From contig CAZTCF010000001.1 of NCBI GenBank assembly GCA_964612685.1, forward strand, positions 83,399 to 147,398: 64,000 nucleotides of DNA. Reading direction: 5' to 3'. Both the position numbers and the translations under genes were made by a program. Shown piece after piece: positions 1-64,000 of this stretch (position 1 is its first letter; each line of letters opens with the position of its first letter). Under the pieces are notes generated by a model, which was not told where the DNA came from, searched no databases, and saw only the letters and a program-made list of their open reading frames with translations. This DNA is from Candidatus Woesearchaeota archaeon (GTDB lineage: Archaea > Nanobdellota > Nanobdellia > Pacearchaeales > GW2011-AR1).

Positions 1-2
1 CT

Positions 3-152
3 CCTGTTTGTAGATTTTGTGTAACTTGTGGTGGTACTTGGCCAAATTATGCTGGGCAGGTTAGAGGAAATACTGGAGAAAGTTTAGCATTAGGAAGTCT
101 TTGTGCGGGTAGTGAAACTTGGGTTAGCAGAATGAACTTGTGTTGCAGATAA
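3..152 (+). CDS. C-terminal fragment of a cysteine-rich protein, truncated by the window edge
   Basis: Frame 3 is open from the window start to TAA at 150-152. The translation PVCRFCVTCGGTWPNYAGQ...SRMNLCCR has 6 Cys in 49 aa. It sits directly upstream of the Cys-rich paralog array. Confidence 0.35.
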   Translation, partial: PVCRFCVTCGGTWPNYAGQVRGNTGESLALGSLCAGSETWVSRMNLCCR

Positions 153-185
153 AATTCGAATTTTATATCTATTTTATTAAAAAAG

Positions 186-194
186 TATTTAAAA
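186..194 (+). promoter_or_regulatory. Putative archaeal TATA box for the first short/long Cys-rich gene cassette
   Basis: tatttaaaa is centred ~28 nt upstream of the ATG at 218, consistent with a leaderless transcript. A near-identical tatttaaa sits at the same distance from the paralog at 1807. Confidence 0.35.
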
Positions 195-217
195 TAAGTT
201 TGTTATTATATTTTAAG

Positions 218-505
218 ATGGTGAAGCTAATTATATATTCTAAAACGCTCTATACAATAATTGGAATTTTCATATCTTTATTGTTAATTGGCATTGGGGT
301 TTATGCTTATAATCAGCCCCCTCCAACGTATGTCGGGCATACTACTGGAGAATTAATGCCTTCCTCCTGCACAGGGTTTATTAGTGGTGTCGAGAATACT
401 GCTAATTCCTGGAGTTGTATTTCATCTTCAATACCTACTTGCACTGGTCCAGAACAGGGACTTACTTGGACAGGTTCTCTTTGGCAGTGTAAAACTTTAA
501 GTTAA
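218..505 (+). CDS. Small secreted cysteine-rich protein, short form (paralog A1)
   Basis: ORF track 140..505 starts at GTG; the ATG at 218 (MVKLIIYSK...) aligns with paralog A2. Hydrophobic signal ending GIGVYA|Y (SPase I-like). Shared core: GVYAY-x8-GHT-x2-E[LF]-x-P-x-C-x-G...NSW-x-C...C-x-G...W-[TS]-G-x2-W-x-C. 4 Cys. Confidence 0.7.
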   Translation: MVKLIIYSKTLYTIIGIFISLLLIGIGVYAYNQPPPTYVGHTTGELMPSSCTGFISGVENTANSWSCISSSIPTCTGPEQGLTWTGSLWQCKTLS

Positions 506-538
506 TTAAATAACAAAATATAACAAAAAATAATAAAG

Positions 539-1126
539 ATGAAAAACAAAAAGATCGAGATAAATATTCCGAATAAAATTTTCTATTCTTTTTTATTTTT
601 AATTTTTGTAATTGTTATGGGAGTTGAAGTTTATGCTTATAATCAGCCCCCTCCAACATATGTGGGTCATACTTTAAATGAACTTATGCCTTCATGCACT
701 GGATGGCTTAGGGGAACTGCTAATACTGCAAATTCTTGGGGTTGCACTTCTGTTCCTCCTGCTTGTGAAGGGGGGACAAAAGTTTTGCATTATAGTGGTG
801 GAGTGTGGAGTTGTTATACTGTTGATCAAGGATTTGAGTGTAATTGGGTTGGTTGGAATCCATCCATACCAGAGTATCCAAATCCGAGTGTGAGTCCTTG
901 TTATATTGAAGATACATATCAAAACGAAGCAGATTTTTCAGTAAATTTGTGTCCTTATTGGGATGGGGGAATGCAGATGATACCTCCTGGAGAATGGAGT
1001 GTATATACTGGAATGGTAGAACAAGAATATTGTAGTGGAGGTTCAATTACGGATGTTAGATATGCAGGAGTTTGCCCAGCTGAGGGAGATACAGTTTGCC
1101 ACTGGTCTACAATTTTACCTTATTAA
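539..1126 (+). CDS. Secreted cysteine-rich protein, long form (paralog B1)
   Basis: Same signal and core as A1 (VYAYNQPPPTYVGHTLNELMPSCTG...NSWGC). It adds a ~100-aa Cys-rich extension (ECNWVGWNPSIPEYPNPS..PCYIEDT...PPGEW...YCSGGSITD) and ends in ILPY. 10 Cys. Confidence 0.75.
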   Translation: MKNKKIEINIPNKIFYSFLFLIFVIVMGVEVYAYNQPPPTYVGHTLNELMPSCTGWLRGTANTANSWGCTSVPPACEGGTKVLHYSGGVWSCYTVDQGFECNWVGWNPSIPEYPNPSVSPCYIEDTYQNEADFSVNLCPYWDGGMQMIPPGEWSVYTGMVEQEYCSGGSITDVRYAGVCPAEGDTVCHWSTILPY

Positions 1127-1154
1127 TAAGTTTAAATAAATAAAATAAAAAACA

Positions 1155-1736
1155 ATGGAAAAAATAGAAATAAACCTATCGAATAAATTGTTTTATTCAG
1201 TAATTACTTTAATTGGGATAATTCTTGTGGGGGTCGGAGTTTATGCTTATAGTGGAACAGCTCCTGCAACGATGGGACATACTTTGAATGAATTGACGCC
1301 CCAATGTGATGGTATGATTAAAGGTACTTCCGGGGTTGCAAATTCTTGGAGTTGTACACCTAATCCTCCTACTTGTTCTGGTACTAATCAGGTTTTGCAA
1401 TGGACAGGGACTTCTTGGGCTTGTGTTGTTGTAGATATAGGTTATGAATGTAATTGGGTGGGTTGGAGTCCATCTTTTCCTTCATATCCTAATCCAAGTA
1501 CAAATCCTTGTTATATAGAAGACACTTGTGATGTTGAAAGTAGTTGTTATACTGGAGTTTGCCCTTGCTGGGATGAGGGTTATCAGATTACCCCTCCTGG
1601 AGAATGGCCTTATTATGCGGGAGTTGTACAACAACGTTATTGTAGTTCTGGTTCGATAACAGATGAAAGATATGTTTCTTTATGTGCTTCGGATATTGAT
1701 GAATATTGTTATTATAGTATAATTGAACCTTATTAA
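1155..1736 (+). CDS. Secreted cysteine-rich protein, long form (paralog B2)
   Basis: Collinear with B1 across the core and the extension (ECNWVGWSPSFPSYPNPS..PCYIEDT...PPGEW...YCSSGSITD). Ends in IEPY. Confidence 0.75.
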   Translation: MEKIEINLSNKLFYSVITLIGIILVGVGVYAYSGTAPATMGHTLNELTPQCDGMIKGTSGVANSWSCTPNPPTCSGTNQVLQWTGTSWACVVVDIGYECNWVGWSPSFPSYPNPSTNPCYIEDTCDVESSCYTGVCPCWDEGYQITPPGEWPYYAGVVQQRYCSSGSITDERYVSLCASDIDEYCYYSIIEPY

Positions 1737-1774
1737 ACAATTAATTAACCTAAGTTTTAAATTTTATCAAAAAT

Positions 1775-1782
1775 TATTTAAA
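1775..1782 (+). promoter_or_regulatory. Putative TATA box for the second short/long cassette
   Basis: tatttaaa lies ~28 nt upstream of the ATG at 1807. The surrounding sequence resembles that upstream of 218. Confidence 0.35.
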
Positions 1783-1806
1783 CAAGAATATCCTGTATTA
1801 TACAAG

Positions 1807-2091
1807 ATGGTGAAGATAATTTTGTATTCTAAGACACTCTATGCAATAATAGGGGTTTTCATATCCTTATTGTTAATTGGTATAGGAGTTTATGCTTATG
1901 GTGGGACTCTTCCTTCAACAATGGGCCATACCATTGGAGAATTCATGCCTTCATGTACTGGAATTGTAAGTGGTACTGCGAATACTGCAAATTCTTGGAC
2001 ATGTGCATCTGCAAATATTCCTGTTTGTACAGGTTCTACTCAGGGAATTAGTTGGACTGGATCTTTATGGTCGTGCAGATCTTTTTCATAA
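1807..2091 (+). CDS. Small secreted cysteine-rich protein, short form (paralog A2)
   Basis: The ORF track N-terminal extension (1723) overlaps B2. The ATG at 1807 gives MVKIILYSKTLYAIIGVFISLLLIGIGVYAY..., about 70% identical to A1 by eye. 4 Cys. Confidence 0.7.
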   Translation: MVKIILYSKTLYAIIGVFISLLLIGIGVYAYGGTLPSTMGHTIGEFMPSCTGIVSGTANTANSWTCASANIPVCTGSTQGISWTGSLWSCRSFS

Positions 2092-2126
2092 GTTAAGTTT
2101 AAATAATATAAAATACTAAAAATAGA

Positions 2127-2609
2127 ATGATGAATAAAAAGATAGAGGTGAATATTTCTAATAAATTACTTTATTCATTTTTAGCTCTTGTTATTGTTAT
2201 TATTTTGGGAATTGGAGTTTATGCTTACGGGGGAACTGCTCCAGCAACTATGGGGCATACTATGGGAGAATTAATGCCTTCATGCAATGGGTGGCTTAGG
2301 GGAACTTCTAACGATCCTAATTCTTGGAGTTGTACGCCTTCTCCTCCTTCATGTACTGGAACAAATCAAGCCTTACATTGGAGCGGAAGTGCTTGGAGTT
2401 GTGTAACTATTGATACTGGGACAGATTCATGTTCCTGGACCGGTTGGTATCCGGTTTGTCGTTGTTTTGGTACGGAAGATGCTCCTTGTTCATATAATGT
2501 TTATCCTATTCTTATGCATCAAGAATATTGTGTTGGAGGAACTATAACTCAAGAGAGGGATATTTATTGCTGCCCCACAGATGCAAATGGCCTTTGTATG
2601 GCTGTATAA
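2127..2609 (+). CDS. Secreted cysteine-rich protein, long form with divergent extension (paralog B3)
   Basis: Same signal and core (GIGVYAYGGTAPATMGHTMGELMPSCNG...NSWSC...WSGSAWSC). The C-terminal Cys-rich extension is shorter and different. Confidence 0.7.
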   Translation: MMNKKIEVNISNKLLYSFLALVIVIILGIGVYAYGGTAPATMGHTMGELMPSCNGWLRGTSNDPNSWSCTPSPPSCTGTNQALHWSGSAWSCVTIDTGTDSCSWTGWYPVCRCFGTEDAPCSYNVYPILMHQEYCVGGTITQERDIYCCPTDANGLCMAV

Positions 2610-2653
2610 ATTTTTATAATTAATTTTTTAAACTTGATATAATTAGATAAATT

Positions 2654-2998
2654 ATGGTTGAGGGAATAATAGAATTTGATGAATGGCAAAGGATTGATTT
2701 AAGAGTTGCACAAATTAAGGGAGTTGAAGATATTCCGGGAGCAGACAAATTATATAAATTAACTTTAGATGTTGGTTCTGAAGTAGGAGAGAGAGTAATT
2801 TGTGCAGGGATTAAAGAGTATTACTCTAAGGAGGAATTGAAAAATAAAAAAATTGTTGTTTTTATAAATTTAAAACCACGGATGATGAAGGGTATTGAAA
2901 GTCAGGGAATGTTGCTTGCTGCTGTTTCAGAAGACCATTCTGAAGTTGTTTTGGTTTGCCCCGAAAAGGATATTGCTAATGGGTGTAGAATAAGTTAG
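2654..2998 (+). CDS. tRNA-binding domain protein (Trbp111/CsaA/EMAP-like OB fold)
   Basis: Pattern DLRVAQI..VEDIPGADKLYKLTLDVG...RVICAGIKEYY..EEL..KKIVVFINLKPRMMKGIESQGMLLAA is typical of the MetRS C-terminal-type tRNA-binding domain. Confidence 0.75.
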   Translation: MVEGIIEFDEWQRIDLRVAQIKGVEDIPGADKLYKLTLDVGSEVGERVICAGIKEYYSKEELKNKKIVVFINLKPRMMKGIESQGMLLAAVSEDHSEVVLVCPEKDIANGCRIS

Positions 2999-3134
2999 AT
3001 TTATTTTTTATATTGTAATGGTTTTGTTATCAGGAAGGAACTATCTATTATTAAGGATAATTAAATAAATTGTTTGAGTAGATAATTTAATTTTTTTGTT
3101 TTATAAATCTCTTTTGTTGAGATAAAGAGTAATC

Positions 3135-3914
3135 TTACATATTGAATTTCATTATTCTTCTCCAAAAAGGATGTCTGTCCTTTTTAGAATTGTATTCAGC
3201 ATCAACAAGTCTTGCAGCAATTTCTTTGTAGGCTCTTGAAGCATCTGATTTTGGGTGTGTGTGAACTATGGCGTCTTTTTGATTTAGAGCTCTTTTGATA
3301 TTCATATCTTCAGGAATCATACCCAAAATAGGAGTCTCTAGCATGTCCTTTACTGCTTCAGGAGTCATTTCTATATTGTCTTTTCTTACTCTTGTAACAA
3401 TTACTCCTGTAACGGTTTTTTTCATTTGCTCAGCCATTTTTATTGTTTTAAGTGCATCAGTTATTGCAGGCATTTCAGCATTAGTTATAATTATCAATTC
3501 ATCTGCTAAATCCATAGCTGCCAAAGTTTCATCTCCTAATCCCGCTGAGCTATCAACAATAATATAATCGGATATTCCTTTGAAATCTCTTTTGAAATTG
3601 CTTATTTTTTCTGGCTTTACTTTTTTTAATTCTTTTATAGATAAAGATGAGGGCATAATTTTTAATCCGGATTTGTGTTCATATACTGCTTCTTTTGCAT
3701 CTGCTTTCCCCAAAAGAACGTGATTAAGATTTATGGGAACTTCTGGGGAATTAAGGTGTATTCCTACATTTGGAGTGGATAAATTTCCATCAATTATAAG
3801 TACATCTTTTCCAAGATAGTTCATAGCTGCACCTAAATTTATTGCAGTAGTTGTTTTTCCCACACCTCCCTTTCCTGATGTTATTACTATTATCCTGTTC
3901 ATTTTATAAGCCAA
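3135..3914 (-). CDS. minD: MinD/ParA-family P-loop ATPase
   Basis: Deviant Walker A SGKGGVGKTTTAINLG, a DSSAGLGD switch region, ~260 aa. Confidence 0.85.
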   Translation of the reverse strand: MAYKMNRIIVITSGKGGVGKTTTAINLGAAMNYLGKDVLIIDGNLSTPNVGIHLNSPEVPINLNHVLLGKADAKEAVYEHKSGLKIMPSSLSIKELKKVKPEKISNFKRDFKGISDYIIVDSSAGLGDETLAAMDLADELIIITNAEMPAITDALKTIKMAEQMKKTVTGVIVTRVRKDNIEMTPEAVKDMLETPILGMIPEDMNIKRALNQKDAIVHTHPKSDASRAYKEIAARLVDAEYNSKKDRHPFWRRIMKFNM

Positions 3915-3930
3915 AATAGGTTTTTAGTAC

Positions 3931-4377
3931 TTATTTTGACAGAAGAAATTGTTTTGTAGTGCTTATAAACTTTTCCAGCTTCTCAGCATATTCTTTTAAC
4001 TTCTCTAAATCTACATTTATCTCTTTTCCCTGATAAAAAATCCTAAGAGCCACATTTTTTCTGAATTCTCCTATTCTTTCTGTACGTAGTTCATCAATCT
4101 TTCTGAACATCTCATACATCTCGAGGACTTCAAGGAAATTCTTGTCTTTTTTAAATAATTTTTTCACTTCTTCTATTTTTCCGAGCGGATTAGAGGATAT
4201 TGAACTTATTTTTTTCTTTTTCTTAGCATGCTTTAAAATTTCTTCGATGCTTGTTTCAATCATTTTTCTCCATCTCAGAATAAGATTTTTGATTACATCA
4301 CAAGTTTTCGTATACTTTAAACTTACATACAAAAGATGATCTGCACTTATTTTTTCTTGAATGATATCTTCCATCAA
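3931..4377 (-). CDS. Hypothetical Lys/Glu-rich helical protein immediately upstream of minD
   Basis: Intact 148-aa ORF, 16 nt from the minD start on the same strand. No recognisable motif. Confidence 0.45.
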   Translation of the reverse strand: MMEDIIQEKISADHLLYVSLKYTKTCDVIKNLILRWRKMIETSIEEILKHAKKKKKISSISSNPLGKIEEVKKLFKKDKNFLEVLEMYEMFRKIDELRTERIGEFRKNVALRIFYQGKEINVDLEKLKEYAEKLEKFISTTKQFLLSK

Positions 4378-4466
4378 TATAGTTATCCTTTTCCCCTCCT
4401 GTTTACCTTACCCATTTAGAAGCGTAATTTAGGAAGGTGTACTTATTTATATATCTTTTGCTGTTT

Positions 4467-4733
4467 TCAAGGAGTGAAAGTTTTTTGGATATTTTCAGGA
4501 TAAATGCTAAGATTAGGTGTGATTTTCAAAAAATAATCATGTAAAGTAGGTGTCTTTTCTATTTCTATTCTTGACATTCCTTTCCTATAGTTTTCATTTA
4601 TTCTATAATCTTCCATGTCTTGTTCTACTTTATCCTATATCTCATTATATTCTGTATCATCTAATACTTCTATTACTCCTTTTTTGATTGCTTTTTTTAA
4701 CAACCTTTCTGCTTCACTTTCTAGAGTTTTCAT
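4467..4733 (-). pseudogene. 88-codon reading frame interrupted by one in-frame TAG (possible pseudogene or two micro-ORFs)
   Basis: The ATG at 4733-4731 gives MKTLESEAERLLKKAIKKGVIEVLDDTEYNEI, then TAG (4637-4635). The same frame continues DKVEQDMEDYRINENYRKGMSRIEIEKTPTLHDYFLKITPNLSIYPENIQKTFTP to TGA at 4469-4467. Confidence 0.3.
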
Positions 4734-4772
4734 GATTATTAATGGGGCTAGGATTATATAAAGATTTTTGAA

Positions 4773-4985
4773 TTATGCCCTATAAGAAGGGGGATCATCC
4801 GCTCTTGTCATCTTAAAATTTATTCCTTTTTCTCTTAGTTCTTGAACAAAATTATCTTTGGCTTTTTCTATTTGTTTAATATATTCATATCCAAATAATT
4901 TGGCGTATGTTACTTTACCCTCTGCTTCCATTCTTTTTATCGTTTTTTGAGCAATTCCTTCTAATTTCTCTGGCATTTTATTCAC
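4773..4985 (-). CDS. Hypothetical small protein downstream of NAC
   Basis: 70-aa ORF whose start overlaps the NAC stop by 8 nt. No motif recognised. Confidence 0.4.
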   Translation of the reverse strand: MNKMPEKLEGIAQKTIKRMEAEGKVTYAKLFGYEYIKQIEKAKDNFVQELREKGINFKMTRADDPPSYRA

Positions 4986-5313
4986 TCAACTCAAGAATCG
5001 TCTCGGCTAAATCTCCATTATTCTTTTCAAGAGTTTCACGTGCAATTTTTTCTGAAACTCCTGTTTTTTCAATCACAGTTTGCACATCTTCCTCACTTAA
5101 TTCTTCTTCTCCAGTTTCTTCAGAAATATCTCCTGCAATTTGGAAAGTTTCTTGTCCTTGCATTTTTATTTTCTGGACAGAAGGATTATCAATTATTATT
5201 CTTGAATTATCTGTTTTTTCAATTATAACTCTAGATGCATCTACATCTTCCTGTGAAATACCCATTTTTTTGAGCATTCCTTGCATTTGTCTTGGGTCAA
5301 CTCCGGGAAACAT
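4978..5313 (-). CDS. nac: Nascent polypeptide-associated complex protein (archaeal NAC)
   Basis: N-terminal PRQMQGMLKKMGI, a NAC beta-barrel (VIIEKTD...IIDNPSV.KI.MQGQETFQI) and a C-terminal UBA-like segment (VIEKTGVSEKIARETLEKNNGDLAETI). Confidence 0.85.
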   Translation of the reverse strand: MFPGVDPRQMQGMLKKMGISQEDVDASRVIIEKTDNSRIIIDNPSVQKIKMQGQETFQIAGDISEETGEEELSEEDVQTVIEKTGVSEKIARETLEKNNGDLAETILELSE

Positions 5314-5365
5314 ATTTGAGATAAAATAATAGGGTTTTTATAAATTGTGTTCTGAAAATAAATAA

Positions 5366-5545
5366 TTATCCCAATAATTCTCTATTATACCATTTAGGGA
5401 TTATGTCTTCTCTATAGCATCTTCTAATTTCCAGTATATACAAACCTGTTCTATACATAATCTTACCAAATTTATTCATTTTTTCGTATTTCTCTTTTTC
5501 TTCAGGTATTGTTTCAAATATTTCTTCCAATATTTTTTTTGCCAT
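5366..5545 (-). CDS. Hypothetical 59-aa protein (below the ORF-track cutoff)
   Basis: Hand translation: MAKKILEEIFETIPEEKEKYEKMNKFGKIMYRTGLYILEIRRCYREDIIPKWYNRELLG, ending in a stop. It fills an otherwise empty gap. Confidence 0.3.
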   Translation of the reverse strand: MAKKILEEIFETIPEEKEKYEKMNKFGKIMYRTGLYILEIRRCYREDIIPKWYNRELLG

Positions 5546-5603
5546 ATATTAAATTAACCATACTTATCTATAAAGTTATATAGACACAATTATACTTATG
5601 CGT

Positions 5604-5762
5604 TTAGAAAATAAAAGGCATTACTATTCTGAATGCTACGATTAAAATTACAAATAATACTACATGCGCGGGTTTTAAGTTGATGTAACTCGTATATTCT
5701 TCACTGTAACGCATTAACCCCCCAAATCCTCCTGGAAGGTTTATTTTGTTATCTGATGCCAT
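5604..5762 (-). CDS. secG: Preprotein translocase subunit Sec61beta (SecG), 52 aa, missed by the ORF track
   Basis: Hand translation: MASDNKINLPGGFGGLMRYSEEYTSYINLKPAHVVLFVILIVAFRIVMPFIF. The GGL-x-RY motif followed by a single C-terminal TM helix is the archaeal Sec61beta pattern. Confidence 0.65.
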   Translation of the reverse strand: MASDNKINLPGGFGGLMRYSEEYTSYINLKPAHVVLFVILIVAFRIVMPFIF

Positions 5763-5813
5763 GAATATTTTAAAGAGAGATAGTTTTTAAAAGTTTCTTG
5801 GATAAGATTATCT

Positions 5814-8183
5814 ATGGTAGAAGCAAATTCAAGTTCAAAGTTTGACTTTAAGCATATTGAAGATAAGTGGAAAGAATTTTGGGAAAAGGAAAAAATATAT
5901 GCTGCAGATTTAAAGAAAAAGAAGGTTTATTCTTTAGATACTCCTCCCCCCACAGTTTCGGGAGCAATGCATATTGGACATGTATTTAGTTATTCTCAGC
6001 AGGACTTTATTGCTAGATTTCAAAGGATGTATCTTGCAGATAGAAATGGATGTGTATTCTATCCTTTTGGAACTGATGACAATGGATTGCCTACAGAAAG
6101 ATTAGTTGAAAAGATGAATAATACCAAAAGTAAAGATATGTCAAGAGAGGATTTCATTAAGCTTTGTTTAAAAACACTTAAGAATATTCTTCCAGATTTT
6201 GTACGGGATTGGAAAAATCTGGGGATTTCTTGTGACTATACTGTTTCTTATTCTACAATTGATGATAATTCTAGAAAGGTTTCTCAAAAATCTTTTCTTG
6301 AATTGTACAAGAAAAAAGATATCTACAAAAAAGAATTCCCCACAATATGGTGTCCAGAATGTCAGACTTCCATTGCCCAAGCAGAACTTGAGGATAAAGA
6401 AGAAAAAAGTTTATTTTCAACTTTGAAATTTTCATGTGGAAGAAAAGATTTACTTATTGCAACAACCAGACCAGAACTTTTAGGTGCATGTGTTGCTGTT
6501 TTTGTTCATCCTGCTGATAAGAAGTATAAATCCTTTGTAGGTAAGAATGCTAAAGTTCCTTTATTTGATTATGAAGTACCAATTATCGCGGACACATCTG
6601 CAGATCCTGATAAAGGAACGGGTGCTTTGATGGTTTGCTCTTATGGAGACAAATATGATGTTGACGCAATAAACAGATATAAATTGATTCCTAGATTAAT
6701 TATTGATAAATCTGGAAAAATAAATTTTGGAGAATATAAAGGATTAAAAGTTAAGGAAGCCAGAAAAAAAATTCTTGAGAATTTAAAAAAAGAAAATTTA
6801 ATTGTTGAACAAAAAGAAATAACCCATGTAGTTAATTGTCATGATAAATGCGGGACTCCTATCGAATTTGTAACAACAGCACAATGGTTCATAAAAATTC
6901 TTGATAAAAAAGATAAATTCATTGAACAAGGAAATAAAGTTAAATGGTATCCTGAGTTTATGCATAAGAGATATGATAATTGGGTAAATGGTTTGGAATG
7001 GGATTGGAATATTTCTAGGGAGAGACATTTCGGGGTCCCTATTCCGGTTTGGGAATGTAAACAATGTGAAGAGATAATCTTAGCAGAGGAGAAGGAATTG
7101 CCTATTGATCCTTTACAGTCAAGGAAAAAATGTCCTAAGTGTAAATTAGAAGCTAAACCCGAAGAAAAAGTATTAGATACTTGGGCAACTTCCTCATTAA
7201 CCCCTCAACTTGCATCTTATTTAGTTAATGGGAAAGTTGTAGTTCCATATTCATTGAGACCACAAGCTCATGATATAATAAGGACTTGGGCATTTTATAC
7301 TATTGTTAAAAGTTATTTGCATGAAAATAAAATTCCTTGGGAAGATATTGTTATCTCAGGAAATGTTTCTTTAGGGGGAGAAAAAATGTCTAAAAGCAAA
7401 GGTAATGTTATTGATCCTAAATTGGTTTTAGAAAAATATGGGGCGGATGCTATGAGATTTTGGTCTGCAGGAAGTAAACTTGGAAATGATTTGGATTATC
7501 AGGAAAAAGATTTAATTACTGGAACAAAGATGATAAACAAATTGATTAATGCTTCAAAATTTGTTTTTATGAATCTTAAAGATTATAATCCTAAAAGTAA
7601 ACCTCACAATCTTGAGAAGCTTGATGAATTCTTTTTGGATAAGCTTAATGTTCTTGTTGAAACGTGTACGGAAAGTTTTAAGGAGTACGAATATTCTAAA
7701 GCTAAATTGGATGTTGAAAGATTTTTCTGGAGTGATTTTTGTGATAACTATCTTGAGATTGTAAAAAAGAGAGTTTATCAGGGAGAAGGAAATGCAAAAC
7801 TTTCTGCACAATACACTTTGTATCATTCCTTGCTTGTAATTTTAAAGTTGGTTGCCCCTATAATCCCATTTATAACTGAGGAAATTTATCAAGAATATTT
7901 CAGAAAAAATGAAAAAGAAAAATCAATACATATATGTTCTTGGCCAGAATCAGAAAAAGCTGAAGATAAAAATCATATAAAGATATTAGAGAGACTTTAC
8001 TTTATTATATCACAGGTTAGGCAGGAAAAATCTCTTAATAAAAAGGCAATGAATGCCGAAATTGTTTTGACCTTAACTAGAGAGGATTATGAAGAAATAA
8101 AATCTGTTCTTGGGGATTTAAAAAATGTTTCAAATGCTAAAGCAATAAGGGAAGGAAAGAAGTTTGAGGTTGAGTTTTTGTGA
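5814..8183 (+). CDS. valS: Valyl-tRNA synthetase
   Basis: Class I HIGH motif (PPPTVSGAMHIGH) and KMSKS motif (EKMSKSKGN). Archaeal ValRS-type blocks: TTRPELL, DPDKGTGALMVCSYGD, WNISRERHFGVPIP. Confidence 0.8.
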   Translation: MVEANSSSKFDFKHIEDKWKEFWEKEKIYAADLKKKKVYSLDTPPPTVSGAMHIGHVFSYSQQDFIARFQRMYLADRNGCVFYPFGTDDNGLPTERLVEKMNNTKSKDMSREDFIKLCLKTLKNILPDFVRDWKNLGISCDYTVSYSTIDDNSRKVSQKSFLELYKKKDIYKKEFPTIWCPECQTSIAQAELEDKEEKSLFSTLKFSCGRKDLLIATTRPELLGACVAVFVHPADKKYKSFVGKNAKVPLFDYEVPIIADTSADPDKGTGALMVCSYGDKYDVDAINRYKLIPRLIIDKSGKINFGEYKGLKVKEARKKILENLKKENLIVEQKEITHVVNCHDKCGTPIEFVTTAQWFIKILDKKDKFIEQGNKVKWYPEFMHKRYDNWVNGLEWDWNISRERHFGVPIPVWECKQCEEIILAEEKELPIDPLQSRKKCPKCKLEAKPEEKVLDTWATSSLTPQLASYLVNGKVVVPYSLRPQAHDIIRTWAFYTIVKSYLHENKIPWEDIVISGNVSLGGEKMSKSKGNVIDPKLVLEKYGADAMRFWSAGSKLGNDLDYQEKDLITGTKMINKLINASKFVFMNLKDYNPKSKPHNLEKLDEFFLDKLNVLVETCTESFKEYEYSKAKLDVERFFWSDFCDNYLEIVKKRVYQGEGNAKLSAQYTLYHSLLVILKLVAPIIPFITEEIYQEYFRKNEKEKSIHICSWPESEKAEDKNHIKILERLYFIISQVRQEKSLNKKAMNAEIVLTLTREDYEEIKSVLGDLKNVSNAKAIREGKKFEVEFL

Positions 8184-8231
8184 TCGAGTTAATTAACCAA
8201 ATTTTATAAACCCCCTTAGTTTTCTTTAAAT

Positions 8232-9320
8232 ATGGCAGCTATGAGTAAAGATGCGTTAGAATCGCTATTAGAAGAGCTTGAAAGTCACAAAGGTAGACAC
8301 ACAGAATTAATTACAGTATATATTTCAGCAGGATATGATATTGTTTCGGTTCAGAAGCAGCTGGAGGCAGAAAAATCTACAGCTAAAAATATAAAATCCA
8401 CTTCGACAAGAAAGAATGTTGTAGACGCTTTAGATAAGATTGTTAGGTACATAAAGGATTTTAAGGGAAATCCTGAAAATGGGCTTGCTATCTTTTGTGG
8501 AAATGTTTCAAAAGTAGAGGGACAGGATGATTTACAATTATGGAGTGTTGAACCTCCTTTGCCTTTAAAGATTAGACTTTATAGGTGTGATAAGGATTTT
8601 GTTTTGGAACCATTAAGAGAGCTTTTAGAAGTATCCGAGATTTTTGCTTTGTTGGTTATGGATAGAAAAGAAGCTACAATAGGTGTTCTTGAAGGGAAGA
8701 GAATAGAAATTCTCCAAAAAATGACATCTGGGATTCCCAGTAAAGTACGTGCAGGGGGACAATCAAGCCAGCGTTTTCATAGGATAACCGAGGGTTTAAC
8801 TAAAGATTTTTATAAAAGAATTTCAGATGAGATGAAAAATTTATTTTATGAGAATAAAAAGTTGAAAGGTATATTAATTGGAGGCCCAATTCCAACTAAA
8901 GACGAGTTTATTGATGACGAATATCTACCAACTATTTTAAGAAATAAGATTATAGGAAGGGTGGACATAGGTGGAAGTGATGAATCTGGACTTAAGGAGT
9001 TGGTTGAGAAATCACAGGATATTCTTGCGAGTCAAGAAATTGTTTATGAGAAGAAACTTATGGAGAAGTTTTTCAATACTCTTGGTTCAAAACCAGATTT
9101 TGTGGTGTATAAACAAGATTCTGTTAAAAAAGCACTCGAATATGGTGCAGTTGATACCTTACTTTTATCTAAAGAATATGATAAATCCCTCGCAAAGGAA
9201 TTGAAGAAAATTGCAGATGAGAATGGAACCAAGGTTGAGCTGGTTTCGACAGATACGGAAGAGGGCAAACAATTTTTTCAGTTGTCTGGAGTTGGAGCTT
9301 TATTAAGGTATAAACTTTAA
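8232..9320 (+). CDS. prf1: Peptide chain release factor aRF1
   Basis: NIKS stop-recognition motif (TAKNIKSTSTRKN) and GGQ motif (RAGGQSSQRF). Confidence 0.9.
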   Translation: MAAMSKDALESLLEELESHKGRHTELITVYISAGYDIVSVQKQLEAEKSTAKNIKSTSTRKNVVDALDKIVRYIKDFKGNPENGLAIFCGNVSKVEGQDDLQLWSVEPPLPLKIRLYRCDKDFVLEPLRELLEVSEIFALLVMDRKEATIGVLEGKRIEILQKMTSGIPSKVRAGGQSSQRFHRITEGLTKDFYKRISDEMKNLFYENKKLKGILIGGPIPTKDEFIDDEYLPTILRNKIIGRVDIGGSDESGLKELVEKSQDILASQEIVYEKKLMEKFFNTLGSKPDFVVYKQDSVKKALEYGAVDTLLLSKEYDKSLAKELKKIADENGTKVELVSTDTEEGKQFFQLSGVGALLRYKL

Positions 9321-9832
9321 AATATCTTTATTATTTTATTTGGTATTATAGAAGAATCTTCGCAATGATATACTTTATGGGTTAGCTGATTAAAGAAACC
9401 TTTTAATCTTAAATTATTTTTTTTTATTAAGCTTTTATTTTCTTTATTTATTTTTAACTGTGGAGGTTTGAATGTGGTGGGAGAGAAATCAAAACATTTT
9501 TCAAATTCATATATTCCAAAATCTAAATCTTCCTGAGTGATTTCTTTGTATAAGAATTCTCTATAAGTATGATTTATTCCATGCAGGTAAAGTTTTTTCT
9601 CTAGCGATAAGATAGATTCACACCATTCCTTATTTTCTGATATAAGATTATTGTTATAATTTGGGATTACATAAAGTATATCTGGATTATATTTTTCTAT
9701 TTCTGGACAGGATATTCCAGGAGTTATATCATCAATTTCTGTTGGATTAATCAACCTTATTAGAAATAATAATATTAAGAGAGTTAATATTGAAAAAAAT
9801 ATTGCTTTTCTTATATTTCCTCTTTTTTTCAT
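9317..9832 (-). CDS. Membrane-anchored hypothetical protein (possibly DUF2334/deacetylase-like)
   Basis: N-terminal TM helix. The LHGINHTYREF block loosely resembles DUF2334. It sits at the edge of the glycosylation cluster. Confidence 0.3.
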   Translation of the reverse strand: MKKRGNIRKAIFFSILTLLILLFLIRLINPTEIDDITPGISCPEIEKYNPDILYVIPNYNNNLISENKEWCESILSLEKKLYLHGINHTYREFLYKEITQEDLDFGIYEFEKCFDFSPTTFKPPQLKINKENKSLIKKNNLRLKGFFNQLTHKVYHCEDSSIIPNKIIKIF

Positions 9833-9904
9833 GTATCTGAAAGAAATTTTGTTATTAAATAATTATTGATAATGCTTTTAATGCCTTGAAATTTAATATG
9901 TTTA

Positions 9905-10618
9905 ATGAAATTATCAATTGTATTTCCAGCATATAATGAGGAATCTAGAATTTTGCCGGTATTAAATAGATATTATTCTTTCTTTATGGACAATTTGAGC
10001 AACTCATTTGAATTTATAATTGTGCCGAATAATTGTTCAGATAACACAGTTGAGGTTGTAAATAATTTTTTAAGGGGTAAGAAAAATGTTGCAATAAAAA
10101 CTATCCCAAATAATGTTGGCAAAGGGAGGGCTATTCTTGTTGGATTTAAATTGGCAAAAGGAGATCTAATCGGATTTGTTGATTCAGATGAGAGCACATC
10201 TCCAGAAGAATTTTATAAATTATATAAAAATATTGGGGATTTTAAAGGAATTATCGCTTCAAGAAGGATGAAAAGATCTTTAGTTTCTCCTAGGAGAGAT
10301 ATCTATAAACGATTTAGTAGTTTTTTGTTTAATATTTTTGTTAGACTATTTTTTGGATTAAATTTTAGAGATACTCAATGTGGGGCAAAGATATTCAGGA
10401 GAGAAGTAATAACAAAATTTGTTCCTATTTCTATGTTAAGTGATTGGGCATTTGATATTGATTTATTATATTTCTGTAAGAGAAATAAATATCCTATTTT
10501 AGAATTTCCCATTTTCTGGAAAGATAGTTCTCATTCTCATTTAACAACCTTTCAAGGTATCAAATCTGTTTTATTTTTAATAAAATATAGATTATTCTTT
10601 AAATACCCAAAATATTAA
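9905..10618 (+). CDS. Family 2 glycosyltransferase (dolichyl/polyprenyl-phosphate sugar synthase-like, GtrB/Dpm1-like)
   Basis: IVFPAYNEE start, DxD-type VDSDEST, RDTQCGAKIF block. No long membrane domain. Confidence 0.75.
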   Translation: MKLSIVFPAYNEESRILPVLNRYYSFFMDNLSNSFEFIIVPNNCSDNTVEVVNNFLRGKKNVAIKTIPNNVGKGRAILVGFKLAKGDLIGFVDSDESTSPEEFYKLYKNIGDFKGIIASRRMKRSLVSPRRDIYKRFSSFLFNIFVRLFFGLNFRDTQCGAKIFRREVITKFVPISMLSDWAFDIDLLYFCKRNKYPILEFPIFWKDSSHSHLTTFQGIKSVLFLIKYRLFFKYPKY

Positions 10619-10993
10619 TCCTAAGAAACTTATTGGTATTGAGACTATTAATCCAGAAATTGCAGCAATATTTGCTGAGAGTAATGAATCATTTAATAAA
10701 GATAATACTATCTTACCTGTTAGAACGTTTGCTCCCATTGAGACTGCATAAAGAATTAGGAATTTTGTTATTTGTTTATGTATCTTTCCTTTCCTTGCTT
10801 TAAAAGTTAGGTTTCTATTAGAAGTGAAGTTGAATAGAATCGATACAATTATTCCCCCTATTCTTGAGAGAACAAAGGCAGACGATAAGATGAAAAATAA
10901 GTTAAAAAATGCAAGATCTATTAAGGTTGCTATTCCCCCCGTAATTCCAAAAAAGAAAATTTTTCTGCTTAAATTTGATATTTTTTTGTTCAT
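10592..10993 (-). CDS. GtrA-family small membrane protein
   Basis: 133 aa with four hydrophobic helices. Typical GtrA blocks: FFGITGGIATLIDLAFFNL and SNRNLTFK. Confidence 0.7.
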   Translation of the reverse strand: MNKKISNLSRKIFFFGITGGIATLIDLAFFNLFFILSSAFVLSRIGGIIVSILFNFTSNRNLTFKARKGKIHKQITKFLILYAVSMGANVLTGKIVLSLLNDSLLSANIAAISGLIVSIPISFLGLIFWVFKE

Positions 10994-11038
10994 ATATTTG
11001 TGTACTCTCTTAACTTTTATAAATGAGTATGCTTTTTA

Positions 11039-12928
11039 ATGATTATGAAGAAAGGAGACAAGGAAAATTGGTATTTTATATTTGGAATTTTTCTTATATC
11101 TTTTTTATTATTTTATAAAGCGGCATTATCTAAAGATCCTCTTGGATTAGACACTCTTGGACATTTAAGTAAAGTTTCTTATATTTTTGAATATCCTTTT
11201 TCCAATTGGGATATGTCCTGGTATTCGGGTACTTTATTTTTGAAGTTATACCCTCCTTTATTTTATTATATCGCGGCATTTTCTTCATTAATTTTATCTG
11301 ATACTTTTTTTGCAGCGAATCTTCTTTCTTTTTTAAGTTTGGTATTAACTGTTTTTGGGATATATTTTCTTGTTGAATACTTAACAAAAAATAAAAAAGT
11401 TGCATTCTTTTCTTCTTTGGGTTTTTTGACCGTAATTAGCCTATCTTATTATTGGATATCTGCAGGTAATCTTCCTTATTTTTTTGCATTATTCACTATT
11501 CCCTTTTCTCTTTATTTCTTGGAACGTTCAATTAGAGAGAAGGAAAAGAAATTTTTTGTTTTGTACTCTTTGTTTTTCTTTGTAGGTATACTTACACATA
11601 TAGTTGTTGGTTTTATTATTGGTATTTCTATGGTTATTCGTATATTCTTGGGAGGGTTTAGTTTTTATAACTTTAAGAGAATTTTAATCTATGGAGGCAT
11701 ACCTGTTTTGCTGGCAGGATTTTGGTTTTTTCCATTTATTGTTAATCCCACTTCTTTAATCGAGTATGAAGGGTATATACCTAATCTTTTACAGCCGTTT
11801 GGTTTTAATGATTTTTTCGCTTGGGGTTTGCATGCTGGCGGAATAGGAATATTTTCATTTTTGTTTCTGTTCGCAGTTTTAATATTTGTGCTTTTTTTTG
11901 GAGGTTTTAAAAATAATAAAAATATTTTATTTTATTCTATCATCTCTGCTTTTTTATTGTTTATCTTTTTTGGAGGTTTAGGTAAACATTATCCCTATGG
12001 TGTTGATGCTGTGAGATTTGTACTTCCACTATCTGTATTTATTGTGGTTTTTGTTGGGTTAGTTATAAACTCATTTAAATTCAAGGGTAATAAGATATTT
12101 ATCTTTTCTTTGATTTTATTGTTAGTGTTTGGATTATTTTGGAATTATAAGATTGTTAATAAAAATTTTGAGGATTATTCTTATTATGATGAATGGAGTA
12201 GATATCAAATATTTAGTAATATAATTGATAAAGGGTTCCCTCTTGAGAATGAGTTTCAGAATTACAGGTTTGGTACATGTAAATTTGTTTTCTCTGAGAA
12301 TCTTAATTATTTTATGCCAAATGTTCCTCAGACTTTTGGGTATCAAGATGTAGGTATGTTGAATCCTTCTAGATATTATGATATGCGCTGGAATATTTTT
12401 ATCTCAGAAGACGTTGAAGATTCTATATATTGGCTTGACTGGTTTGGCATAAAATATTTTGAGATAGAAAACTCCGAAGTTAGTGACAAGTTTGTGAATG
12501 ATTCGCGTTTTAATCTTTTAATGGATTCCTCTGGAGGATATAATTTTAAAATGTATGAATATAAAGATTCTAAACCAATTATCTCAATAGCGGATAATTT
12601 ACAAGAGGGTGTTCCTGGAAATTTAAAAGAATTTGATTTTAATAGAGTAAGTCCAGATATTATTGAGATATCTTACAAACCTTCTGATGAAAACGATGTA
12701 ATCTTGTTTAAAGAATTTTATCATAAGAACTGGCAAGCAAAAGAATTGCCTTATGGAGATATACTGGAAGTTAAAGAAGTGGGTCCAGGTTTTATGGGGG
12801 TGTATCCACAAGCAGGGTCTGAAGGAGTTGTATTCTTTTATAAAAAAAGTTTCTTTGATTATATCTCAATTTTTTTAAGCTTCTTTGGTATATTCTTACT
12901 CTTGAAATTAGGTAAGAAAGCTTTGTGA
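11039..12928 (+). CDS. Polytopic membrane protein, probable GT-C-fold glycosyltransferase
   Basis: About 13 predicted TM helices in the N-terminal ~370 aa, then a ~230-aa soluble domain and a final TM helix. The context (GT2 plus GtrA) supports the call. No WWDYG oligosaccharyltransferase motif was seen. Confidence 0.4.
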   Translation: MIMKKGDKENWYFIFGIFLISFLLFYKAALSKDPLGLDTLGHLSKVSYIFEYPFSNWDMSWYSGTLFLKLYPPLFYYIAAFSSLILSDTFFAANLLSFLSLVLTVFGIYFLVEYLTKNKKVAFFSSLGFLTVISLSYYWISAGNLPYFFALFTIPFSLYFLERSIREKEKKFFVLYSLFFFVGILTHIVVGFIIGISMVIRIFLGGFSFYNFKRILIYGGIPVLLAGFWFFPFIVNPTSLIEYEGYIPNLLQPFGFNDFFAWGLHAGGIGIFSFLFLFAVLIFVLFFGGFKNNKNILFYSIISAFLLFIFFGGLGKHYPYGVDAVRFVLPLSVFIVVFVGLVINSFKFKGNKIFIFSLILLLVFGLFWNYKIVNKNFEDYSYYDEWSRYQIFSNIIDKGFPLENEFQNYRFGTCKFVFSENLNYFMPNVPQTFGYQDVGMLNPSRYYDMRWNIFISEDVEDSIYWLDWFGIKYFEIENSEVSDKFVNDSRFNLLMDSSGGYNFKMYEYKDSKPIISIADNLQEGVPGNLKEFDFNRVSPDIIEISYKPSDENDVILFKEFYHKNWQAKELPYGDILEVKEVGPGFMGVYPQAGSEGVVFFYKKSFFDYISIFLSFFGIFLLLKLGKKAL

Positions 12929-12967
12929 ATAAAGTAATTTTATAAACTCAAAGTTATTTTATCATTC

Positions 12968-13759
12968 ATGCCAGCTGGAAGTAAGACTATAAAGGAGATA
13001 GATGAAGCTAAGGAAAAGGAAGATTTGAAAATACTAGAGGCAGTTTTTTTCATATCTGGAAGATTCTTGAATATGCAAGAATTGATATCTTTGAGTGATT
13101 TAAATCCAATAATAATTGGGGATCTAATTGAGAGATTAAAAGATAAATACAATAAAGATGAATCTGCTTTGGAAATTGTTGAGAAAAATGGGCTTTGGAA
13201 AATGGACGTAAGACAAGAATATTCCCATATAATAAATAAGCTTGCAACGGGGAGCTCTGAATTTACTAAGGCCGAACAAGAGACTCTGGCAATAATTGCT
13301 TACAAACACCCAATTAAGCAATCTGTGATAATAAAAATAAGGGGAAATAAGGCATATGATCACATTAAAAAGTTTTCTGATTTAGGATTGATTAAAAAGA
13401 GAAAAATAGGACATACTCATGAGTTAAGTCTTAGTGAAGATTTTTATGATTATTTTAGTGTCTCTGAGAGTGATAGAACAAGTGTTCCTGGATTGAGTAA
13501 GCAAATTGATGAGGAGATTGAGAATGCCGAGAAAGAAGTTGAGGCCGAAGAGGCTGAGGGTAAATTTGATGAGGTAGAAAAATCTGATGAGGTAATTGAG
13601 GAGGGAAAGGATGTTGAAGATGAAGAGGGGGGAGAAGGAGAGGAAGAAGATGAAAGAAATGAAGGAGATGGAGAAGAATATACTAAAGGAGTTCTTGGGA
13701 AGGAAGAGGATTCAATAGAAGAGCTTAGGAAGATTGCAGGAGAGGAAAAAGAGGAATAA
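12968..13759 (+). CDS. scpB: Segregation and condensation protein B (ScpB)-like, with an acidic tail
   Basis: LEAVFFISGRFLNMQEL and LTKAEQETLAIIAYKHPIKQSVIIKIRG match the tandem winged-helix ScpB pattern. The C-terminal ~90 aa are Glu/Asp/Gly-rich. Confidence 0.6.
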   Translation: MPAGSKTIKEIDEAKEKEDLKILEAVFFISGRFLNMQELISLSDLNPIIIGDLIERLKDKYNKDESALEIVEKNGLWKMDVRQEYSHIINKLATGSSEFTKAEQETLAIIAYKHPIKQSVIIKIRGNKAYDHIKKFSDLGLIKKRKIGHTHELSLSEDFYDYFSVSESDRTSVPGLSKQIDEEIENAEKEVEAEEAEGKFDEVEKSDEVIEEGKDVEDEEGGEGEEEDERNEGDGEEYTKGVLGKEEDSIEELRKIAGEEKEE

Positions 13760-13804
13760 GTTTATTACAATAATCCTTAAAAGAGTAATTTTATTGATAA
13801 AATA

Positions 13805-15034
13805 ATGGACGGAATTACAGTTATTTATCTGGTTTATATGTTTATAGCATTTTATTTTTTATTTTTATTTATAATAATCTATATTCAAAATAGAAAGCAA
13901 TTCTTCTATTATCCAAAACCAAATAAAAATTATTCTTTGAGTATTGTAATCCCCTGTTATAATGAGGGTAACACAATTGAGGCAACTGTTAAATCTGTTT
14001 TAGATGCAGGATATAAAAATTTAAAGAAGGTCATTGTGGTTGACGATTGTTCAAAAGATAACTCTTATGAGATAATAAAGAATCTTGAAAAGAAATATTC
14101 TAAGGTAATGGCAGTACAAACACCAAAAAATACTGGGTGCGCTGCAGGTTCAAAGAATTATGGGGCTAAATTTGTTGATACAGAATTAATCGGCTTTAGT
14201 GATGGAGATTCATTCATAGAAAAAGGTTCGATAGACAAAGTTGTTGGTTTTTTTAATGATAAAAGCATAGGAAGCGTTACATGTTCCGTTCTTGTTGAGA
14301 ATAGAAACAAGTTTATTGAAAAGGTTCAGTCCATAGAGTATAAAGTCATAAAGTTCTCAAGGAAACTTCTTGAGTTTATCGATTCAATTTATGTAACTCC
14401 TGGGCCATTGGGGATATTTAGAAAGAGCGCATTTGATGAAATAGGAGGGTTTGATGAGAAAAATTTAACTGAGGATATCGAGATAACTTGGCATCTTCAA
14501 GCTGTGGGTTATAAAGTTAAGATGTCCGTTCCTGCAAGGGCATATACTATTGCTCCATCAAAGATAAAGGATTGGTTTAAACAGAGAAATAGGTGGAATA
14601 TCGGGGGTTTACAGACGATTGCAAAGTATAACAAAGATTGGTTTAAAAAAGGAATGCTTGGAAATTTTATTCTCCCCTTCTTTGTTTTTTCATGGCTTAT
14701 AGGATTATTTGGATTAGGAGTTCTTGTTTATAGGCTATTAAGGGTGTTAATACTTAGGACATTCTCCACTACATATTCTATTCAAACTCAAACAGCACTT
14801 ATAAGGTTTGAAGATATAAGCTTAATGCCAAATATACTTGTATTCTTTGGTTTAACGATATTTTTTCTTAGTTTATGGTTCACTTTTCTTGCGTTAGTGA
14901 ATATGAAGGAAGACAAGCATAAAAGAGAAAACTTCTTTGTGATAGGTTTTTATATGATTTTCTATGTTCTTATATATCCGATAATTTTAATAAGTTCAGC
15001 TTATAAATTTTTAAGAGGACATAGAAAATGGTAG
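13805..15034 (+). CDS. Membrane-integrated processive family 2 glycosyltransferase (cellulose/chitin/hyaluronan-synthase-like)
   Basis: N-terminal TM helix, GT2 core (IVIPCYNEG, VVDDCSKD, SDGDS, TEDIE), the QxxRW motif as QRNRW, and 4-5 C-terminal TM helices. Confidence 0.75.
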   Translation: MDGITVIYLVYMFIAFYFLFLFIIIYIQNRKQFFYYPKPNKNYSLSIVIPCYNEGNTIEATVKSVLDAGYKNLKKVIVVDDCSKDNSYEIIKNLEKKYSKVMAVQTPKNTGCAAGSKNYGAKFVDTELIGFSDGDSFIEKGSIDKVVGFFNDKSIGSVTCSVLVENRNKFIEKVQSIEYKVIKFSRKLLEFIDSIYVTPGPLGIFRKSAFDEIGGFDEKNLTEDIEITWHLQAVGYKVKMSVPARAYTIAPSKIKDWFKQRNRWNIGGLQTIAKYNKDWFKKGMLGNFILPFFVFSWLIGLFGLGVLVYRLLRVLILRTFSTTYSIQTQTALIRFEDISLMPNILVFFGLTIFFLSLWFTFLALVNMKEDKHKRENFFVIGFYMIFYVLIYPIILISSAYKFLRGHRKW

Positions 15035-15693
15035 ATATACTAACTAGCAAAAAAAGGGTATTTTGGGAAGCTTTGCTTTTGACTGTGGTCGTATTTTTAC
15101 TTGGTCTTTTAATAGGGATAGGATACGAGATGACAAAATCCTCTGAGATGAATGATTATTATATTACGTCTGAACTTTCATTGATGGATGTTTTTGCACT
15201 TAATTCCTTGATAAATTTAGGTTCAGAAAGCTGTGCTTCTTTGACTGATGCAAATTTAGCGTTTGCTGATAAAATATATAATGAGGCAGTTATTTTGGAG
15301 AAGTACGAATCTGTGGGAAAAGTTACGAAGGAGATGGAGATCGTTCATAAAAGGTATGATGTTTTGAGAACTTTCTTATGGATAAATACTATAAAAACTT
15401 CTGAAACTTGTGAAAAAGATTATTCTACCGTGGTTTATTTATATGAATATTTCTCTGAAGATTTAGCCCAGAAGGCAAGACAGAATGTCTGGTCAAAAAT
15501 TCTTTCTGATTTAAAGGAAAAGGAAGGGAGTAGTATTCTTTTAATACCAATTGCAGCAGATAGCAATCTTACATCTTTGGACTCTTTAACATCTAAATTC
15601 AATATAACTCAATATCCTGTTGTGATAATAGATGAAAAACATGTAATTCGTGACTTAAGCTCTGTGGAAGAACTTGAGAGATATTTAAATTAG
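15028..15693 (+). CDS. Membrane-anchored hypothetical protein translationally coupled to the processive GT2
   Basis: Its ATG overlaps the GT2 stop (a 7-nt overlap). One N-terminal TM helix, then a ~190-aa soluble domain. Confidence 0.5.
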   Translation: MVDILTSKKRVFWEALLLTVVVFLLGLLIGIGYEMTKSSEMNDYYITSELSLMDVFALNSLINLGSESCASLTDANLAFADKIYNEAVILEKYESVGKVTKEMEIVHKRYDVLRTFLWINTIKTSETCEKDYSTVVYLYEYFSEDLAQKARQNVWSKILSDLKEKEGSSILLIPIAADSNLTSLDSLTSKFNITQYPVVIIDEKHVIRDLSSVEELERYLN

Positions 15694-15776
15694 TTTAATT
15701 TCTTTAAATTTTAATAAGATTTTTATTATTTTTTTATAATACAAATATTAAAAAAGGGGGTATAACTAAATTTTTT

Positions 15777-16592
15777 ATGGCAGATTGTTATAGATGCGGG
15801 GTTTCGGATGAAAGAGAAATATTGTTCGACGCTATTTCAAATAAGGGGCTTATTAAAATATGTAGAAAGTGTTCTGAGGATGAAGGTTTGCCGCTTGTTC
15901 AACCTGTTGATTTAAATAAGCCTGAAAAAAGTAAAACTGTTTATGAAAGACTTTCTGCAATGGCTAATCTTGATCCTGAAAAACATAAAATGATGCTTTT
16001 GGAGATGTCAAGAGAGAATGCTCTTAAGAAATATAAGCAGGATAGGGAAAGAAGGGGACAAGAAGCTACCTTAAGGGGTATTGTTAACAATAGTTATGAT
16101 AAGAAAAAATCTCAATCTAGAACAGATTTAATTCCTAATTTTCATTGGGTAATTATGAGAGCCAGAAGGTCTAAAAAACTCACTCAGAAGCAGTTAGCAG
16201 AGAATATTGGAGAGCCTGAGGCTTCAATAGTTAGTGCTGAAAGCGGGGTTGTTTTAAACAATTCAGATAGTCTTGTGAGAAAACTAGAAAATTATCTTGG
16301 GATTAAGCTAAGAAATATAGAAAGCCCATATTCTTCAGAAGATTTAGCAAAAAGAGAAATAAGAGAGAAGTTGGAAAGAGAGGGTAAGTTGGATGGCAAA
16401 GTATCTGGAAATTTAACAATAGCAGATTTAAAGGAGATGAATGAGGAGAAAGAAAGCGAGGGTTCAAAAGGATTTTTTTCTTTTTTAAAAAGAAAGAAGA
16501 AAAAACAAGAGGTAAATTCTGAGGGAGAACTATCTAATGCGGAAGGAGATATTTCTAATGAGGAAGCAGATAACATACTTTTTGGCAAGTAA
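15777..16592 (+). CDS. Zinc-ribbon plus HTH (XRE/MBF1-like) protein with a charged C-terminal tail
   Basis: N-terminal CYRCG...CRKC ribbon. Central HTH: RARRSKKLTQKQLAENIGEPEASIVSAESG. It is longer than a typical aMBF1. Confidence 0.5.
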   Translation: MADCYRCGVSDEREILFDAISNKGLIKICRKCSEDEGLPLVQPVDLNKPEKSKTVYERLSAMANLDPEKHKMMLLEMSRENALKKYKQDRERRGQEATLRGIVNNSYDKKKSQSRTDLIPNFHWVIMRARRSKKLTQKQLAENIGEPEASIVSAESGVVLNNSDSLVRKLENYLGIKLRNIESPYSSEDLAKREIREKLEREGKLDGKVSGNLTIADLKEMNEEKESEGSKGFFSFLKRKKKKQEVNSEGELSNAEGDISNEEADNILFGK

Positions 16593-16636
16593 ACCCAATA
16601 GAAAACCTTTTTAAACTAATTTTATTGTAAACTATA

Positions 16637-16900
16637 ATGGAAATGAATATTCTTAAGGAGTCTAAGGAAGAAATTGAAGTTGAAATTGAAAGTTTGACAT
16701 TAGTTGAAATATTAAGAGTATATCTTAACAAGGATTCTTCAGTTACATTTGCTGCCTGGAAAAGAGAGCATCCTACAAAGAAACCTATTCTAGCAGTGAA
16801 GACTAAGGGTAAGACTCCTAAGAAAGCAATAAATGATGCAATTGCTCTAATAATCAAAGATTTGGATAAAATAGAATCTGATTTCAAGAAACTGAAGTAA
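16637..16900 (+). CDS. rpoL: DNA-directed RNA polymerase subunit L (Rpo11)
   Basis: 87 aa. The pattern EIEVEIES.T...L...L..D..V.FAAWKREHP....PILAVKTKG is typical of Rpo11/RpoL. Confidence 0.7.
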   Translation: MEMNILKESKEEIEVEIESLTLVEILRVYLNKDSSVTFAAWKREHPTKKPILAVKTKGKTPKKAINDAIALIIKDLDKIESDFKKLK

Positions 16901-16954
16901 ATTTAACTTATTCTTTACAATAATCCTTATTAATTCGTTCTATGCTATAGATTT

Positions 16955-17689
16955 ATGAAAACAGAGAAGATTTCAACGGGAAGTTATGATTTAAATACCT
17001 GGCTTTATGGAGGTTATGAAAAAGATATAATAACGATGATTGCAGGCCCCCCTGGTTGCGGAAAAACTAATTTTGTCCTCTTGTCTTCTTGCAGTCAGGC
17101 TAAGAAAGGAAATAAAGTTATTTTTGTGGATACTGAAGGGGGATTTAGTGTTGAAAGAGTTAAACAGATTGTTGGAGCAGAAAACTATGAGGGTGTTTTA
17201 AATAATATTTTACTTTTGAAACCGACTAGTTTTGAAGAACAAAAAAAAGATTTTTTGAAATTACTTAGCTTTGTTAAAAAAGGAGATGTTGGATTAATTG
17301 TTGTTGATGGGATGGCTATGCTTTACAGACTTGAGATAGGCGATGCACATAATTCAGGAGATGATGAGAGAGTAAAAGAAGTTAATAGGGAAATTGCCAA
17401 ACAAATGAGAATATTTGCAGAGATTTCAAGAAAGCAGAACATACCTATTTTGATAACAAATCAGGTTTATATGGAATTCCTTTCTGAAGAGGATTTCAAA
17501 AAAGGGGTTGAAAGAAATACAAACATTGTTGGAGGAGATTTGTTTAAATATTGGAGCAAGTGTATAATTGAGTTAAAGAATGATGGGGGGAGGAGGAAGG
17601 CAATTCTACTCAAGCATAGGAATTTACCTCAGAAAGAGATGGGATTTATGATAAAAAATGAAGGTATCTTTAAAAAGGGATGGATTTAA
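16955..17689 (+). CDS. radB: DNA repair and recombination protein RadB
   Basis: RecA-fold protein lacking the RadA N-terminal domain. Walker A GPPGCGKTNF, Walker B-like LIVVDG, ~240 aa. Confidence 0.75.
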   Translation: MKTEKISTGSYDLNTWLYGGYEKDIITMIAGPPGCGKTNFVLLSSCSQAKKGNKVIFVDTEGGFSVERVKQIVGAENYEGVLNNILLLKPTSFEEQKKDFLKLLSFVKKGDVGLIVVDGMAMLYRLEIGDAHNSGDDERVKEVNREIAKQMRIFAEISRKQNIPILITNQVYMEFLSEEDFKKGVERNTNIVGGDLFKYWSKCIIELKNDGGRRKAILLKHRNLPQKEMGFMIKNEGIFKKGWI

Positions 17690-17691
17690 AA

Positions 17692-18264
17692 TTATTTTTT
17701 AGATTTAATACTTTTTCTTTCGGAGTTTATAAATAACACAATAAGGCCTAGAACAAATAAGCCTATTCCAATTATACTCGATGTAGTGAATGATGAGTCT
17801 GATATTGCATTTCCAGTTATTCTTCCAGATAAGAATATAAACGAGAAGAAAAATGTTAAAAATGCGAGTATTAAATTAAGCATACCCTCTAAAGACATTC
17901 TTTTTTGTTTATCTATTGCTTGTTTTTCTTTTTCAGACTCGTTTGCTTTCTTGTAATGTACTCTTGCACTTACTGGTTCATTATAAGCCATTTCTACATC
18001 TCCCATACTTCTCCATAATGCATTTGCTTTGCTTTCTATTCCCGCTTTATGATAATATTCTGCAGCGTTTTCTAAATCTTCTTTTTTAAGATATAATCCT
18101 GCAAGGGTTTCGTAGTATGCCTTTTTTTCATTAAGTTTGAGCATACCTACTTTGGGTTCAATGGATTGTAAGTACTTTATCTTTTCAGAATCTGTTTTAA
18201 ATTTCTCTAATTTTTCTTTAATTTGCTCTTTTGTCATCTCTTTTTGAGCTTCTTTTTTTGTCAT
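17692..18264 (-). CDS. TPR-like protein with a C-terminal membrane anchor
   Basis: The ORF track extends to 18501 and overlaps the next gene. The ATG at 18264 (MTKKEAQKE...) removes the overlap. Helical repeat region (YYETLAGLYLKKEDLENAAEYYHKAG) and two C-terminal hydrophobic helices. Confidence 0.5.
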   Translation of the reverse strand: MTKKEAQKEMTKEQIKEKLEKFKTDSEKIKYLQSIEPKVGMLKLNEKKAYYETLAGLYLKKEDLENAAEYYHKAGIESKANALWRSMGDVEMAYNEPVSARVHYKKANESEKEKQAIDKQKRMSLEGMLNLILAFLTFFFSFIFLSGRITGNAISDSSFTTSSIIGIGLFVLGLIVLFINSERKSIKSKK

Positions 18265-18358
18265 TATACTATTATCCTTTTTTGGTTTAAATATATTATG
18301 TATTTTTAAGAGAATATTGTTGTAATTTATTAAGTAGTTACAAATCAATTTAAAGTGG

Positions 18359-19588
18359 ATGATTATTAAATCTATTATGGAAGGAAGTATAAAATTTGAA
18401 TCAATAAAAAAAGTTGCAGATGTTGGATTCAAAATAAAAGATTTTAGTAAGATATCTCGAGTTGATTCAATTTCTCCCCCCAGTGTTTTTATCGGTTCCA
18501 AGTTGAAATATCCCTTAGTTAATGTTGGTATTTTAAGCCCATTAAATAAAGATGAAAACTCTTGGCTATATGATGATGCAAAATATTGGGCAGATAATAA
18601 TCTTAATATAGAAGAGGTAATGAGTTTAAGAAATGGGCTTCTTAATTCTAGGTTTCAAGCAAAAGTTAGTGATATAAGACTCAACAAAAAATTTGTAGAA
18701 GTTGCTAAGGACGTTGCAATATCTTCTAGACAAGTTGACGTTGAGATTGAATTAAAGAACAGACTTATTGTAGGTCGTGAAAAAGATAAAATTCTAACTC
18801 CCCATGGTATGAGGGCAGGATTGAAAAATGTTGAGATAACCGGGAATGTAAAAATTGATAAGAAAGTTGATAAAGTCATTAATGATGAAATTAAAGCTTC
18901 AGATGCAATAGAGTATTTGTATAAAAATGAATTTAATGAATATACTTTGAGTAAGATATTGAGTGTGGGAGTTATGGGGCTTAAGAAGAATAAGAAATTG
19001 GTTCCCACAAGGTGGAGCATTACTGCTACTGATGACATGCTTGGTAAACAATTTTTGAAGAATGTTAGGAATTACCCCTGGATAGATGATTATCAATTGT
19101 TTTATGGGGAGTTTATGGGTAATCAATATATTTTACTTATGTTTCCAAGCGTATGGAGTTATGAGTTGTTCGAAATGTATTTACCTCATAGTTCTTGGAA
19201 TCCAGGACAGGAAATAAAAGCTTCAACAGATATTGAGGGATATCATGGGAGAAAGGAATATGCTTTTGATACTGCAGGAGGATATTATGCTTCACGTTTT
19301 GCTGTTCTTGAATACTTAAATTCTATAAAAAGGCAGGCCAGTGTAATTGCCTTAAGAGTTGAAACCCCGAGTTATTGGGCTGCTCTTGGGGTTTGGGTTG
19401 TAAGGGAATCTGTTAAAAAAGCATTAAGAAGATCGATGAGGTTTACATCTAGAGAGGAGCTTGTTGAGAGTGTAAAGAAAATTGGAAAGATAAAATATAA
19501 TTTTGATTTTTCAGAGATTCTTAATAAAAGTAAATTGTTGAGAGAAAAGAAAGAACAGAAATCTTTGAATGAGTTTGTGAAGATTTAA
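18359..19588 (+). CDS. Nre-family (DUF650/DUF651) putative DNA repair protein
   Basis: Blocks PPSVFIGSKLKYPLVNVGILSP and PTRWSITATDD match my recollection of archaeal Nre proteins. ~400 aa. Confidence 0.55.
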   Translation: MIIKSIMEGSIKFESIKKVADVGFKIKDFSKISRVDSISPPSVFIGSKLKYPLVNVGILSPLNKDENSWLYDDAKYWADNNLNIEEVMSLRNGLLNSRFQAKVSDIRLNKKFVEVAKDVAISSRQVDVEIELKNRLIVGREKDKILTPHGMRAGLKNVEITGNVKIDKKVDKVINDEIKASDAIEYLYKNEFNEYTLSKILSVGVMGLKKNKKLVPTRWSITATDDMLGKQFLKNVRNYPWIDDYQLFYGEFMGNQYILLMFPSVWSYELFEMYLPHSSWNPGQEIKASTDIEGYHGRKEYAFDTAGGYYASRFAVLEYLNSIKRQASVIALRVETPSYWAALGVWVVRESVKKALRRSMRFTSREELVESVKKIGKIKYNFDFSEILNKSKLLREKKEQKSLNEFVKI

Positions 19589-21994
19589 TTATTCTTCTTT
19601 TGTTTCTGAGCTTAATTCTTCTTTTTTTGAATTTGACTTTGCAACCCATGCCTTATTTGTTGGACATTGTGGGTTAAAACAGAAAGTCCAAGGTCTTTTC
19701 CCCTTAGTGAGTCTCATTAACATTGGCCAATTGCATTCTTCACAATTTTTGTCTGCTTTTTTTATCTGCCCATTTGGGGGAAGACTGTAAGTATTTTTAC
19801 AATCAGGATAAGCATTACAACTCACAAAAAATCTTCTTGTCTTTTTTGAATAATTTATTGATAAATCCCCCTTTCCACATTTTGGACATTTTATTATTGC
19901 ATTTTCTCTTTTTTGTTGTTCTCTATATTCTGTGTTTGCATCTACAAGTTCGATACCCACTTTATTTTGGTGTTTTTCAAAATCTTTGGAGATATTAGTT
20001 ATTGTTATCTTAGCTTTTTCAATTATCTCTTCTTCTTTTTTTTCTTGTTTTTTCTTGTCATGCATTCTTTGAATGTTATCCATTTCTAACTCGAAATCTC
20101 TGGTTAATTTTTCGTCGATTATTATTGGAGAATATTTATCCAATGTGTTTATTAAGGATATTCCTAAAGGAGTTGCTTGAATACTTTGTCCCTCAACATA
20201 TCCTCTATCATACAAGGTTTCTACAATTGACGATCTAGTTGCCTTTGTACCCAGATTTCTTTTTTCAAGTTCCGAGATAATTGAAGCAGGTGAAAATCTT
20301 TTTGGGGGCTGAGTTTCTTTTTGTTCTATTCTTGAATCGATTATTTCTCCCCTTCCTTCCATATCTGGGATTTCTTCTTCTTTTAGTTTGCTTGGATAAA
20401 TTTCCAACCAGGATTTTCTAGATATAGATTGCCCTTTCTTTGAGAATATCAAATCATTAAGTGTTGCCTTTACTGTTTTGTTATCAATAAGTGCATCTTC
20501 ACAAAATAGGCTTAGGAATCTTTTTACAATTAATTTGTAAATCTTATCTTCTTCTCCTGAAAGAATTTGGGTATTTCCTGTTGGATAAATTGAAGGGTGA
20601 GCAGGATCACTTTTACTTCCTTCTACGGGTTTATCTCTTGCTATTAGTTTTTCTGCCTTGAAATCTTTTGCAAGTTTTTTTAGTATCTCTTTATATCCAA
20701 TTGATTCTGGTAGTTTTTGTGATGAGGTTCTTGGGTAAGAAATTAATCCAGCTAAATAAAGAGATTGAGCTATTTGTAGAGTTTTTGACGGGGTTATTCC
20801 GTAAAATTTGTAAGCTTCTGTTTGAAGAGTTGTTAAATTAAATGGGGAGGGGGGAGGAAGTGATTCTTGTTTCTTTATTGTTTCAAGTGATACCTCTTTT
20901 CCTTTTAAATCCTCAAATCTGTTTAATTGCGCTTTATTGAAGATATCTTTTATGTATTTTAATTCTATTTTATTTTTTTTATTTGATACATTTATGAATA
21001 TTTGCCAATATGGTTTTGATTTAAATGCAAGTATTTCCTTTTCTTTTTTTACTATTAAATTTAGTGCGGGTCCCTGAACTCTTCCTATTGACATTATCTT
21101 GAATTTTCCAGTTGTTTTTATTGAATTCATTAATGCTCTTGATAAATTTATACCATAAAACCAATCTAAATAATGTCTTGTTTCTCCTGCAATTGCATGT
21201 CCCCAATTTATAGTATTGTGTTTATTATCATAAGCTTGCTCTAATTCCGTTTTTGTTAGGGTTGAGAACTTCATACGTGATGCATCCTGCTGATTACATA
21301 GATATCTTATAATGTTTAAACCAATTACTTCCCCCTCTATGTCATAATCTGTTGCTATGGTTATTGATGCAGATTCTTTTGCAAGCTTGAGTATTGAATC
21401 ATAATATCTTTTTGTAAAATCTCCCTTCTTTGCAAGAAAATTTGGAACCCACCCAATATCAAATACAGGTATTTGATATCCTCCATTTTTTTGTTTTAGT
21501 GTAAATAAATGTCCTACTGCGCATGCAACAAATATTTTCTTTTTATTTCTTTCAACTTCATAGTATGGAACTTTATTGAAATTTTTTTGAACAGAATTTC
21601 CCAATGCGCTTGCAATCTTAAGTGCTGCTTGTGGTTTCTCTGTTATTATTAATTCATAACCTTTTTCTTTCAATTTAAATTTTGGAGGAGAATATTCTTG
21701 AGCTTTCTTTGATTTTTTGTATTTCTTTTTTATTACGGTAAATTTCTCAATTTTCTCCAGTTGTCTTTTTGCAGGTTTCTTATGATTTTTATTAATTGTT
21801 CTTTTTCCTATACTTTCTATAACTTCTTTTGGTATTTCTTTAACTTTTTTCTCAGTTATATTTTTTAGAATGTCCTCTTTAGGTAGAGGATTTTTAACTT
21901 CTTTTTCTGTTGCATATTTTAAGTCGCTTTTATCTACTCTAAAATTCCCTTCTGCGGCTATTTCTTCCTTTGATTTTTCTTGCTTTCTTTTCAT
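19589..21994 (-). CDS. topA: DNA topoisomerase I (type IA)
   Basis: Toprim (LIITEKPQAALKIA, DYDIEGE), active-site Tyr context GLISYPRTSSQKL, and C-terminal Cys4 zinc ribbons (CPKCGKG...CNAYPDC; CEEC...CFNPQC). It has a ~110-aa Lys-rich N-terminal extension. Confidence 0.85.
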   Translation of the reverse strand: MKRKQEKSKEEIAAEGNFRVDKSDLKYATEKEVKNPLPKEDILKNITEKKVKEIPKEVIESIGKRTINKNHKKPAKRQLEKIEKFTVIKKKYKKSKKAQEYSPPKFKLKEKGYELIITEKPQAALKIASALGNSVQKNFNKVPYYEVERNKKKIFVACAVGHLFTLKQKNGGYQIPVFDIGWVPNFLAKKGDFTKRYYDSILKLAKESASITIATDYDIEGEVIGLNIIRYLCNQQDASRMKFSTLTKTELEQAYDNKHNTINWGHAIAGETRHYLDWFYGINLSRALMNSIKTTGKFKIMSIGRVQGPALNLIVKKEKEILAFKSKPYWQIFINVSNKKNKIELKYIKDIFNKAQLNRFEDLKGKEVSLETIKKQESLPPPSPFNLTTLQTEAYKFYGITPSKTLQIAQSLYLAGLISYPRTSSQKLPESIGYKEILKKLAKDFKAEKLIARDKPVEGSKSDPAHPSIYPTGNTQILSGEEDKIYKLIVKRFLSLFCEDALIDNKTVKATLNDLIFSKKGQSISRKSWLEIYPSKLKEEEIPDMEGRGEIIDSRIEQKETQPPKRFSPASIISELEKRNLGTKATRSSIVETLYDRGYVEGQSIQATPLGISLINTLDKYSPIIIDEKLTRDFELEMDNIQRMHDKKKQEKKEEEIIEKAKITITNISKDFEKHQNKVGIELVDANTEYREQQKRENAIIKCPKCGKGDLSINYSKKTRRFFVSCNAYPDCKNTYSLPPNGQIKKADKNCEECNWPMLMRLTKGKRPWTFCFNPQCPTNKAWVAKSNSKKEELSSETKEE

Positions 21995-22042
21995 TTTTAT
22001 TAGAATTAGTGTGTTTTTTGTGTTTTTATAAATTTTGTGTAC

Positions 22043-22675
22043 TTAGATTTCAAAGATTGTGGGCTTTCTTCCAACATGAAATACCTTTGTTTTACCTATT
22101 TTTTCTTGTAATCCCCCTGCTTCGTGAATGTGGGCAGATATCAAAATATCTGGTTTGAATTCTTCTACTGCTTTTTTTACTGCCTTTGAACCAGGGAAAC
22201 CAGAGAATTCTGCTATGCTCCCTTTAGGATGTGCATGTGTAACCATTATCTTTTTCTTTAGATCCTTTATCTTTTCATTTCCTTTTTTTAGAATTTTGAA
22301 TATCTCTTCATCTTCAATGAAAAATGGTCCTGTGGAGGATTCATATCCAGAACCGAATATTCCAATGTCTCCTTTTTTTATCGAGTATCCATGTACATGT
22401 CTTGTTCCAGGATAAATTTGTGTTAAGGTATTTATTGTGGACATTGTTTCATGATTTCCTGGTATTAAGATGACTTCTTTTTTCTCTTTAATAAATGGGC
22501 TGATTAAATTTTTTGTTGAACTTTCCAGGAAAGTTAAATCTCCTGCAATTATTACTAAATCCACTTTTTCATTTTTTGCTTTTTTTGCCATTTTCTCTGC
22601 AAATTTTGAATCTCCGTGTATATCTCCTACTGCTAAAATTCTTAATTTCTTGTTTTCTTTTTTTGGTTTGCTCAT
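22043..22675 (-). CDS. Calcineurin-like metallophosphoesterase
   Basis: Motifs ILAVGDIHGD, IIAGDL, PGNHE, VTHAHP, SAHIHE. Confidence 0.8.
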   Translation of the reverse strand: MSKPKKENKKLRILAVGDIHGDSKFAEKMAKKAKNEKVDLVIIAGDLTFLESSTKNLISPFIKEKKEVILIPGNHETMSTINTLTQIYPGTRHVHGYSIKKGDIGIFGSGYESSTGPFFIEDEEIFKILKKGNEKIKDLKKKIMVTHAHPKGSIAEFSGFPGSKAVKKAVEEFKPDILISAHIHEAGGLQEKIGKTKVFHVGRKPTIFEI

Positions 22676-22709
22676 TTTTAATAAAATAAGAATTAGTTAA
22701 TAAGGGTTT

Positions 22710-22934
22710 TTATTTTGGGGTTGTCTCTTCTTTATATTCTTTAGTGGGAGTGTATTTTATTTTTTTGTTGTTATGATCATATGTAAAATATCCTATAACC
22801 TTACTATTCTTTTCATTTAGCATAGGCGCTTGACGGGGTTGTCTTCCAATTTCCATTAGTTCCTCATGAGAATGTCCCATCATTCTTTCAAATTTCATAG
22901 AAATCCTTAATCTGTCTGATAATTCTTCACCCAT
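22710..22934 (-). CDS. Hypothetical small protein
   Basis: 74-aa intact ORF with no motif recognised. Confidence 0.35.
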   Translation of the reverse strand: MGEELSDRLRISMKFERMMGHSHEELMEIGRQPRQAPMLNEKNSKVIGYFTYDHNNKKIKYTPTKEYKEETTPK

Positions 22935-23087
22935 CTTAATAGTGTTAATTTTTTATTGTATTTATATTTTGTTGTAATTAAAAAATGTTGAAATTTTCAT
23001 CAAAACACTGTAGTGAATATATACATTGCAAAACATTTAAAAGGATGATATTGTCTGGATATATACTTTAAATAGGACACCTCAAAA

Positions 23088-23366
23088 ATGGAAACAGAAA
23101 TAAAAGATAACTTTGATATCTTTTTTCGAAGGAAACCCGCTTTAATGCTTGTTTCTTTGAAAAAGAATACTAGGATGAGGTACGGTAGTATTTTGGCTAA
23201 AGAAGTGGATTGCACTTACAGCCATGCAGTAAAGATTCTGCAGACTTTAGAAGAACTTAAGTTGGTTGATTTTGAAAAAAGAGGGCGAATAAAGGTAATA
23301 AAACTAACTAAGAAGGGAATTGAAGTTGCAGAGGCTATTGAAAATATTCAAAAGCTTATACGTTAA
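23088..23366 (+). CDS. Winged-helix DNA-binding protein (MarR/ArsR-like)
   Basis: 92 aa. The pattern RYGSILAKEVDCTYSHAVKILQTLEELKLVDFEKRGRIKVIKLTKKG fits HTH plus wing. Confidence 0.5.
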   Translation: METEIKDNFDIFFRRKPALMLVSLKKNTRMRYGSILAKEVDCTYSHAVKILQTLEELKLVDFEKRGRIKVIKLTKKGIEVAEAIENIQKLIR

Positions 23367-23466
23367 GGCATTAGTGAGGTGATTGCTAACCGCCCCAAGT
23401 TCAATGGAATGAAACGATTGTAATTTTAATAGTAATTTTTATTAACTCTTATTCTTTTTTTTATTT

Positions 23467-23817
23467 ATGGTTGGCGGTAATTATAAGGGGATAAAGTTTC
23501 CTCCTTTAACAGTTAAAGAGATAGACGAGAAGTATAAAGAAGCTCAGGAAGAGATGAATGAGGTGCTTAAATGGAAAAAGGAAGAGGAAGCTAGGCTTAA
23601 GGATAAAAAATCGAAGCCTCAGGCAATCAGTGCAGCAAAGAGAGCTCTTTTTAAGGTTGGTAGACGGATTGCTACTGTTAATGGAAATATACTTTATTGG
23701 AAGTTAAGAAAAGAAGGTAAAAGCCATTTCTATGCAAATCTTGAAAGAACAGAATATTGGGATAAGCTAAAGAATGGAGATTCTGATGAAGAAAGTGAAA
23801 ATGAAGAGAATGATTAG
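23467..23817 (+). CDS. Hypothetical charged protein
   Basis: 116-aa ORF, Lys/Glu-rich with an acidic tail. Confidence 0.4.
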   Translation: MVGGNYKGIKFPPLTVKEIDEKYKEAQEEMNEVLKWKKEEEARLKDKKSKPQAISAAKRALFKVGRRIATVNGNILYWKLRKEGKSHFYANLERTEYWDKLKNGDSDEESENEEND

Positions 23818-23869
23818 AATTATTATATATCACAATAATTTTTATTAATACTTTGAATTAGGGTTATCC

Positions 23870-24340
23870 ATGAGGAAATATGTTTATGAGATTCCTGTTA
23901 TCTCTCCAAGAGAAATTTCGTCCTCTGGAAGCAATTATAATTTTCATGCTATTCTTGATGGAAATCTTGGTTTGTTGGCAAGAAAAAAAGAGATTGGCGA
24001 ACATGCATATGCTGTATTTAAAGAAGAAGGAATTGAGATAGTGAGATCTTATTTATCTTATATGGATAAAAAATATAATCAGATGCCTTACCAGTTTGCA
24101 GAAGGAAGTTGGTTAGTTCATGCAATATGCGTTCCAGGAGATGCATGCGATTTAGCTTTAAGTGAAATGAGTATAAGAGATTTTTTGGATGAGGGGCTGA
24201 AGAAATTTGGCCATCAACGTACTCCAATTTGGGTAGATTATACTGGACATAATGTAGATAATATTGATCAAGCTAGATGTTTAAGAGAATTATTCATAAA
24301 TTGGGCTAATCGCACAAATATATGTTTAAATAGTGATTAA
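23870..24340 (+). CDS. Hypothetical protein
   Basis: 156-aa ORF with no motif recognised. Confidence 0.4.
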   Translation: MRKYVYEIPVISPREISSSGSNYNFHAILDGNLGLLARKKEIGEHAYAVFKEEGIEIVRSYLSYMDKKYNQMPYQFAEGSWLVHAICVPGDACDLALSEMSIRDFLDEGLKKFGHQRTPIWVDYTGHNVDNIDQARCLRELFINWANRTNICLNSD

Positions 24341-24393
24341 GAAGTTTTTTAAATAAAATTATTCTATGTTTTTTGTACCAGACTTATGATTAT

Positions 24394-24468
24394 GACTCCG
24401 TAGCTCAGCCTGGTTAGAGCACTAGACTCTTAATCTAGGTGTCGTGGGTTCAAATCCCATCGGGGTCA
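24394..24468 (+). tRNA. tRNA-Lys (anticodon CUU)
   Basis: Manual fold: acceptor GACTCCG/CGGGGTC, D arm GCTC/GAGC, anticodon stem CTAGA/TCTAG with loop CT-CTT-AA, T arm GTGGG-TTCAAAT-CCCAT, discriminator A. A T-rich tract follows. Confidence 0.9.
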
Positions 24469-24486
24469 TTTTTTTATTTTTTAAAT
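24469..24486 (+). terminator. Oligo-T tract after tRNA-Lys
   Basis: tttttttattttttaaat begins immediately 3' of the tRNA. This is the archaeal oligo-T termination signal type. Confidence 0.35.
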
Positions 24487-24606
24487 CCAAGCTTGCAACA
24501 TTTTCCAGTTTCTATTATCTCTTCTAAGATTATATGCTTTAGATTTGCTTATTTCTTTAACTAATAACTTATTTTTATTATTGTATAGAATTATCTATAT
24601 TTTCTT

Positions 24607-24912
24607 TTATCTGTATTCTCTCCAAGTGTGATCACACTTGGTACATTTGAAGAACTTGGTTTCTGCTTCATCTCCAGCACGCGTTTGAATTGTCCAGAAG
24701 TAAGCTTTATCATTATTACATTTTTTACATTTCTCAACTACAATTGGAAGGGTATTCATCTCTTTTTTAACAACAGCAACTTTATTTTTCTCTTCAATTT
24801 TTTCAGATGTTTTTATTTTTAACTTTTCTTTAGTAGAATAATCGCATCTTGCACATCCGTAGTTCTTTCTTTTTTGGATCAATACTGCTCCGCATTTTGG
24901 ACAGAATTCCAT
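24607..24912 (-). CDS. tfs: Transcription factor S (TFS; RpoM-like)
   Basis: N-terminal ribbon FCPKCGAVL...CARC. C-terminal TFIIS-type ribbon CKKC...QTRAGDEAET.FFKCTKC with an acidic hairpin. Confidence 0.85.
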   Translation of the reverse strand: MEFCPKCGAVLIQKRKNYGCARCDYSTKEKLKIKTSEKIEEKNKVAVVKKEMNTLPIVVEKCKKCNNDKAYFWTIQTRAGDEAETKFFKCTKCDHTWREYR

Positions 24913-25004
24913 TGTTTTTTTATTTTCTCCTTTGGCTTTATTTTTGTTTAAATTTAGTTTGTTTATAAAACTTCTTATTTAAGTATTATTTTTATCTTTT
25001 AGTT

Positions 25005-25652
25005 TTATTTTCCTGATTCATCACAAAATCCTTTTTCGTATTCTGGTCTTAAGTGTTCATAAAAAACAAGTTTTGCCCATCCAACTATGGGTAGAAGATT
25101 CAACACCGCCTTTCCAACTAGCTGTTCTTCTGTAATTCTTGTTTCAACACTTAATTGTCCTTCATTGTTATCTCCTATTGTTGAAAAGATATATTTTCCA
25201 TTTTCTTCATTGATTTCAATTACTCTATGTATTATTGGGTTTTTTTGATTTGAATTAAAAATTATTATGTCTCCAACATCTAATTTTTCAGGCCTTGCTC
25301 TTACTATGAATATGATATCTCCTTTGCTAAATCCTTTTTTTAAAGTAAAATCCTGAAATTCTGTTTTATCAATATCGAATGTTTGATATTTTGATTCATG
25401 TCTTTCCCACCAATTATCAAAATTTCCAACCATGTTTCCAGAGTGATACATACTACAAGATTCTACAATTGCTAGAGGGAGAGAGGTTCCAGTCACGAGA
25501 TTTAATAAAGGAAAAAATATGAACTTTATAACAATAAAAATAAAAACAAGAGAGATTAACCATCCTTTGAAACTATCATCTTTCCAGACTATTTCCCAGA
25601 ATCTTTTCAAAGATTTTTTTAATCTGCTTTTAGAGACACCTTCTTTTTTCAT
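25005..25652 (-). CDS. Signal peptidase I (S26, Sec11/archaeal type)
   Basis: N-terminal TM helix, Ser box VESCSMYHSG, GDIIIF, and His box PIIHRVIEI. Confidence 0.6.
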   Translation of the reverse strand: MKKEGVSKSRLKKSLKRFWEIVWKDDSFKGWLISLVFIFIVIKFIFFPLLNLVTGTSLPLAIVESCSMYHSGNMVGNFDNWWERHESKYQTFDIDKTEFQDFTLKKGFSKGDIIFIVRARPEKLDVGDIIIFNSNQKNPIIHRVIEINEENGKYIFSTIGDNNEGQLSVETRITEEQLVGKAVLNLLPIVGWAKLVFYEHLRPEYEKGFCDESGK

Positions 25653-25818
25653 TTATTTATAGAGACTGAAAGGGTTTTTAAAGTGTTAGTTTAATCACCG
25701 AAATATTTAAATATACATTTATATGTGTATACATAAGGTATATACAAAACCTCTTTTCAACCCTGCCACACTCGGGGAGAAAATCCCTGGTCGTGTGGCT
25801 TCATATTATTAATGAAAA

Positions 25819-26190
25819 ATGGTAAACGACATATTTGACAATACAATTTTATGTAGAAAATGTGGAAAAAAGATGCAGAGAGCACAAACTGTTAAAAATG
25901 GTTTTGTTCTTCGTTTGATGGTTTGTCCAAATTTAGAGTGTAATGAAAAGATAATTCATCCTGTTGATGAACAAGAATACAGCAGATTTATAAATCTAAA
26001 GAACAAGGAGTTTCACGTTAAGATGCGATTGGTTGGAAATAGCTATGCTGTCTCAATACCTAAAGAGATAGTCTCTTTCATGAATGAACAAAGAAAGATT
26101 ATGGATGAGATGGTTAAATTATGTTTTGAAGACTTTGGGAAGTTAAGTTTAAATTTTGAAGAATTAAAAGATAAGAAAATAATAAAATGA
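25819..26190 (+). CDS. Zinc-ribbon plus AbrB/SpoVT-domain protein
   Basis: N-terminal CRKCGKK...CPNLEC. C-terminal VKMRLVGNSYAVSIPKEIV is a swapped-hairpin motif. Its stop overlaps the cdc48 ATG (ATGA). Confidence 0.5.
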   Translation: MVNDIFDNTILCRKCGKKMQRAQTVKNGFVLRLMVCPNLECNEKIIHPVDEQEYSRFINLKNKEFHVKMRLVGNSYAVSIPKEIVSFMNEQRKIMDEMVKLCFEDFGKLSLNFEELKDKKIIK

Positions 26191-28517
26191 CAAGAAAAAT
26201 AATTCAGTTAAAAGTGGTTGAAGCATTACAGGATGATGCATACAAGGGAATAGCTAGAATTGATGCCGAGTTGATGAAAGAGTTAGATTTGAAGAGAGGA
26301 GATGTTATATCTATTAAAGGAAATAGAGAAACTGTTGCTATAGTTGACAGATCTTATCCTGCAGATGTTGGAGAAGGAATAATTAGGATAGATGGTATTT
26401 TAAGAAAAAATGCTAAGACTGGAATAGGAGAGGTTGTTTCAATTTCAAAAGGAGAGATAAAAGAAGCAAAAAAGATAATGATTGCTCCTGCTCAAAAAGG
26501 AATAATGGTTCAGGGAGATCCTCAGGGTTTAAGAAATGGTTTGCTTGGAAGAGTTGTTGTTAAAGGAGATATTGTTGTTTTGGGAGGGGTTCAAAGAAGA
26601 AAAGATTTAATGTCGGAGGAATTTGGAGATTTAGAAGATGTTTTTGGAAATTTAAATGAATTATTTGGGGGAATGGGATTTGGAAATTTGGGAGGAAGAA
26701 TTTCACAGATTAAGTTTTTGGTTGTAAATGTAAATCCTAATCAACCAGTAAGAATAACAGAAAATACTGAAGTTGCATTAAACTCTAAGGCGGTTGAAAT
26801 TACGGAAGATAATATTCCCGAGATAAATTATGAAGATATAGGGGGATTGAGTGATGAGATAAAGAAGATTAGAGAGATGGTTGAGATTCCAATGAAGCAC
26901 CCAGAGATATTCGAAAGGTTGGGTATTGTTCCTCCGAAGGGGGTTTTATTGCATGGTCCTCCTGGAACAGGTAAAACCTTGCTTGCTAAAGCAGTTGCTA
27001 ATGAGTCGGAAGCTAATTTTATACTTTTAAATGGTCCTGAAATAATGTCAAAGTTTTATGGAGAATCTGAAAAGAAAATAAGAGACATTTTTGAAGAAGC
27101 TGAAAAAACTGCTCCTACAATAATATTCATAGATGAATTGGATGCTATTGCTCCTAAAAGGGAGGAAGTTTCTGGAGAGGTTGAAAGAAGAGTTGTTTCT
27201 CAGATTTTAACCATGATGGACGGTTTGAAGGGAAGGGGGAAAGTGATAGTTATTGGAGCTACAAATAGGGTTAATGCAATTGACCCTGCTTTAAGAAGAC
27301 CAGGAAGATTTGATAGAGAGATTGAAGTTGGAGTTCCAGGCAAGGATGGAAGACTGCAAATTTTGAAGATTCACACAAGAGGGATGCCATTAACAAAGAC
27401 TGTTAAGTTAGAAGAACTTGCTTCTTTGACTCATGGATTTGTTGGGGCAGATTTAGAATCTTTAGCTAAAGAGGCTGCTATGAATGTTCTTAGAAAATAT
27501 CTTCCCCAGATGAAGCTAGATGGAGAAGAACAAATTCCTAAGGATGTCTTAGAAAAATTGGTGATAAGCCAAGAGGATTTTACAGATGCTCTTAAAGTTG
27601 TAAGACCAAGCGCAATGAGAGAAGTTTTGGTTGAAACCCCAAATGTTAATTGGGAAGATGTTGGAGGTCTTGAGGAGGTTAAGCAAGAATTGAAGGAGGC
27701 TGTTGAGTGGCCTATGAAGTATCCCGATAGTTTCAAGAGAATGGGTATAAGGCCTTCAAGAGGTATTTTATTGTATGGTCCTCCAGGTACTGGAAAGACT
27801 TTATTAGCTAAGGCTGTTGCAAAGGAATCTGAAGCTAATTTTATTCAAGTTAAGGGCCCTTCATTACTAAGCATGTGGGTTGGAAAATCTGAAGAGGGTA
27901 TGAGAAAAATATTTGAGAGAGCAAGACAGGTTGCTCCTTGTGTAATCTTTTTCGATGAAATTGATTCTCTTGCTGGAAAGAGGGGAGTAGAAATGGGAAC
28001 TAAAGTTACTGAAAGAGTATTAAATCAAATGCTTGCTGAAATGGATGGATTAGAAGATTTAAAGGATATTTTAGTTGTTGGTGCAACAAATAGGCCCGAT
28101 ATGTTAGATCCTGCTCTGTTAAGACCTGGAAGATTTGATAAAATACTTTTAGTAAATGCGCCAGATTCTAAGGGAAGATTGAATATTCTTAAGATACATA
28201 CAGAAAAAATGCCTCTTGGAGAGGGAGATAAACCTCTTAGTGAGAAAGCTAGAGAAAGTTTCCTTAAAGAATTATCAGAGAAAACAGATGGATATACAGG
28301 CGCAGATTTAGAATCCCTTACAAGAGAAGCAGCTTTGCTTTCACTTAGAGAATCCATTGATGCTAAATTTGTGAAAGAAAAGCATTTTGAAGGAGCAATT
28401 AAAAAAGTGAAACCAAGTATAACCAAATCAACAATTGATGCTTATAGGAAAATAGAAGATGCTTTCTTCAAATCTGCAAAGGCTGCCGTTCCAGAAGGGA
28501 ATAGTTATTTAGGATAA
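26187..28517 (+). CDS. cdc48: Cdc48/VCP-like AAA+ ATPase
   Basis: N-terminal double-psi barrel region. Two AAA modules, each with [15 protein letters not shown], with Walker B motifs IIFIDELD and VIFFDEID and second region of homology [10 protein letters not shown] / [10 protein letters not shown]. Confidence 0.9.
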
Positions 28518-28582
28518 ATTGTTATTTCTATACAGTTACAACATATAGCAAGTTTTAAATATCTTATTTTCTCCATATTTTT

Positions 28583-29404
28583 ATGGAAAATATATGTGTT
28601 TCAGTTGGAACGGGTATTGGAGGTCAAAAAGAAATAATTAATTCTTTAGCGAGAGCAGGATACAAAGTTGAGTCTGCAGTTGAACAATGGCCAAGAGATA
28701 CTTGGGTTCATTTTAATGGAAAATATATAGAAAGGGGAAGTATTGGGACTGATGGAAATGTCTTTGGAGATGGGGGAAATGTTCATGTTGGGAAAGATTT
28801 TGTGATGGTTTCGGATAATGCAGTTTATTATCAAGATATAACAAGAAAATTAAAGGAAACTTTTTCCGGAGTTAATTTTGATAATCTTCTTGAGAAACAT
28901 AATTTTGTGGGTAAAAATTATGACCTTTTTTCAGATTTAATTTCTGAATATGGTAAACAATTTTTTGGATCAAGAGTTCATCTTGCTCCTACAGGATATT
29001 ATCAAGGCAAAATGGGTAATACACATATTGATTTATTTACTCTTTTACTTCCTAAATCAAAAATATTAATTTTTGATAAATTCTTTGGAAATGATGCTAA
29101 CTCAAAAAACCATTATAATCTAATTTCAGAAAAAGAAAATTTAGAATTTATCGAATATGATGGAGAACAGGACGGGGTTTGGTTTCCCCTGAATTCACTT
29201 GTTGTTCCTAAAAATGGAAACGATGTTGCTGTAATTGACAATGCTTCAGTTTCATTGAAGAAACTTTTAAATAAAAAAGGTATAGAAACTATTTGTGTTG
29301 ATATGCCTCAGATAAAATATCCTGCTGGGAAAATTAATTGTCAGACTAATACCTATGACCTGAATGATAAAAAAGTTATAAGAAAGATAGAGAATTCTTT
29401 GTGA
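28583..29404 (+). CDS. Hypothetical protein, possibly of the guanidino-group-modifying (amidinotransferase/agmatine deiminase-like) fold
   Basis: Weak cues only: QWPRDTW near the N-terminus and a C-terminal GKINCQTN that could hold the catalytic Cys. Confidence 0.25.
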   Translation: MENICVSVGTGIGGQKEIINSLARAGYKVESAVEQWPRDTWVHFNGKYIERGSIGTDGNVFGDGGNVHVGKDFVMVSDNAVYYQDITRKLKETFSGVNFDNLLEKHNFVGKNYDLFSDLISEYGKQFFGSRVHLAPTGYYQGKMGNTHIDLFTLLLPKSKILIFDKFFGNDANSKNHYNLISEKENLEFIEYDGEQDGVWFPLNSLVVPKNGNDVAVIDNASVSLKKLLNKKGIETICVDMPQIKYPAGKINCQTNTYDLNDKKVIRKIENSL

Positions 29405-29422
29405 TCAACTTAATATCAAAGA

Positions 29423-30310
29423 TTAATCTCTACTTGTTGTTATTGTTTTTTTTCCGTTTTCTTCTATAAGTATTGTATCTTCTGCTTGCGAAACAATTCC
29501 TTTTTCAACTTCAATTAGCTGAGGATACTGATGGAGGTTTCCATTTTGTTCTAATTGATTAAGTGAGACTAATACCTTTGTACCAAACTTTTTTACAAGC
29601 CAACGGGAACAAAAGGGCAATTCTACATATTCTTCTGCAATATATTCCAGTATCTCTCTCGCATTTGGGTTTCTTATATTTTTGTAATCAATTAAAGAAT
29701 AGATTCCTGATGGCTTACCATCTTTGACTTTTCCTGCACCGTTTGTTGCAAAAGGTTCAATTGCATATAATCCTGGGGTTATTTCTGTTTCTCTTTTATC
29801 ATTAATATTCGGGATACTTATTCCTGCATGAAGGTTATATTGTTCTATTTGGTGTCCTGAAAGATTTATTATAGGAGAAAAACCATATGATTCGATTGTT
29901 TCTTGAATAGTTTTACCTATTTTATTTGTTTGAATTTCTTTTTCAATTATCTTTTTTGCATTTTCAAGGGCTTTTTTTGAAGCCTCAATTAATTTTTTGT
30001 TTTGCTCAGAGTTTTCTAAATCTAATGAGAAGGAAGTGTCTGAGATGTATCCATCTACTTGTACTCCCAAATCAACTTTAATTAATCCATGTGCAAGAGT
30101 CTCGTCATTATAAGAGGGGGTTGAGTGAGCTGCAATTTCATTTATAGATAAATTTGTTGGGAAAGCAGGTTTTCCCCCTAATTCTATTATTTTAGATTCA
30201 ATTTTTTCTGCAATTTCCAATAATGAAACTCCTTTTTTTACAAAGGGTGCGATATATTCTTTTACTTCTTGTGCTATCTTTCCCGCTAGAATTATTTCCT
30301 TGTTTCCCAT
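29423..30310 (-). CDS. map: Methionine aminopeptidase, type 2
   Basis: Blocks AAHSTPSYND, DLGVQVDGYISDTSFS, GHQIEQYNLHAG, AIEPFATNGAG and QAEDTILI. Confidence 0.85.
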   Translation of the reverse strand: MGNKEIILAGKIAQEVKEYIAPFVKKGVSLLEIAEKIESKIIELGGKPAFPTNLSINEIAAHSTPSYNDETLAHGLIKVDLGVQVDGYISDTSFSLDLENSEQNKKLIEASKKALENAKKIIEKEIQTNKIGKTIQETIESYGFSPIINLSGHQIEQYNLHAGISIPNINDKRETEITPGLYAIEPFATNGAGKVKDGKPSGIYSLIDYKNIRNPNAREILEYIAEEYVELPFCSRWLVKKFGTKVLVSLNQLEQNGNLHQYPQLIEVEKGIVSQAEDTILIEENGKKTITTSRD

Positions 30311-30531
30311 TTTTTTCTTAATCTTTTAGTCTTTTTCTTATATAACCACCTATTTATCCAATAAGCAATACCTACTATTATGTATAAAGCTAATAAATAA
30401 ATTCCAATTGTGTATTTTATAACATTCCCCACAATTCCCGGTTCTTCTAATAATTTTATAAACCAGAAGGCAGACCAAAGAAAAACAAGTATTCCAGAAG
30501 TTACCCAAAGTATTTTTACAGTTTTGTTCAT
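30292..30531 (-). CDS. Small two-TM membrane protein
   Basis: 79 aa with two hydrophobic helices and a basic tail. Its stop overlaps the map start region. Confidence 0.4.
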   Translation of the reverse strand: MNKTVKILWVTSGILVFLWSAFWFIKLLEEPGIVGNVIKYTIGIYLLALYIIVGIAYWINRWLYKKKTKRLRKKWETRK

Positions 30532-30584
30532 AAATGTATTACAGAAGAGTTAGTTTAATTAATTTTCTTTTGAGAGGTTTAGTT

Positions 30585-33059
30585 TTAGAAATCGCTTAGT
30601 TTCTTTTGATTCTTTTTATTTATTAAATCTTTTATATTTATATTAAATACTTGAAATATATTTTCAACAGCAGGTAGAATTTGTCTTTCAAGATAATATT
30701 CAATATTATATTCTCCCTCCTCATTTGGAAGCTTAACCTTTTCTCTTACTAGCTTGGATTTTTTATTGGGTATTTCTGCTATGTAATACTCAATAAGGTT
30801 TCCTTCATTAACTACAATTGAAAGTTCTTTCATTTTCTTTGCAGCTATGACGTGTGGGGAAATAGATTTATATTCTGAGATTGATTTTTTTAATTGGGTT
30901 CTTATTATTAAATCTTTTTTTGGTATTTTTCTTTCTTTTAATTTTTTTATTATTTCTTTAATGTAGATTATTGCTTGTTTTTCGTTACCCTCTTTCAAAA
31001 CCATTCTTATTATCTTATCTTGTACTTCTCTGGCAAGATCGCACCAATCTCTTCTTACTGTCTCAAATCCTCTTATTTTTATTTTCCCTTGTTCATCCAT
31101 TAAAGCATATTTCTTTTTTGCCCCGAAGTCTCCCGTTCTTTTTGTAACCCATAAACCTCTCTCGAAAAATCCTTCTAAATCTAATTCCATTATCCCTGGA
31201 AGTTCTTTGTTTATTTTATCTAGAAGTTCAAGTGCTTGTTTTTTCGTTTTATTTTTAAGGGTTACCGCTATCGAATCTGTATCTGAATAAACGGGTTTGA
31301 ATCCATTGTCTTGGAATATTTTAATTGCCTTTTGTATATTCTCTCTTGCAAAGTAAGCTGTTGAAGATGCTGCTTCTATTGAATAATATCTTGCACCAAA
31401 AAATCCTTGGTATCCATATGCAGCATTTGCAATCAATTTGAAAGCATTACTTCTTGCTTTTAATATCGGAGTAGGATTTTTGTTGTATTCTTCTTTTAAC
31501 TTTCTTCTTCTCATAATTATTTCTTTTAATAATTCTGGTACGAATCCTGTTTCCTTTGAAAAATAAACTTTTTCTTTTTGATATTCTCCTGCGTAGGAAT
31601 TCTTTTCTTCTTCTGTTCTAGTTGATTTAGATAGGTTGTAGGTAACAATGATGCTCCCATACATGCTTGAGAAATCAAAAAATCCTATTTTTTCATACAA
31701 ACCGGGTTCTGGTTGGAAAACGAATGCCCCCTGGTACTTTTCTCTATCTCTTCTTTGAGAAATTTCTGGATTGTAAGGTTTTTTTTCGGGTATTTCATTG
31801 AATTTATCTAGATTATGAAGGATATAATCCTCGAAGTTGCTTGCCATTGTGCTTCTTGAAACATTAAATAGGGGTTCTTTTGTTATCTTGGTTATCTCAT
31901 CTAAATCTGTCCAGGCTTTTTCTAATAATCTATATGTTAATTCAGAATCTTTTAGGTTATACTCATAAAATTTTTCCCAGTCTACTTTATTTTTTTTTGA
32001 TTCTTCTATTGGGCTTAGTTCTATTTTACCTTCTCCAAGAAGTTCATTGGATACCTCATTCAAAGAGAGAGTTTCAGATTGAAGGTATTGAGAGTAAGCA
32101 TTTTTTATAAAACGAAGCAAGTCTATATGTACAATTCCTTTTATTTTTCCCGTTAAAAATGTTCCTCTAGAAAATGTGGGTTGGGAGTTGTCTATCCCAA
32201 GATTTAATTTTAATTTTAGTTTTTCTGCACGAGATTTTATATAAGGTAAATCAAATCCATCTGAGAAATATCCTGTTAATATATCCGGAGAGTATTCTTT
32301 TATGTATCTTACAAATCCCTCTAACATTTCTTTTTCATCTTTAAATTTATCAATAATATCTTTCTTTGAGATATTTTTGTCTTCTCCTTTCCAAGTTAAA
32401 ACTTTCTTAAAATCTTTACCATATAAAGAGATCATCAATATCTCTCCCTTTCCAATTTCTAATTCGTTAGCCTCAATATCATAAGCAAGTGTCTTTGGTA
32501 TGAAATTCTTATTGCCTTTTTCTTGTATTTTTTTAATTGATTTTAACTCTATACAAAAATCTACATCAAGATTTGAATCAATTCCTCCAAATTTATTGGA
32601 GTTGTGAAGCATTTCTCCTTCAAGTTCATACCACTCTAAAGGATTTATCTTCTTTTCAATGATATAGTGTGTTATAAATCCTAGATCATATCCCCTTCTT
32701 TTATCAATTTCTTTGAAATCTAGTTTGTCTGCCAAATCATGTAAATCTTTGTAATTTGTTGAGAATATTTTTAAGGCTTCTACTTTTTTTCCAAGAAAGT
32801 TCTTTTCGTGTATTTCAACCTTCTCAACCTTGGTTTTCCTCCCATTCTCATCTAATTTTATTTTATTTATCTTTTCTATTAATTCTGTTGTCTCTTTCTT
32901 GCTCAATTTTTCTTTGAGTATTGCCCAGAGGTATATTGGACAGGTGTCAATTATGCATATCTTCTTCCCTTTTTCATCTCTTCCGAAAATCTGAATGTAA
33001 TTTCTTTCATTGTAATCAAAAGTTTGATAATCTAATGGAATTATGGTTGCTTTCATCAA
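30585..33059 (-). CDS. polB: Family B DNA polymerase
   Basis: Exo I AYDIEA, Pol motif A DFSSMYGSII, motif B KLIANAAYGY, motif C VYSDTDS. Confidence 0.9.
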   Translation of the reverse strand: MMKATIIPLDYQTFDYNERNYIQIFGRDEKGKKICIIDTCPIYLWAILKEKLSKKETTELIEKINKIKLDENGRKTKVEKVEIHEKNFLGKKVEALKIFSTNYKDLHDLADKLDFKEIDKRRGYDLGFITHYIIEKKINPLEWYELEGEMLHNSNKFGGIDSNLDVDFCIELKSIKKIQEKGNKNFIPKTLAYDIEANELEIGKGEILMISLYGKDFKKVLTWKGEDKNISKKDIIDKFKDEKEMLEGFVRYIKEYSPDILTGYFSDGFDLPYIKSRAEKLKLKLNLGIDNSQPTFSRGTFLTGKIKGIVHIDLLRFIKNAYSQYLQSETLSLNEVSNELLGEGKIELSPIEESKKNKVDWEKFYEYNLKDSELTYRLLEKAWTDLDEITKITKEPLFNVSRSTMASNFEDYILHNLDKFNEIPEKKPYNPEISQRRDREKYQGAFVFQPEPGLYEKIGFFDFSSMYGSIIVTYNLSKSTRTEEEKNSYAGEYQKEKVYFSKETGFVPELLKEIIMRRRKLKEEYNKNPTPILKARSNAFKLIANAAYGYQGFFGARYYSIEAASSTAYFARENIQKAIKIFQDNGFKPVYSDTDSIAVTLKNKTKKQALELLDKINKELPGIMELDLEGFFERGLWVTKRTGDFGAKKKYALMDEQGKIKIRGFETVRRDWCDLAREVQDKIIRMVLKEGNEKQAIIYIKEIIKKLKERKIPKKDLIIRTQLKKSISEYKSISPHVIAAKKMKELSIVVNEGNLIEYYIAEIPNKKSKLVREKVKLPNEEGEYNIEYYLERQILPAVENIFQVFNINIKDLINKKNQKKLSDF

Positions 33060-33097
33060 ACTAATATATTATTTTAACTATAAAAAACTTCTTTAAA

Positions 33098-33532
33098 CTA
33101 TAACTTCATAAAAAATTCAAAATATTTATGTCCTTCATATTCTCCTAATTTATCTCTTTTTTTGAATCCACATTTGGTGTAAAATGTATCGAGGTTGTAA
33201 TCTATAAATGAACCTACAGTTAATAGCTCTGCCTTTGTGTTAATTGCATTTTCTTTTGCAAATTCTATTAATTTTTTTCCTAAGCTTTTTCCATGCACTT
33301 CTTTATTAATTGCTATTGTGAGGATGTGATGTTCTTTTTTATATTTTTTAATATTGATTGCTCCCAAAGTTGAGTCTTCATCTATTAGGATGTAATAGTT
33401 CCCTTTTTTTATCTCTGAAGATATCCATTTTTCACTATCCCAATAAAAATTAGGAATAGCCAAATTAAATTGCTTATTTAGCAGGATTATTTCTTGTAAA
33501 TCTTTCATTTTTGCTTTGATAATTTTTTTCAT
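33098..33532 (-). CDS. GNAT-family N-acetyltransferase
   Basis: 144 aa. Acetyl-CoA binding block HGKSLGKKLIEFAKENA and the FYTKCGF tail. Confidence 0.7.
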   Translation of the reverse strand: MKKIIKAKMKDLQEIILLNKQFNLAIPNFYWDSEKWISSEIKKGNYYILIDEDSTLGAINIKKYKKEHHILTIAINKEVHGKSLGKKLIEFAKENAINTKAELLTVGSFIDYNLDTFYTKCGFKKRDKLGEYEGHKYFEFFMKL

Positions 33533-33634
33533 ACTTTTGAAGATATGTAATAGTATTTAAATTATTCTATATGTTACTACTTATAAGATACAATATATAG
33601 AAAGATTTATAAATAAAAAGGGCTTTAATAAATA

Positions 33635-34072
33635 ATGAAAAATAAGAGCATGTTAGAGCGAGAAATTGAACATCTTAATCCTGATGGTAGTCGTAAGAAA
33701 CCTCTTCCGGGGTGGCCTTCTCGGGAGAATATTGATAAGGCATACGAGACTTTTGAAAAATTTAATAAAAAGTTATCTAATGACAATTCAGTAATTTATT
33801 TTTCACATTTAGTTCCATACATTAAAGAACATCTTAAAAAAATTGGGAGTTTGTCGGGAGTTATTAAGTATGGCTCTCCAAGACACTATCATGAGGGAGA
33901 ATATCTTGTTGAAAATTCCTATAATTTTCTAGGAAAAGATGTTAAAGGTAGCATAAAATTAGGTAAAGAGGATTTTTCAAATTTAAAATCTTTAGTTTTT
34001 GAGGATTTTGTTTCTTATTTCCCAAATAATACTGTTCAGGATCTTGGAGATGGAAACGTAATCCTTAGATAA
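33635..34072 (+). CDS. Hypothetical protein
   Basis: 145-aa intact ORF with no motif recognised. Confidence 0.4.
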   Translation: MKNKSMLEREIEHLNPDGSRKKPLPGWPSRENIDKAYETFEKFNKKLSNDNSVIYFSHLVPYIKEHLKKIGSLSGVIKYGSPRHYHEGEYLVENSYNFLGKDVKGSIKLGKEDFSNLKSLVFEDFVSYFPNNTVQDLGDGNVILR

Positions 34073-34108
34073 ATATTTATATTTCTTGTACATCTCATCT
34101 TGAATAAA

Positions 34109-35149
34109 ATGGGATTAAATATCCGTGATATAATACCAAGAAGAGAACTTGAACCTGGAGAACTCCAGGATAAAACTCTTTGTGTGGATGCATTTAATGC
34201 ACTTTATCAATTTTTGTCTTCCATTAGGCAGCCAGATGGAACCCCCCTAATGGATAATAAAAAAAGAATTACTAGTCATCTTTCTGGAATTTTTTATAGA
34301 AATATTAATCTTTTAGAGGAAGGTATGAAGCTTGTTTATGTTTTTGATGGGAGAGCTCCAGATTTAAAGGAGAAAATATACAAAAAAAGAAGCGAGGCGA
34401 GAGATACTGCCAGAGAAAGATATGAAGTTGCAAAAGACGAATCGGATTTAGAGGGTATGAAAAGATATAGCTCTCAATTGTTGAGGCTTGATGATCAGAT
34501 GATTAGTGAGAGCAAAGAGTTGCTTATTGCCATGGGAATTCCAGTTATTCAGGCTCCCTCAGAGGGAGAAGCACAGGCTGCTCAGATGGCAAGAACAAAC
34601 ACCAAAATCTATGCTTCAGTGAGTCAGGATTATGATAGTCTTCTTTTTGGGGCTTCTAGATTAATAAGGAATTTAACTGTTTCAAGAAAGAGAAAAACAT
34701 ACAATGGATATGTTGAAATAAAGCCAGAGATTATTGAACTTGAAAGAGTATTCAATTTATTGGAGATAAATCTTGAACAATTAATTTGCTTAGGTATTCT
34801 TGTTGGAACAGATTACAATCCAAAAGGTATTCCGAGAATAGGGCAAAAGAAAGCTTTAGACATTGTTAAAAAATACAAGGTTCCTTATGAAATCTTTAAA
34901 AGTGTTGAGGAGCAGATATTGGGTTTGCCTGAAGAAGATAGATTTAATTGGCAAGAGATATTCGCTTTATTTTATAAACCAAACGTTCTGAATCAGGATT
35001 TTGAGTTTAATCCTTTTGATGAAGATAAAATAAAAGAAATTCTTGTGGATAGGCATGATTTTTCTCAAGAAAGGGTACAAAGACAGATAGACAGATTAAA
35101 GGAATTAAAAAGAAAAAATCAACAGAAAAGCTTAGGTAGGTGGTTTTGA
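34109..35149 (+). CDS. fen: Flap endonuclease 1
   Basis: The ATG at 34109 gives MGLNIRDIIP...CVDAFNALYQFL. XPG-N and XPG-I blocks (VFDG, PSEGEAQAA, SQDYDSLLFG). C-terminal basic PIP-like tail QKSLGRWF. Confidence 0.9.
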   Translation: MGLNIRDIIPRRELEPGELQDKTLCVDAFNALYQFLSSIRQPDGTPLMDNKKRITSHLSGIFYRNINLLEEGMKLVYVFDGRAPDLKEKIYKKRSEARDTARERYEVAKDESDLEGMKRYSSQLLRLDDQMISESKELLIAMGIPVIQAPSEGEAQAAQMARTNTKIYASVSQDYDSLLFGASRLIRNLTVSRKRKTYNGYVEIKPEIIELERVFNLLEINLEQLICLGILVGTDYNPKGIPRIGQKKALDIVKKYKVPYEIFKSVEEQILGLPEEDRFNWQEIFALFYKPNVLNQDFEFNPFDEDKIKEILVDRHDFSQERVQRQIDRLKELKRKNQQKSLGRWF

Positions 35150-35230
35150 TTAATTATGTTTAGATATTGTTACTTTTAACAAATGGTAACAAATAGAAAG
35201 ATTTATAAATAAAGAGTTCTCTAGAAAAGT

Positions 35231-35656
35231 ATGTCAGAAAAATCAGATTTAGATAATAAATTGCTAAGAAAATCTTTAGTTTATGGAGCAAACTATCTAT
35301 CCAGAATAGTTGGAAATTTATGTCAATATGGTCTTGAAAAAGTTCCAGATGAAGGAGGGTTGAATCTTGGGTATCCTGGTGCTGCATTAGGATTTGCTGC
35401 CTTGGATGTAATTGCAGAAAACTTGGATCCAGTTAAACAGAGCGGATACTATAAGTTGGCTAAGATTGGGGGGGCTGCTACATTTTCAGCTTTGGCATTA
35501 TCTAATCTTGTTGGTGCAATTAAAGGAGATTATGAAGGAATAAAAAATCTTCCATTTAATTTATCTATGGCAGCAAGTTTAGGATATGATTTGAAAGAAC
35601 CTGGAAAAGATTTCCTGAAAAAGTGGGACTGGACTTTTGGGTTGAATAAAAAATAG
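35231..35656 (+). CDS. Hypothetical protein with Gly/Ala-rich hydrophobic segments
   Basis: 141-aa ORF with no motif recognised. Confidence 0.35.
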   Translation: MSEKSDLDNKLLRKSLVYGANYLSRIVGNLCQYGLEKVPDEGGLNLGYPGAALGFAALDVIAENLDPVKQSGYYKLAKIGGAATFSALALSNLVGAIKGDYEGIKNLPFNLSMAASLGYDLKEPGKDFLKKWDWTFGLNKK

Positions 35657-35668
35657 AAATTCTAGAAT

Positions 35669-36346
35669 TTATACTATTCCATATCTATTGAAAATATTTG
35701 TCATATCTCCCTGACTCACACCTAATGTTTGGCATATTGCAGCTTCACTATTTCCCCAATTCCTATTATTTTTGAGGTAATTTATAAAATATGTATATCC
35801 TCCAACAAACTTTGGATTTGATTGTCTTTTTGCCCATCTTCTAAACTTCTTTGCAGCTCTTATCAGTTCGTTTCTTCTATCTGGAGGATTTACGTTCCCC
35901 CCTTGACCCATACTTCCTTTTTTTTTACGTCTAATCCAAAGGATGAATCCTAATATTACAAGAGCTATTCCCAATATAAGCACAACTGCTTTTTCATAAA
36001 CGAAGAAACTTGCTATTATTAGTAGTCCTCCAACAATCATAAGTGCTCTTGATATTCCCAGTTTCCAAGTTATCCAAATTAAACCTATGAGAATGATAAA
36101 TGGAATTACCCCATATATAATTCCGTCTCCTATCCCTATATTATAAAAAATTCCACTTATATCAAAATTTGTTCTGTTAAGACCGTAAACAGCAAGAAGA
36201 GCAACACAGAATGCTATTATATTTGAAGACATTTTATCTCTTAAACTTCTTCCAAGTAAGAGTTGTATAAGTACAAAGAAGATTATAAACAATAATCCTA
36301 AAATCATAGTATTAGGATCTATATTATAAAGCACCTCTCTCAACAT
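35669..36346 (-). CDS. Polytopic membrane protein with a basic cytoplasmic tail
   Basis: About 5 TM helices, then a ~85-aa soluble C-terminus. Confidence 0.45.
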   Translation of the reverse strand: MLREVLYNIDPNTMILGLLFIIFFVLIQLLLGRSLRDKMSSNIIAFCVALLAVYGLNRTNFDISGIFYNIGIGDGIIYGVIPFIILIGLIWITWKLGISRALMIVGGLLIIASFFVYEKAVVLILGIALVILGFILWIRRKKKGSMGQGGNVNPPDRRNELIRAAKKFRRWAKRQSNPKFVGGYTYFINYLKNNRNWGNSEAAICQTLGVSQGDMTNIFNRYGIV

Positions 36347-36429
36347 GTTTTTTGGGAAGTATTTCTAGTTTATAAATTTATTTTTTTAATTTTAGGAAGA
36401 TTTAAAATGTTTTTTTGATTTTGTTGTTT

Positions 36430-37218
36430 ATGAAAATTCATCGTTCTTTTAATGTGCTTGGTAATGTTGCAGTGGTTAACTTTTCTGATGGAACAAAAAC
36501 ATCGGATAAGAAAAAATTTGCTGAAGAAATTATGAAAAATAATAACAATATTAAGACTGTTTTAGAAAAATCTGGAAGGTTTTCTGGAAGATTAAGGAAA
36601 ATGGAAACAAAACATCTTGCAGGAGAGAAAAACAAGGAAGTTTTGTACAAAGAAAATAATTGTTCTTTTAGATTTAATATTGATACAACTTATTTCTCAC
36701 CAAGATTAAGTAATGAAAGAAAAGAAGTTGCTTCTTTTATAAAAAAAGATTCAAGTGTTTTAGTTATGTTTGCAGGAGTTGCTCCATTTTCTATTGTTGT
36801 TGCAAAGAATTCTAATCCAAAGGAAGTTTATTCAAATGAAATAAATAGGGAGGCAAACACATATGCTCAATTAAATGCGGAATTAAATGGGGTCAAGAAT
36901 AAGATAAAATTTGTTAATGGAGATATAAAAAGAATTGCACTTAAATTAAAAGAGCAAAGTAAAAGATTTGATTTTATTTTAATGCCTAGACCTAATTTAA
37001 AGGAGAGCTTTTTGGAACAGGCATTTATGTTGAGTAAGAAAGGAACTAAAATTTATTATTATGATTTTTGCAAGGTTGATGAAACAAATTTAATTGTTGA
37101 TAAAATAAAAGAACAGGCTGTTAAGTTCAAGAAGAAAATAAAGATATTAAACGTTAAACCTGCAGGAGAGACTGCTCCATATAAAATACGTGTTAGAGTT
37201 GATTTTGAGGTGTTATAA
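36430..37218 (+). CDS. trm5: tRNA (guanine37-N1)-methyltransferase Trm5/Taw-like (Met-10 family)
   Basis: LGNVAVVNF, FSPRLSNER, and the SAM-binding VLVMFAGVAPFSI. The ATG at 36430 is preferred over the TTG at 36415. Confidence 0.7.
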   Translation: MKIHRSFNVLGNVAVVNFSDGTKTSDKKKFAEEIMKNNNNIKTVLEKSGRFSGRLRKMETKHLAGEKNKEVLYKENNCSFRFNIDTTYFSPRLSNERKEVASFIKKDSSVLVMFAGVAPFSIVVAKNSNPKEVYSNEINREANTYAQLNAELNGVKNKIKFVNGDIKRIALKLKEQSKRFDFILMPRPNLKESFLEQAFMLSKKGTKIYYYDFCKVDETNLIVDKIKEQAVKFKKKIKILNVKPAGETAPYKIRVRVDFEVL

Positions 37219-37837
37219 CGATTTTGAAACCTTTTCCGTTTCTTTTTTTATACTCCTCAAAATTTTGTATATCGTTATCGTTATTTAATCTACTAATATT
37301 TTTTTCTAAAGAAAATCCATTAAATTTTTCTTTTATTAACTCCTGCAAACTTCTATATCCAAAAGTTTCATATAAGGGTTTGTCTGGGTCTATGTGTTTT
37401 CCATTTATTTTTGTTATAGATGACCTCGGGATATCTCCTCTTCCAGTGTATCCTCCTTTTAAGATATAAACTTCATTTTCTTTTTTATAATCAATTCCCC
37501 ATTTTTCTTTGTTATATAAGAAGTCAATTCCAAAATGTAATCTATAATCAAAATCTTTAATTACTTTTTTTGATTTATCAAAGTTAAAATCTTTTGAGGG
37601 AGAATGTTCTTCAATAATCAAATCATGTTCAATTCCTTTTAAGTTCATTAGGTGTGAGGATACCAGAGTTAAATCTAGACAAGGGTTCATAAATCCAGTT
37701 TCTCCACTTGATAATATTTGGTTTACTGAACGCCTTCCAAAATATCTATTTATTTCTTCGTTCGTCCAATATACTCGTTTTACTTTTTTGTTTACTTCTG
37801 AGATTATTGCTTCTGCCGTGTTAATTGCATTATCCAT
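37193..37837 (-). CDS. Hypothetical protein, possible transglutaminase-like Cys-His-Asp fold
   Basis: GFMNPCLDLTLVSSHLMNLKGI resembles the TGase-core Cys helix. A later LHFGIDF...KWGIDY could supply the His and Asp. It converges on and overlaps trm5 by 26 nt. Confidence 0.3.
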   Translation of the reverse strand: MDNAINTAEAIISEVNKKVKRVYWTNEEINRYFGRRSVNQILSSGETGFMNPCLDLTLVSSHLMNLKGIEHDLIIEEHSPSKDFNFDKSKKVIKDFDYRLHFGIDFLYNKEKWGIDYKKENEVYILKGGYTGRGDIPRSSITKINGKHIDPDKPLYETFGYRSLQELIKEKFNGFSLEKNISRLNNDNDIQNFEEYKKRNGKGFKIVITPQNQL

Positions 37838-37871
37838 TAAAAAATAGTATTATTTAGGTTTAAAAGAATTA

Positions 37872-39182
37872 CTATAGCTTCTTTTCAGCTTTTATTGCGG
37901 TTGGGGCTTCTCCCCCATGCCAGGTAAATCTTGGGCGCACACGCATTGAGTAGATTCTTTCTGAATTGTCATCAAGAACAATTGCAGAACCATTTAATGA
38001 GGGGAGGTCATCCATATATTGTTTTATACTTTCTAGAAGATAACTTTGCATTATTCTGTTTAGTGCTTCTAAATCTGTTGCAGAGGTTACTCTATGCGAT
38101 ATTACAATATCTGATTGAGTCATTACATCTTTGTGGATTTGTCCAGGTTGTTGTGTTGCGAGTACCAAAGATATTCCAGGTTGTCTACCCTCCCTTAATA
38201 ATTGGGTTAGGGCATCTGTTGCTATTGTTTTTCCTTCAAGAGGTAAAAATTCGTGTGCTTCATCTATAAATAACCATATTAGAGGAGTTTCTTTTTTTTC
38301 AGAATAAGAGGAGTATTCAAGTCCCTTTGAAACAGCCTTGATCTCTTCTTTTTTTCTTGCATCCATTCTTTGATTGAATAGTTTTCTTGAGATTAAACTA
38401 ATAACTAACGCTCTCACATTAAAGCTTCCGACTGAATTATATATGCTTAAATCAAGCACAGTCGTTACTCCTGCATTTACTAAATTAGTCACTTTTGTTG
38501 GGGTTATACCTTTTTTTGAAAATATTCCCCATGTATTTACAGCTTCGAATAAACCTGTAGCAGCGTTTTTTATTTCTCTATCTGTTTTTTCATCTTTCTC
38601 AATTTCTTTTATAATATCTTCTATATCAAAACTTTTTTTACTTCTTATTTTGCTTATTGTTCTTTCAATAAGGACTGCAACGGGGTTTATTATGTCCAAT
38701 CCAAAAGTTAGAATCCAATCTTCAGCATTCATTTCGCAGACATCTAATGCAAATTTTTCATCTGCAGGAATTCCTCTTCTTACATATTCGTCATAGAATC
38801 CATAGGGTATGAATACTTTTACTTTTAGGCTTCTTGGTTTCAAATCCCATTCATGAAGTAGTTCTTTATCTTTTTCATTTGGATATTTCATTGTCCAATA
38901 AATTCCCATTGTATCAAATATTAGTGATGCTATATTTTGGGAGACTTCTTTTGGCAAATTAGACAATTCTTCTGCAAGAACCCCTAAGGTGTAAGATTTT
39001 CCAGAACCCCGTTTTCCAGCAACCAATACAACATGGCTTCTTATAACATCCATAAACATCTTATTGCTTAGAGATGTATATTGTCCCATTTTTACATATC
39101 CTTTACCTATGTATGCTAATCCTTTGTTTGCAAAACCTTTTTTGTCTGAAGAATTTCTTCCAGTTATTATATCGTAGGGCAT
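37872..39182 (-). CDS. HerA/DUF87-like P-loop ATPase
   Basis: Walker A HVVLVAGKRGSGKSYTLG, Walker B LIWLFIDEAHEF, Arg-rich LLREGRQPGISLVLATQQP. Confidence 0.6.
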   Translation of the reverse strand: MPYDIITGRNSSDKKGFANKGLAYIGKGYVKMGQYTSLSNKMFMDVIRSHVVLVAGKRGSGKSYTLGVLAEELSNLPKEVSQNIASLIFDTMGIYWTMKYPNEKDKELLHEWDLKPRSLKVKVFIPYGFYDEYVRRGIPADEKFALDVCEMNAEDWILTFGLDIINPVAVLIERTISKIRSKKSFDIEDIIKEIEKDEKTDREIKNAATGLFEAVNTWGIFSKKGITPTKVTNLVNAGVTTVLDLSIYNSVGSFNVRALVISLISRKLFNQRMDARKKEEIKAVSKGLEYSSYSEKKETPLIWLFIDEAHEFLPLEGKTIATDALTQLLREGRQPGISLVLATQQPGQIHKDVMTQSDIVISHRVTSATDLEALNRIMQSYLLESIKQYMDDLPSLNGSAIVLDDNSERIYSMRVRPRFTWHGGEAPTAIKAEKKL

Positions 39183-39296
39183 TTAATCTTTAATTCCCTT
39201 TAATTTTTAATTGTTTGTTTTTTTGAAATTCCTTAATTATCTTTTAATGGATTAAAGAACCACAATCTTTTTAAATGTCTTTTTCATGTTTTCAAA

Positions 39297-40340
39297 ATGG
39301 ATAATGAACATCATGAACACGCAGAGCATGTTCACAAGGTACATATAGCTAGGAAAAGACATTCATTGAGAGATAAGCCTTGGGTTGTTTCAACTTTTGT
39401 TTTATTGCTCTTGGTTGTTTTACTTCTTCTTGGTAATGTTTTTAATGTTTTTGGCAAATGTGTTGTAACAGGTAAGTCTGTTTCAGCAGATAAGGCTGGA
39501 GAGAATCTTCTTAACTTTGCATTGGATCAGGGATTGGATGCAGAAGTATCTAGTGTTGAAGAGGAAGGGAGTTTTTATTTAGTTACTCTTTCGATAGATG
39601 GACAGGGTGTACCTATTTATGTTACTAGAGACGGGAAGTATTTTGCGAATTCTCTCATTCCTTTAGAAGCTGAAGAAGAGACGAACACAAATACGGATAC
39701 AAATACTCAAACAGAAATTCCTAAAACAACTAAACCTACAGTTGATTTATTTGTAATGAGTCATTGCCCATATGGTACTCAGGCTGAAAAAGGGATTATC
39801 CCAGCTTTAGAGTTATTGGGAGATAATATCGATTTCAATCTTAGATTTGTGTATTATGCTATGCATCCTTCTGCAGGAGAAGTTGAGGAACAGGTAGCGC
39901 AGTATTGTATACAGAAAGAACAGGGAGATAAATTGATTCCTTACTTGAAATGTTTCTTGGAAGAAGGGGATGGTGAATCTTGTTTAACCGAAGTTAAGAT
40001 AGATAAGACAAAGTTAAATAAGTGTATCTCTGCAACAGATAAGGAGTTCCAGATTTCAGAGAATAAAGATGATAAAACAAAGTGGTTAAGTGGAAATTAT
40101 CCTCTTTTCAATATTGATAAGCAGTTGAATGAGATGTACAATATTGGAGGAAGCCCAACCTTGGTTATAAATGGAGTTCAGGTTAGTAGTGCTAGATCTC
40201 CTGCTGCATATTTAGATTCAATTTGTCAGGCATTTTCAGATGGAAGTGTTCCTGAAGAATGTGGAGAACCGCTTTCTACAGCTTCATATAGTGCTGGATT
40301 TGGATATACGGCTGGAACATCAACAACTGCCCAATGTTAA
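39297..40340 (+). CDS. Membrane-anchored extracytoplasmic thioredoxin-fold (DsbA-like) protein
   Basis: His-rich N-terminus, one TM helix, a Thr/Asn linker, then DLFVMSHCPYGTQAE (monothiol CPYG in a CxxC position) and IGGSPTLVINGV (the cis-Pro loop type of DsbA/Trx folds). Several further Cys residues. Confidence 0.4.
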   Translation: MDNEHHEHAEHVHKVHIARKRHSLRDKPWVVSTFVLLLLVVLLLLGNVFNVFGKCVVTGKSVSADKAGENLLNFALDQGLDAEVSSVEEEGSFYLVTLSIDGQGVPIYVTRDGKYFANSLIPLEAEEETNTNTDTNTQTEIPKTTKPTVDLFVMSHCPYGTQAEKGIIPALELLGDNIDFNLRFVYYAMHPSAGEVEEQVAQYCIQKEQGDKLIPYLKCFLEEGDGESCLTEVKIDKTKLNKCISATDKEFQISENKDDKTKWLSGNYPLFNIDKQLNEMYNIGGSPTLVINGVQVSSARSPAAYLDSICQAFSDGSVPEECGEPLSTASYSAGFGYTAGTSTTAQC

Positions 40341-40345
40341 TTTTA

Positions 40346-40891
40346 TTAATTTAATTCTTTAAGTTTCTTTTTAATTTCAGATATTATTGATTTATGGGTT
40401 TTAGAAAGTTGCCTATTTTTTTCAAGATTAATTATTATTTCTTCTGTTTCTTTTTTATATCTCTCTACAAAACTTTTGTCTTGTAGCATATTTAGATCAG
40501 AAATATTATCTAACCTATCTGCTAACTTTATCATAAGTCCCCAATTGCTAATCTTTTTTGATGATCCCATTTTTTCAGATAAGTAGTTTGCTTTTCCTAA
40601 ACAATTTGATTTAAATTTGTCTGAAGTAAGTTCAACAACTAACAATGTAATTAATTCCCCGAAATTTTCTCTCAATTCTGAAATTCCCGTATCTGTATCT
40701 TCTAGAGTATCATGTAAAATAGCTGCCGCAATTAATTCTTTAATTTTATGACTTTTCTTGAAGTTATTTACAATCCCAGAAACTCTTAAGGGATGCGTTA
40801 TATATGGGCTCCCGTCTCTTCTTAATTGTCCGTTATGTTTCTCTTGTGCAAAGATTATTGCTCTCTCAATTAACTTTTCTTTATTCTTCAT
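40346..40891 (-). CDS. HD-domain hydrolase of the RelA/SpoT (HD_4, small alarmone hydrolase-like) type
   Basis: FAQEKHNGQLRRDGSPYITHPLRV plus AAILHDTLEDT match the (p)ppGpp hydrolase domain signature. No synthetase domain is present. Confidence 0.65.
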   Translation of the reverse strand: MKNKEKLIERAIIFAQEKHNGQLRRDGSPYITHPLRVSGIVNNFKKSHKIKELIAAAILHDTLEDTDTGISELRENFGELITLLVVELTSDKFKSNCLGKANYLSEKMGSSKKISNWGLMIKLADRLDNISDLNMLQDKSFVERYKKETEEIIINLEKNRQLSKTHKSIISEIKKKLKELN

Positions 40892-40957
40892 ATACTTTAA
40901 ATTATTATTTCTTTTTAAATATTTTTAACCTATTTTTATATATAAGATATATTAAAT

Positions 40958-41659
40958 TTAGAATGCAAAACTCGCATATCCTACAACAAATACTGTATCT
41001 CCTGTAATATCTCCTGAATTTTTGTACTCGATTAATTGGGGTTTCCATCCCTTAAGTTCGCACATTTTAAAGAGTATTAAAAGAGGATATAGCCCGCATG
41101 CATCTATGTTTTTTAACTGGTGTCCCTTTAGATTAGATATGATATCTATTGTGGTTTTGTCTTTCTTTATTGCTTCAATATACTCTAGAGCATGGCTTAA
41201 ATCTGTTGAGAATATAAATATTGCCTCCTCATCCATAAATTGTTTTGCAATTTCTTCTGCCTCTTTTACATTTATAAGCCCTACAGCTAAAGGTAGAATT
41301 TCGTTAATCCCTAATTTTTGTAAAAAGGGTATTTGATTCTCAATGGAATGTTCACGAGGTATTTTGTTGAAATTATTTTTTGGGATGATTATCTTTCCTA
41401 AAGGGTTCTCGAAGCTATTCAGAGAACTTATTCCCTTGAAAGCTTGATAATGTGAGGGACCAAAGATTATCGCCTTTTTTATGTTTCTTTTTTTTAGTAA
41501 GGAAAAGGCTTTTCCTGCTATTTTTCCAGAATAAGCATATCCTGCATGAGGTACAATTAAACCATGAAGTTCATTTATTTTTATTTCTGGTTTTTCTGAA
41601 AGGAGAAAATCTAATGTACTTTCTAATTTCTCTTTTTCTAAAGGGAACCATTCTTTCAT
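40958..41659 (-). CDS. amrB: AmmeMemoRadiSam system protein B (Memo-like)
   Basis: VPHAGYAYSG motif, FGPSH, TDLSH. It is divergent from the radical SAM partner. Confidence 0.75.
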   Translation of the reverse strand: MKEWFPLEKEKLESTLDFLLSEKPEIKINELHGLIVPHAGYAYSGKIAGKAFSLLKKRNIKKAIIFGPSHYQAFKGISSLNSFENPLGKIIIPKNNFNKIPREHSIENQIPFLQKLGINEILPLAVGLINVKEAEEIAKQFMDEEAIFIFSTDLSHALEYIEAIKKDKTTIDIISNLKGHQLKNIDACGLYPLLILFKMCELKGWKPQLIEYKNSGDITGDTVFVVGYASFAF

Positions 41660-41693
41660 AAGATATTTAACTTATAAAAGCTTATTAAATTTT

Positions 41694-42551
41694 ATGCGTG
41701 AATGTATTCTATATAAAAAGCTTCCCGATAAAGAGGTTCAATGTACTTCTTGTAGTCATAGGTGTTTAATTGATGAGGGTAAAAGGGGAATATGTGGAGT
41801 TAGGGAGAACATAAAAGGTAAATTATTTCTTTTGGTGTATGGATTAATTGTTTCTGAAAATATTGATCCAATTGAGAAAAAACCTCTGTATAAGTTTATG
41901 CCAAATACAAAAACTTATTCAATTGGAACTGTGGGATGTAATCTTAAGTGCTATTTTTGTCAAAACCATCGAACATCACAATTAAAAGAAATTGTGGGAA
42001 GTAAGACTACTCCAGAAGAGATTGTTGAGAGGGCTTTGATTTCTGGATGTAAAAGCATTTCTTATACTTATAATGAACCTACAATTTTTGCAGAGTTTGT
42101 GAAAGATACGGCCGTTCTTGCTAGAAAGAAAGGACTTAAGAATATTTTAGTTACAAATGGTTATATGACAAAAGAATGTTTAGAGTTCCTTGGAAAGGAT
42201 ATAGATGCTATGAATATTGATTTGAAATCTTTTAAAGATAAGTTTTATAATAAAATATGCGGAGCTAAATTAAAACCCGTTTTGGATACAATAAAACTTG
42301 CTTATGAAAAAGGATTTCATATCGAAATAACCACCTTGATAGTTCCCGGTGAAAATAACTCTATTGAAGAATTTGAGAGTATTGCTAGATTTATTTCAGG
42401 GTTGAATAAGAATATTCCTTGGCATATTTCTAGGTTTTTTCCTATGTATAAGATGAGGGAGAAGGAAGTAACTTCTTTGGATATCTTGAAAAAAGCAGAG
42501 AGTATTGGCAAAAAGTATTTGAACTATGTTTATGTTGGTAATGTCTGGTAA
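41694..42551 (+). CDS. amrS: AmmeMemoRadiSam system radical SAM enzyme
   Basis: N-terminal Cys cluster (CTSCSHRC...CGV) and the radical SAM CxxxCxxC motif as CNLKCYFCQN. Confidence 0.8.
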   Translation: MRECILYKKLPDKEVQCTSCSHRCLIDEGKRGICGVRENIKGKLFLLVYGLIVSENIDPIEKKPLYKFMPNTKTYSIGTVGCNLKCYFCQNHRTSQLKEIVGSKTTPEEIVERALISGCKSISYTYNEPTIFAEFVKDTAVLARKKGLKNILVTNGYMTKECLEFLGKDIDAMNIDLKSFKDKFYNKICGAKLKPVLDTIKLAYEKGFHIEITTLIVPGENNSIEEFESIARFISGLNKNIPWHISRFFPMYKMREKEVTSLDILKKAESIGKKYLNYVYVGNVW

Positions 42552-42552
42552 A

Positions 42553-43086
42553 ATGGCTTTGAAATTAACCGAATTGGCGAGAAACACACTTGAATCCTAC
42601 TTTAAGGGAAAAGAATTTGTTCCTGATAAACATACAAAAGATGTTTATGATCAGAAACAAGCTTGTTTTGTGACACTTACTTTGGGAGGAAAACTTAGAG
42701 GGTGCATTGGCTCATTGGTTCCTCAAAGGGAATTGTGGAGGGATGTTCAGGAGAATGCAATTAATGCAGCAATTCATGATTTTCGGTTTTCAAAATTGAA
42801 AGGAGATGAAGTATCTAAGATTAAAATTGAGGTTTCAGTTTTATCCCTTCCTAAAAAAATAAATTCTGTTAATGAAAAAGACTTGCTCATGAGAGTTAGT
42901 CCGGGTAAAGGATTTATTTTAAAAAAGGGAACTTCTTCTGCAACTTTTTTACCCCAAGTTTGGGAACAAATACCAGATAAGATTGAATTTCTGGAACAAT
43001 TATCCTTAAAGGGGGGATTAAACAGGAATGCATGGAAAACAGGAGAACTTTGGTCTTATACTGTAAACAGTGAGAAAGAAGAATAG
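42553..43086 (+). CDS. amrA: AmmeMemoRadiSam system protein A (AMMECR1 domain)
   Basis: The ATG at 42553 sits 1 nt after the amrS stop. CFVTL..GGKLRGCIGS signature. Confidence 0.8.
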   Translation: MALKLTELARNTLESYFKGKEFVPDKHTKDVYDQKQACFVTLTLGGKLRGCIGSLVPQRELWRDVQENAINAAIHDFRFSKLKGDEVSKIKIEVSVLSLPKKINSVNEKDLLMRVSPGKGFILKKGTSSATFLPQVWEQIPDKIEFLEQLSLKGGLNRNAWKTGELWSYTVNSEKEE

Positions 43087-43195
43087 GAAATTTATCTGTA
43101 ATAGTTTTTAATTATACTAGTAAACCCATATTGGTTATAATAAGTATATAAAATTTAATCAAATGAATTAAACTTAAATGAGCATTATGGATAAT

Positions 43196-44374
43196 TTAAT
43201 TCTTCAAGTATTCCAATTCCTCTTCATCTAGTTTAAGCTCCTTTGATATTGCGGGGTTTGAATTTATTATTTGTTTTATTATTGGAAATTCCCTCATTGC
43301 TCTTTTTTGTCCAAGGTGCGAATATTGTGCATATTTTCCCGCTATTGATTTTTTTTTGGCGGTTCTTTGATTATTCATCCACATTTTTAATATTCTTGTG
43401 GGTTTTTTATAGGTGGTAAATCCAGGTTTTGCTTGTTTTTTTGAAGAAGAAATTCCGTAGCTAAGAAAGATATTTTCATAAACTAAAAATCTCCAGTATT
43501 GTTGTTTGTAGATTCTACCCCTAAATACATCTGTTTTACTTAATAAATCATATGCTCTTGCGAGTTCTTTTCCTTTGTACTCATTAGGTATATTTTCTTC
43601 AACCCAAAGTATTATTTCATCAATGGGGGTCTTTACTGAATCAAATATTCTTAATGTTTCATCGCTTGCAGGTTCTTTAAATATATATTTTAATGCGTTA
43701 AAAATATCCACTTCTTTGTTTCTTTCATCAAAATCTATCCCCGTTAAATCCTTTAGTTTAGATATTGTTTGTAAATCATTTATTGCCGCTCTCAAATCTC
43801 CTCTAGATTTTACAGCTATTCTTGTAAGAACTTCGTCTTCTATGAAGCTTTTTTCTTTTTTTAAGATATCTGCAAGCACTTCTTTTATTATTCTATAATC
43901 TATGTTCCTTAATTGTATTAGTTCTGCTTGTTTTCTTAGGGAACTTAAGGATTTATCCCATATATCGTTTGCGGTTACTATTACTGGATATTTTGATACT
44001 TCTAGTAATTCAACAAATTCTCCCAACCCCCCTCTGTCAACAGTTGAAATTCCATCAACTTCGTCTACTAAAATTATTTTTCCCTTATTAATAAGGGATT
44101 TCTGTTCCATTGCGGGCCTTAAAACTTCTTCTAATCTTTTTTTATCGCGCAAATCAGAAGCATTAAGTTCAAATATCTCTGAATTTGTTTCTTTTCCAAT
44201 AACATGGGCTATTGTTGTTTTTCCCGTTCCAGGAGGTCCGTGGAGAACTATTGCTTTTTTTGAACCCTTTTTATGAAAATCTTCAAGAAATTTTCTTACT
44301 TTATCAATTACTTCATTTTGTCCCTTTATATCCCTAAAGTTCTTTGGCCTGTATTTTTCAACCCAAGGAGACAT
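43196..44374 (-). CDS. rfcL: Replication factor C large subunit
   Basis: WVEKYRP, Walker [10 protein letters not shown], Walker B ILVDEVD. The C-terminal tail ends in a PIP-like acidic/hydrophobic segment. Confidence 0.85.
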   Translation of the reverse strand: MSPWVEKYRPKNFRDIKGQNEVIDKVRKFLEDFHKKGSKKAIVLHGPPGTGKTTIAHVIGKETNSEIFELNASDLRDKKRLEEVLRPAMEQKSLINKGKIILVDEVDGISTVDRGGLGEFVELLEVSKYPVIVTANDIWDKSLSSLRKQAELIQLRNIDYRIIKEVLADILKKEKSFIEDEVLTRIAVKSRGDLRAAINDLQTISKLKDLTGIDFDERNKEVDIFNALKYIFKEPASDETLRIFDSVKTPIDEIILWVEENIPNEYKGKELARAYDLLSKTDVFRGRIYKQQYWRFLVYENIFLSYGISSSKKQAKPGFTTYKKPTRILKMWMNNQRTAKKKSIAGKYAQYSHLGQKRAMREFPIIKQIINSNPAISKELKLDEEELEYLKN

Positions 44375-44375
44375 T

Positions 44376-44606
44376 TTAATCTATTTTTATTCCTCTTTTT
44401 AGTTGTCTTATATTATCTAACAAGTCTGAGATTTCTCTTTTAGCTTTTGTGGGAGAAATTTTTTCATTTAAAGCATATCTTGCAGTATTTCTTATTTGAG
44501 AAGCAACGTGGTTTATATCTTGTATATTTTCAGAAGGTGTTAAATTGTTTATTCTAGGTTTATAATTTGTTACTTTATTGAAATATATTTTTTCTTTTAT
44601 TTCCAT
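44376..44606 (-). CDS. Hypothetical 76-aa protein wedged between rfcS and rfcL
   Basis: Intact ORF, 2 nt after the rfcS stop and 1 nt before the rfcL start. No motif recognised. Confidence 0.45.
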   Translation of the reverse strand: MEIKEKIYFNKVTNYKPRINNLTPSENIQDINHVASQIRNTARYALNEKISPTKAKREISDLLDNIRQLKRGIKID

Positions 44607-44608
44607 TT

Positions 44609-45574
44609 TTACTCCTTGCCTAAACCTGCAAGCACAAAACTTGCAAGAAGAGCCTGAAGTTGTATAAATGGATCTGAACCTTCGACAATTCTGAATTCTG
44701 ATTCTCCTGTTTTTTCTGTAAGTCTTACTTTTAATTCTGGTTCAACAGGCAAGTTCCAGATTTCTTTTTGTATTGCTTTTATTACATCTTGTCCAGAAAT
44801 TGATTCTTTAAGCATTACATCGAGAAGTTTTTCTCTCGCTCTTTGAAAATCTCCTGCAAGAGCATAATCAAGAACAACTTTGATATCCTTTGGTTTAGCA
44901 TTTGAGATTATTGTTGAAACCAATTCCGGAGTTATATTTGGAGAAATAGAGGCTGTTGCTTGGAGAAGGTTTGTTGCACGTCTACAATCTCCTTCACTCC
45001 CTTCATATAATATTTCTATTGCTTCAGGTTTTATCGTAAGGTTTTCTCTTTTTCCTATGTCTAAAATATATTTTTCAATATTTTTTTTTTCAAGGAGCTT
45101 AAATCTAAATATACTACAACGTGATTGTATTGGATCAATAACTTTGCTGGAATAATTACAGGAAAGTATGAATCTACATGTTGCAGAGTAATTTTCCATT
45201 GTTCTTCTAAGTGCTTGCTGGGCTTCGGGTGTTAAAGCATCTGCTTCATCAAGAAAGATTATTTTGAAAGGGACATTTCCAATGGATTTGGTTCTTGCAA
45301 AATTTTTGACTTTCTCACGGACTATATTTATTCCTCTTTCATCAGAAGCGTTTAATTCTAGGTAATTTTCACGCCAGGATGTTCCATAAAGTTCTTTTAC
45401 TATTATTAATGCTAGGCTTGATTTTCCAGTTCCTGCAGGTCCTGCGAATAGTAAATGTGGGATATTCATAGAGTTTGTTAGCCCCTCAATTCTTTTTACT
45501 ATCTCATCTTGTCCAACAAGTTCATAGAATCTAGAAGGTCTGTATTTTTCTGTCCAAATAGAGCTCACCATCAT
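44609..45574 (-). CDS. rfcS: Replication factor C small subunit
   Basis: WTEKYRP, GPAGTGKS, DEADALT, and the SRC motif IQSRCSIFRF. Confidence 0.9.
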   Translation of the reverse strand: MMVSSIWTEKYRPSRFYELVGQDEIVKRIEGLTNSMNIPHLLFAGPAGTGKSSLALIIVKELYGTSWRENYLELNASDERGINIVREKVKNFARTKSIGNVPFKIIFLDEADALTPEAQQALRRTMENYSATCRFILSCNYSSKVIDPIQSRCSIFRFKLLEKKNIEKYILDIGKRENLTIKPEAIEILYEGSEGDCRRATNLLQATASISPNITPELVSTIISNAKPKDIKVVLDYALAGDFQRAREKLLDVMLKESISGQDVIKAIQKEIWNLPVEPELKVRLTEKTGESEFRIVEGSDPFIQLQALLASFVLAGLGKE

Positions 45575-45676
45575 TTGGAAAAATCATATTGGTTAATAAA
45601 GGTTATTGTGATAAAGAATTCATTTGTTTAATTTGTTTTTAATTAACTTTAATAATGCATTTTCATAGTATTAATT

Positions 45677-46456
45677 ATGGCGGTGATGTCCTATTTTGTG
45701 TTTCTTTTAGCAGGATTTATAACTGGGATTATAACCGGATTAGTTGGAGCTTCTTCTATTGTAGCTTTTATTCCAATAGTTCTTTTATTTGTAAATTACA
45801 GCATCTTTGCACTAATTGGAGTTGGTTTAGCGGTTGATGTGTTTATAACTTTATTTGCCGTTTTTATATACAGGAAATTTCATAATGTTGATTTTAAGAC
45901 AGGTATTTATCTTTCAATTCCTGCTGTAGCAGGGGCAATTCTTGGGAGTTTTGTTTCTAGTTTATTTCAAAATACAAACCTTTTATGGATTAGCTCTTTG
46001 CTTACAATTGGTACTGGAATTTTAATCTATAGAAGAAAAGTTAGTTCCAAAGAAGTTATTAGCAGGAAAGATTATTCTAAAAATAAATTTATTCTAGCAT
46101 TAATTCTTGCTTTTTTTGTGGGCTTATTAGGGGGGGCATTTGGAGGTGCGGGAGGTGTTGCTATCTTCTTATTGCTTGTTTTCTTTTTGAATTTTGAGAC
46201 CCATCATGCTATTGGAACTTCTATATTTGTTATGTTCTTTATCGCTCTTTCTGGAGCAATATCTCATGTTGGGCATATAAATGAAATGGGTTTCCCTCTA
46301 AAATTTATTTTATTTGCAATACTTGGAGGGGTTTTAGGAGTAATGTTTTCTTCAAGATTGGCTAATTTAGCAAGTGAAAAGAAGCTTAATAAAGTGGTCG
46401 GAGTAATTTTATTCTTTTTAGGGGTATTAACTCTTGTGCATAGAATATTTATGTAA
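45677..46456 (+). CDS. TauE/SafE (TSUP) family anion exporter
   Basis: About 8 TM helices with an internal duplication and Gly-rich helices (GLLGGAFGGAGG). Confidence 0.65.
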   Translation: MAVMSYFVFLLAGFITGIITGLVGASSIVAFIPIVLLFVNYSIFALIGVGLAVDVFITLFAVFIYRKFHNVDFKTGIYLSIPAVAGAILGSFVSSLFQNTNLLWISSLLTIGTGILIYRRKVSSKEVISRKDYSKNKFILALILAFFVGLLGGAFGGAGGVAIFLLLVFFLNFETHHAIGTSIFVMFFIALSGAISHVGHINEMGFPLKFILFAILGGVLGVMFSSRLANLASEKKLNKVVGVILFFLGVLTLVHRIFM

Positions 46457-46470
46457 GAGGTTATTATTTT

Positions 46471-46812
46471 TTAATCTTTAATTATCCCTTTTATCTTATC
46501 TATGAATGGGCCTTCTTTTTCTTGTACTAACTTTTTTAGCTCTATTTTTAGATTTTGATAATCTTCTCTTTCTTCTAAGAATGCTTTTCTTTGTGTTTTA
46601 AATATCTTTTCTAATTTTTCACATCTTTTTTCTAAGGATTCAGTATCTTCAAAAGTGATATTAGCATAATCTATTGCTTCTATAAGTTCTTCACCGGTTA
46701 TTATTTTATTGCTTAATTCAGATTTTGCATATCCATTATCTTCATTAGCATATGCTTTGAGTAAATATCCTAGTTTTATTGCATCATATCTTGATGAGCC
46801 TTCATTTACCAT
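46471..46812 (-). CDS. Hypothetical helical protein
   Basis: 113-aa intact ORF, coiled-coil-like. Confidence 0.4.
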   Translation of the reverse strand: MVNEGSSRYDAIKLGYLLKAYANEDNGYAKSELSNKIITGEELIEAIDYANITFEDTESLEKRCEKLEKIFKTQRKAFLEEREDYQNLKIELKKLVQEKEGPFIDKIKGIIKD

Positions 46813-46876
46813 AAAAAAGGATTAACCTTTTAGTTTTTAAGAATAAGTATAGTTTAAGATATATTAATTAGTATGA

Positions 46877-46984
46877 TCATCCACGTTTAAGCTTACGTTT
46901 ACGTTTTTCCTTCTTAAGCCTTTTACGTTGCCATTTCCAACGCATTTGGCCATCCTTTTTCCATCTTCTACTTGATCTTTTCAT
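46877..46984 (-). CDS. rpl41e: Ribosomal protein L41e (eL41), 35 aa, missed by the ORF track
   Basis: Hand translation: MKRSSRRWKKDGQMRWKWQRKRLKKEKRKRKLKRG. The extreme Arg/Lys content and the RWKKxGxMRWKW block match archaeal L41e. Confidence 0.7.
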   Translation of the reverse strand: MKRSSRRWKKDGQMRWKWQRKRLKKEKRKRKLKRG

Positions 46985-47036
46985 AATTTGAGATAGATAA
47001 AATTGATTTATAAAAGTTTGGTTTGTAATTTTTGGG

Positions 47037-47690
47037 TTATCTACTTCTTTCAACACCTATTCTTTTACAGTATTTGTTTATTGGGCAAGTTGAACACTTG
47101 GGTGAAACAGGTTGGCAGATGTCCCTTCCGAATTGGACGAATATCGCATTTACGTCTGCCCAGTAAACTTTTGGGAGTATTTTTTCAAGTTCTTTTTCTG
47201 TTTCTTCTGGTTTTTTTGTTTTTACCCATCCAAGTCTATTTGGTATTCTGTGTACATGAGTATCTACAGGTATTACCTGCTGATTGAATGCAAATGCCAA
47301 AACTATATTTGCCGTTTTTGGTCCAATACCTTTTATACTTAGTAACTCCTCCTTCTTTTTAGGGACTTTTGAATCAAATCTCTCAATTAAATCTTTTGAA
47401 ACAGACTGAAGAACTCTAGTTTTCTTTTTGTAATGTCCTGATGAAAAAATTAATTTTTCTAATTCTTCTGTTGGAATTTTTATAATTTCTTCAGGCGTTT
47501 CTGCAACATCAAATAATTGTTTTGAAACTTTTTCAGTATTTTCATCTCTTGCTCTTAAGGAGAGTAAACAGGATATTAATACTTTGAATGGGTCTGGTTT
47601 TTTTCTCATCCTATTCAGAGTAGTCTTTTCCGTTGATGGATAAATATCTTTCAGCGTTTCCATAATTATTTTAAAATTAATTTCTTGCAT
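47037..47690 (-). CDS. nth: Endonuclease III (Nth)
   Basis: HhH-GPD block (LLSIKGIGPKTANIVL, VDTHVHRI) and a C-terminal 4Fe-4S cluster loop, CQPVSPKCSTCPINKYC. Confidence 0.85.
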   Translation of the reverse strand: MQEINFKIIMETLKDIYPSTEKTTLNRMRKKPDPFKVLISCLLSLRARDENTEKVSKQLFDVAETPEEIIKIPTEELEKLIFSSGHYKKKTRVLQSVSKDLIERFDSKVPKKKEELLSIKGIGPKTANIVLAFAFNQQVIPVDTHVHRIPNRLGWVKTKKPEETEKELEKILPKVYWADVNAIFVQFGRDICQPVSPKCSTCPINKYCKRIGVERSR

Positions 47691-47716
47691 TTTCTTTCTT
47701 TGATATTTTATTGTAT

Positions 47717-48292
47717 TTACTTAACAATTTCTCCAAATGTTTCTTCAGAAATTCCTGCTGAGTTCGCTTCATCTGTATCTATATGTAATGCCAATTCGTA
47801 CTTTTTTGATATTCTTGGAATTATGTTATGGAAGGTTATTTTTCTTTGTCCAGATGTTTTTATTGATATTATTTGGTGCGGTTTTAATTTTAATTTTTTT
47901 GCTTGTTCTTCTGAGCAGTGCAAATGTCTTTGGGCAATTATCACAGGTATTTTTGTTTTTCCTTTTGGTCCTTTAACAGATGCGATAGTTGTTCCGTGTG
48001 TGTCTCCAGACATTCTTATTTTGGGCAGGGGGTTTAAATTTAAATTATGGGCATCAGTTAGAGACATTTCTATTTGAGAGGATTCTCTTAATGGCCCCAA
48101 TACTCTTACATTAACTTTTTCTTTTCCGTTTATTATCTCTATTTTCTGTTTAGAAGCAAATTCTCCTGGTTGGGATAATTTTTTTATTGGTTCCAATTTT
48201 TTATTTTTTCCAAATAATTTTTCAAAATCTTCCTTATTTAGATGCACATGCCTTGCTGAAACTTCAACAGGTATCTTTATTTTACTTTTCAT
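47717..48292 (-). CDS. pduL: PduL-type phosphate acyltransferase (phosphotransacetylase)
   Basis: Two PduL repeats, VSARHVHL...LFG and IAQRHLHC, plus LSQPGEFA, VLGPLR..SQIE.SLTDA and HIDTDEANSAGI. Confidence 0.8.
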   Translation of the reverse strand: MKSKIKIPVEVSARHVHLNKEDFEKLFGKNKKLEPIKKLSQPGEFASKQKIEIINGKEKVNVRVLGPLRESSQIEMSLTDAHNLNLNPLPKIRMSGDTHGTTIASVKGPKGKTKIPVIIAQRHLHCSEEQAKKLKLKPHQIISIKTSGQRKITFHNIIPRISKKYELALHIDTDEANSAGISEETFGEIVK

Positions 48293-49365
48293 TCTAAAAT
48301 TTTTAAAACCTCTTCTGCAGCCATACTTTCCTCATCAGATTTTATTACATAAACTTTTATTTTTGAGAATATTGAAGATATTTTTTCATCGTTCCCATTG
48401 TTTTTATTTTTATTTAATTTTAATCCCAAGAATTTTAATTTAGCGCATATATCTTTACGTAATTTTGGAACATTTTCTCCAATTGCTGCTGTGAAAACTA
48501 AATTATCTAATCCATTTAATACTGTGATGTATGAACCAATTACTTTAGTTATTCGATATACAAATAGATCATAAGCGAGTTTGCATTCTTTATGTTCTTC
48601 CATTCCTTTTAGGACATCTCTGAAATCATTATAACCAGATATTCCTTTCAATCCAGATTGGTTGGTTAAGATTTCTTCTACATCATATTTCTTCTTTTGT
48701 AAATAAAGGATTATTCCCGGGTCTATGCTTCCTGAGCGAGTTCCCATCATGATTCCTTCTAATGGAGTCAATCCCATACTTGTATCTAAAGGTTTCCCGT
48801 CTTTTATTGCAGATATGCTTGAACCAGAACCAAGATGACAGACAATTGTTCTTCCTTTTAATTTTTTTGAAGAGTATTCATGAGATAATCCATGAAAGCC
48901 ATATCTTCTTATATTATATTTCTCGGTTATTTCTTTTGGTATAGCATACGTTTTTGCAACTTCTGGGATATTTGCAAAAAACATTGTATCAAATACAGCA
49001 TACTGTGGTTTTTGGAATTTTTCACATAATTCAATTACCATCAATTGTTTTGGGTTATGTAATGGTGCGAATTCAGAGAATGTTTTTATCTTCTCTTTGA
49101 CTTCTGAGGTTATCATTGAAGTTTCTTTAAGCTCTCCTCCATGTACTACCCTGTGTGCTAGAACATCTATATTTCTATCTATAAATTGTTGGAATATTTC
49201 TTGTACTGCGTTTTCGTAATCTTTTTTTGATTTTAATTTTTCTTTATTTCCATACTCCAATAATTTTAAATCTTCAAATAAACTATACTTTATACTTGAA
49301 CTTCCAACGTTAAACACTAATATTTTTTTTTGCATAGAATTTTTCCCCACATTATTTTTTTCCAT
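48289..49365 (-). CDS. ackA: Acetate kinase
   Basis: ILVFNVGSSSIKYSLF, HRVVHGG, YGFHGLSHEY and the ASKHA fold. Its stop overlaps the pduL start by 4 nt. Confidence 0.85.
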   Translation of the reverse strand: MEKNNVGKNSMQKKILVFNVGSSSIKYSLFEDLKLLEYGNKEKLKSKKDYENAVQEIFQQFIDRNIDVLAHRVVHGGELKETSMITSEVKEKIKTFSEFAPLHNPKQLMVIELCEKFQKPQYAVFDTMFFANIPEVAKTYAIPKEITEKYNIRRYGFHGLSHEYSSKKLKGRTIVCHLGSGSSISAIKDGKPLDTSMGLTPLEGIMMGTRSGSIDPGIILYLQKKKYDVEEILTNQSGLKGISGYNDFRDVLKGMEEHKECKLAYDLFVYRITKVIGSYITVLNGLDNLVFTAAIGENVPKLRKDICAKLKFLGLKLNKNKNNGNDEKISSIFSKIKVYVIKSDEESMAAEEVLKILE

Positions 49366-49562
49366 ATTCTTTCATGGAAATATAAAAATATAACTTTTAT
49401 AATCGCAAGGATTAATGTAAACATCAAAGACATTTTGATATCTCCATAAACTAAATAAACTGCAGATAATGTTATCAAGAAAGCGATTATCTCCCAGCTT
49501 AATGCTTTAAGAAGACTTCTTTCTGTTGTTGATGTAATATACTCCATCCTCTTTTTGTTCAT
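49317..49562 (-). CDS. DUF2061-like small membrane protein
   Basis: ERSLLKALSWEIIAF...YFHERIWKKI matches the DUF2061 two-helix pattern. It overlaps the ackA start region. Confidence 0.5.
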   Translation of the reverse strand: MNKKRMEYITSTTERSLLKALSWEIIAFLITLSAVYLVYGDIKMSLMFTLILAIIKVIFLYFHERIWKKIMWGKILCKKKY

Positions 49563-49620
49563 GATATTTATAATAAGATAATGTTTTTAAGCTTTAATAA
49601 TTATCTAATTTTAGGTAAAA

Positions 49621-49637
49621 TATGCCCCGATAGTTCA
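49621..49637 (+). repeat. 17-nt direct repeat: an upstream duplicate of the tRNA-Glu 5' end (partner at 49672-49688)
   Basis: tatgccccgatagttca occurs twice, 51 nt apart. The upstream copy continues as ...GAAC.TCTCGG but has no anticodon arm or 3' half. Confidence 0.8.
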
Positions 49638-49642
49638 AAAGA

Positions 49643-49651
49643 TATAAATAT
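49643..49651 (+). promoter_or_regulatory. Putative TATA box of tRNA-Glu
   Basis: atataaata is centred ~28 nt upstream of tRNA position 1 (49675). Confidence 0.4.
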
Positions 49652-49674
49652 CTAGAACTCTCGGAATAACTTAT

Positions 49675-49846
49675 GCCCCGATAGTTCAGAGGCCAAGAAC
49701 GCCACCCTCTCAAATCATGCCGGAGTTCAATCGATGAGATAATAATTCCAGCCTTCTCTAAGGCAGGCTAGTTAGTTTTATCGCCTTATATTTTCTTAGG
49801 GCGATGGAGTACGGTGGTAACCCGAGTTCGAATCTCGGCCGGGGCG
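49675..49846 (+). tRNA. tRNA-Glu (anticodon CUC) interrupted by a ~99-nt intron at the canonical 37/38 position
   Basis: Exon 1 is 49675-49712: acceptor GCCCCGA, D arm GTTC/GAAC, anticodon stem CCACC, loop CTCTCA. Exon 2 is 49812-49846: C, GGTGG, TAAC, T arm CCGAG-TTCGAAT-CTCGG, acceptor CCGGGGC, discriminator G. A bulge-helix-bulge is present: CTCT (49707-10) pairs with GGAG (49806-09), flanked by the 3-nt bulges CAA (49711-13) and TAC (49810-12), and ATC (49714-16) pairs with GAT (49803-05). There is one A:C mismatch at 7:66. Confidence 0.75.
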
Positions 49847-49854
49847 TTTATCCT
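49836..49854 (+). repeat. Left copy of a perfect 19-nt direct repeat (att-like), covering the last 11 nt of tRNA-Glu plus 8 nt
   Basis: cggccggggcgtttatcct is identical at 57136-57154, exactly 7,300 bp away. Confidence 0.9.
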
Positions 49855-49990
49855 TAGGTTTAACATAGCTATATAAAACGAATAATTCTGCGTAGAAATG
49901 ATGCAGTTTTTGAACAGAGAGGTGAAATAAATGGTTTGGTGCTTAGAAAGGGAGGTGAACTAGTTAAATTCTTAAAAGCTAAACAAAATA

Positions 49991-50000
49991 TTTATAAATT
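49991..50000 (+). promoter_or_regulatory. Putative TATA box for the island operon
   Basis: tttataaatt lies ~25 nt upstream of the ATG at 50020. Confidence 0.35.
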
Positions 50001-50019
50001 ACATATATATCTAATATAT

Positions 50020-50172
50020 ATGCCTAAAAAGCAGATAATTGTAAAATTTGAGGGGTCTGAGATTCTTGAGAGAAAAGCTTCTAAGTTTGGAACTGGTGCT
50101 CATGTAATTATTCCTAAAGAATACATAAACAAAAAAGTAAAAATTATTATGGAGGATGAAGATGACAAGTAA
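50020..50172 (+). CDS. DUF2080-like / AbrB-type small protein
   Basis: The ATG at 50020 gives MPKKQIIVKFEGSEILERKASKFGTGAHVIIPKEYINKKVKIIMEDEDDK. The pattern (V.F.G.E..E....K.G....V.IPKEWIGKKVKII) matches my recollection of archaeal DUF2080, described as a putative transposon-encoded protein. It overlaps the giant ORF start by 17 nt. Confidence 0.5.
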   Translation: MPKKQIIVKFEGSEILERKASKFGTGAHVIIPKEYINKKVKIIMEDEDDK

Positions 50173-53100
50173 AAAGTATTTTTTTGCTTTAATCAGCATA
50201 ATTTTGATAACACTCTTATCCTATGAGGTTTTAGCAGGGACTAATGTTCCAGATTGTGGAATAACAATCAATATCTCAGGACAATATGAATTAAACGCGG
50301 GAATTTCTGGGACAGCAACTTGTCTAACAATTAATACAAGTAATATAGAACTAGATTGCAAAGGAAATACTATTTCTTATGGTTCAGATGGAGTTAATGG
50401 AAGAATTGGAATATCTGTTGCCCTTGGAACAGTTTATCTTGAAAATATCACAATAAAAAATTGCATAATTCAAGACACAAATCCTGCTGGAACCACGGGG
50501 TATGGAATATATGCATTAAGAACATCTAATTCATATATAATTAACAATACAATTAATACAAGCGGAACTGCTACAAATCACGGGATTTATTTATCTACTG
50601 CAAGTCAAAATAATCTTCTTGAAAATAATACCATAAATGCTTATGGAAGCACTACAGGAAACTATGGGATTTATTTAATTTATCAATCAAATAATAACAC
50701 AATTAGAAACAATGAAGTAAAGGCAACAGGAACAACAACAAGCTATGCACTCATGCTTTATAGCTCAGAATATAATTTAATAGAAAACAACAATTTTTCA
50801 AGTTACACTCTTTTAACAACAGGAAATTCAGATATGAATGTAGTTTATTTATACTATGGTTCAAGATATAATATTTTAAGAAATAATTACATTTATTCAG
50901 ATGCTGAAGCAAGAAATTACCATATTTATCTAAATTTAAATAATAATTATAATATCATTGCAAATAATACTATAATTCCAAATGATGATGAAGGAACAAA
51001 CCCTGGAATTTATATTCTTGGTTCTGATTACAATCTTGTAGAGAATAATACCATTAGAACAAATGGAACAACAGCCAATTATGGGGTTTGGTTAGGAGCA
51101 TCTTCAACAGGAAATATGATTAATAAAAATAATATTATCACAAATGGAACTACAACCAACAATTACGGAATTTATTTGGTAAGTGCACTTTACAATAATA
51201 TAACAGAAAATCAGATCTCCTCAAATGGATTAACAACAGGTAATGCAGGAATAACTTTATCAAGTGCCCAAAGAAATTACCTTGCAAGAAATAATATTTC
51301 TACAAGTGGGACAACAACAGGATATGGAATTTATTTGACTGGTTCTGATTATGACACAGTAGAAGATAATGATATTTCTACATTTGGAACAAGCACTGCA
51401 AATGATGGAATCTATTTAATCTCTTCTACAAACAATAACATAATAAACAACAGAATAACTGCAAATAGCACCTCTTCTGGAAATATTGGTATTGCTTTAT
51501 ATACCTCAACAGGAAATTCTTATGTTTATAATAATACTATAAAAACTGATGGAACAACTACAAATTATGGTATTTTATTACAGACTGCAAATAATAATTC
51601 GATAGTAAATAATCAAATATCAACCAGTGGAACAACTACAACAAATCATGGAATTTATCTTTATATAAGTGCAAATGCAAACAAAATCTACTATAATAAT
51701 ATCTCTACATATGGCACAACAACAAATCATGGGATTTCACTTAGCACAACTTCAGATGGAAATGAAATTGTTGGAAATTATATAATAGCTAATGGCTCAA
51801 CAACAGCCTCCGCAACAACAACAAATAATTTTGGAATTGCTGCTGCTACAAGTTGTTATAATAATCTTATGGAAAATAATACAATACTAAATTCCGGAGG
51901 AAGGTATAACTATGGTATATATATTTCAGTAGAATCTGGATATTCTACAATTAGAGGAAATAATATTACTACTGGAGGAAGTGGGGCCACAAATGCAGGA
52001 ATTTATCTTTCAGAAAGCAGAAACAACCTTCTAGAAGAAAATATAATCTCTACTTCAGGTTCTGCTACAGATTACGGTATTTATCTGTATTCTAATGCAA
52101 AATATAATTTTGTTAAGAAAAATAATATTACAACCTCAGGAAGTACTAATTCTTATGGAATTCTTCTTGATGCAGTAATTCCAAACTTCCCCCACAATAA
52201 TTCTTTTCAAGAAAATAATTTTATTAGTATTGCTGGAACAGAATTTAGATTTGCTGATGCAGAAATAGATGAAAATTATTTAATTAGCCAGATTATTGAC
52301 AGTTACTTATTTACTGGAATTGGAAGCAAAATGATTGTTAGAAATGACTCTGCAGGAGAAATAAAATTCTTAGATAGATTAACTGGTTCTGGAACAGGAT
52401 TTAGTGATGATGTATACATTTTAGAGAATTATGCTTTTATTGATTCGAGTATCCCAGGATTAAACAAGTCAGCAGAGATAACCATTTATAATTTACCAAC
52501 AACTTCAAATGAATTACAAATTTACAGGAATGGTATAATCTGCAGTGATTGTTTTAATTTAACTTCAATGCAAGCAGGAAATGTAACATTTAATGTAACA
52601 CAAGGAGGAGGATACTCAATTAATTCCTCAAGTTCATCTCCTTTAATAGAATTAGATTTCCCTGAAAATGATTATTTAACAAATCAGCAAAATATTAATT
52701 TTAATTTTACAGCTAGAGATGATTCTGTAGGAGATTTAAATTGTAGCATTTATATTGATTCTATTTTAAATCAAACCAATTCAACAACTCAAAATAATAC
52801 TCTAACTAATTTTGCTGCTAGTGGATTAACTGAAGGAAATCATAACTGGAATATTGAATGTTTTGATTCAGCAGGAAATAGAAATATTTCTGAAACAATA
52901 AATTTTACAATAACAATTTCACAATCATCCTCATTATTTAATTATCCAGAGAATAAATCTTATTTTAATAATTTAGACTTTATATTGTTAAATTATACTG
53001 TTTTAGATTTAGATTTAAAGATAATGACTGCTTGGATTTATGGGGATGAAATTCTTCTAAATACAACTTCAGGATTAACTAATGGTTCATCTTTAGTTTA

Positions 53101-56100
53101 CAATTGGACAAGTTTAGATTTAGGACAATATAACTGGTCTATAATAATCTGGAATGGAATAAAGAACTCTTCTATTGAATATTCTTACTTTAATAATATT
53201 AATTTAACAATAAATTGTGAAGCAGGAGGAGATTATCTTGAAGATCCAACTGTTTTAATTCAAGGAAGAATAAATGACAGTAGCGGGATAGTTTCATTAA
53301 GTTCACAAATAATTAATATTTCTATTTACAATGATTCCACAGAGGAAATAATCACTTCTTCAAATATAACCACAGAATCAAATGGTGTATTTAATAGTAT
53401 ATTTCCTGGATTGGAAATAGGAAATTACACTGTTTATACAAAAGTTAATTATCAAGGAATTGAAATAAATAGTTCAGACTCATTTAAAATTTCTCTTGGA
53501 TATGAAGCAGGTTACAATGCAGGATTTATTGCTGGAAATGAATCAGGATATATTTCTGGATTTGATTATGGTAATATCACAGGATTTAATTTAGGAAATA
53601 TCACAGGATTTATACTTGGAAACAATACTGGTTTCACATTAGGAAATACAACTGGATTTGTATACGGTAACCTCACAGGATTTGTTTTAGGAAATTCAAC
53701 TGGTTACATTTTAGGTAATGCAACTGGATTTACATTAGGAAATTATACTGGGTTTATATTAGGAAATCAAACAGGATTTATAATAGGAAATATTTCAGGT
53801 TTCAATCTTGGTAATTCAACCGGTTTTACACTTGGAAATTATACTGGATTCATATTAGGAAACATTTCAGGATTCTACTTTGGAAACCAGACAGGTTATA
53901 CTACAGGTTACAATGCAGGATTTATTGCTGGAAATGAATCAGGATATATTTCTGGATTTGATTATGGTAATATCACAGGATTTAATTTAGGAAATATCAC
54001 AGGATTTATACTTGGAAACAATACTGGTTTCACATTGGGCAACTCAACTGGTTATACCTTGGGATTTAACACAGGTAATATAACCGGATTTACTCTAGGT
54101 AATACTACCGGCTTTGTATACGGAAATAATACTGGTTATATTTTAGGATTTAATACAGGCAACTTAACAGGCTTCACATTAGGAAACACAACTGGCTTCG
54201 TTCTTGGCAACTCTACAGGTTATATTTTAGGTAATGCAACTGGCTTTGTATATGGTAACACAACAGGATTCATATTAGGAAACACAACGGGATTTGTATA
54301 TGGAAATATCACTGGATTTGCTTTGGGTAATTCAACAGGATTTACACTTGGAAATTTAACAGGTTATATTCTTGGAAATCAAACAGGTTATAACGCAGGA
54401 TTCAGCACAGGAAACACAACTGGATTTAATCTAGGAAATACTACAGGTTTCACATACGGAAATCTTTCAGGATTTGATCTAGGTAATGCCACGGGTTATA
54501 CCTTGGGTTATAATGCTGGTGTTAATGTTAGCAATCGCACTTCAGCATCCCTAGTCTTGGATAAGATTGCAAGTTTGCAAAATATAACAAATGGAACTAT
54601 TTCATATAATGTAACTTTAAGATTAACAAACAAAGGAGGAAGCAATTCAACAAATGTTAACATAACAGATTTAGATTATGGTTCTAACTTTACAATTGGA
54701 AATTTAACAGCAGGAGAATCAATTACAAGAAGCTATCTTATTAATTTCACAAGAAATATGACAACATATTCAAATGCAACATCAATTGCTCATGCATATG
54801 GTATTGATTCTTATTCATCTGGACAAATTTTGGCAAACTCTAGCTCAATGAATTTACCTGTCCCATCAAATGAATCTGGGCAGCAATTAACTTTGATTAA
54901 GAATGTATTTTATATTAATCAAACATTCACAGATGTAAATTATACTGTTAGTTTTGAAGTTATTAATTCCGGAGGATCAGATTTAACAGGGATTACAATA
55001 ATTGATGACGATTTGGGTATTTCTGATGTAATAAGCTTGAGTAAAACACAAAGTTATACCTACTCGGGATCATTAATAATATCTAAGAATCAGGATAATA
55101 AAGAGCAAATATTTTCAATAGCAAGAGGAACTGTAAATGCTGTTATTTATTCTTCAAATCAAATAAAAGTTTTAATTCCAGGATATGGTGGAGGTCCAAA
55201 TGATGTAAGCATTAATGCTCCTACATCTGTTTTTAATAACACCAATTTCAATGTGGATATAACTGTGAAGAATAAAAATAAAGACATAGGCCAGGACTTT
55301 GTTGTAACTTATTGGCTCTTGAGCAATGACGAGATTTCAATATATTCAACTGGAGCTCAAACTCTTTATGTTGGAGGAAATGATAATACCAATGCAACTA
55401 CAATTGTATTCTTATCTCCTGCAATTAATGGAACATATAAAATAAGGGCAAATGTGAGCGGAACAGGAGTAAGTGTTCAAGCTACTGCTTTTTCAACAAT
55501 TCTTGTTACGTATCCTTCAAATGAAACTGCAAATGAAACTCCAGTAAATCCTCCGCACGGAGGAGGTGGAGGTAGCAGAATAAGCTGTGTATATATCTGG
55601 GAGTGTGGTTCTTGGAGCCTATGTGCAGATGATGGAACTCAATCAAGAACATGTACTAATACAGGAACCTGTACAGGAATAGAAGGAAAACCAGCAGAAA
55701 AAATGAATTGCTTAGAGGTTTCTTCTGATATTGTATTAAAATTAAGTCAATTAAATTTAACTGAAAATCAAAGTTTAGAATTTAATATTGATTTGATTGA
55801 GAAGAAATCCTATGAAAACAAAGATATACAGATAACATATTCTATCTTTAATAAAACAAATATAGAGGTATTCACTAAAACAGAGACTCGTTCACTTGAG
55901 ACAAATATAAGTTATAAGGAGATTTTGGATGAATTAATGCTTACTCCAGGAGAATATACATTAAAAGTACATATATTCTATGGCAACTCTCAAAGTTCAG
56001 AAGAGGTACAATCATTTATTATAAAAGAAGAAGGTAAAAATAATATTGGAAGTAAATTACTTCTTGAGTTAACACCCGAAACAAATTTTTTAACTTACTT

Positions 56101-56365
56101 GGCAATATTTGTAATCCTTATCTTATTAATATCGCTGTTTGTGATTATGAAAAAGAAGAGAGATGTTGATGAAGTTGACTTATTGATAAAAGAAGGAAAA
56201 AGGAATATTGACAATGAAAATTTTGATGAAGCATTAGATGTCTATCCTGTTCTTAAGAGCTTATATAAACACAAATATAAAGGGGACCCATCTGCTTATG
56301 AAAAGATTACTTCTTACTCTCAATTTATTTTAAAAAGTATTAAGGATAAATTAAAAAAAGACTAG
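50156..56365 (+). CDS. Giant (2,069 aa) membrane-anchored surface protein: parallel beta-helix repeats, beta-sandwich modules, GNxTGFxL sequon array, Cys-rich module and C-terminal TM anchor
   Basis: Signal-like N-terminus (KKYFFALISIILITLLSYEVLAG; alternative ATG at 50162 after GGAGG). Roughly two dozen ~22-aa PbH1-type repeats (NNTI.T.GT.T.NYGIYL) lie at ~50340-52260. The GNxTGFxL array is at 53498-54520. CARDB/DUF11-like segments lie at ~54540-55500. The Cys module is at 55586-55711. The TM helix FLTYLAIFVILILLISLFVIM (56087-56149) is followed by KKKR and a ~70-aa tail. Confidence 0.85.
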   Translation: MKMTSKKYFFALISIILITLLSYEVLAGTNVPDCGITINISGQYELNAGISGTATCLTINTSNIELDCKGNTISYGSDGVNGRIGISVALGTVYLENITIKNCIIQDTNPAGTTGYGIYALRTSNSYIINNTINTSGTATNHGIYLSTASQNNLLENNTINAYGSTTGNYGIYLIYQSNNNTIRNNEVKATGTTTSYALMLYSSEYNLIENNNFSSYTLLTTGNSDMNVVYLYYGSRYNILRNNYIYSDAEARNYHIYLNLNNNYNIIANNTIIPNDDEGTNPGIYILGSDYNLVENNTIRTNGTTANYGVWLGASSTGNMINKNNIITNGTTTNNYGIYLVSALYNNITENQISSNGLTTGNAGITLSSAQRNYLARNNISTSGTTTGYGIYLTGSDYDTVEDNDISTFGTSTANDGIYLISSTNNNIINNRITANSTSSGNIGIALYTSTGNSYVYNNTIKTDGTTTNYGILLQTANNNSIVNNQISTSGTTTTNHGIYLYISANANKIYYNNISTYGTTTNHGISLSTTSDGNEIVGNYIIANGSTTASATTTNNFGIAAATSCYNNLMENNTILNSGGRYNYGIYISVESGYSTIRGNNITTGGSGATNAGIYLSESRNNLLEENIISTSGSATDYGIYLYSNAKYNFVKKNNITTSGSTNSYGILLDAVIPNFPHNNSFQENNFISIAGTEFRFADAEIDENYLISQIIDSYLFTGIGSKMIVRNDSAGEIKFLDRLTGSGTGFSDDVYILENYAFIDSSIPGLNKSAEITIYNLPTTSNELQIYRNGIICSDCFNLTSMQAGNVTFNVTQGGGYSINSSSSSPLIELDFPENDYLTNQQNINFNFTARDDSVGDLNCSIYIDSILNQTNSTTQNNTLTNFAASGLTEGNHNWNIECFDSAGNRNISETINFTITISQSSSLFNYPENKSYFNNLDFILLNYTVLDLDLKIMTAWIYGDEILLNTTSGLTNGSSLVYNWTSLDLGQYNWSIIIWNGIKNSSIEYSYFNNINLTINCEAGGDYLEDPTVLIQGRINDSSGIVSLSSQIINISIYNDSTEEIITSSNITTESNGVFNSIFPGLEIGNYTVYTKVNYQGIEINSSDSFKISLGYEAGYNAGFIAGNESGYISGFDYGNITGFNLGNITGFILGNNTGFTLGNTTGFVYGNLTGFVLGNSTGYILGNATGFTLGNYTGFILGNQTGFIIGNISGFNLGNSTGFTLGNYTGFILGNISGFYFGNQTGYTTGYNAGFIAGNESGYISGFDYGNITGFNLGNITGFILGNNTGFTLGNSTGYTLGFNTGNITGFTLGNTTGFVYGNNTGYILGFNTGNLTGFTLGNTTGFVLGNSTGYILGNATGFVYGNTTGFILGNTTGFVYGNITGFALGNSTGFTLGNLTGYILGNQTGYNAGFSTGNTTGFNLGNTTGFTYGNLSGFDLGNATGYTLGYNAGVNVSNRTSASLVLDKIASLQNITNGTISYNVTLRLTNKGGSNSTNVNITDLDYGSNFTIGNLTAGESITRSYLINFTRNMTTYSNATSIAHAYGIDSYSSGQILANSSSMNLPVPSNESGQQLTLIKNVFYINQTFTDVNYTVSFEVINSGGSDLTGITIIDDDLGISDVISLSKTQSYTYSGSLIISKNQDNKEQIFSIARGTVNAVIYSSNQIKVLIPGYGGGPNDVSINAPTSVFNNTNFNVDITVKNKNKDIGQDFVVTYWLLSNDEISIYSTGAQTLYVGGNDNTNATTIVFLSPAINGTYKIRANVSGTGVSVQATAFSTILVTYPSNETANETPVNPPHGGGGGSRISCVYIWECGSWSLCADDGTQSRTCTNTGTCTGIEGKPAEKMNCLEVSSDIVLKLSQLNLTENQSLEFNIDLIEKKSYENKDIQITYSIFNKTNIEVFTKTETRSLETNISYKEILDELMLTPGEYTLKVHIFYGNSQSSEEVQSFIIKEEGKNNIGSKLLLELTPETNFLTYLAIFVILILLISLFVIMKKKRDVDEVDLLIKEGKRNIDNENFDEALDVYPVLKSLYKHKYKGDPSAYEKITSYSQFILKSIKDKLKKD
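53498..54520 (+). repeat. In-frame 24-nt (octapeptide GNxTGFxL) tandem repeat array inside the giant ORF
   Basis: About 40 consecutive units. By my count, about 37 carry an N-x-S/T sequon (NIT, NTT, NST, NAT, NLT, NYT, NQT, NIS, NES). Confidence 0.9.
53508..53640 (+). repeat. Perfect 133-nt internal duplication (partner at 53904-54036)
   Basis: Base-by-base comparison shows identity from caggttacaatgc... to ...ggtttcacatt. The offset is 396 nt (132 codons). The flanking bases differ on both sides. Confidence 0.9.
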
Positions 56366-56383
56366 TTTTCATAGATAAATATC

Positions 56384-56411
56384 ACTAAGTTAAACCTTAA
56401 GTTGGATTTAC
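56384..56411 (+). repeat. Left copy of a 28-nt direct repeat flanking the RelE-like cassette
   Basis: actaagttaaaccttaagttggatttac compared with actaagttaaaccttaggttgaatttac at 57109-57136: 26 of 28 identical. Confidence 0.8.
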
Positions 56412-56474
56412 AATTGATAAAAAGAAACATTTAAATAGTAATATCATTTGATATTATAGTAATTTCGTGTTAAA

Positions 56475-56786
56475 ATGGAAACTCAAATAGTAAAAAAGAA
56501 TAAAAGTTACATTGAAACAAATGATATAGCTAGAAGCCCAACACTTCAAACAGTCCTTATGGTTGAAAAATTCATAAAGGATAATTCAGGAGAATACAAA
56601 AAAACAGATTTATTCAAAAATCTCCCAAAAAAAGTAATGTGGCAAACTTTTCAGGTTATAATGGAGTATTTAGAAGAGAATTTGAGGGTAGCTTATGATA
56701 ATGAAGGATACATTGTTTATATCTGGAATCCAGAGTTTGTGGAGAGATTCAGAAATAAACCAGAATTAGAATGGAATGCAAAGTAA
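56475..56786 (+). CDS. Hypothetical protein, putative antitoxin/partner of the RelE-like gene
   Basis: 103-aa ORF that overlaps the downstream toxin-like gene by 16 nt. It has no classical RHH/AbrB motif and may be a winged helix. Confidence 0.35.
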   Translation: METQIVKKNKSYIETNDIARSPTLQTVLMVEKFIKDNSGEYKKTDLFKNLPKKVMWQTFQVIMEYLEENLRVAYDNEGYIVYIWNPEFVERFRNKPELEWNAK

Positions 56787-57091
56787 ATTTTATTGATTTG
56801 GAATTGAAGAATGCCTTTGAATATTTAGAAAAATCAGATCCAAGACTCTTCAAAGAGGTAAATAAAGCAATACAAGAAATATGCCAAAATTCTTTTTGTG
56901 GAAGAAATGTAAAGAAAAAATTAATTCCTAAAGAGCTTGTTCAAAAGCATAAAATAGACAATCTTTGGATTTATAACTTGAGGAAAGACTGGAGACTTTT
57001 ATATTCTGTTGGTAGAGACGAAATTGAACTTATAGCAGTTATTCTTGATTGGATGGATCATAAAGATTATGAAAAATTATTCAAATTCTAA
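56771..57091 (+). CDS. RelE/ParE-superfamily toxin-like protein
   Basis: The C-terminal pattern NLWIYNLRKDWRLLYSVGRDEIELIAVILDWMDHKDYEKLF parallels archaeal RelE (LYR.R.GDYR.IY.V....I.IL.I..R..AY). Confidence 0.55.
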   Translation: MECKVNFIDLELKNAFEYLEKSDPRLFKEVNKAIQEICQNSFCGRNVKKKLIPKELVQKHKIDNLWIYNLRKDWRLLYSVGRDEIELIAVILDWMDHKDYEKLFKF

Positions 57092-57108
57092 ATTTTAACC
57101 AATCTGTT

Positions 57109-57136
57109 ACTAAGTTAAACCTTAGGTTGAATTTAC
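57109..57136 (+). repeat. Right copy of the 28-nt repeat, abutting the right 19-nt att-like repeat
   Basis: See 56384-56411. Its last base (57136) is the first base of the 19-nt repeat. Confidence 0.8.
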
Positions 57137-57154
57137 GGCCGGGGCGTTTATCCT
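57136..57154 (+). repeat. Right copy of the perfect 19-nt direct repeat (tRNA-Glu 3' fragment)
   Basis: cggccggggcgtttatcct is identical to 49836-49854. No tRNA body lies upstream of it. Confidence 0.9.
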
Positions 57155-57199
57155 CCTTTTATAGGATAAATATAAAAGTTTAATTTGTGTAAAATTCTA

Positions 57200-57805
57200 A
57201 TGAAAAAAATAGCAATTGATGTGGTTTTGTTACCCTCAGAAGAGATGGTGGATAAAGCAATTGAGATTAACAAGGAGTTGCTTAAAGATTATGAAAACAA
57301 AATTGTTTTAGACAAACAGAAGTGTTTACCCCACATTTCTTTATGCATGGGGTGTGTAAATGAAGAGGATATTCCTGAAATAGAAAATGTTTTAAGAGAT
57401 ATTTCTCTGGATTTTTCAAAGATAAATCTTTCTGTAGATAAATTAGAAAAAGAGACAATACCTACTGGTAAGATTGTCTCTGGAATGAGTATTGTAAAGA
57501 CAGATATGATACAATCCCTTCATGAAGATATAATGAAAAAGCTGTGGAAGTTTTTATCTTATGAACCCGAAATATCTATGCTATTTAATCCTCCTGAAGT
57601 TGAAGAAGTAACTCTTTATTGGATAAAAAATTATAAGGACAAATATAATAATTCTTCTCTGTTTAGTCCACATATAACTGTTGGTTTTGGAGAAACAGAT
57701 AAGTTTCAATTCCCGATATCATTTACTGCTTCAAAATTAGCTATGTGTCAACTTGGGAATTATTGTACATGTAGAAAAGTTTTATTTTCTCATAACCTTA
57801 AATAA
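57200..57805 (+). CDS. 2H phosphoesterase superfamily protein (LigT / 2'-5' RNA ligase-like)
   Basis: Two H-x-T/S motifs in the expected spacing: PHISLCMG and PHITVGFG. The ATG at 57200 is preferred over the TTG at 57185. Confidence 0.55.
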   Translation: MKKIAIDVVLLPSEEMVDKAIEINKELLKDYENKIVLDKQKCLPHISLCMGCVNEEDIPEIENVLRDISLDFSKINLSVDKLEKETIPTGKIVSGMSIVKTDMIQSLHEDIMKKLWKFLSYEPEISMLFNPPEVEEVTLYWIKNYKDKYNNSSLFSPHITVGFGETDKFQFPISFTASKLAMCQLGNYCTCRKVLFSHNLK

Positions 57806-57832
57806 TAAACTTGTGGATATTTTGGAATATGA

Positions 57833-58438
57833 TTACTTTCCAAGTTTCTTTTTTATTTCTTTTCCTAAATAGTATGCAGAACCAAAGAATATAACTCCTG
57901 GAAGGAATGCAATTCCGAGAGTAGGAATCAGCAAGCTTGTTCCTATTGTTCCTATTGTTCCTGCTCCAACTGTTTCTAGTATCTTAACTGCATGTGATAC
58001 ATTTTGTTCAACATTTCTTTGAAGAGCATCAATTTGCATTATCATCTTTCCTTTTCTTAATATTCTTACTTTTTTATCCTCTTCTGATATTATAACAACT
58101 AAATTATCTCCTGTTGCTGCACTTATTGCTGCGGAGTGTCTTGTTCCAAAATTTTTGAATACTTTTGTGGATTTTATTCTCACCCCGTATGCTGAAACAA
58201 ATCCTTTTTTATTTATTATAACTGCACCATCCATTAAGGCTAACGATTCTAATAGTTTTGGATTCTCTACTGCTTTAAATGGAGGAATTGATTGATTAAC
58301 AAGTGGGCTGTACTTTGTTTCTCCCACAACGAAAAGTGCTCCTTCTCCTCTTTTTGCAATTCTTAATCCCACTTGTATGAGTGTTTCTTCAAGTTTTTTA
58401 GAATCTTTGTCTTTTTTAGTAGTATTTTTTTCTTTCAT
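57833..58438 (-). CDS. Diadenylate cyclase (DisA_N/DAC domain) with a C-terminal membrane anchor
   Basis: GALFVVGE, DGAVIINKKG (DGA motif), GTRHSAAISA (RHR-type motif), then the hydrophobic tail TIGTSLLIPTLGIAFLPGVIFFGSAYYLG. Confidence 0.7.
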   Translation of the reverse strand: MKEKNTTKKDKDSKKLEETLIQVGLRIAKRGEGALFVVGETKYSPLVNQSIPPFKAVENPKLLESLALMDGAVIINKKGFVSAYGVRIKSTKVFKNFGTRHSAAISAATGDNLVVIISEEDKKVRILRKGKMIMQIDALQRNVEQNVSHAVKILETVGAGTIGTIGTSLLIPTLGIAFLPGVIFFGSAYYLGKEIKKKLGK

Positions 58439-58522
58439 AAATTTGGAGTGTTCATAAGGATATATAAATTTTTCTTATCGTTAGGTTTTAATAGTGTTTT
58501 TTATTTGATTTTTGGGTAGGGA

Positions 58523-58595
58523 AGCCCCGTAGTACAGTGGTCAAGTATACAAGCCTCTGAAGTTTGTGACCCAGGTTCGAATCCTGGCGGGGCTA
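58523..58595 (+). tRNA. tRNA-Gln (anticodon CUG)
   Basis: Manual fold: acceptor AGCCCCG/CGGGGCT (A1:U72), D arm GTAC/GTAT, anticodon stem CAAGC/GTTTG with loop CT-CTG-AA, T arm CCAGG-TTCGAAT-CCTGG, discriminator A. Confidence 0.85.
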
Positions 58596-58641
58596 TATTA
58601 ATTATAGAAATATTTTTATACTAACTTACGTTTAACTTTTT

Positions 58642-58974
58642 ATGGTGAACGCAACTCTTATTTTACTTTTGGTGTTTGTTGTTGCTATTTGGTTATTTAT
58701 TGAATTCAAGAGATTTAGACATAAAATTGTTGCTGTTTTTCTTATTCTCCTAATTGTTTTCACTTATTTTAGTTTTGTTTCTGTGGTAAAGGGAAAAGAT
58801 TTGGATTTAATGAGCATTGATGGAGCTAAGGAAGCAGGAAGGTTATATTTGGTTTGGATTGGACATGCTTTCAAGAATGTTAAAGTAGTTACATCTAATG
58901 TGATTAGTATGGATTGGAGAGGGAACGAGACATTATATGAAATTCCGGAAGAAAATAATTCCGTTCAAGAGTAG
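58642..58974 (+). CDS. Small membrane protein
   Basis: 110 aa with two N-terminal TM helices. Confidence 0.4.
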   Translation: MVNATLILLLVFVVAIWLFIEFKRFRHKIVAVFLILLIVFTYFSFVSVVKGKDLDLMSIDGAKEAGRLYLVWIGHAFKNVKVVTSNVISMDWRGNETLYEIPEENNSVQE

Positions 58975-59035
58975 CTTATAATTTTTAAAAATGCTTTAGA
59001 GTAATATTTATAAATAGTGTTTTATTATACATAAT

Positions 59036-59353
59036 ATGGCTAAGAAAAAGAGGGTTGTTAAGAAAAGGCCTGCTGTTAAGTCTAAATCTGTGAGCAAGTC
59101 TAAGTCTTCAGTAAAACCTCAGTCAAGAATTGAAAGAATATTCTCAAGGTATAAACTTAGTTTAGTTATAAAGAATTTAGTTGTTTTTGTTTTATTGTTC
59201 CTTATTTCTTGGATATTGTATGCTGTAGTTATCTCTAAAGAAAGTGTTCTCTCAAGTTTTTTTGGTTTTCTTTGGGTTGTTTTTGCTTTTGTTTCTTTGG
59301 CATTTTTTATAGCTATGCTTGTCTTGCTGTTATTGAAGTGGATGAGAAAATAA
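59036..59353 (+). CDS. Small membrane protein with a basic N-terminus
   Basis: 105 aa. Lys/Ser-rich N-terminus followed by two TM helices. Confidence 0.4.
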   Translation: MAKKKRVVKKRPAVKSKSVSKSKSSVKPQSRIERIFSRYKLSLVIKNLVVFVLLFLISWILYAVVISKESVLSSFFGFLWVVFAFVSLAFFIAMLVLLLLKWMRK

Positions 59354-59397
59354 TTTTGTAATTGTTTCTTTTTTTTGGGGTTGTATATATTTTTAAA

Positions 59398-59470
59398 AGC
59401 CACAGCCGAGGATTGAACTCGGGACCTTTACCTTACCAAGGTAACGCTCTACCAACTGAGCTACTGCGGC
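59398..59470 (-). tRNA. tRNA-Thr (anticodon GGU)
   Basis: The reverse complement folds as acceptor GCCGCAG/CTGTGGC, D arm GCTC/GAGC, anticodon stem TTACC/GGTAA with loop TT-GGT-AA, T arm CCGAG-TTCAATC-CTCGG. Confidence 0.85.
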
Positions 59471-59533
59471 AGCTGTTCTTTATTTTAATTCCAATCCCAA
59501 CAGATTTATAAAACCTTTTTATTAATAACACTT

Positions 59534-60022
59534 ATGGCTAAAGATGAATCAAAACTTAAGGAATTTAAGGAAAATTATGAGAAAATACAAAAAAAATATA
59601 ATCTTCCAGAGTTTGAAAAACTCAACATAGATTTTTCAATAGAGAAAGTTGCAGATGTTGAGACAGACTTTTTGATAAGAGAAATAGGTAAAATAATGGC
59701 TGAAAAGTTTTCTAGTTATTTGAGATTTGTTGAACTTATGCTTAATCCGGTTAATTCTCCTATGTTCATATTTTCTATGATAAAGACTTTGGGAGAAACC
59801 GAGAAAAAGAAACTTTCTGATTTTTATAAGGAGCTTACCAAAATAGAATTAAGTTTAATTGAGCTTGATATAGATTTCTCTGAGGAAAAAGAAGCAGATT
59901 TTATAAATACCTCTTATAAAACATGGATGGAAATGAAAAAGGATTTTTTGAAGATAATTGACAGAATAAAATCTAATTGGGATAGTAAGTCAGAGAGTAA
60001 CGGCAAAGGTTATTTTGGATAA
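59534..60022 (+). CDS. Hypothetical helical protein
   Basis: 162-aa intact ORF with no motif recognised. Confidence 0.4.
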   Translation: MAKDESKLKEFKENYEKIQKKYNLPEFEKLNIDFSIEKVADVETDFLIREIGKIMAEKFSSYLRFVELMLNPVNSPMFIFSMIKTLGETEKKKLSDFYKELTKIELSLIELDIDFSEEKEADFINTSYKTWMEMKKDFLKIIDRIKSNWDSKSESNGKGYFG

Positions 60023-60043
60023 GGATATTTTGATAATTTAATT

Positions 60044-61696
60044 TTAATTTGTTAACTTTTTGAAAACATCCCTTAATTCTAATTCTAAAATGGAAACGGG
60101 CATTTTTATTTTCCAGTTTTTCAGGATTTTTGGATGTATTTCTCCTAAAATACCAATTTCTTTTTCTTCAAAGATTATGTTTGCTGTTCTTCCTTCAATT
60201 AAATGTGGAGGGGAGTTTTCTACTTCTTTTAGTTCTACTTTTAAGTCTAGAGATTTGAATAGGTAATTTAATATCTGCTTTATCTCTGTGAAGTTTCCAG
60301 GAGTTATTGCTACGGCTAGTTTTTCTCTTTCGTTTATCTTGTTTTTAATATCAAATGTAGTTCCAATTTCAAAGATCTTCTGGGGATATTCTGAATCTAT
60401 ATTTTCGGAGAAGTTCTTTAGAAGGAAAGAAGAAATATCTTTTCTTAATATATTATATTCTGTTTTTGAGTTTTCAAGTTCAACAAATTCATTTTCTTGT
60501 TTTTCTTGGATACCCATCTTTCTAAATTGGTATTCTTTATTTGTTAGATGGTAATTTGATACTTCAAGGAGGTTCAATCCGGTTAAGATTTCTGATATTT
60601 TTCTTTTCATTATCTCTTCAGTGTTTTCCTGTCCTATCGTGGATATACTTGGAATTTCCGGGATAAAATTCTCATACCCATAGGCTATTGCAACATCTTC
60701 TATAATATCTATTTCATGGATTATATCTATTCTCCAAGGGCCTATTTCAACTTCCTTTGTCTTTTGATTATAGTTATGTCCCATGTTTTCTATAAGTTGT
60801 TTTAAATTTTTTTCATCCAAATTTATACCAAGAGTTTTGTTTGTATTCTCTAAAGAGACTTTTATCTTCTCGGATTCAAGAGAAGGGGATATTTTTTCAG
60901 GTGCCCCTTTAATCTCCATTTGGTATATTTTACCCCCCATGTCTGCAAATACCAAAACAAGTATATTCAGACATTTTTTCAGAGTCTTAAAATCAAACCC
61001 AGAACACTCAATAAAGATATCTTTCGTTTCTTGGGTCACTTTTCCAGTTAATTGAGAATTTATTATCGGAGGCATACTTAGAACTTTGTCTTCAGCATCT
61101 AAAAATACTGGGAACTTAGATTTTCCTGCTAATAAATGTGAATATTCTTTTCCAGTGGGGTGTTTTTGCAAAATCTGTAATCCAGACATTTCTCTGTCGT
61201 ATTCTAGCGGAGTGAATTTTATGTAATCCGGTTCAAGTGCTTTAAGAGTTATAGGGAGTTTTATTTTTTCAAGAGGATAGATTCCTATTGCAACTTTTTT
61301 TCTTTTTCTTCCTAAAGTTACATGCAATTTTTCTTGTATCTCTATTATTTCTTTTATTTTATCATCATCTAGTTTTAAATCCTTGATTATTGCACATGCA
61401 GTGTAAGGACGCACATCTTTTGAAGAAGAATCAATTGTTACTCTGTAATTCTTTTCTGGTTTGTTCACTTCGTATTGTCTCATTCCTGGCTTTCTTCCAA
61501 GAAATGCAAGGAAGCTTCTTTTGAATCCCTGATAAGAAAGTAAATCTGGACGATTAGGGAATACTTCTATTTCAATTTCTTCTTCATTAAACTTTTCTAG
61601 GGGAGTCCCAAACATGGATATCTTTTCTTGCATTTTTTCATCTAGCTTCCCTATTTCCTTTTCAAATATTTTTCTGTTAAGGGTTATATTTGCCAT
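60044..61696 (-). CDS. pheT: Phenylalanyl-tRNA synthetase beta subunit (archaeal type)
   Basis: 550 aa with B3/4 and B5 domain patterns (FPNRPDLLSYQGF, WRIDIIHEIDIIEDVAIAYGY). It is in an operon with pheS. Confidence 0.85.
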   Translation of the reverse strand: MANITLNRKIFEKEIGKLDEKMQEKISMFGTPLEKFNEEEIEIEVFPNRPDLLSYQGFKRSFLAFLGRKPGMRQYEVNKPEKNYRVTIDSSSKDVRPYTACAIIKDLKLDDDKIKEIIEIQEKLHVTLGRKRKKVAIGIYPLEKIKLPITLKALEPDYIKFTPLEYDREMSGLQILQKHPTGKEYSHLLAGKSKFPVFLDAEDKVLSMPPIINSQLTGKVTQETKDIFIECSGFDFKTLKKCLNILVLVFADMGGKIYQMEIKGAPEKISPSLESEKIKVSLENTNKTLGINLDEKNLKQLIENMGHNYNQKTKEVEIGPWRIDIIHEIDIIEDVAIAYGYENFIPEIPSISTIGQENTEEIMKRKISEILTGLNLLEVSNYHLTNKEYQFRKMGIQEKQENEFVELENSKTEYNILRKDISSFLLKNFSENIDSEYPQKIFEIGTTFDIKNKINEREKLAVAITPGNFTEIKQILNYLFKSLDLKVELKEVENSPPHLIEGRTANIIFEEKEIGILGEIHPKILKNWKIKMPVSILELELRDVFKKLTN

Positions 61697-61698
61697 TT

Positions 61699-62112
61699 TT
61701 ATTGTTTAATTTTTTTAATTATTTCTTCAAAATTTAATTCATTGTAATCACTTTTAGGCCAGGTATCCAATTTATCATTCTTATATCTTGGAACTATATG
61801 AATATGAAAATGAAAAACAGATTGTTGTGCTTCTTTTCCGCTGGCATGTAAAATATTTATTCCATCTGCATTGAGTTTATTTTTTAATAATATAGATATT
61901 TTTTTACTTGTATCTATTATCTCTTTTAATTCTGATTCGGGTATATCAAATATATTTTCGAAATGATTTTTTGGGATAACTAAGGTATGTCCTTTTGATA
62001 TTGGATTAATGTCCAAAAATGCAATTACGTTTTTATCTTCATATATGCTTTTTGAAGGGATTTCTCCTTTTGCTATTTTGCAGAATATACAATCTTCGTT
62101 TTTGTTTGTCAT
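61699..62112 (-). CDS. HIT-family nucleotide hydrolase/transferase
   Basis: CIFCKI start and the histidine triad HFHIHIVP. Confidence 0.9.
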   Translation of the reverse strand: MTNKNEDCIFCKIAKGEIPSKSIYEDKNVIAFLDINPISKGHTLVIPKNHFENIFDIPESELKEIIDTSKKISILLKNKLNADGINILHASGKEAQQSVFHFHIHIVPRYKNDKLDTWPKSDYNELNFEEIIKKIKQ

Positions 62113-62113
62113 T

Positions 62114-63628
62114 TTATTGTTTCATCCAAAATTTAATTTTTCTTAATTGAGTTAGATTATTCTTATACAGCTCTCTTAAATCCTTTATTTCATAATAATC
62201 CATAATTATTCTATCAAATCCTTGGCCCCACGCTAATACGGGTATATGTTCTCCTAATAATGGTACTGTTATCTCTGGTCTGAACATTCCTGCCCCCCCT
62301 AGTTCAATCCACTTCTTTTTTTCTGGATGAAATACCTCTACTTCAACAGAAGGTTCAGTGTATGGGAAGTAACTTGGTCTGAACCTTATATTATCAAATC
62401 CCATCTTTTTGTAGAATTGTTTTAAATATCCTAAAAGATGTCTGAAGTTCGCATTTCTATCTATAACTATTCCTTCTGTTTGGTAGAATTCAAATCCATG
62501 AGACCAATCAACTGTTTCATTTCTGAAGCACTTTCCTATCGCAAAGAATTTTGCAGGTATTTCTTCTTTTTTTAGATTTGAAAGAGTTTTTGAAGATAAG
62601 CAGGTTGTATGTGTTCTCAAGACAGCTTTCTTTGCTTCTTCTTCATCCCATGAGTATTGCCATCCTTTACTTCCAGAAATCCCCTTTTCATGGGTTTCCT
62701 TTACTTTAGAGATAATTTTTTTGTCAGGTAAATCTATTTTTTTATTTATAAAAAAAGTATCCTGCATTTCTCTTACGGGATGATCTTGTGCAGTAAACAA
62801 TGAATCAAAAACCCAGAATGAACTTTGGGCTATTTCTCCTTTCATCTCTTGGAATCCCATTTCAGTCCATATCTTTCTGGCATAATCTATGGATTGATTT
62901 ACAAAGTGTCTTTTTCCACCATCTATTTCTGGTACTGGGGAAGTAATATCATATCTTCGAAATTTTTTCCCTTTCCAGTTTGATTCTTTCTTTAAAATTT
63001 CTGGACTTATTTGTTCTATCAATTCTTGTGTGTTCAATTTTGATTTTACTATTTCTTTTCCTAATTCTGTTATTTCAATGCTTATTTTTTTATCTTCTTT
63101 TATTTCTATAATTTGTTTTCTACTTTGAAGAGTTTTTAGGGCTAATTGGTGTTCTGGAGCAAGAGAATCGTAATCTGTAGGTAAGAGTTCTAAAAATTGC
63201 TCTTCAAGTGTCTTTTTAGATATTTCTGCTTTACTTGCATTTAGTATTATCTTTCCGTTTTTTAGGTCTATTAATGCTTTCTTTTTCAAAGCTCCAATTG
63301 ATGCCTTGAATTCATCATCAGATAATCCGCTTTCTTTTTGCGCATCTTGTAATGGGATAATGTGTTTTTCGTTTAATATATGTAGGAGTCTTCTTTCTGG
63401 CAATCCTTTTTTAAGGTAAAGTGCTCCATTCACGTCCAGTTCAACTATTTTGCTTTTTATGTATGAGAGTTTTACTATTCCTTTGTTCTGAAGATATTCC
63501 AAAGAACGAATTACTGATGTATTATCTAAATTTGATTTTTTACATATATCTGAGAGTTTATCTCCTAAATGAGGTAAAATTTTCTTTTCATTTGGACTTA
63601 AAGATTCAATTATTTTTTGATTGTTCAT
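62114..63628 (-). CDS. pheS: Phenylalanyl-tRNA synthetase alpha subunit
   Basis: N-terminal winged-helix repeats and a class II core (HPVREMQDTFF, LRTHTT, FRNE, GAGMFRPE). Confidence 0.85.
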   Translation of the reverse strand: MNNQKIIESLSPNEKKILPHLGDKLSDICKKSNLDNTSVIRSLEYLQNKGIVKLSYIKSKIVELDVNGALYLKKGLPERRLLHILNEKHIIPLQDAQKESGLSDDEFKASIGALKKKALIDLKNGKIILNASKAEISKKTLEEQFLELLPTDYDSLAPEHQLALKTLQSRKQIIEIKEDKKISIEITELGKEIVKSKLNTQELIEQISPEILKKESNWKGKKFRRYDITSPVPEIDGGKRHFVNQSIDYARKIWTEMGFQEMKGEIAQSSFWVFDSLFTAQDHPVREMQDTFFINKKIDLPDKKIISKVKETHEKGISGSKGWQYSWDEEEAKKAVLRTHTTCLSSKTLSNLKKEEIPAKFFAIGKCFRNETVDWSHGFEFYQTEGIVIDRNANFRHLLGYLKQFYKKMGFDNIRFRPSYFPYTEPSVEVEVFHPEKKKWIELGGAGMFRPEITVPLLGEHIPVLAWGQGFDRIIMDYYEIKDLRELYKNNLTQLRKIKFWMKQ

Positions 63629-63660
63629 TTTAAAGTATTTTAGTATGAGATAAGAAGTGT

Positions 63661-64000
63661 TTAAAATTCTTTTGTCATCCAGGTTGGCATTCCAAGAATT
63701 AATCCTAAGGACTTCAAATCATAAGTATTTCTAGTGTTTTTCTCTTTTTGGGCAAGAAATCTCATTTTTACTTTATTTTTATTACATAAATTTATATTTT
63801 GCTTAATTCTGGCTAAGATTTCTGCTTTCTTTTTCAAATTTCTTTCTTCAATAATCTCATCAAGGTTTATACCTAATTGAATATTGTTTTTTTTCATTAC
63901 TTTTGCTAAAACCTGATTAAATCCGGAATTCCTTTGCTTTTGGAAGTCTTTTCTGTAATTTAGGTTTATTAAAAGAAGGTCTATTTGTAGTTTTTCAGCA
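63661..64000 (-). CDS. Probable RNase P protein component 3 (Rpp30-like), N-terminus beyond the window edge
   Basis: The frame of ORF 63661..63897 stays open upstream to the window end (AEKLQIDLLLINLNYRKDFQKQRNSGFNQVLAKVMKKNNIQLGINL...). The C-terminal pattern loosely resembles Rpp30. Confidence 0.4.
   Translation of the reverse strand, partial: AEKLQIDLLLINLNYRKDFQKQRNSGFNQVLAKVMKKNNIQLGINLDEIIEERNLKKKAEILARIKQNINLCNKNKVKMRFLAQKEKNTRNTYDLKSLGLILGMPTWMTKEF

What the first reader, a model, noticed from the sequence alone, without database searches (positions are those of the whole stretch)
53498..54520. About 40 tandem GNxTGFxL octapeptides forming a regular N-glycosylation sequon ladder, with a perfect 133-nt recent duplication
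Seen directly: a 24-nt coding period repeats about 40 times. Nearly every unit has Asn at a fixed position followed by x-Thr/Ser, and I count about 37 sequons. Only the x positions vary (I, T, S, A, L, Y, Q, N). Segment 53508-53640 is duplicated without a single mismatch at 53904-54036, an offset of 396 nt that keeps the frame. The rest of the array has diverged at synonymous sites. This indicates very recent unequal recombination, so the stalk length is probably variable within the population. I do not recognise a periodic Gly/aromatic/sequon repeat of this kind as a described domain.
Basis: seen in the sequence. Interest (0 to 1): 0.65.

Follow-up and report, generated by a model that had tools for sequence, protein, structure and literature searches.

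The report
Length-variable glycine-repeat stalk, archaeal surface protein
A giant surface protein of a tiny symbiotic-type archaeon (Woesearchaeota) from anaerobic digesters carries 86 back-to-back four-residue glycine repeats, every second one a potential sugar-attachment site, and natural populations hold versions of this stalk with different repeat numbers.

Summary
Window 53498-54529 encodes 86 consecutive G-x-x-x tetrads (43 octads). There are 37 GN-x-[TS] sequon units alternating with 48 G-[FY]-x-x units. The exact 133-nt copy (53508-53640 = 53904-54036) is confirmed.

The array sits between beta-sandwich domains in a 2,069-aa protein with a signal peptide, a pectin-lyase-like beta-helix and a C-terminal membrane anchor. 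The organism is a Candidatus Woesearchaeota (DPANN) archaeon.

The repeat is not entirely undescribed. Pfam Yae1_N (the deca-GX3 / GxxxG glycine repeat) matches above its threshold, and about 1,350 protein clusters carry related arrays. The extracellular, sequon-bearing archaeal form appears uncharacterised.

The 133-nt copy is present in two copies in all 10 runs where it formed its own unitig. It is not the footprint of a fresh 396-nt crossover, because the rest of that interval is only about 56% identical.

Length variation is nevertheless real. A different 420-nt block (54036-54455) occurs in about 1, 2 or 3 copies across public metagenomes, and alleles are mixed within single samples. Orthologues carry 0 or 36-40 tetrads.

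The fold is unresolved, because AlphaFold2 confidence is low across the array. My best reading is a rigid, N-glycosylated spacer whose length is tuned by recombination.

The parts
50156..56365 (+). Whole gene: 2,069-aa type-I membrane-anchored surface protein
   Evidence: Single ORF. Orthologues P0053, P0054, P0058 and P0194 share the architecture.
50156..50236 (+). Predicted Sec signal peptide (aa 1-27, MKMTSKKYFFALISIILITLLSYEVLA)
   Evidence: Read from the sequence: a basic n-region, a hydrophobic core and a small-residue cleavage motif. No predictor was run.
50450..52200 (+). Right-handed parallel beta-helix region (pectin-lyase / NosD-like). Boundaries are approximate.
   Evidence: Pfam Beta_helix E=2.7e-27 and NosD E=2.3e-24, five stretches each.
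52664..52912 (+). Bacterial Ig-like domain (Big_13), aa 837-919
   Evidence: Pfam 27.2 bits against a cut-off of 27.
53195..53497 (+). Beta-sandwich domain immediately before the array (aa 1014-1114)
   Evidence: AlphaFold2 with alignment A1 gives pLDDT of about 80-90 and an all-beta fold. Foldseek finds Ig-like or GH2-type sandwich domains.
53498..54529 (+). GX3 array: 86 G-x-x-x tetrads (aa 1115-1458), with 37 GN-x-[TS] sequon units alternating with 48 G-[FY]-x-x units
   Evidence: Pfam Yae1_N E=1.3e-11, 44.4 bits.
53498..53569 (+). Array 'head' cap, GYEAGYNAGFIAGNESGYISGFDY. It is conserved at the start of the array in all orthologues.
   Evidence: P0053, P0054, P0058, P0194, P0001.
53508..53640 (+). 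Exact 133-nt repeat, copy 1
   Evidence: It forms its own unitig at about 2x depth in 10 runs.
53858..53905 (+). Orthologue-type array 'tail' (GNISGFYFGNQTGYTT). This is where sub-array 1 ends and the second head begins.
   Evidence: the same motif ends the single array of P0001, P0194, P0054 and P0053.
53904..54036 (+). Exact 133-nt repeat, copy 2. It is the head of sub-array 2.
54036..54455 (+). 420-nt block (35 tetrads, 140 aa) whose copy number varies between and within natural populations. Crossover occurs in the shared GGTTTCACAT (54026-54035 and 54446-54455).
   Evidence: L002 and L003 carry two copies. An exact 50-nt junction unitig is present in 8 of 12 runs, and the ratio of block depth to flank depth is 0.8-2.7.
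54551..54754 (+). Beta-sandwich domain after the array (aa 1466-1533)
   Evidence: AlphaFold2 pLDDT of about 80-87.
56087..56149 (+). C-terminal transmembrane helix (FLTYLAIFVILILLISLFVIM), followed by KKKRD
   Evidence: Read from the sequence.
56150..56362 (+). Short cytoplasmic tail with no sequons
   Evidence: 0 sequons. Orthologues carry a PRC-barrel domain here.

Best explanation
The region is the central repeat module of a membrane-anchored surface protein of a Woesearchaeota (DPANN) archaeon.

What it is. It is an extracellular, very long form of the GX3 (GxxxG) glycine repeat, with 86 tetrads in the window. Every second tetrad carries an N-x-T/S sequon, and the tetrads in between carry an aromatic residue plus Leu.

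How I think it works. I propose that it folds into an elongated, regular rod. The invariant glycines allow very close backbone packing. That packing could be a glycine-zipper helical pairing like the one predicted for Yae1-Lto1, or a repetitive beta structure. The sequon asparagines would carry N-glycans, giving a sugar-coated spacer. The spacer sets how far the N-terminal beta-helix and Ig-like 'head' projects from the membrane.

How its length changes. Length changes by recombination between repeats in two ways:
- Whole-array duplication through the similar head and tail caps.
- Unequal exchange at short identities inside the array.
As a result, populations carry alleles of different stalk length.

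Status of each step.
- Shown here: the repeat anatomy, its location between folded domains in a predicted ectodomain, sequon enrichment, the family relationship, and the length polymorphism.
- Inferred: glycosylation, rod shape, spacer function, and any benefit of length variation.
For: Anatomy:
- 86 uninterrupted tetrads; only the residue two positions after each Gly is freely variable.

Topology:
- A signal peptide and a C-terminal TM helix followed by KKKR place the array outside the cell.
- Folded beta-sandwich domains flank it with pLDDT 80-90.

Sequons:
- 10.8 per 100 aa in the array, 3.9x the shuffled expectation.
- 4.6-4.8 per 100 aa in the rest of the ectodomain.
- About 0.4 per 100 aa in the other ORFs of the window, and 0 in the cytoplasmic tail.
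- Every GN unit is a sequon. T-to-S exchange is tolerated and x is never Pro.

Family:
- Pfam Yae1_N is above threshold.
- 1,351 representative clusters match at E<=1e-3.
- The same GN-x-[ST]-G-[FYW] alternation occurs in unrelated archaeal membrane-anchored proteins such as P0002, P0004, P0005, P0057, P0059 and Bathyarchaeia proteins.

Dispensable, length-tunable module:
- Orthologue P0196 has no array.
- P0053, P0054, P0058, P0194 and P0001 have 36-40 tetrads. The window has 86, and L002 and L003 have 121.

Population polymorphism:
- The junction unitig for the extra 420-nt block is absent in X1, X2 and X10. It is at 0.34-0.47x flank depth in X4 and X12, 0.6-1.25x in X5-X8 and X13, and 1.9x in X9.
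- Block depth tracks this, running from 0.8x to 2.7x.

Context:
- Cultivated DPANN archaea have AglB and sequon-rich pectin-lyase-fold, Ig-rich surface proteins (bioRxiv 10.1101/2023.10.27.564410, read).
Against: - No glycan data exist, and no AglB gene lies in the window. The rest of the genome was not searched.
- The fold is unresolved. AlphaFold2 gives pLDDT 28-66 over the array. It predicts a helix in one half and a period-4 'EE--' pattern in the other. No solved structure matches beyond a weak T4 gp5 hit.
- Gly, Asn, Thr and beta-branched residues have poor helix propensity, unlike the E/A/K-rich GX3 runs of Yae1, FliH and the bacterial homologues.
- GN-x-T tetrads also occur in phage or virus fibre-like proteins, which may not be glycosylated in their hosts. 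The motif could therefore be structural rather than a glycosylation site.
- Copy numbers come from k-mer depths of short unitigs. No long read spans the array.
Confidence: 0.6

Rival explanations
1. The array is a beta-solenoid or a trimeric beta-helix fibre. In this reading N, T, F and L form internal ladders (Asn ladder, Thr stack, aromatic stack), so the 'sequons' are structural and are largely not glycosylated.
For: - In a beta-strand, the conserved N2, T4, F6 and L8 fall on one face, and Gly plus the variable x fall on the other (read from the sequence).
- The AlphaFold2 segment with the highest confidence inside the array (pLDDT 60-66) is a period-4 strand/turn pattern. The single-sequence run also gave strands.
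- The T4 gp5 C-terminal triple beta-helix is the only PDB match (E=2.4e-4).
- GN-x-T tetrad arrays occur in phage-fibre-like proteins with Mtd_N domains.
Against: - The gp5 match rests on GN-T alone. The conserved inward Val of gp5 aligns with the array's variable x7, and gp5's outward charged residue aligns with the conserved Leu.
- Two glycines per octad are not a gp5 feature.
- The Pfam and homologue links point to the helical GX3 class.
- The strict N-to-S/T coupling with free T/S exchange, no Pro, and a sequon-rich ectodomain fit real sequons.
- Model confidence is low throughout the array.
Confidence: 0.25
2. The array is itself the functional binding surface. It would be an adhesin face rich in aromatic, Asn and Thr residues that binds host-cell glycans or the host S-layer. 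Copy-number change would then alter avidity or specificity rather than reach.
For: - Regular Phe/Tyr plus Asn/Thr faces are typical of carbohydrate-binding and ice-binding repeat proteins (general knowledge).
- DPANN archaea are commonly episymbionts whose surface proteins are thought to mediate host contact.
- Related arrays sit in virus-like contigs, where host recognition is expected.
Against: - Orthologue P0196 lacks the array altogether but keeps every other domain. This fits a spacer better than an essential binding site.
- The beta-helix and Ig-like domains are more conventional binding modules.
- There are no binding data.
Confidence: 0.12
3. The repeat arrangement, meaning the 133-nt copy and/or the length variants, is an artefact of short-read assembly.
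For: - MAG contig L001 has a run of N inside the array.
- Contigs L004 and P0195 break inside the array.
- No long-read run was available.
Against: - In the 10 independent runs where the repeat forms its own unitig, the de Bruijn unitigs give it about 2x depth. The connecting piece has 1x depth and no alternative path.
- X1 and X2 have unbranched unitigs running through the short allele.
- The long-allele junction is an exact 50-nt unitig seen in 8 runs, at depths that match the block's excess depth.
Confidence: 0.03

Closest known systems
Deca-GX3 motif of Yae1/Lto1 (Pfam Yae1_N, PF09811)
   Same: It consists of tandem G-x-x-x units, often with an aromatic residue after Gly. The Pfam model matches the array's head motif above the gathering score and matches most homologues. 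Glycines are needed for Yae1-Lto1 pairing (PMC4523923). AlphaFold predicts an intertwined helical pair with a continuous glycine interface (PMC12810181).
   Different: Yae1 and Lto1 are cytosolic eukaryotic Fe-S adaptor proteins with about 10 units rich in E, A, K and Q. Here there are 86-121 or more units, outside the cell, rich in N, T, F and I, with a sequon in every second unit. There is no Lto1-type partner or C-terminal Trp, and a helical fold is not established.
GxxxG glycine repeats of FliH / YscL (type III secretion)
   Same: These are long runs of Gly at period 4 whose repeat number varies between species. Some homologues of the array are auto-annotated 'FliH'.
   Different: FliH has at most about 12 repeats, is cytoplasmic, and has helix-favouring residues. 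The authors found no helix in the PDB with more than three contiguous repeat segments, and called long glycine repeats like FliH's presumably quite rare in nature (PMC2674601).
T4 gp5 C-terminal triple-stranded beta-helix (VxGxxxxx octapeptides)
   Same: It has an 8-residue period with GN-x-T at the repeat start. It is the only PDB sequence match (E=2.4e-4). It is also a rigid extracellular rod.
   Different: It has one Gly per octad, and its conserved inward Val is out of phase with the array's conserved positions. The match is weak and driven by periodicity.
Sequon-rich pectin-lyase-fold / Ig-fold surface proteins of DPANN archaea (for example Nanobdella aerobiophila MJ1_0451, MJ1_0701 and MJ1_0776)
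   Same: The overall protein type is the same: a parallel beta-helix plus Ig-like folds and tens of predicted N-glycosylation sites, some with a C-terminal TM helix.
   Different: That report does not describe a GX3 array. Those proteins are 908-1,320 aa long.
Variable-number tandem-repeat surface proteins (for example bacterial adhesin stalks whose repeat number differs between strains)
   Same: In-frame repeat-number change by recombination or slippage occurs, and alleles coexist in a population.
   Different: The exchanged unit here is a 35-tetrad block (420 nt) inside a degenerate array. The organism is an uncultivated archaeon. No phenotype is known.

Membership tests
Pfam Yae1_N / deca-GX3 motif | Score at or above the Pfam gathering threshold | tested here: met
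   44.4 bits against a cut-off of 27.5, E=1.3e-11, best stretch aa 1251-1287. The periodic Gly dominates the score.
Pfam Yae1_N / deca-GX3 motif | About ten or more consecutive G-x-x-x units | tested here: met
   86 consecutive units.
Pfam Yae1_N / deca-GX3 motif | Cytosolic Fe-S adaptor context (Yae1-Lto1 pair, Rli1 client, C-terminal Trp on Lto1) | tested here: not met
   The array lies between a signal peptide and a C-terminal TM anchor in an archaeal surface protein. No such partner features are present.
Pfam Yae1_N / deca-GX3 motif | Alpha-helical pairing through a continuous glycine face | tested here: inconclusive
   AlphaFold2 predicts a helix for aa ~1116-1243 at pLDDT 44-53 and a strand/turn pattern elsewhere at pLDDT 60-66. 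No multimer prediction was possible.
FliH/YscL GxxxG repeat | AxxxG(xxxG)mxxxA segment in the N-terminal part of a type III secretion ATPase regulator | tested here: not met
   There is no FliH domain and no flagellar or T3SS genes nearby. The organism is an archaeon.
T4 gp5-type triple beta-helix | VxGxxxxx octapeptide with a conserved inward Val two residues before Gly | tested here: not met
   In the alignment the gp5 Val column pairs with the array's variable x7 (I, T, N, V, D).
Archaeal N-glycosylated surface protein | Secretory topology (signal peptide, membrane anchor) | tested here: met
   Read from the sequence. No dedicated predictor was run.
Archaeal N-glycosylated surface protein | Sequon enrichment confined to the ectodomain | tested here: met
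   112 sequons in the ectodomain and 0 in the tail. Cytoplasmic ORFs have about 0.4 per 100 aa.
Archaeal N-glycosylated surface protein | Glycans actually attached, and an AglB oligosaccharyltransferase in the genome | not testable with these tools
   No WWD[YWF]G motif occurs in the window. The rest of the genome was not searched, and no proteomic data are available.
Variable-number tandem-repeat surface gene | In-frame repeat-number alleles coexisting in natural populations | tested here: met
   The ratio of block depth to flank depth is 0.8-2.7, and the ratio of junction depth to flank depth is 0-1.9, across 10 runs. X4, X5 and X12 are intermediate. This rests on unitig depths, not long reads.

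The most novel reading that the evidence does not exclude
The sequon-bearing GX3 array may be a previously unrecognised extracellular structural element used by archaea and by archaeal viruses. It would be a glycan-sheathed glycine-zipper rod, or a new period-4/8 solenoid. Its length would be adjusted in steps of tens of tetrads by recombination, so that coexisting strains display heads at different distances from the cell. That would serve as a contingency mechanism for host attachment or virus evasion in DPANN symbionts.
Probability: 0.3. Interest if true: 0.75.

Novelty: new variant of a known kind. Interest (0 to 1): 0.55.

Why it matters
- GxxxG runs longer than about a dozen units were called presumably quite rare in nature (PMC2674601). 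Here there are uninterrupted runs of 86 to about 156 units outside the cell.
- Related arrays occur in about 1,350 protein clusters, and none has a solved structure. A structure would define how a protein built from Gly at every fourth residue folds.
- The strict sequon in every second unit would make this one of the densest regular N-glycosylation ladders known. That makes it a natural test substrate for archaeal oligosaccharyltransferase.
- The coexisting length alleles give a concrete, testable case of surface-protein contingency variation in DPANN archaea, which are uncultivated and widespread in digesters. The way DPANN archaea contact their hosts is poorly understood.

Tried and rejected
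- AlphaFold2 on a single sequence (aa 1014-1579) gave mean pLDDT 36.7, which is unusable.
- AlphaFold2 with a 50-sequence alignment resolved only the flanking beta-sandwiches.
- Foldseek against the PDB with that model returned only Ig-like or GH2 sandwich hits for the flanks.
- PDB sequence searches were run with the array, with a GNVT-type viral array and with a Bathyarchaeia homologue. They gave only T4 gp5 (weak) and low-complexity matches.
- Searches for Nanopore and PacBio runs holding the locus listed none.
- RNA-labelled runs gave only a few small contigs inside the gene. I treat this as a hint of transcription, not as evidence.
- Literature searches for PF09811 and for DPANN surface repeats found no description of this repeat.
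- I rejected a simple recent 396-nt tandem duplication, because only 133 nt are identical.
- I rejected membership of the gp5 beta-helix family, because the conserved positions are out of phase.
- I rejected an assembly artefact, because unitig topology and depth agree across independent runs.
- The coupling of N at position 2 with S/T at position 4 across homologues is strong (65% against 22%). It is biased, because the hits were selected with a sequon-bearing query, so I give it little weight.
Full report
**1. The observation**

The finding lies inside one ORF, 50156-56365 on the + strand, encoding 2,069 aa. From aa 1115 to aa 1458 (nt 53498-54529) glycine occupies every fourth residue without a single miss. 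That gives 86 tetrads, or 43 octads. It is the only such run in any frame of the window.

The composition of the tetrads is as follows:
- Position 2 is Asn in 37 tetrads, Phe in 34, Tyr in 14 and Val in 1.
- All 37 GN tetrads are N-x-[TS] sequons (32 Thr, 5 Ser, never Pro).
- In the aromatic tetrads, position 4 is mostly Leu (26 of 48).
- The residue two positions after each Gly is the freely variable one.

The true period is 4, and the N/aromatic alternation slips at about seven places.

The perfect 133-nt copy is exact and maximal (53508-53640 = 53904-54036). Tandem Repeats Finder sees the 24-, 48- and 96-nt periods. Identical tetrapeptides outside the copy average 81% nucleotide identity, so the array is otherwise diverged at synonymous sites.

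**2. The protein and the organism**

The window has about 30% GC. It encodes archaeal-type CDC48, family B DNA polymerase and two-subunit PheRS.

The non-repeat part of the gene is 100% identical at protein level to contigs of two MAGs labelled Candidatus Woesearchaeota archaeon (L001, L002). It is also 100% identical to an 8.7-kb contig binned as Smithella (L003). At least 20 public runs from anaerobic digesters, sludge and wastewater hold 91% or more of the locus's k-mers.

The protein has these parts, in order:
- A signal-peptide-like N-terminus.
- A right-handed parallel beta-helix region (Pfam Beta_helix and NosD) and a Big_13 domain.
- A beta-sandwich domain directly before the array and another directly after it (AlphaFold2 pLDDT 80-90; Ig-like Foldseek hits).
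- A C-terminal TM helix followed by KKKR and a 71-aa tail.

The array is therefore an ectodomain module.

Sequons are strongly enriched in the ectodomain:
- 10.8 per 100 aa in the array, 3.9 times the shuffled expectation.
- 4.6-4.8 per 100 aa elsewhere in the ectodomain.
- About 0.4 per 100 aa in the other 45 ORFs of the window.
- None in the cytoplasmic tail.

This is the profile of a heavily N-glycosylated archaeal surface protein. [quoted passage not shown] Glycosylation here is an inference. No AglB motif is in the window.

**3. Relatives**

Pfam Yae1_N (PF09811, the 'deca-GX3' motif) matches above its gathering score: 44.4 bits against 27.5, with the best stretch on the second head motif.

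A word-indexed search found 48 relatives, most with precomputed PF09811. An exhaustive phmmer search of 1.84 billion representatives found 1,351 at E<=1e-3 and 144 at E<=1e-10.

Among 190 retrieved hits, excluding close orthologues, I distinguish three flavours:
- 83 have aromatic GYxx-type arrays without sequons. In the examples read, x is rich in E, A, K and D, and the proteins appear to be bacterial secreted proteins, one of them 3,400 aa long.
- 43 have GN-x-[TS]-only arrays. Some carry phage tail-fibre domains (Mtd_N).
- 27 have the alternating sequon/aromatic type. Examples are membrane-anchored proteins P0002, P0004, P0005, P0029 and P0057, the multi-domain P0059, and about 250-aa Bathyarchaeia proteins with an N-terminal TM segment and a conserved C-terminal domain.

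P0057 and P0005 sit in contigs made of many small ORFs without Pfam hits, plus Dam, PAPS reductase and radical-SAM genes. This looks viral or proviral but was not pursued.

The repeat class is therefore known as a sequence motif, from Yae1/Lto1 (PMC4523923) and FliH/YscL (PMC2674601). I found no description of the extracellular sequon-bearing form.

**4. Anatomy of the array and the 133-nt copy**

Five orthologues at 48-69% identity (P0053, P0054, P0058, P0194, P0001) have one array of 36-40 tetrads. Each array has:
- A conserved sequon-free head, GY..GY.AGFIAGNESGYI.GF.
- A conserved tail, GN.SGFYFGNQTGY..GY..GF[IV]AG.

A sixth orthologue, P0196 (53% identity), joins the two flanking domains with no array at all.

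In the window, tetrads 1-34 reproduce the orthologue array down to its tail (GNISGFYFGNQTGYTT). The head then starts again, and that second head is the 133-nt copy. Head and tail share GY.AGFIAG, which offers a natural site for unequal exchange that duplicates a whole array.

Beyond the 133 nt, the two sub-arrays are only 70-83% identical in any register. A recent 396-nt duplication would have left 396 identical bases. I infer an older tail-to-head duplication followed by a short conversion-like transfer that re-homogenised the head. Other histories cannot be excluded.

**5. Is the arrangement real, and does length vary?**

I laid the Logan unitigs of 12 metagenomic runs from several studies on the locus. 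In the 10 runs where it assembles as its own unitig, the 133-nt repeat has about 1.5-2.6 times the flank depth. The 323-nt piece 53611-53933, which links the end of copy 1 to the start of copy 2, has 1x depth. That topology has only one linear solution, which is the window's arrangement. No sample shows a form lacking the 396-nt interval.

The surprise came from the MAG contigs. L002 and L003 are 99.6% identical in the flanks but carry an array 420 nt (140 aa, 35 tetrads) longer, 121 tetrads in all. The cause is a tandem second copy of window 54036-54455. L001 has a run of N at that place. The crossover lies in a shared GGTTTCACAT.

The 50-nt junction unitig of this long allele matches L002 exactly. 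The table gives its depth, and the depth of the 430-nt block unitig, each divided by flank depth.

| Run | Junction / flank | Block / flank |
|---|---|---|
| X1 | 0 | 0.93 |
| X2 | 0 | 0.81 |
| X4 | 0.34 | 1.15 |
| X12 | 0.47 | 1.28 |
| X5 | 0.93 | 1.47 |
| X6 | 0.58 | 1.96 |
| X7 | 1.18 | 1.93 |
| X8 | 1.25 | 2.09 |
| X13 | 1.25 | 2.19 |
| X9 | 1.88 | 2.67 |

In X1 and X2 a single unbranched unitig runs from the repeat into the right flank. X10, at low depth, also shows no junction.

The block therefore occurs in about one, two or three copies. Alleles coexist within single samples. X3 shows a further junction (54507 joined to 54064) at about half depth, which I could not resolve.

In the two-copy populations the block is a single unitig at 2x depth, meaning its copies are identical. 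That is the signature of a truly recent unequal exchange.

These copy numbers rest on k-mer depths. No long-read run was listed.

**6. Fold and mechanism**

AlphaFold2 is not confident about the array.
- The single-sequence run gave mean pLDDT 36.7 with 6-residue strands.
- With a 50-sequence alignment, the first part of the array is drawn as long helices (pLDDT 44-53), the middle is unstructured (28-40), and the last part has a period-4 strand/turn pattern (60-66).

The only PDB sequence match is the T4 gp5 C-terminal triple beta-helix (E=2.4e-4). That match rests on GN-T at period 8. The conserved inward Val of gp5 aligns with the array's variable position.

The conservation pattern fits two models equally well:
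- A helix whose glycine stripe is an interface, with +1 and +3 flanking it and +2 opposite and variable.
- A strand with one conserved face.

The helical glycine-zipper model is favoured by the Pfam and homologue link to GX3 motifs. AlphaFold predicts an intertwined helical pair with a continuous glycine interface for Yae1-Lto1 (PMC12810181). Against it stands the poor helix propensity of G, N, T and I.

I therefore commit only to an elongated regular rod that spaces the N-terminal head from the membrane, probably glycan-coated. Rough lengths for 344 aa would be about 50 nm as a straight helix pair, or about 20 nm as a gp5-like beta-helix. Each 420-nt block would add about 21 nm or about 8 nm respectively. 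These figures are inferences from standard rises per residue.

A spacer role fits three observations. The array is absent from one orthologue. Its length varies widely between species and strains. It sits between independently folded domains.

**7. Verdict**

- The repeat belongs to a known motif class, but in a new, extreme, extracellular and sequon-bearing form.
- The flagged 133-nt copy is real and fixed, and it is not evidence of a fresh 396-nt crossover.
- The predicted within-population length variation does exist, at a neighbouring 420-nt block.
- Glycosylation, fold and function remain to be shown.

Noticed in passing
L002:4549-6010 and L003 (same gene); L001:~5674-5818: Two public MAG contigs carry a 121-tetrad allele of the same gene. 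A third has a run of N inside the array, which looks like an assembler gap at the variable block.
   Followed up: yes
L003 (CAYVFA010000098.1): This 8.7-kb contig is 100% identical at protein level to the Woesearchaeota gene, but it is deposited in a MAG labelled uncultured Smithella sp. It is probably a binning error.
   Followed up: no
L006:10001-13741 (P0057) and L007:10001-11764 (P0005): Membrane-anchored proteins with GN-x-T-G-[WY] arrays lie in syntenic contigs full of small ORFs without Pfam hits. The contigs also carry Rce1-like genes, and L007 also carries Dam, PAPS-reductase and radical-SAM genes. This suggests archaeal viruses or proviruses that use the same repeat in a surface protein.
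   Followed up: partly
P0012, P0020, P0010 and about 30 similar proteins (Bathyarchaeia): A family of about 250-aa proteins has an N-terminal TM segment, a 25-45-tetrad GX3 array with scattered sequons, and a conserved C-terminal domain (RDPTYxE...FIEPQ.D) that has no Pfam match. Some are auto-annotated as FliH.
   Followed up: partly
P0196 (orthologue, 53% identity): This orthologue of the surface protein lacks the array. The flanking domains are joined directly (…SFSIGGELTSASLLLNKIASF…).
   Followed up: yes
window 56475-57091 (+): Two small overlapping ORFs (103 and 106 aa) lie just downstream. The second has sub-threshold YoeB/ParE toxin matches (24.9 and 22.7 bits), so this may be a type II toxin-antitoxin pair.
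   Followed up: partly
window 57185-57805 (+) and 57833-58438 (-): One ORF resembles a 2H-phosphoesterase or 2'-5' RNA ligase (sub-threshold, with two H-x-[ST] motifs). The other is a membrane-anchored diadenylate cyclase (DAC domain, E=5e-17).
   Followed up: no
window 47717-49365 (-): Acetate kinase and a PTAC-type phosphotransacylase lie directly upstream of the surface-protein gene. This suggests fermentative, acetate-forming metabolism.
   Followed up: no
window 54064-54507, run X3: A third junction type joins 54478-54507 to 54064 onward. It has about half the locus depth in one sludge metagenome, which implies a further array allele that I could not reconstruct.
   Followed up: partly
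window 54138-54585 and 55565-56133 (runs X25, X26): Small contigs from RNA-labelled metagenomic libraries fall inside the gene. In X25 and X26 almost none fall in neighbouring genes. This is a weak hint that the gene is transcribed at a comparatively high level.
   Followed up: partly
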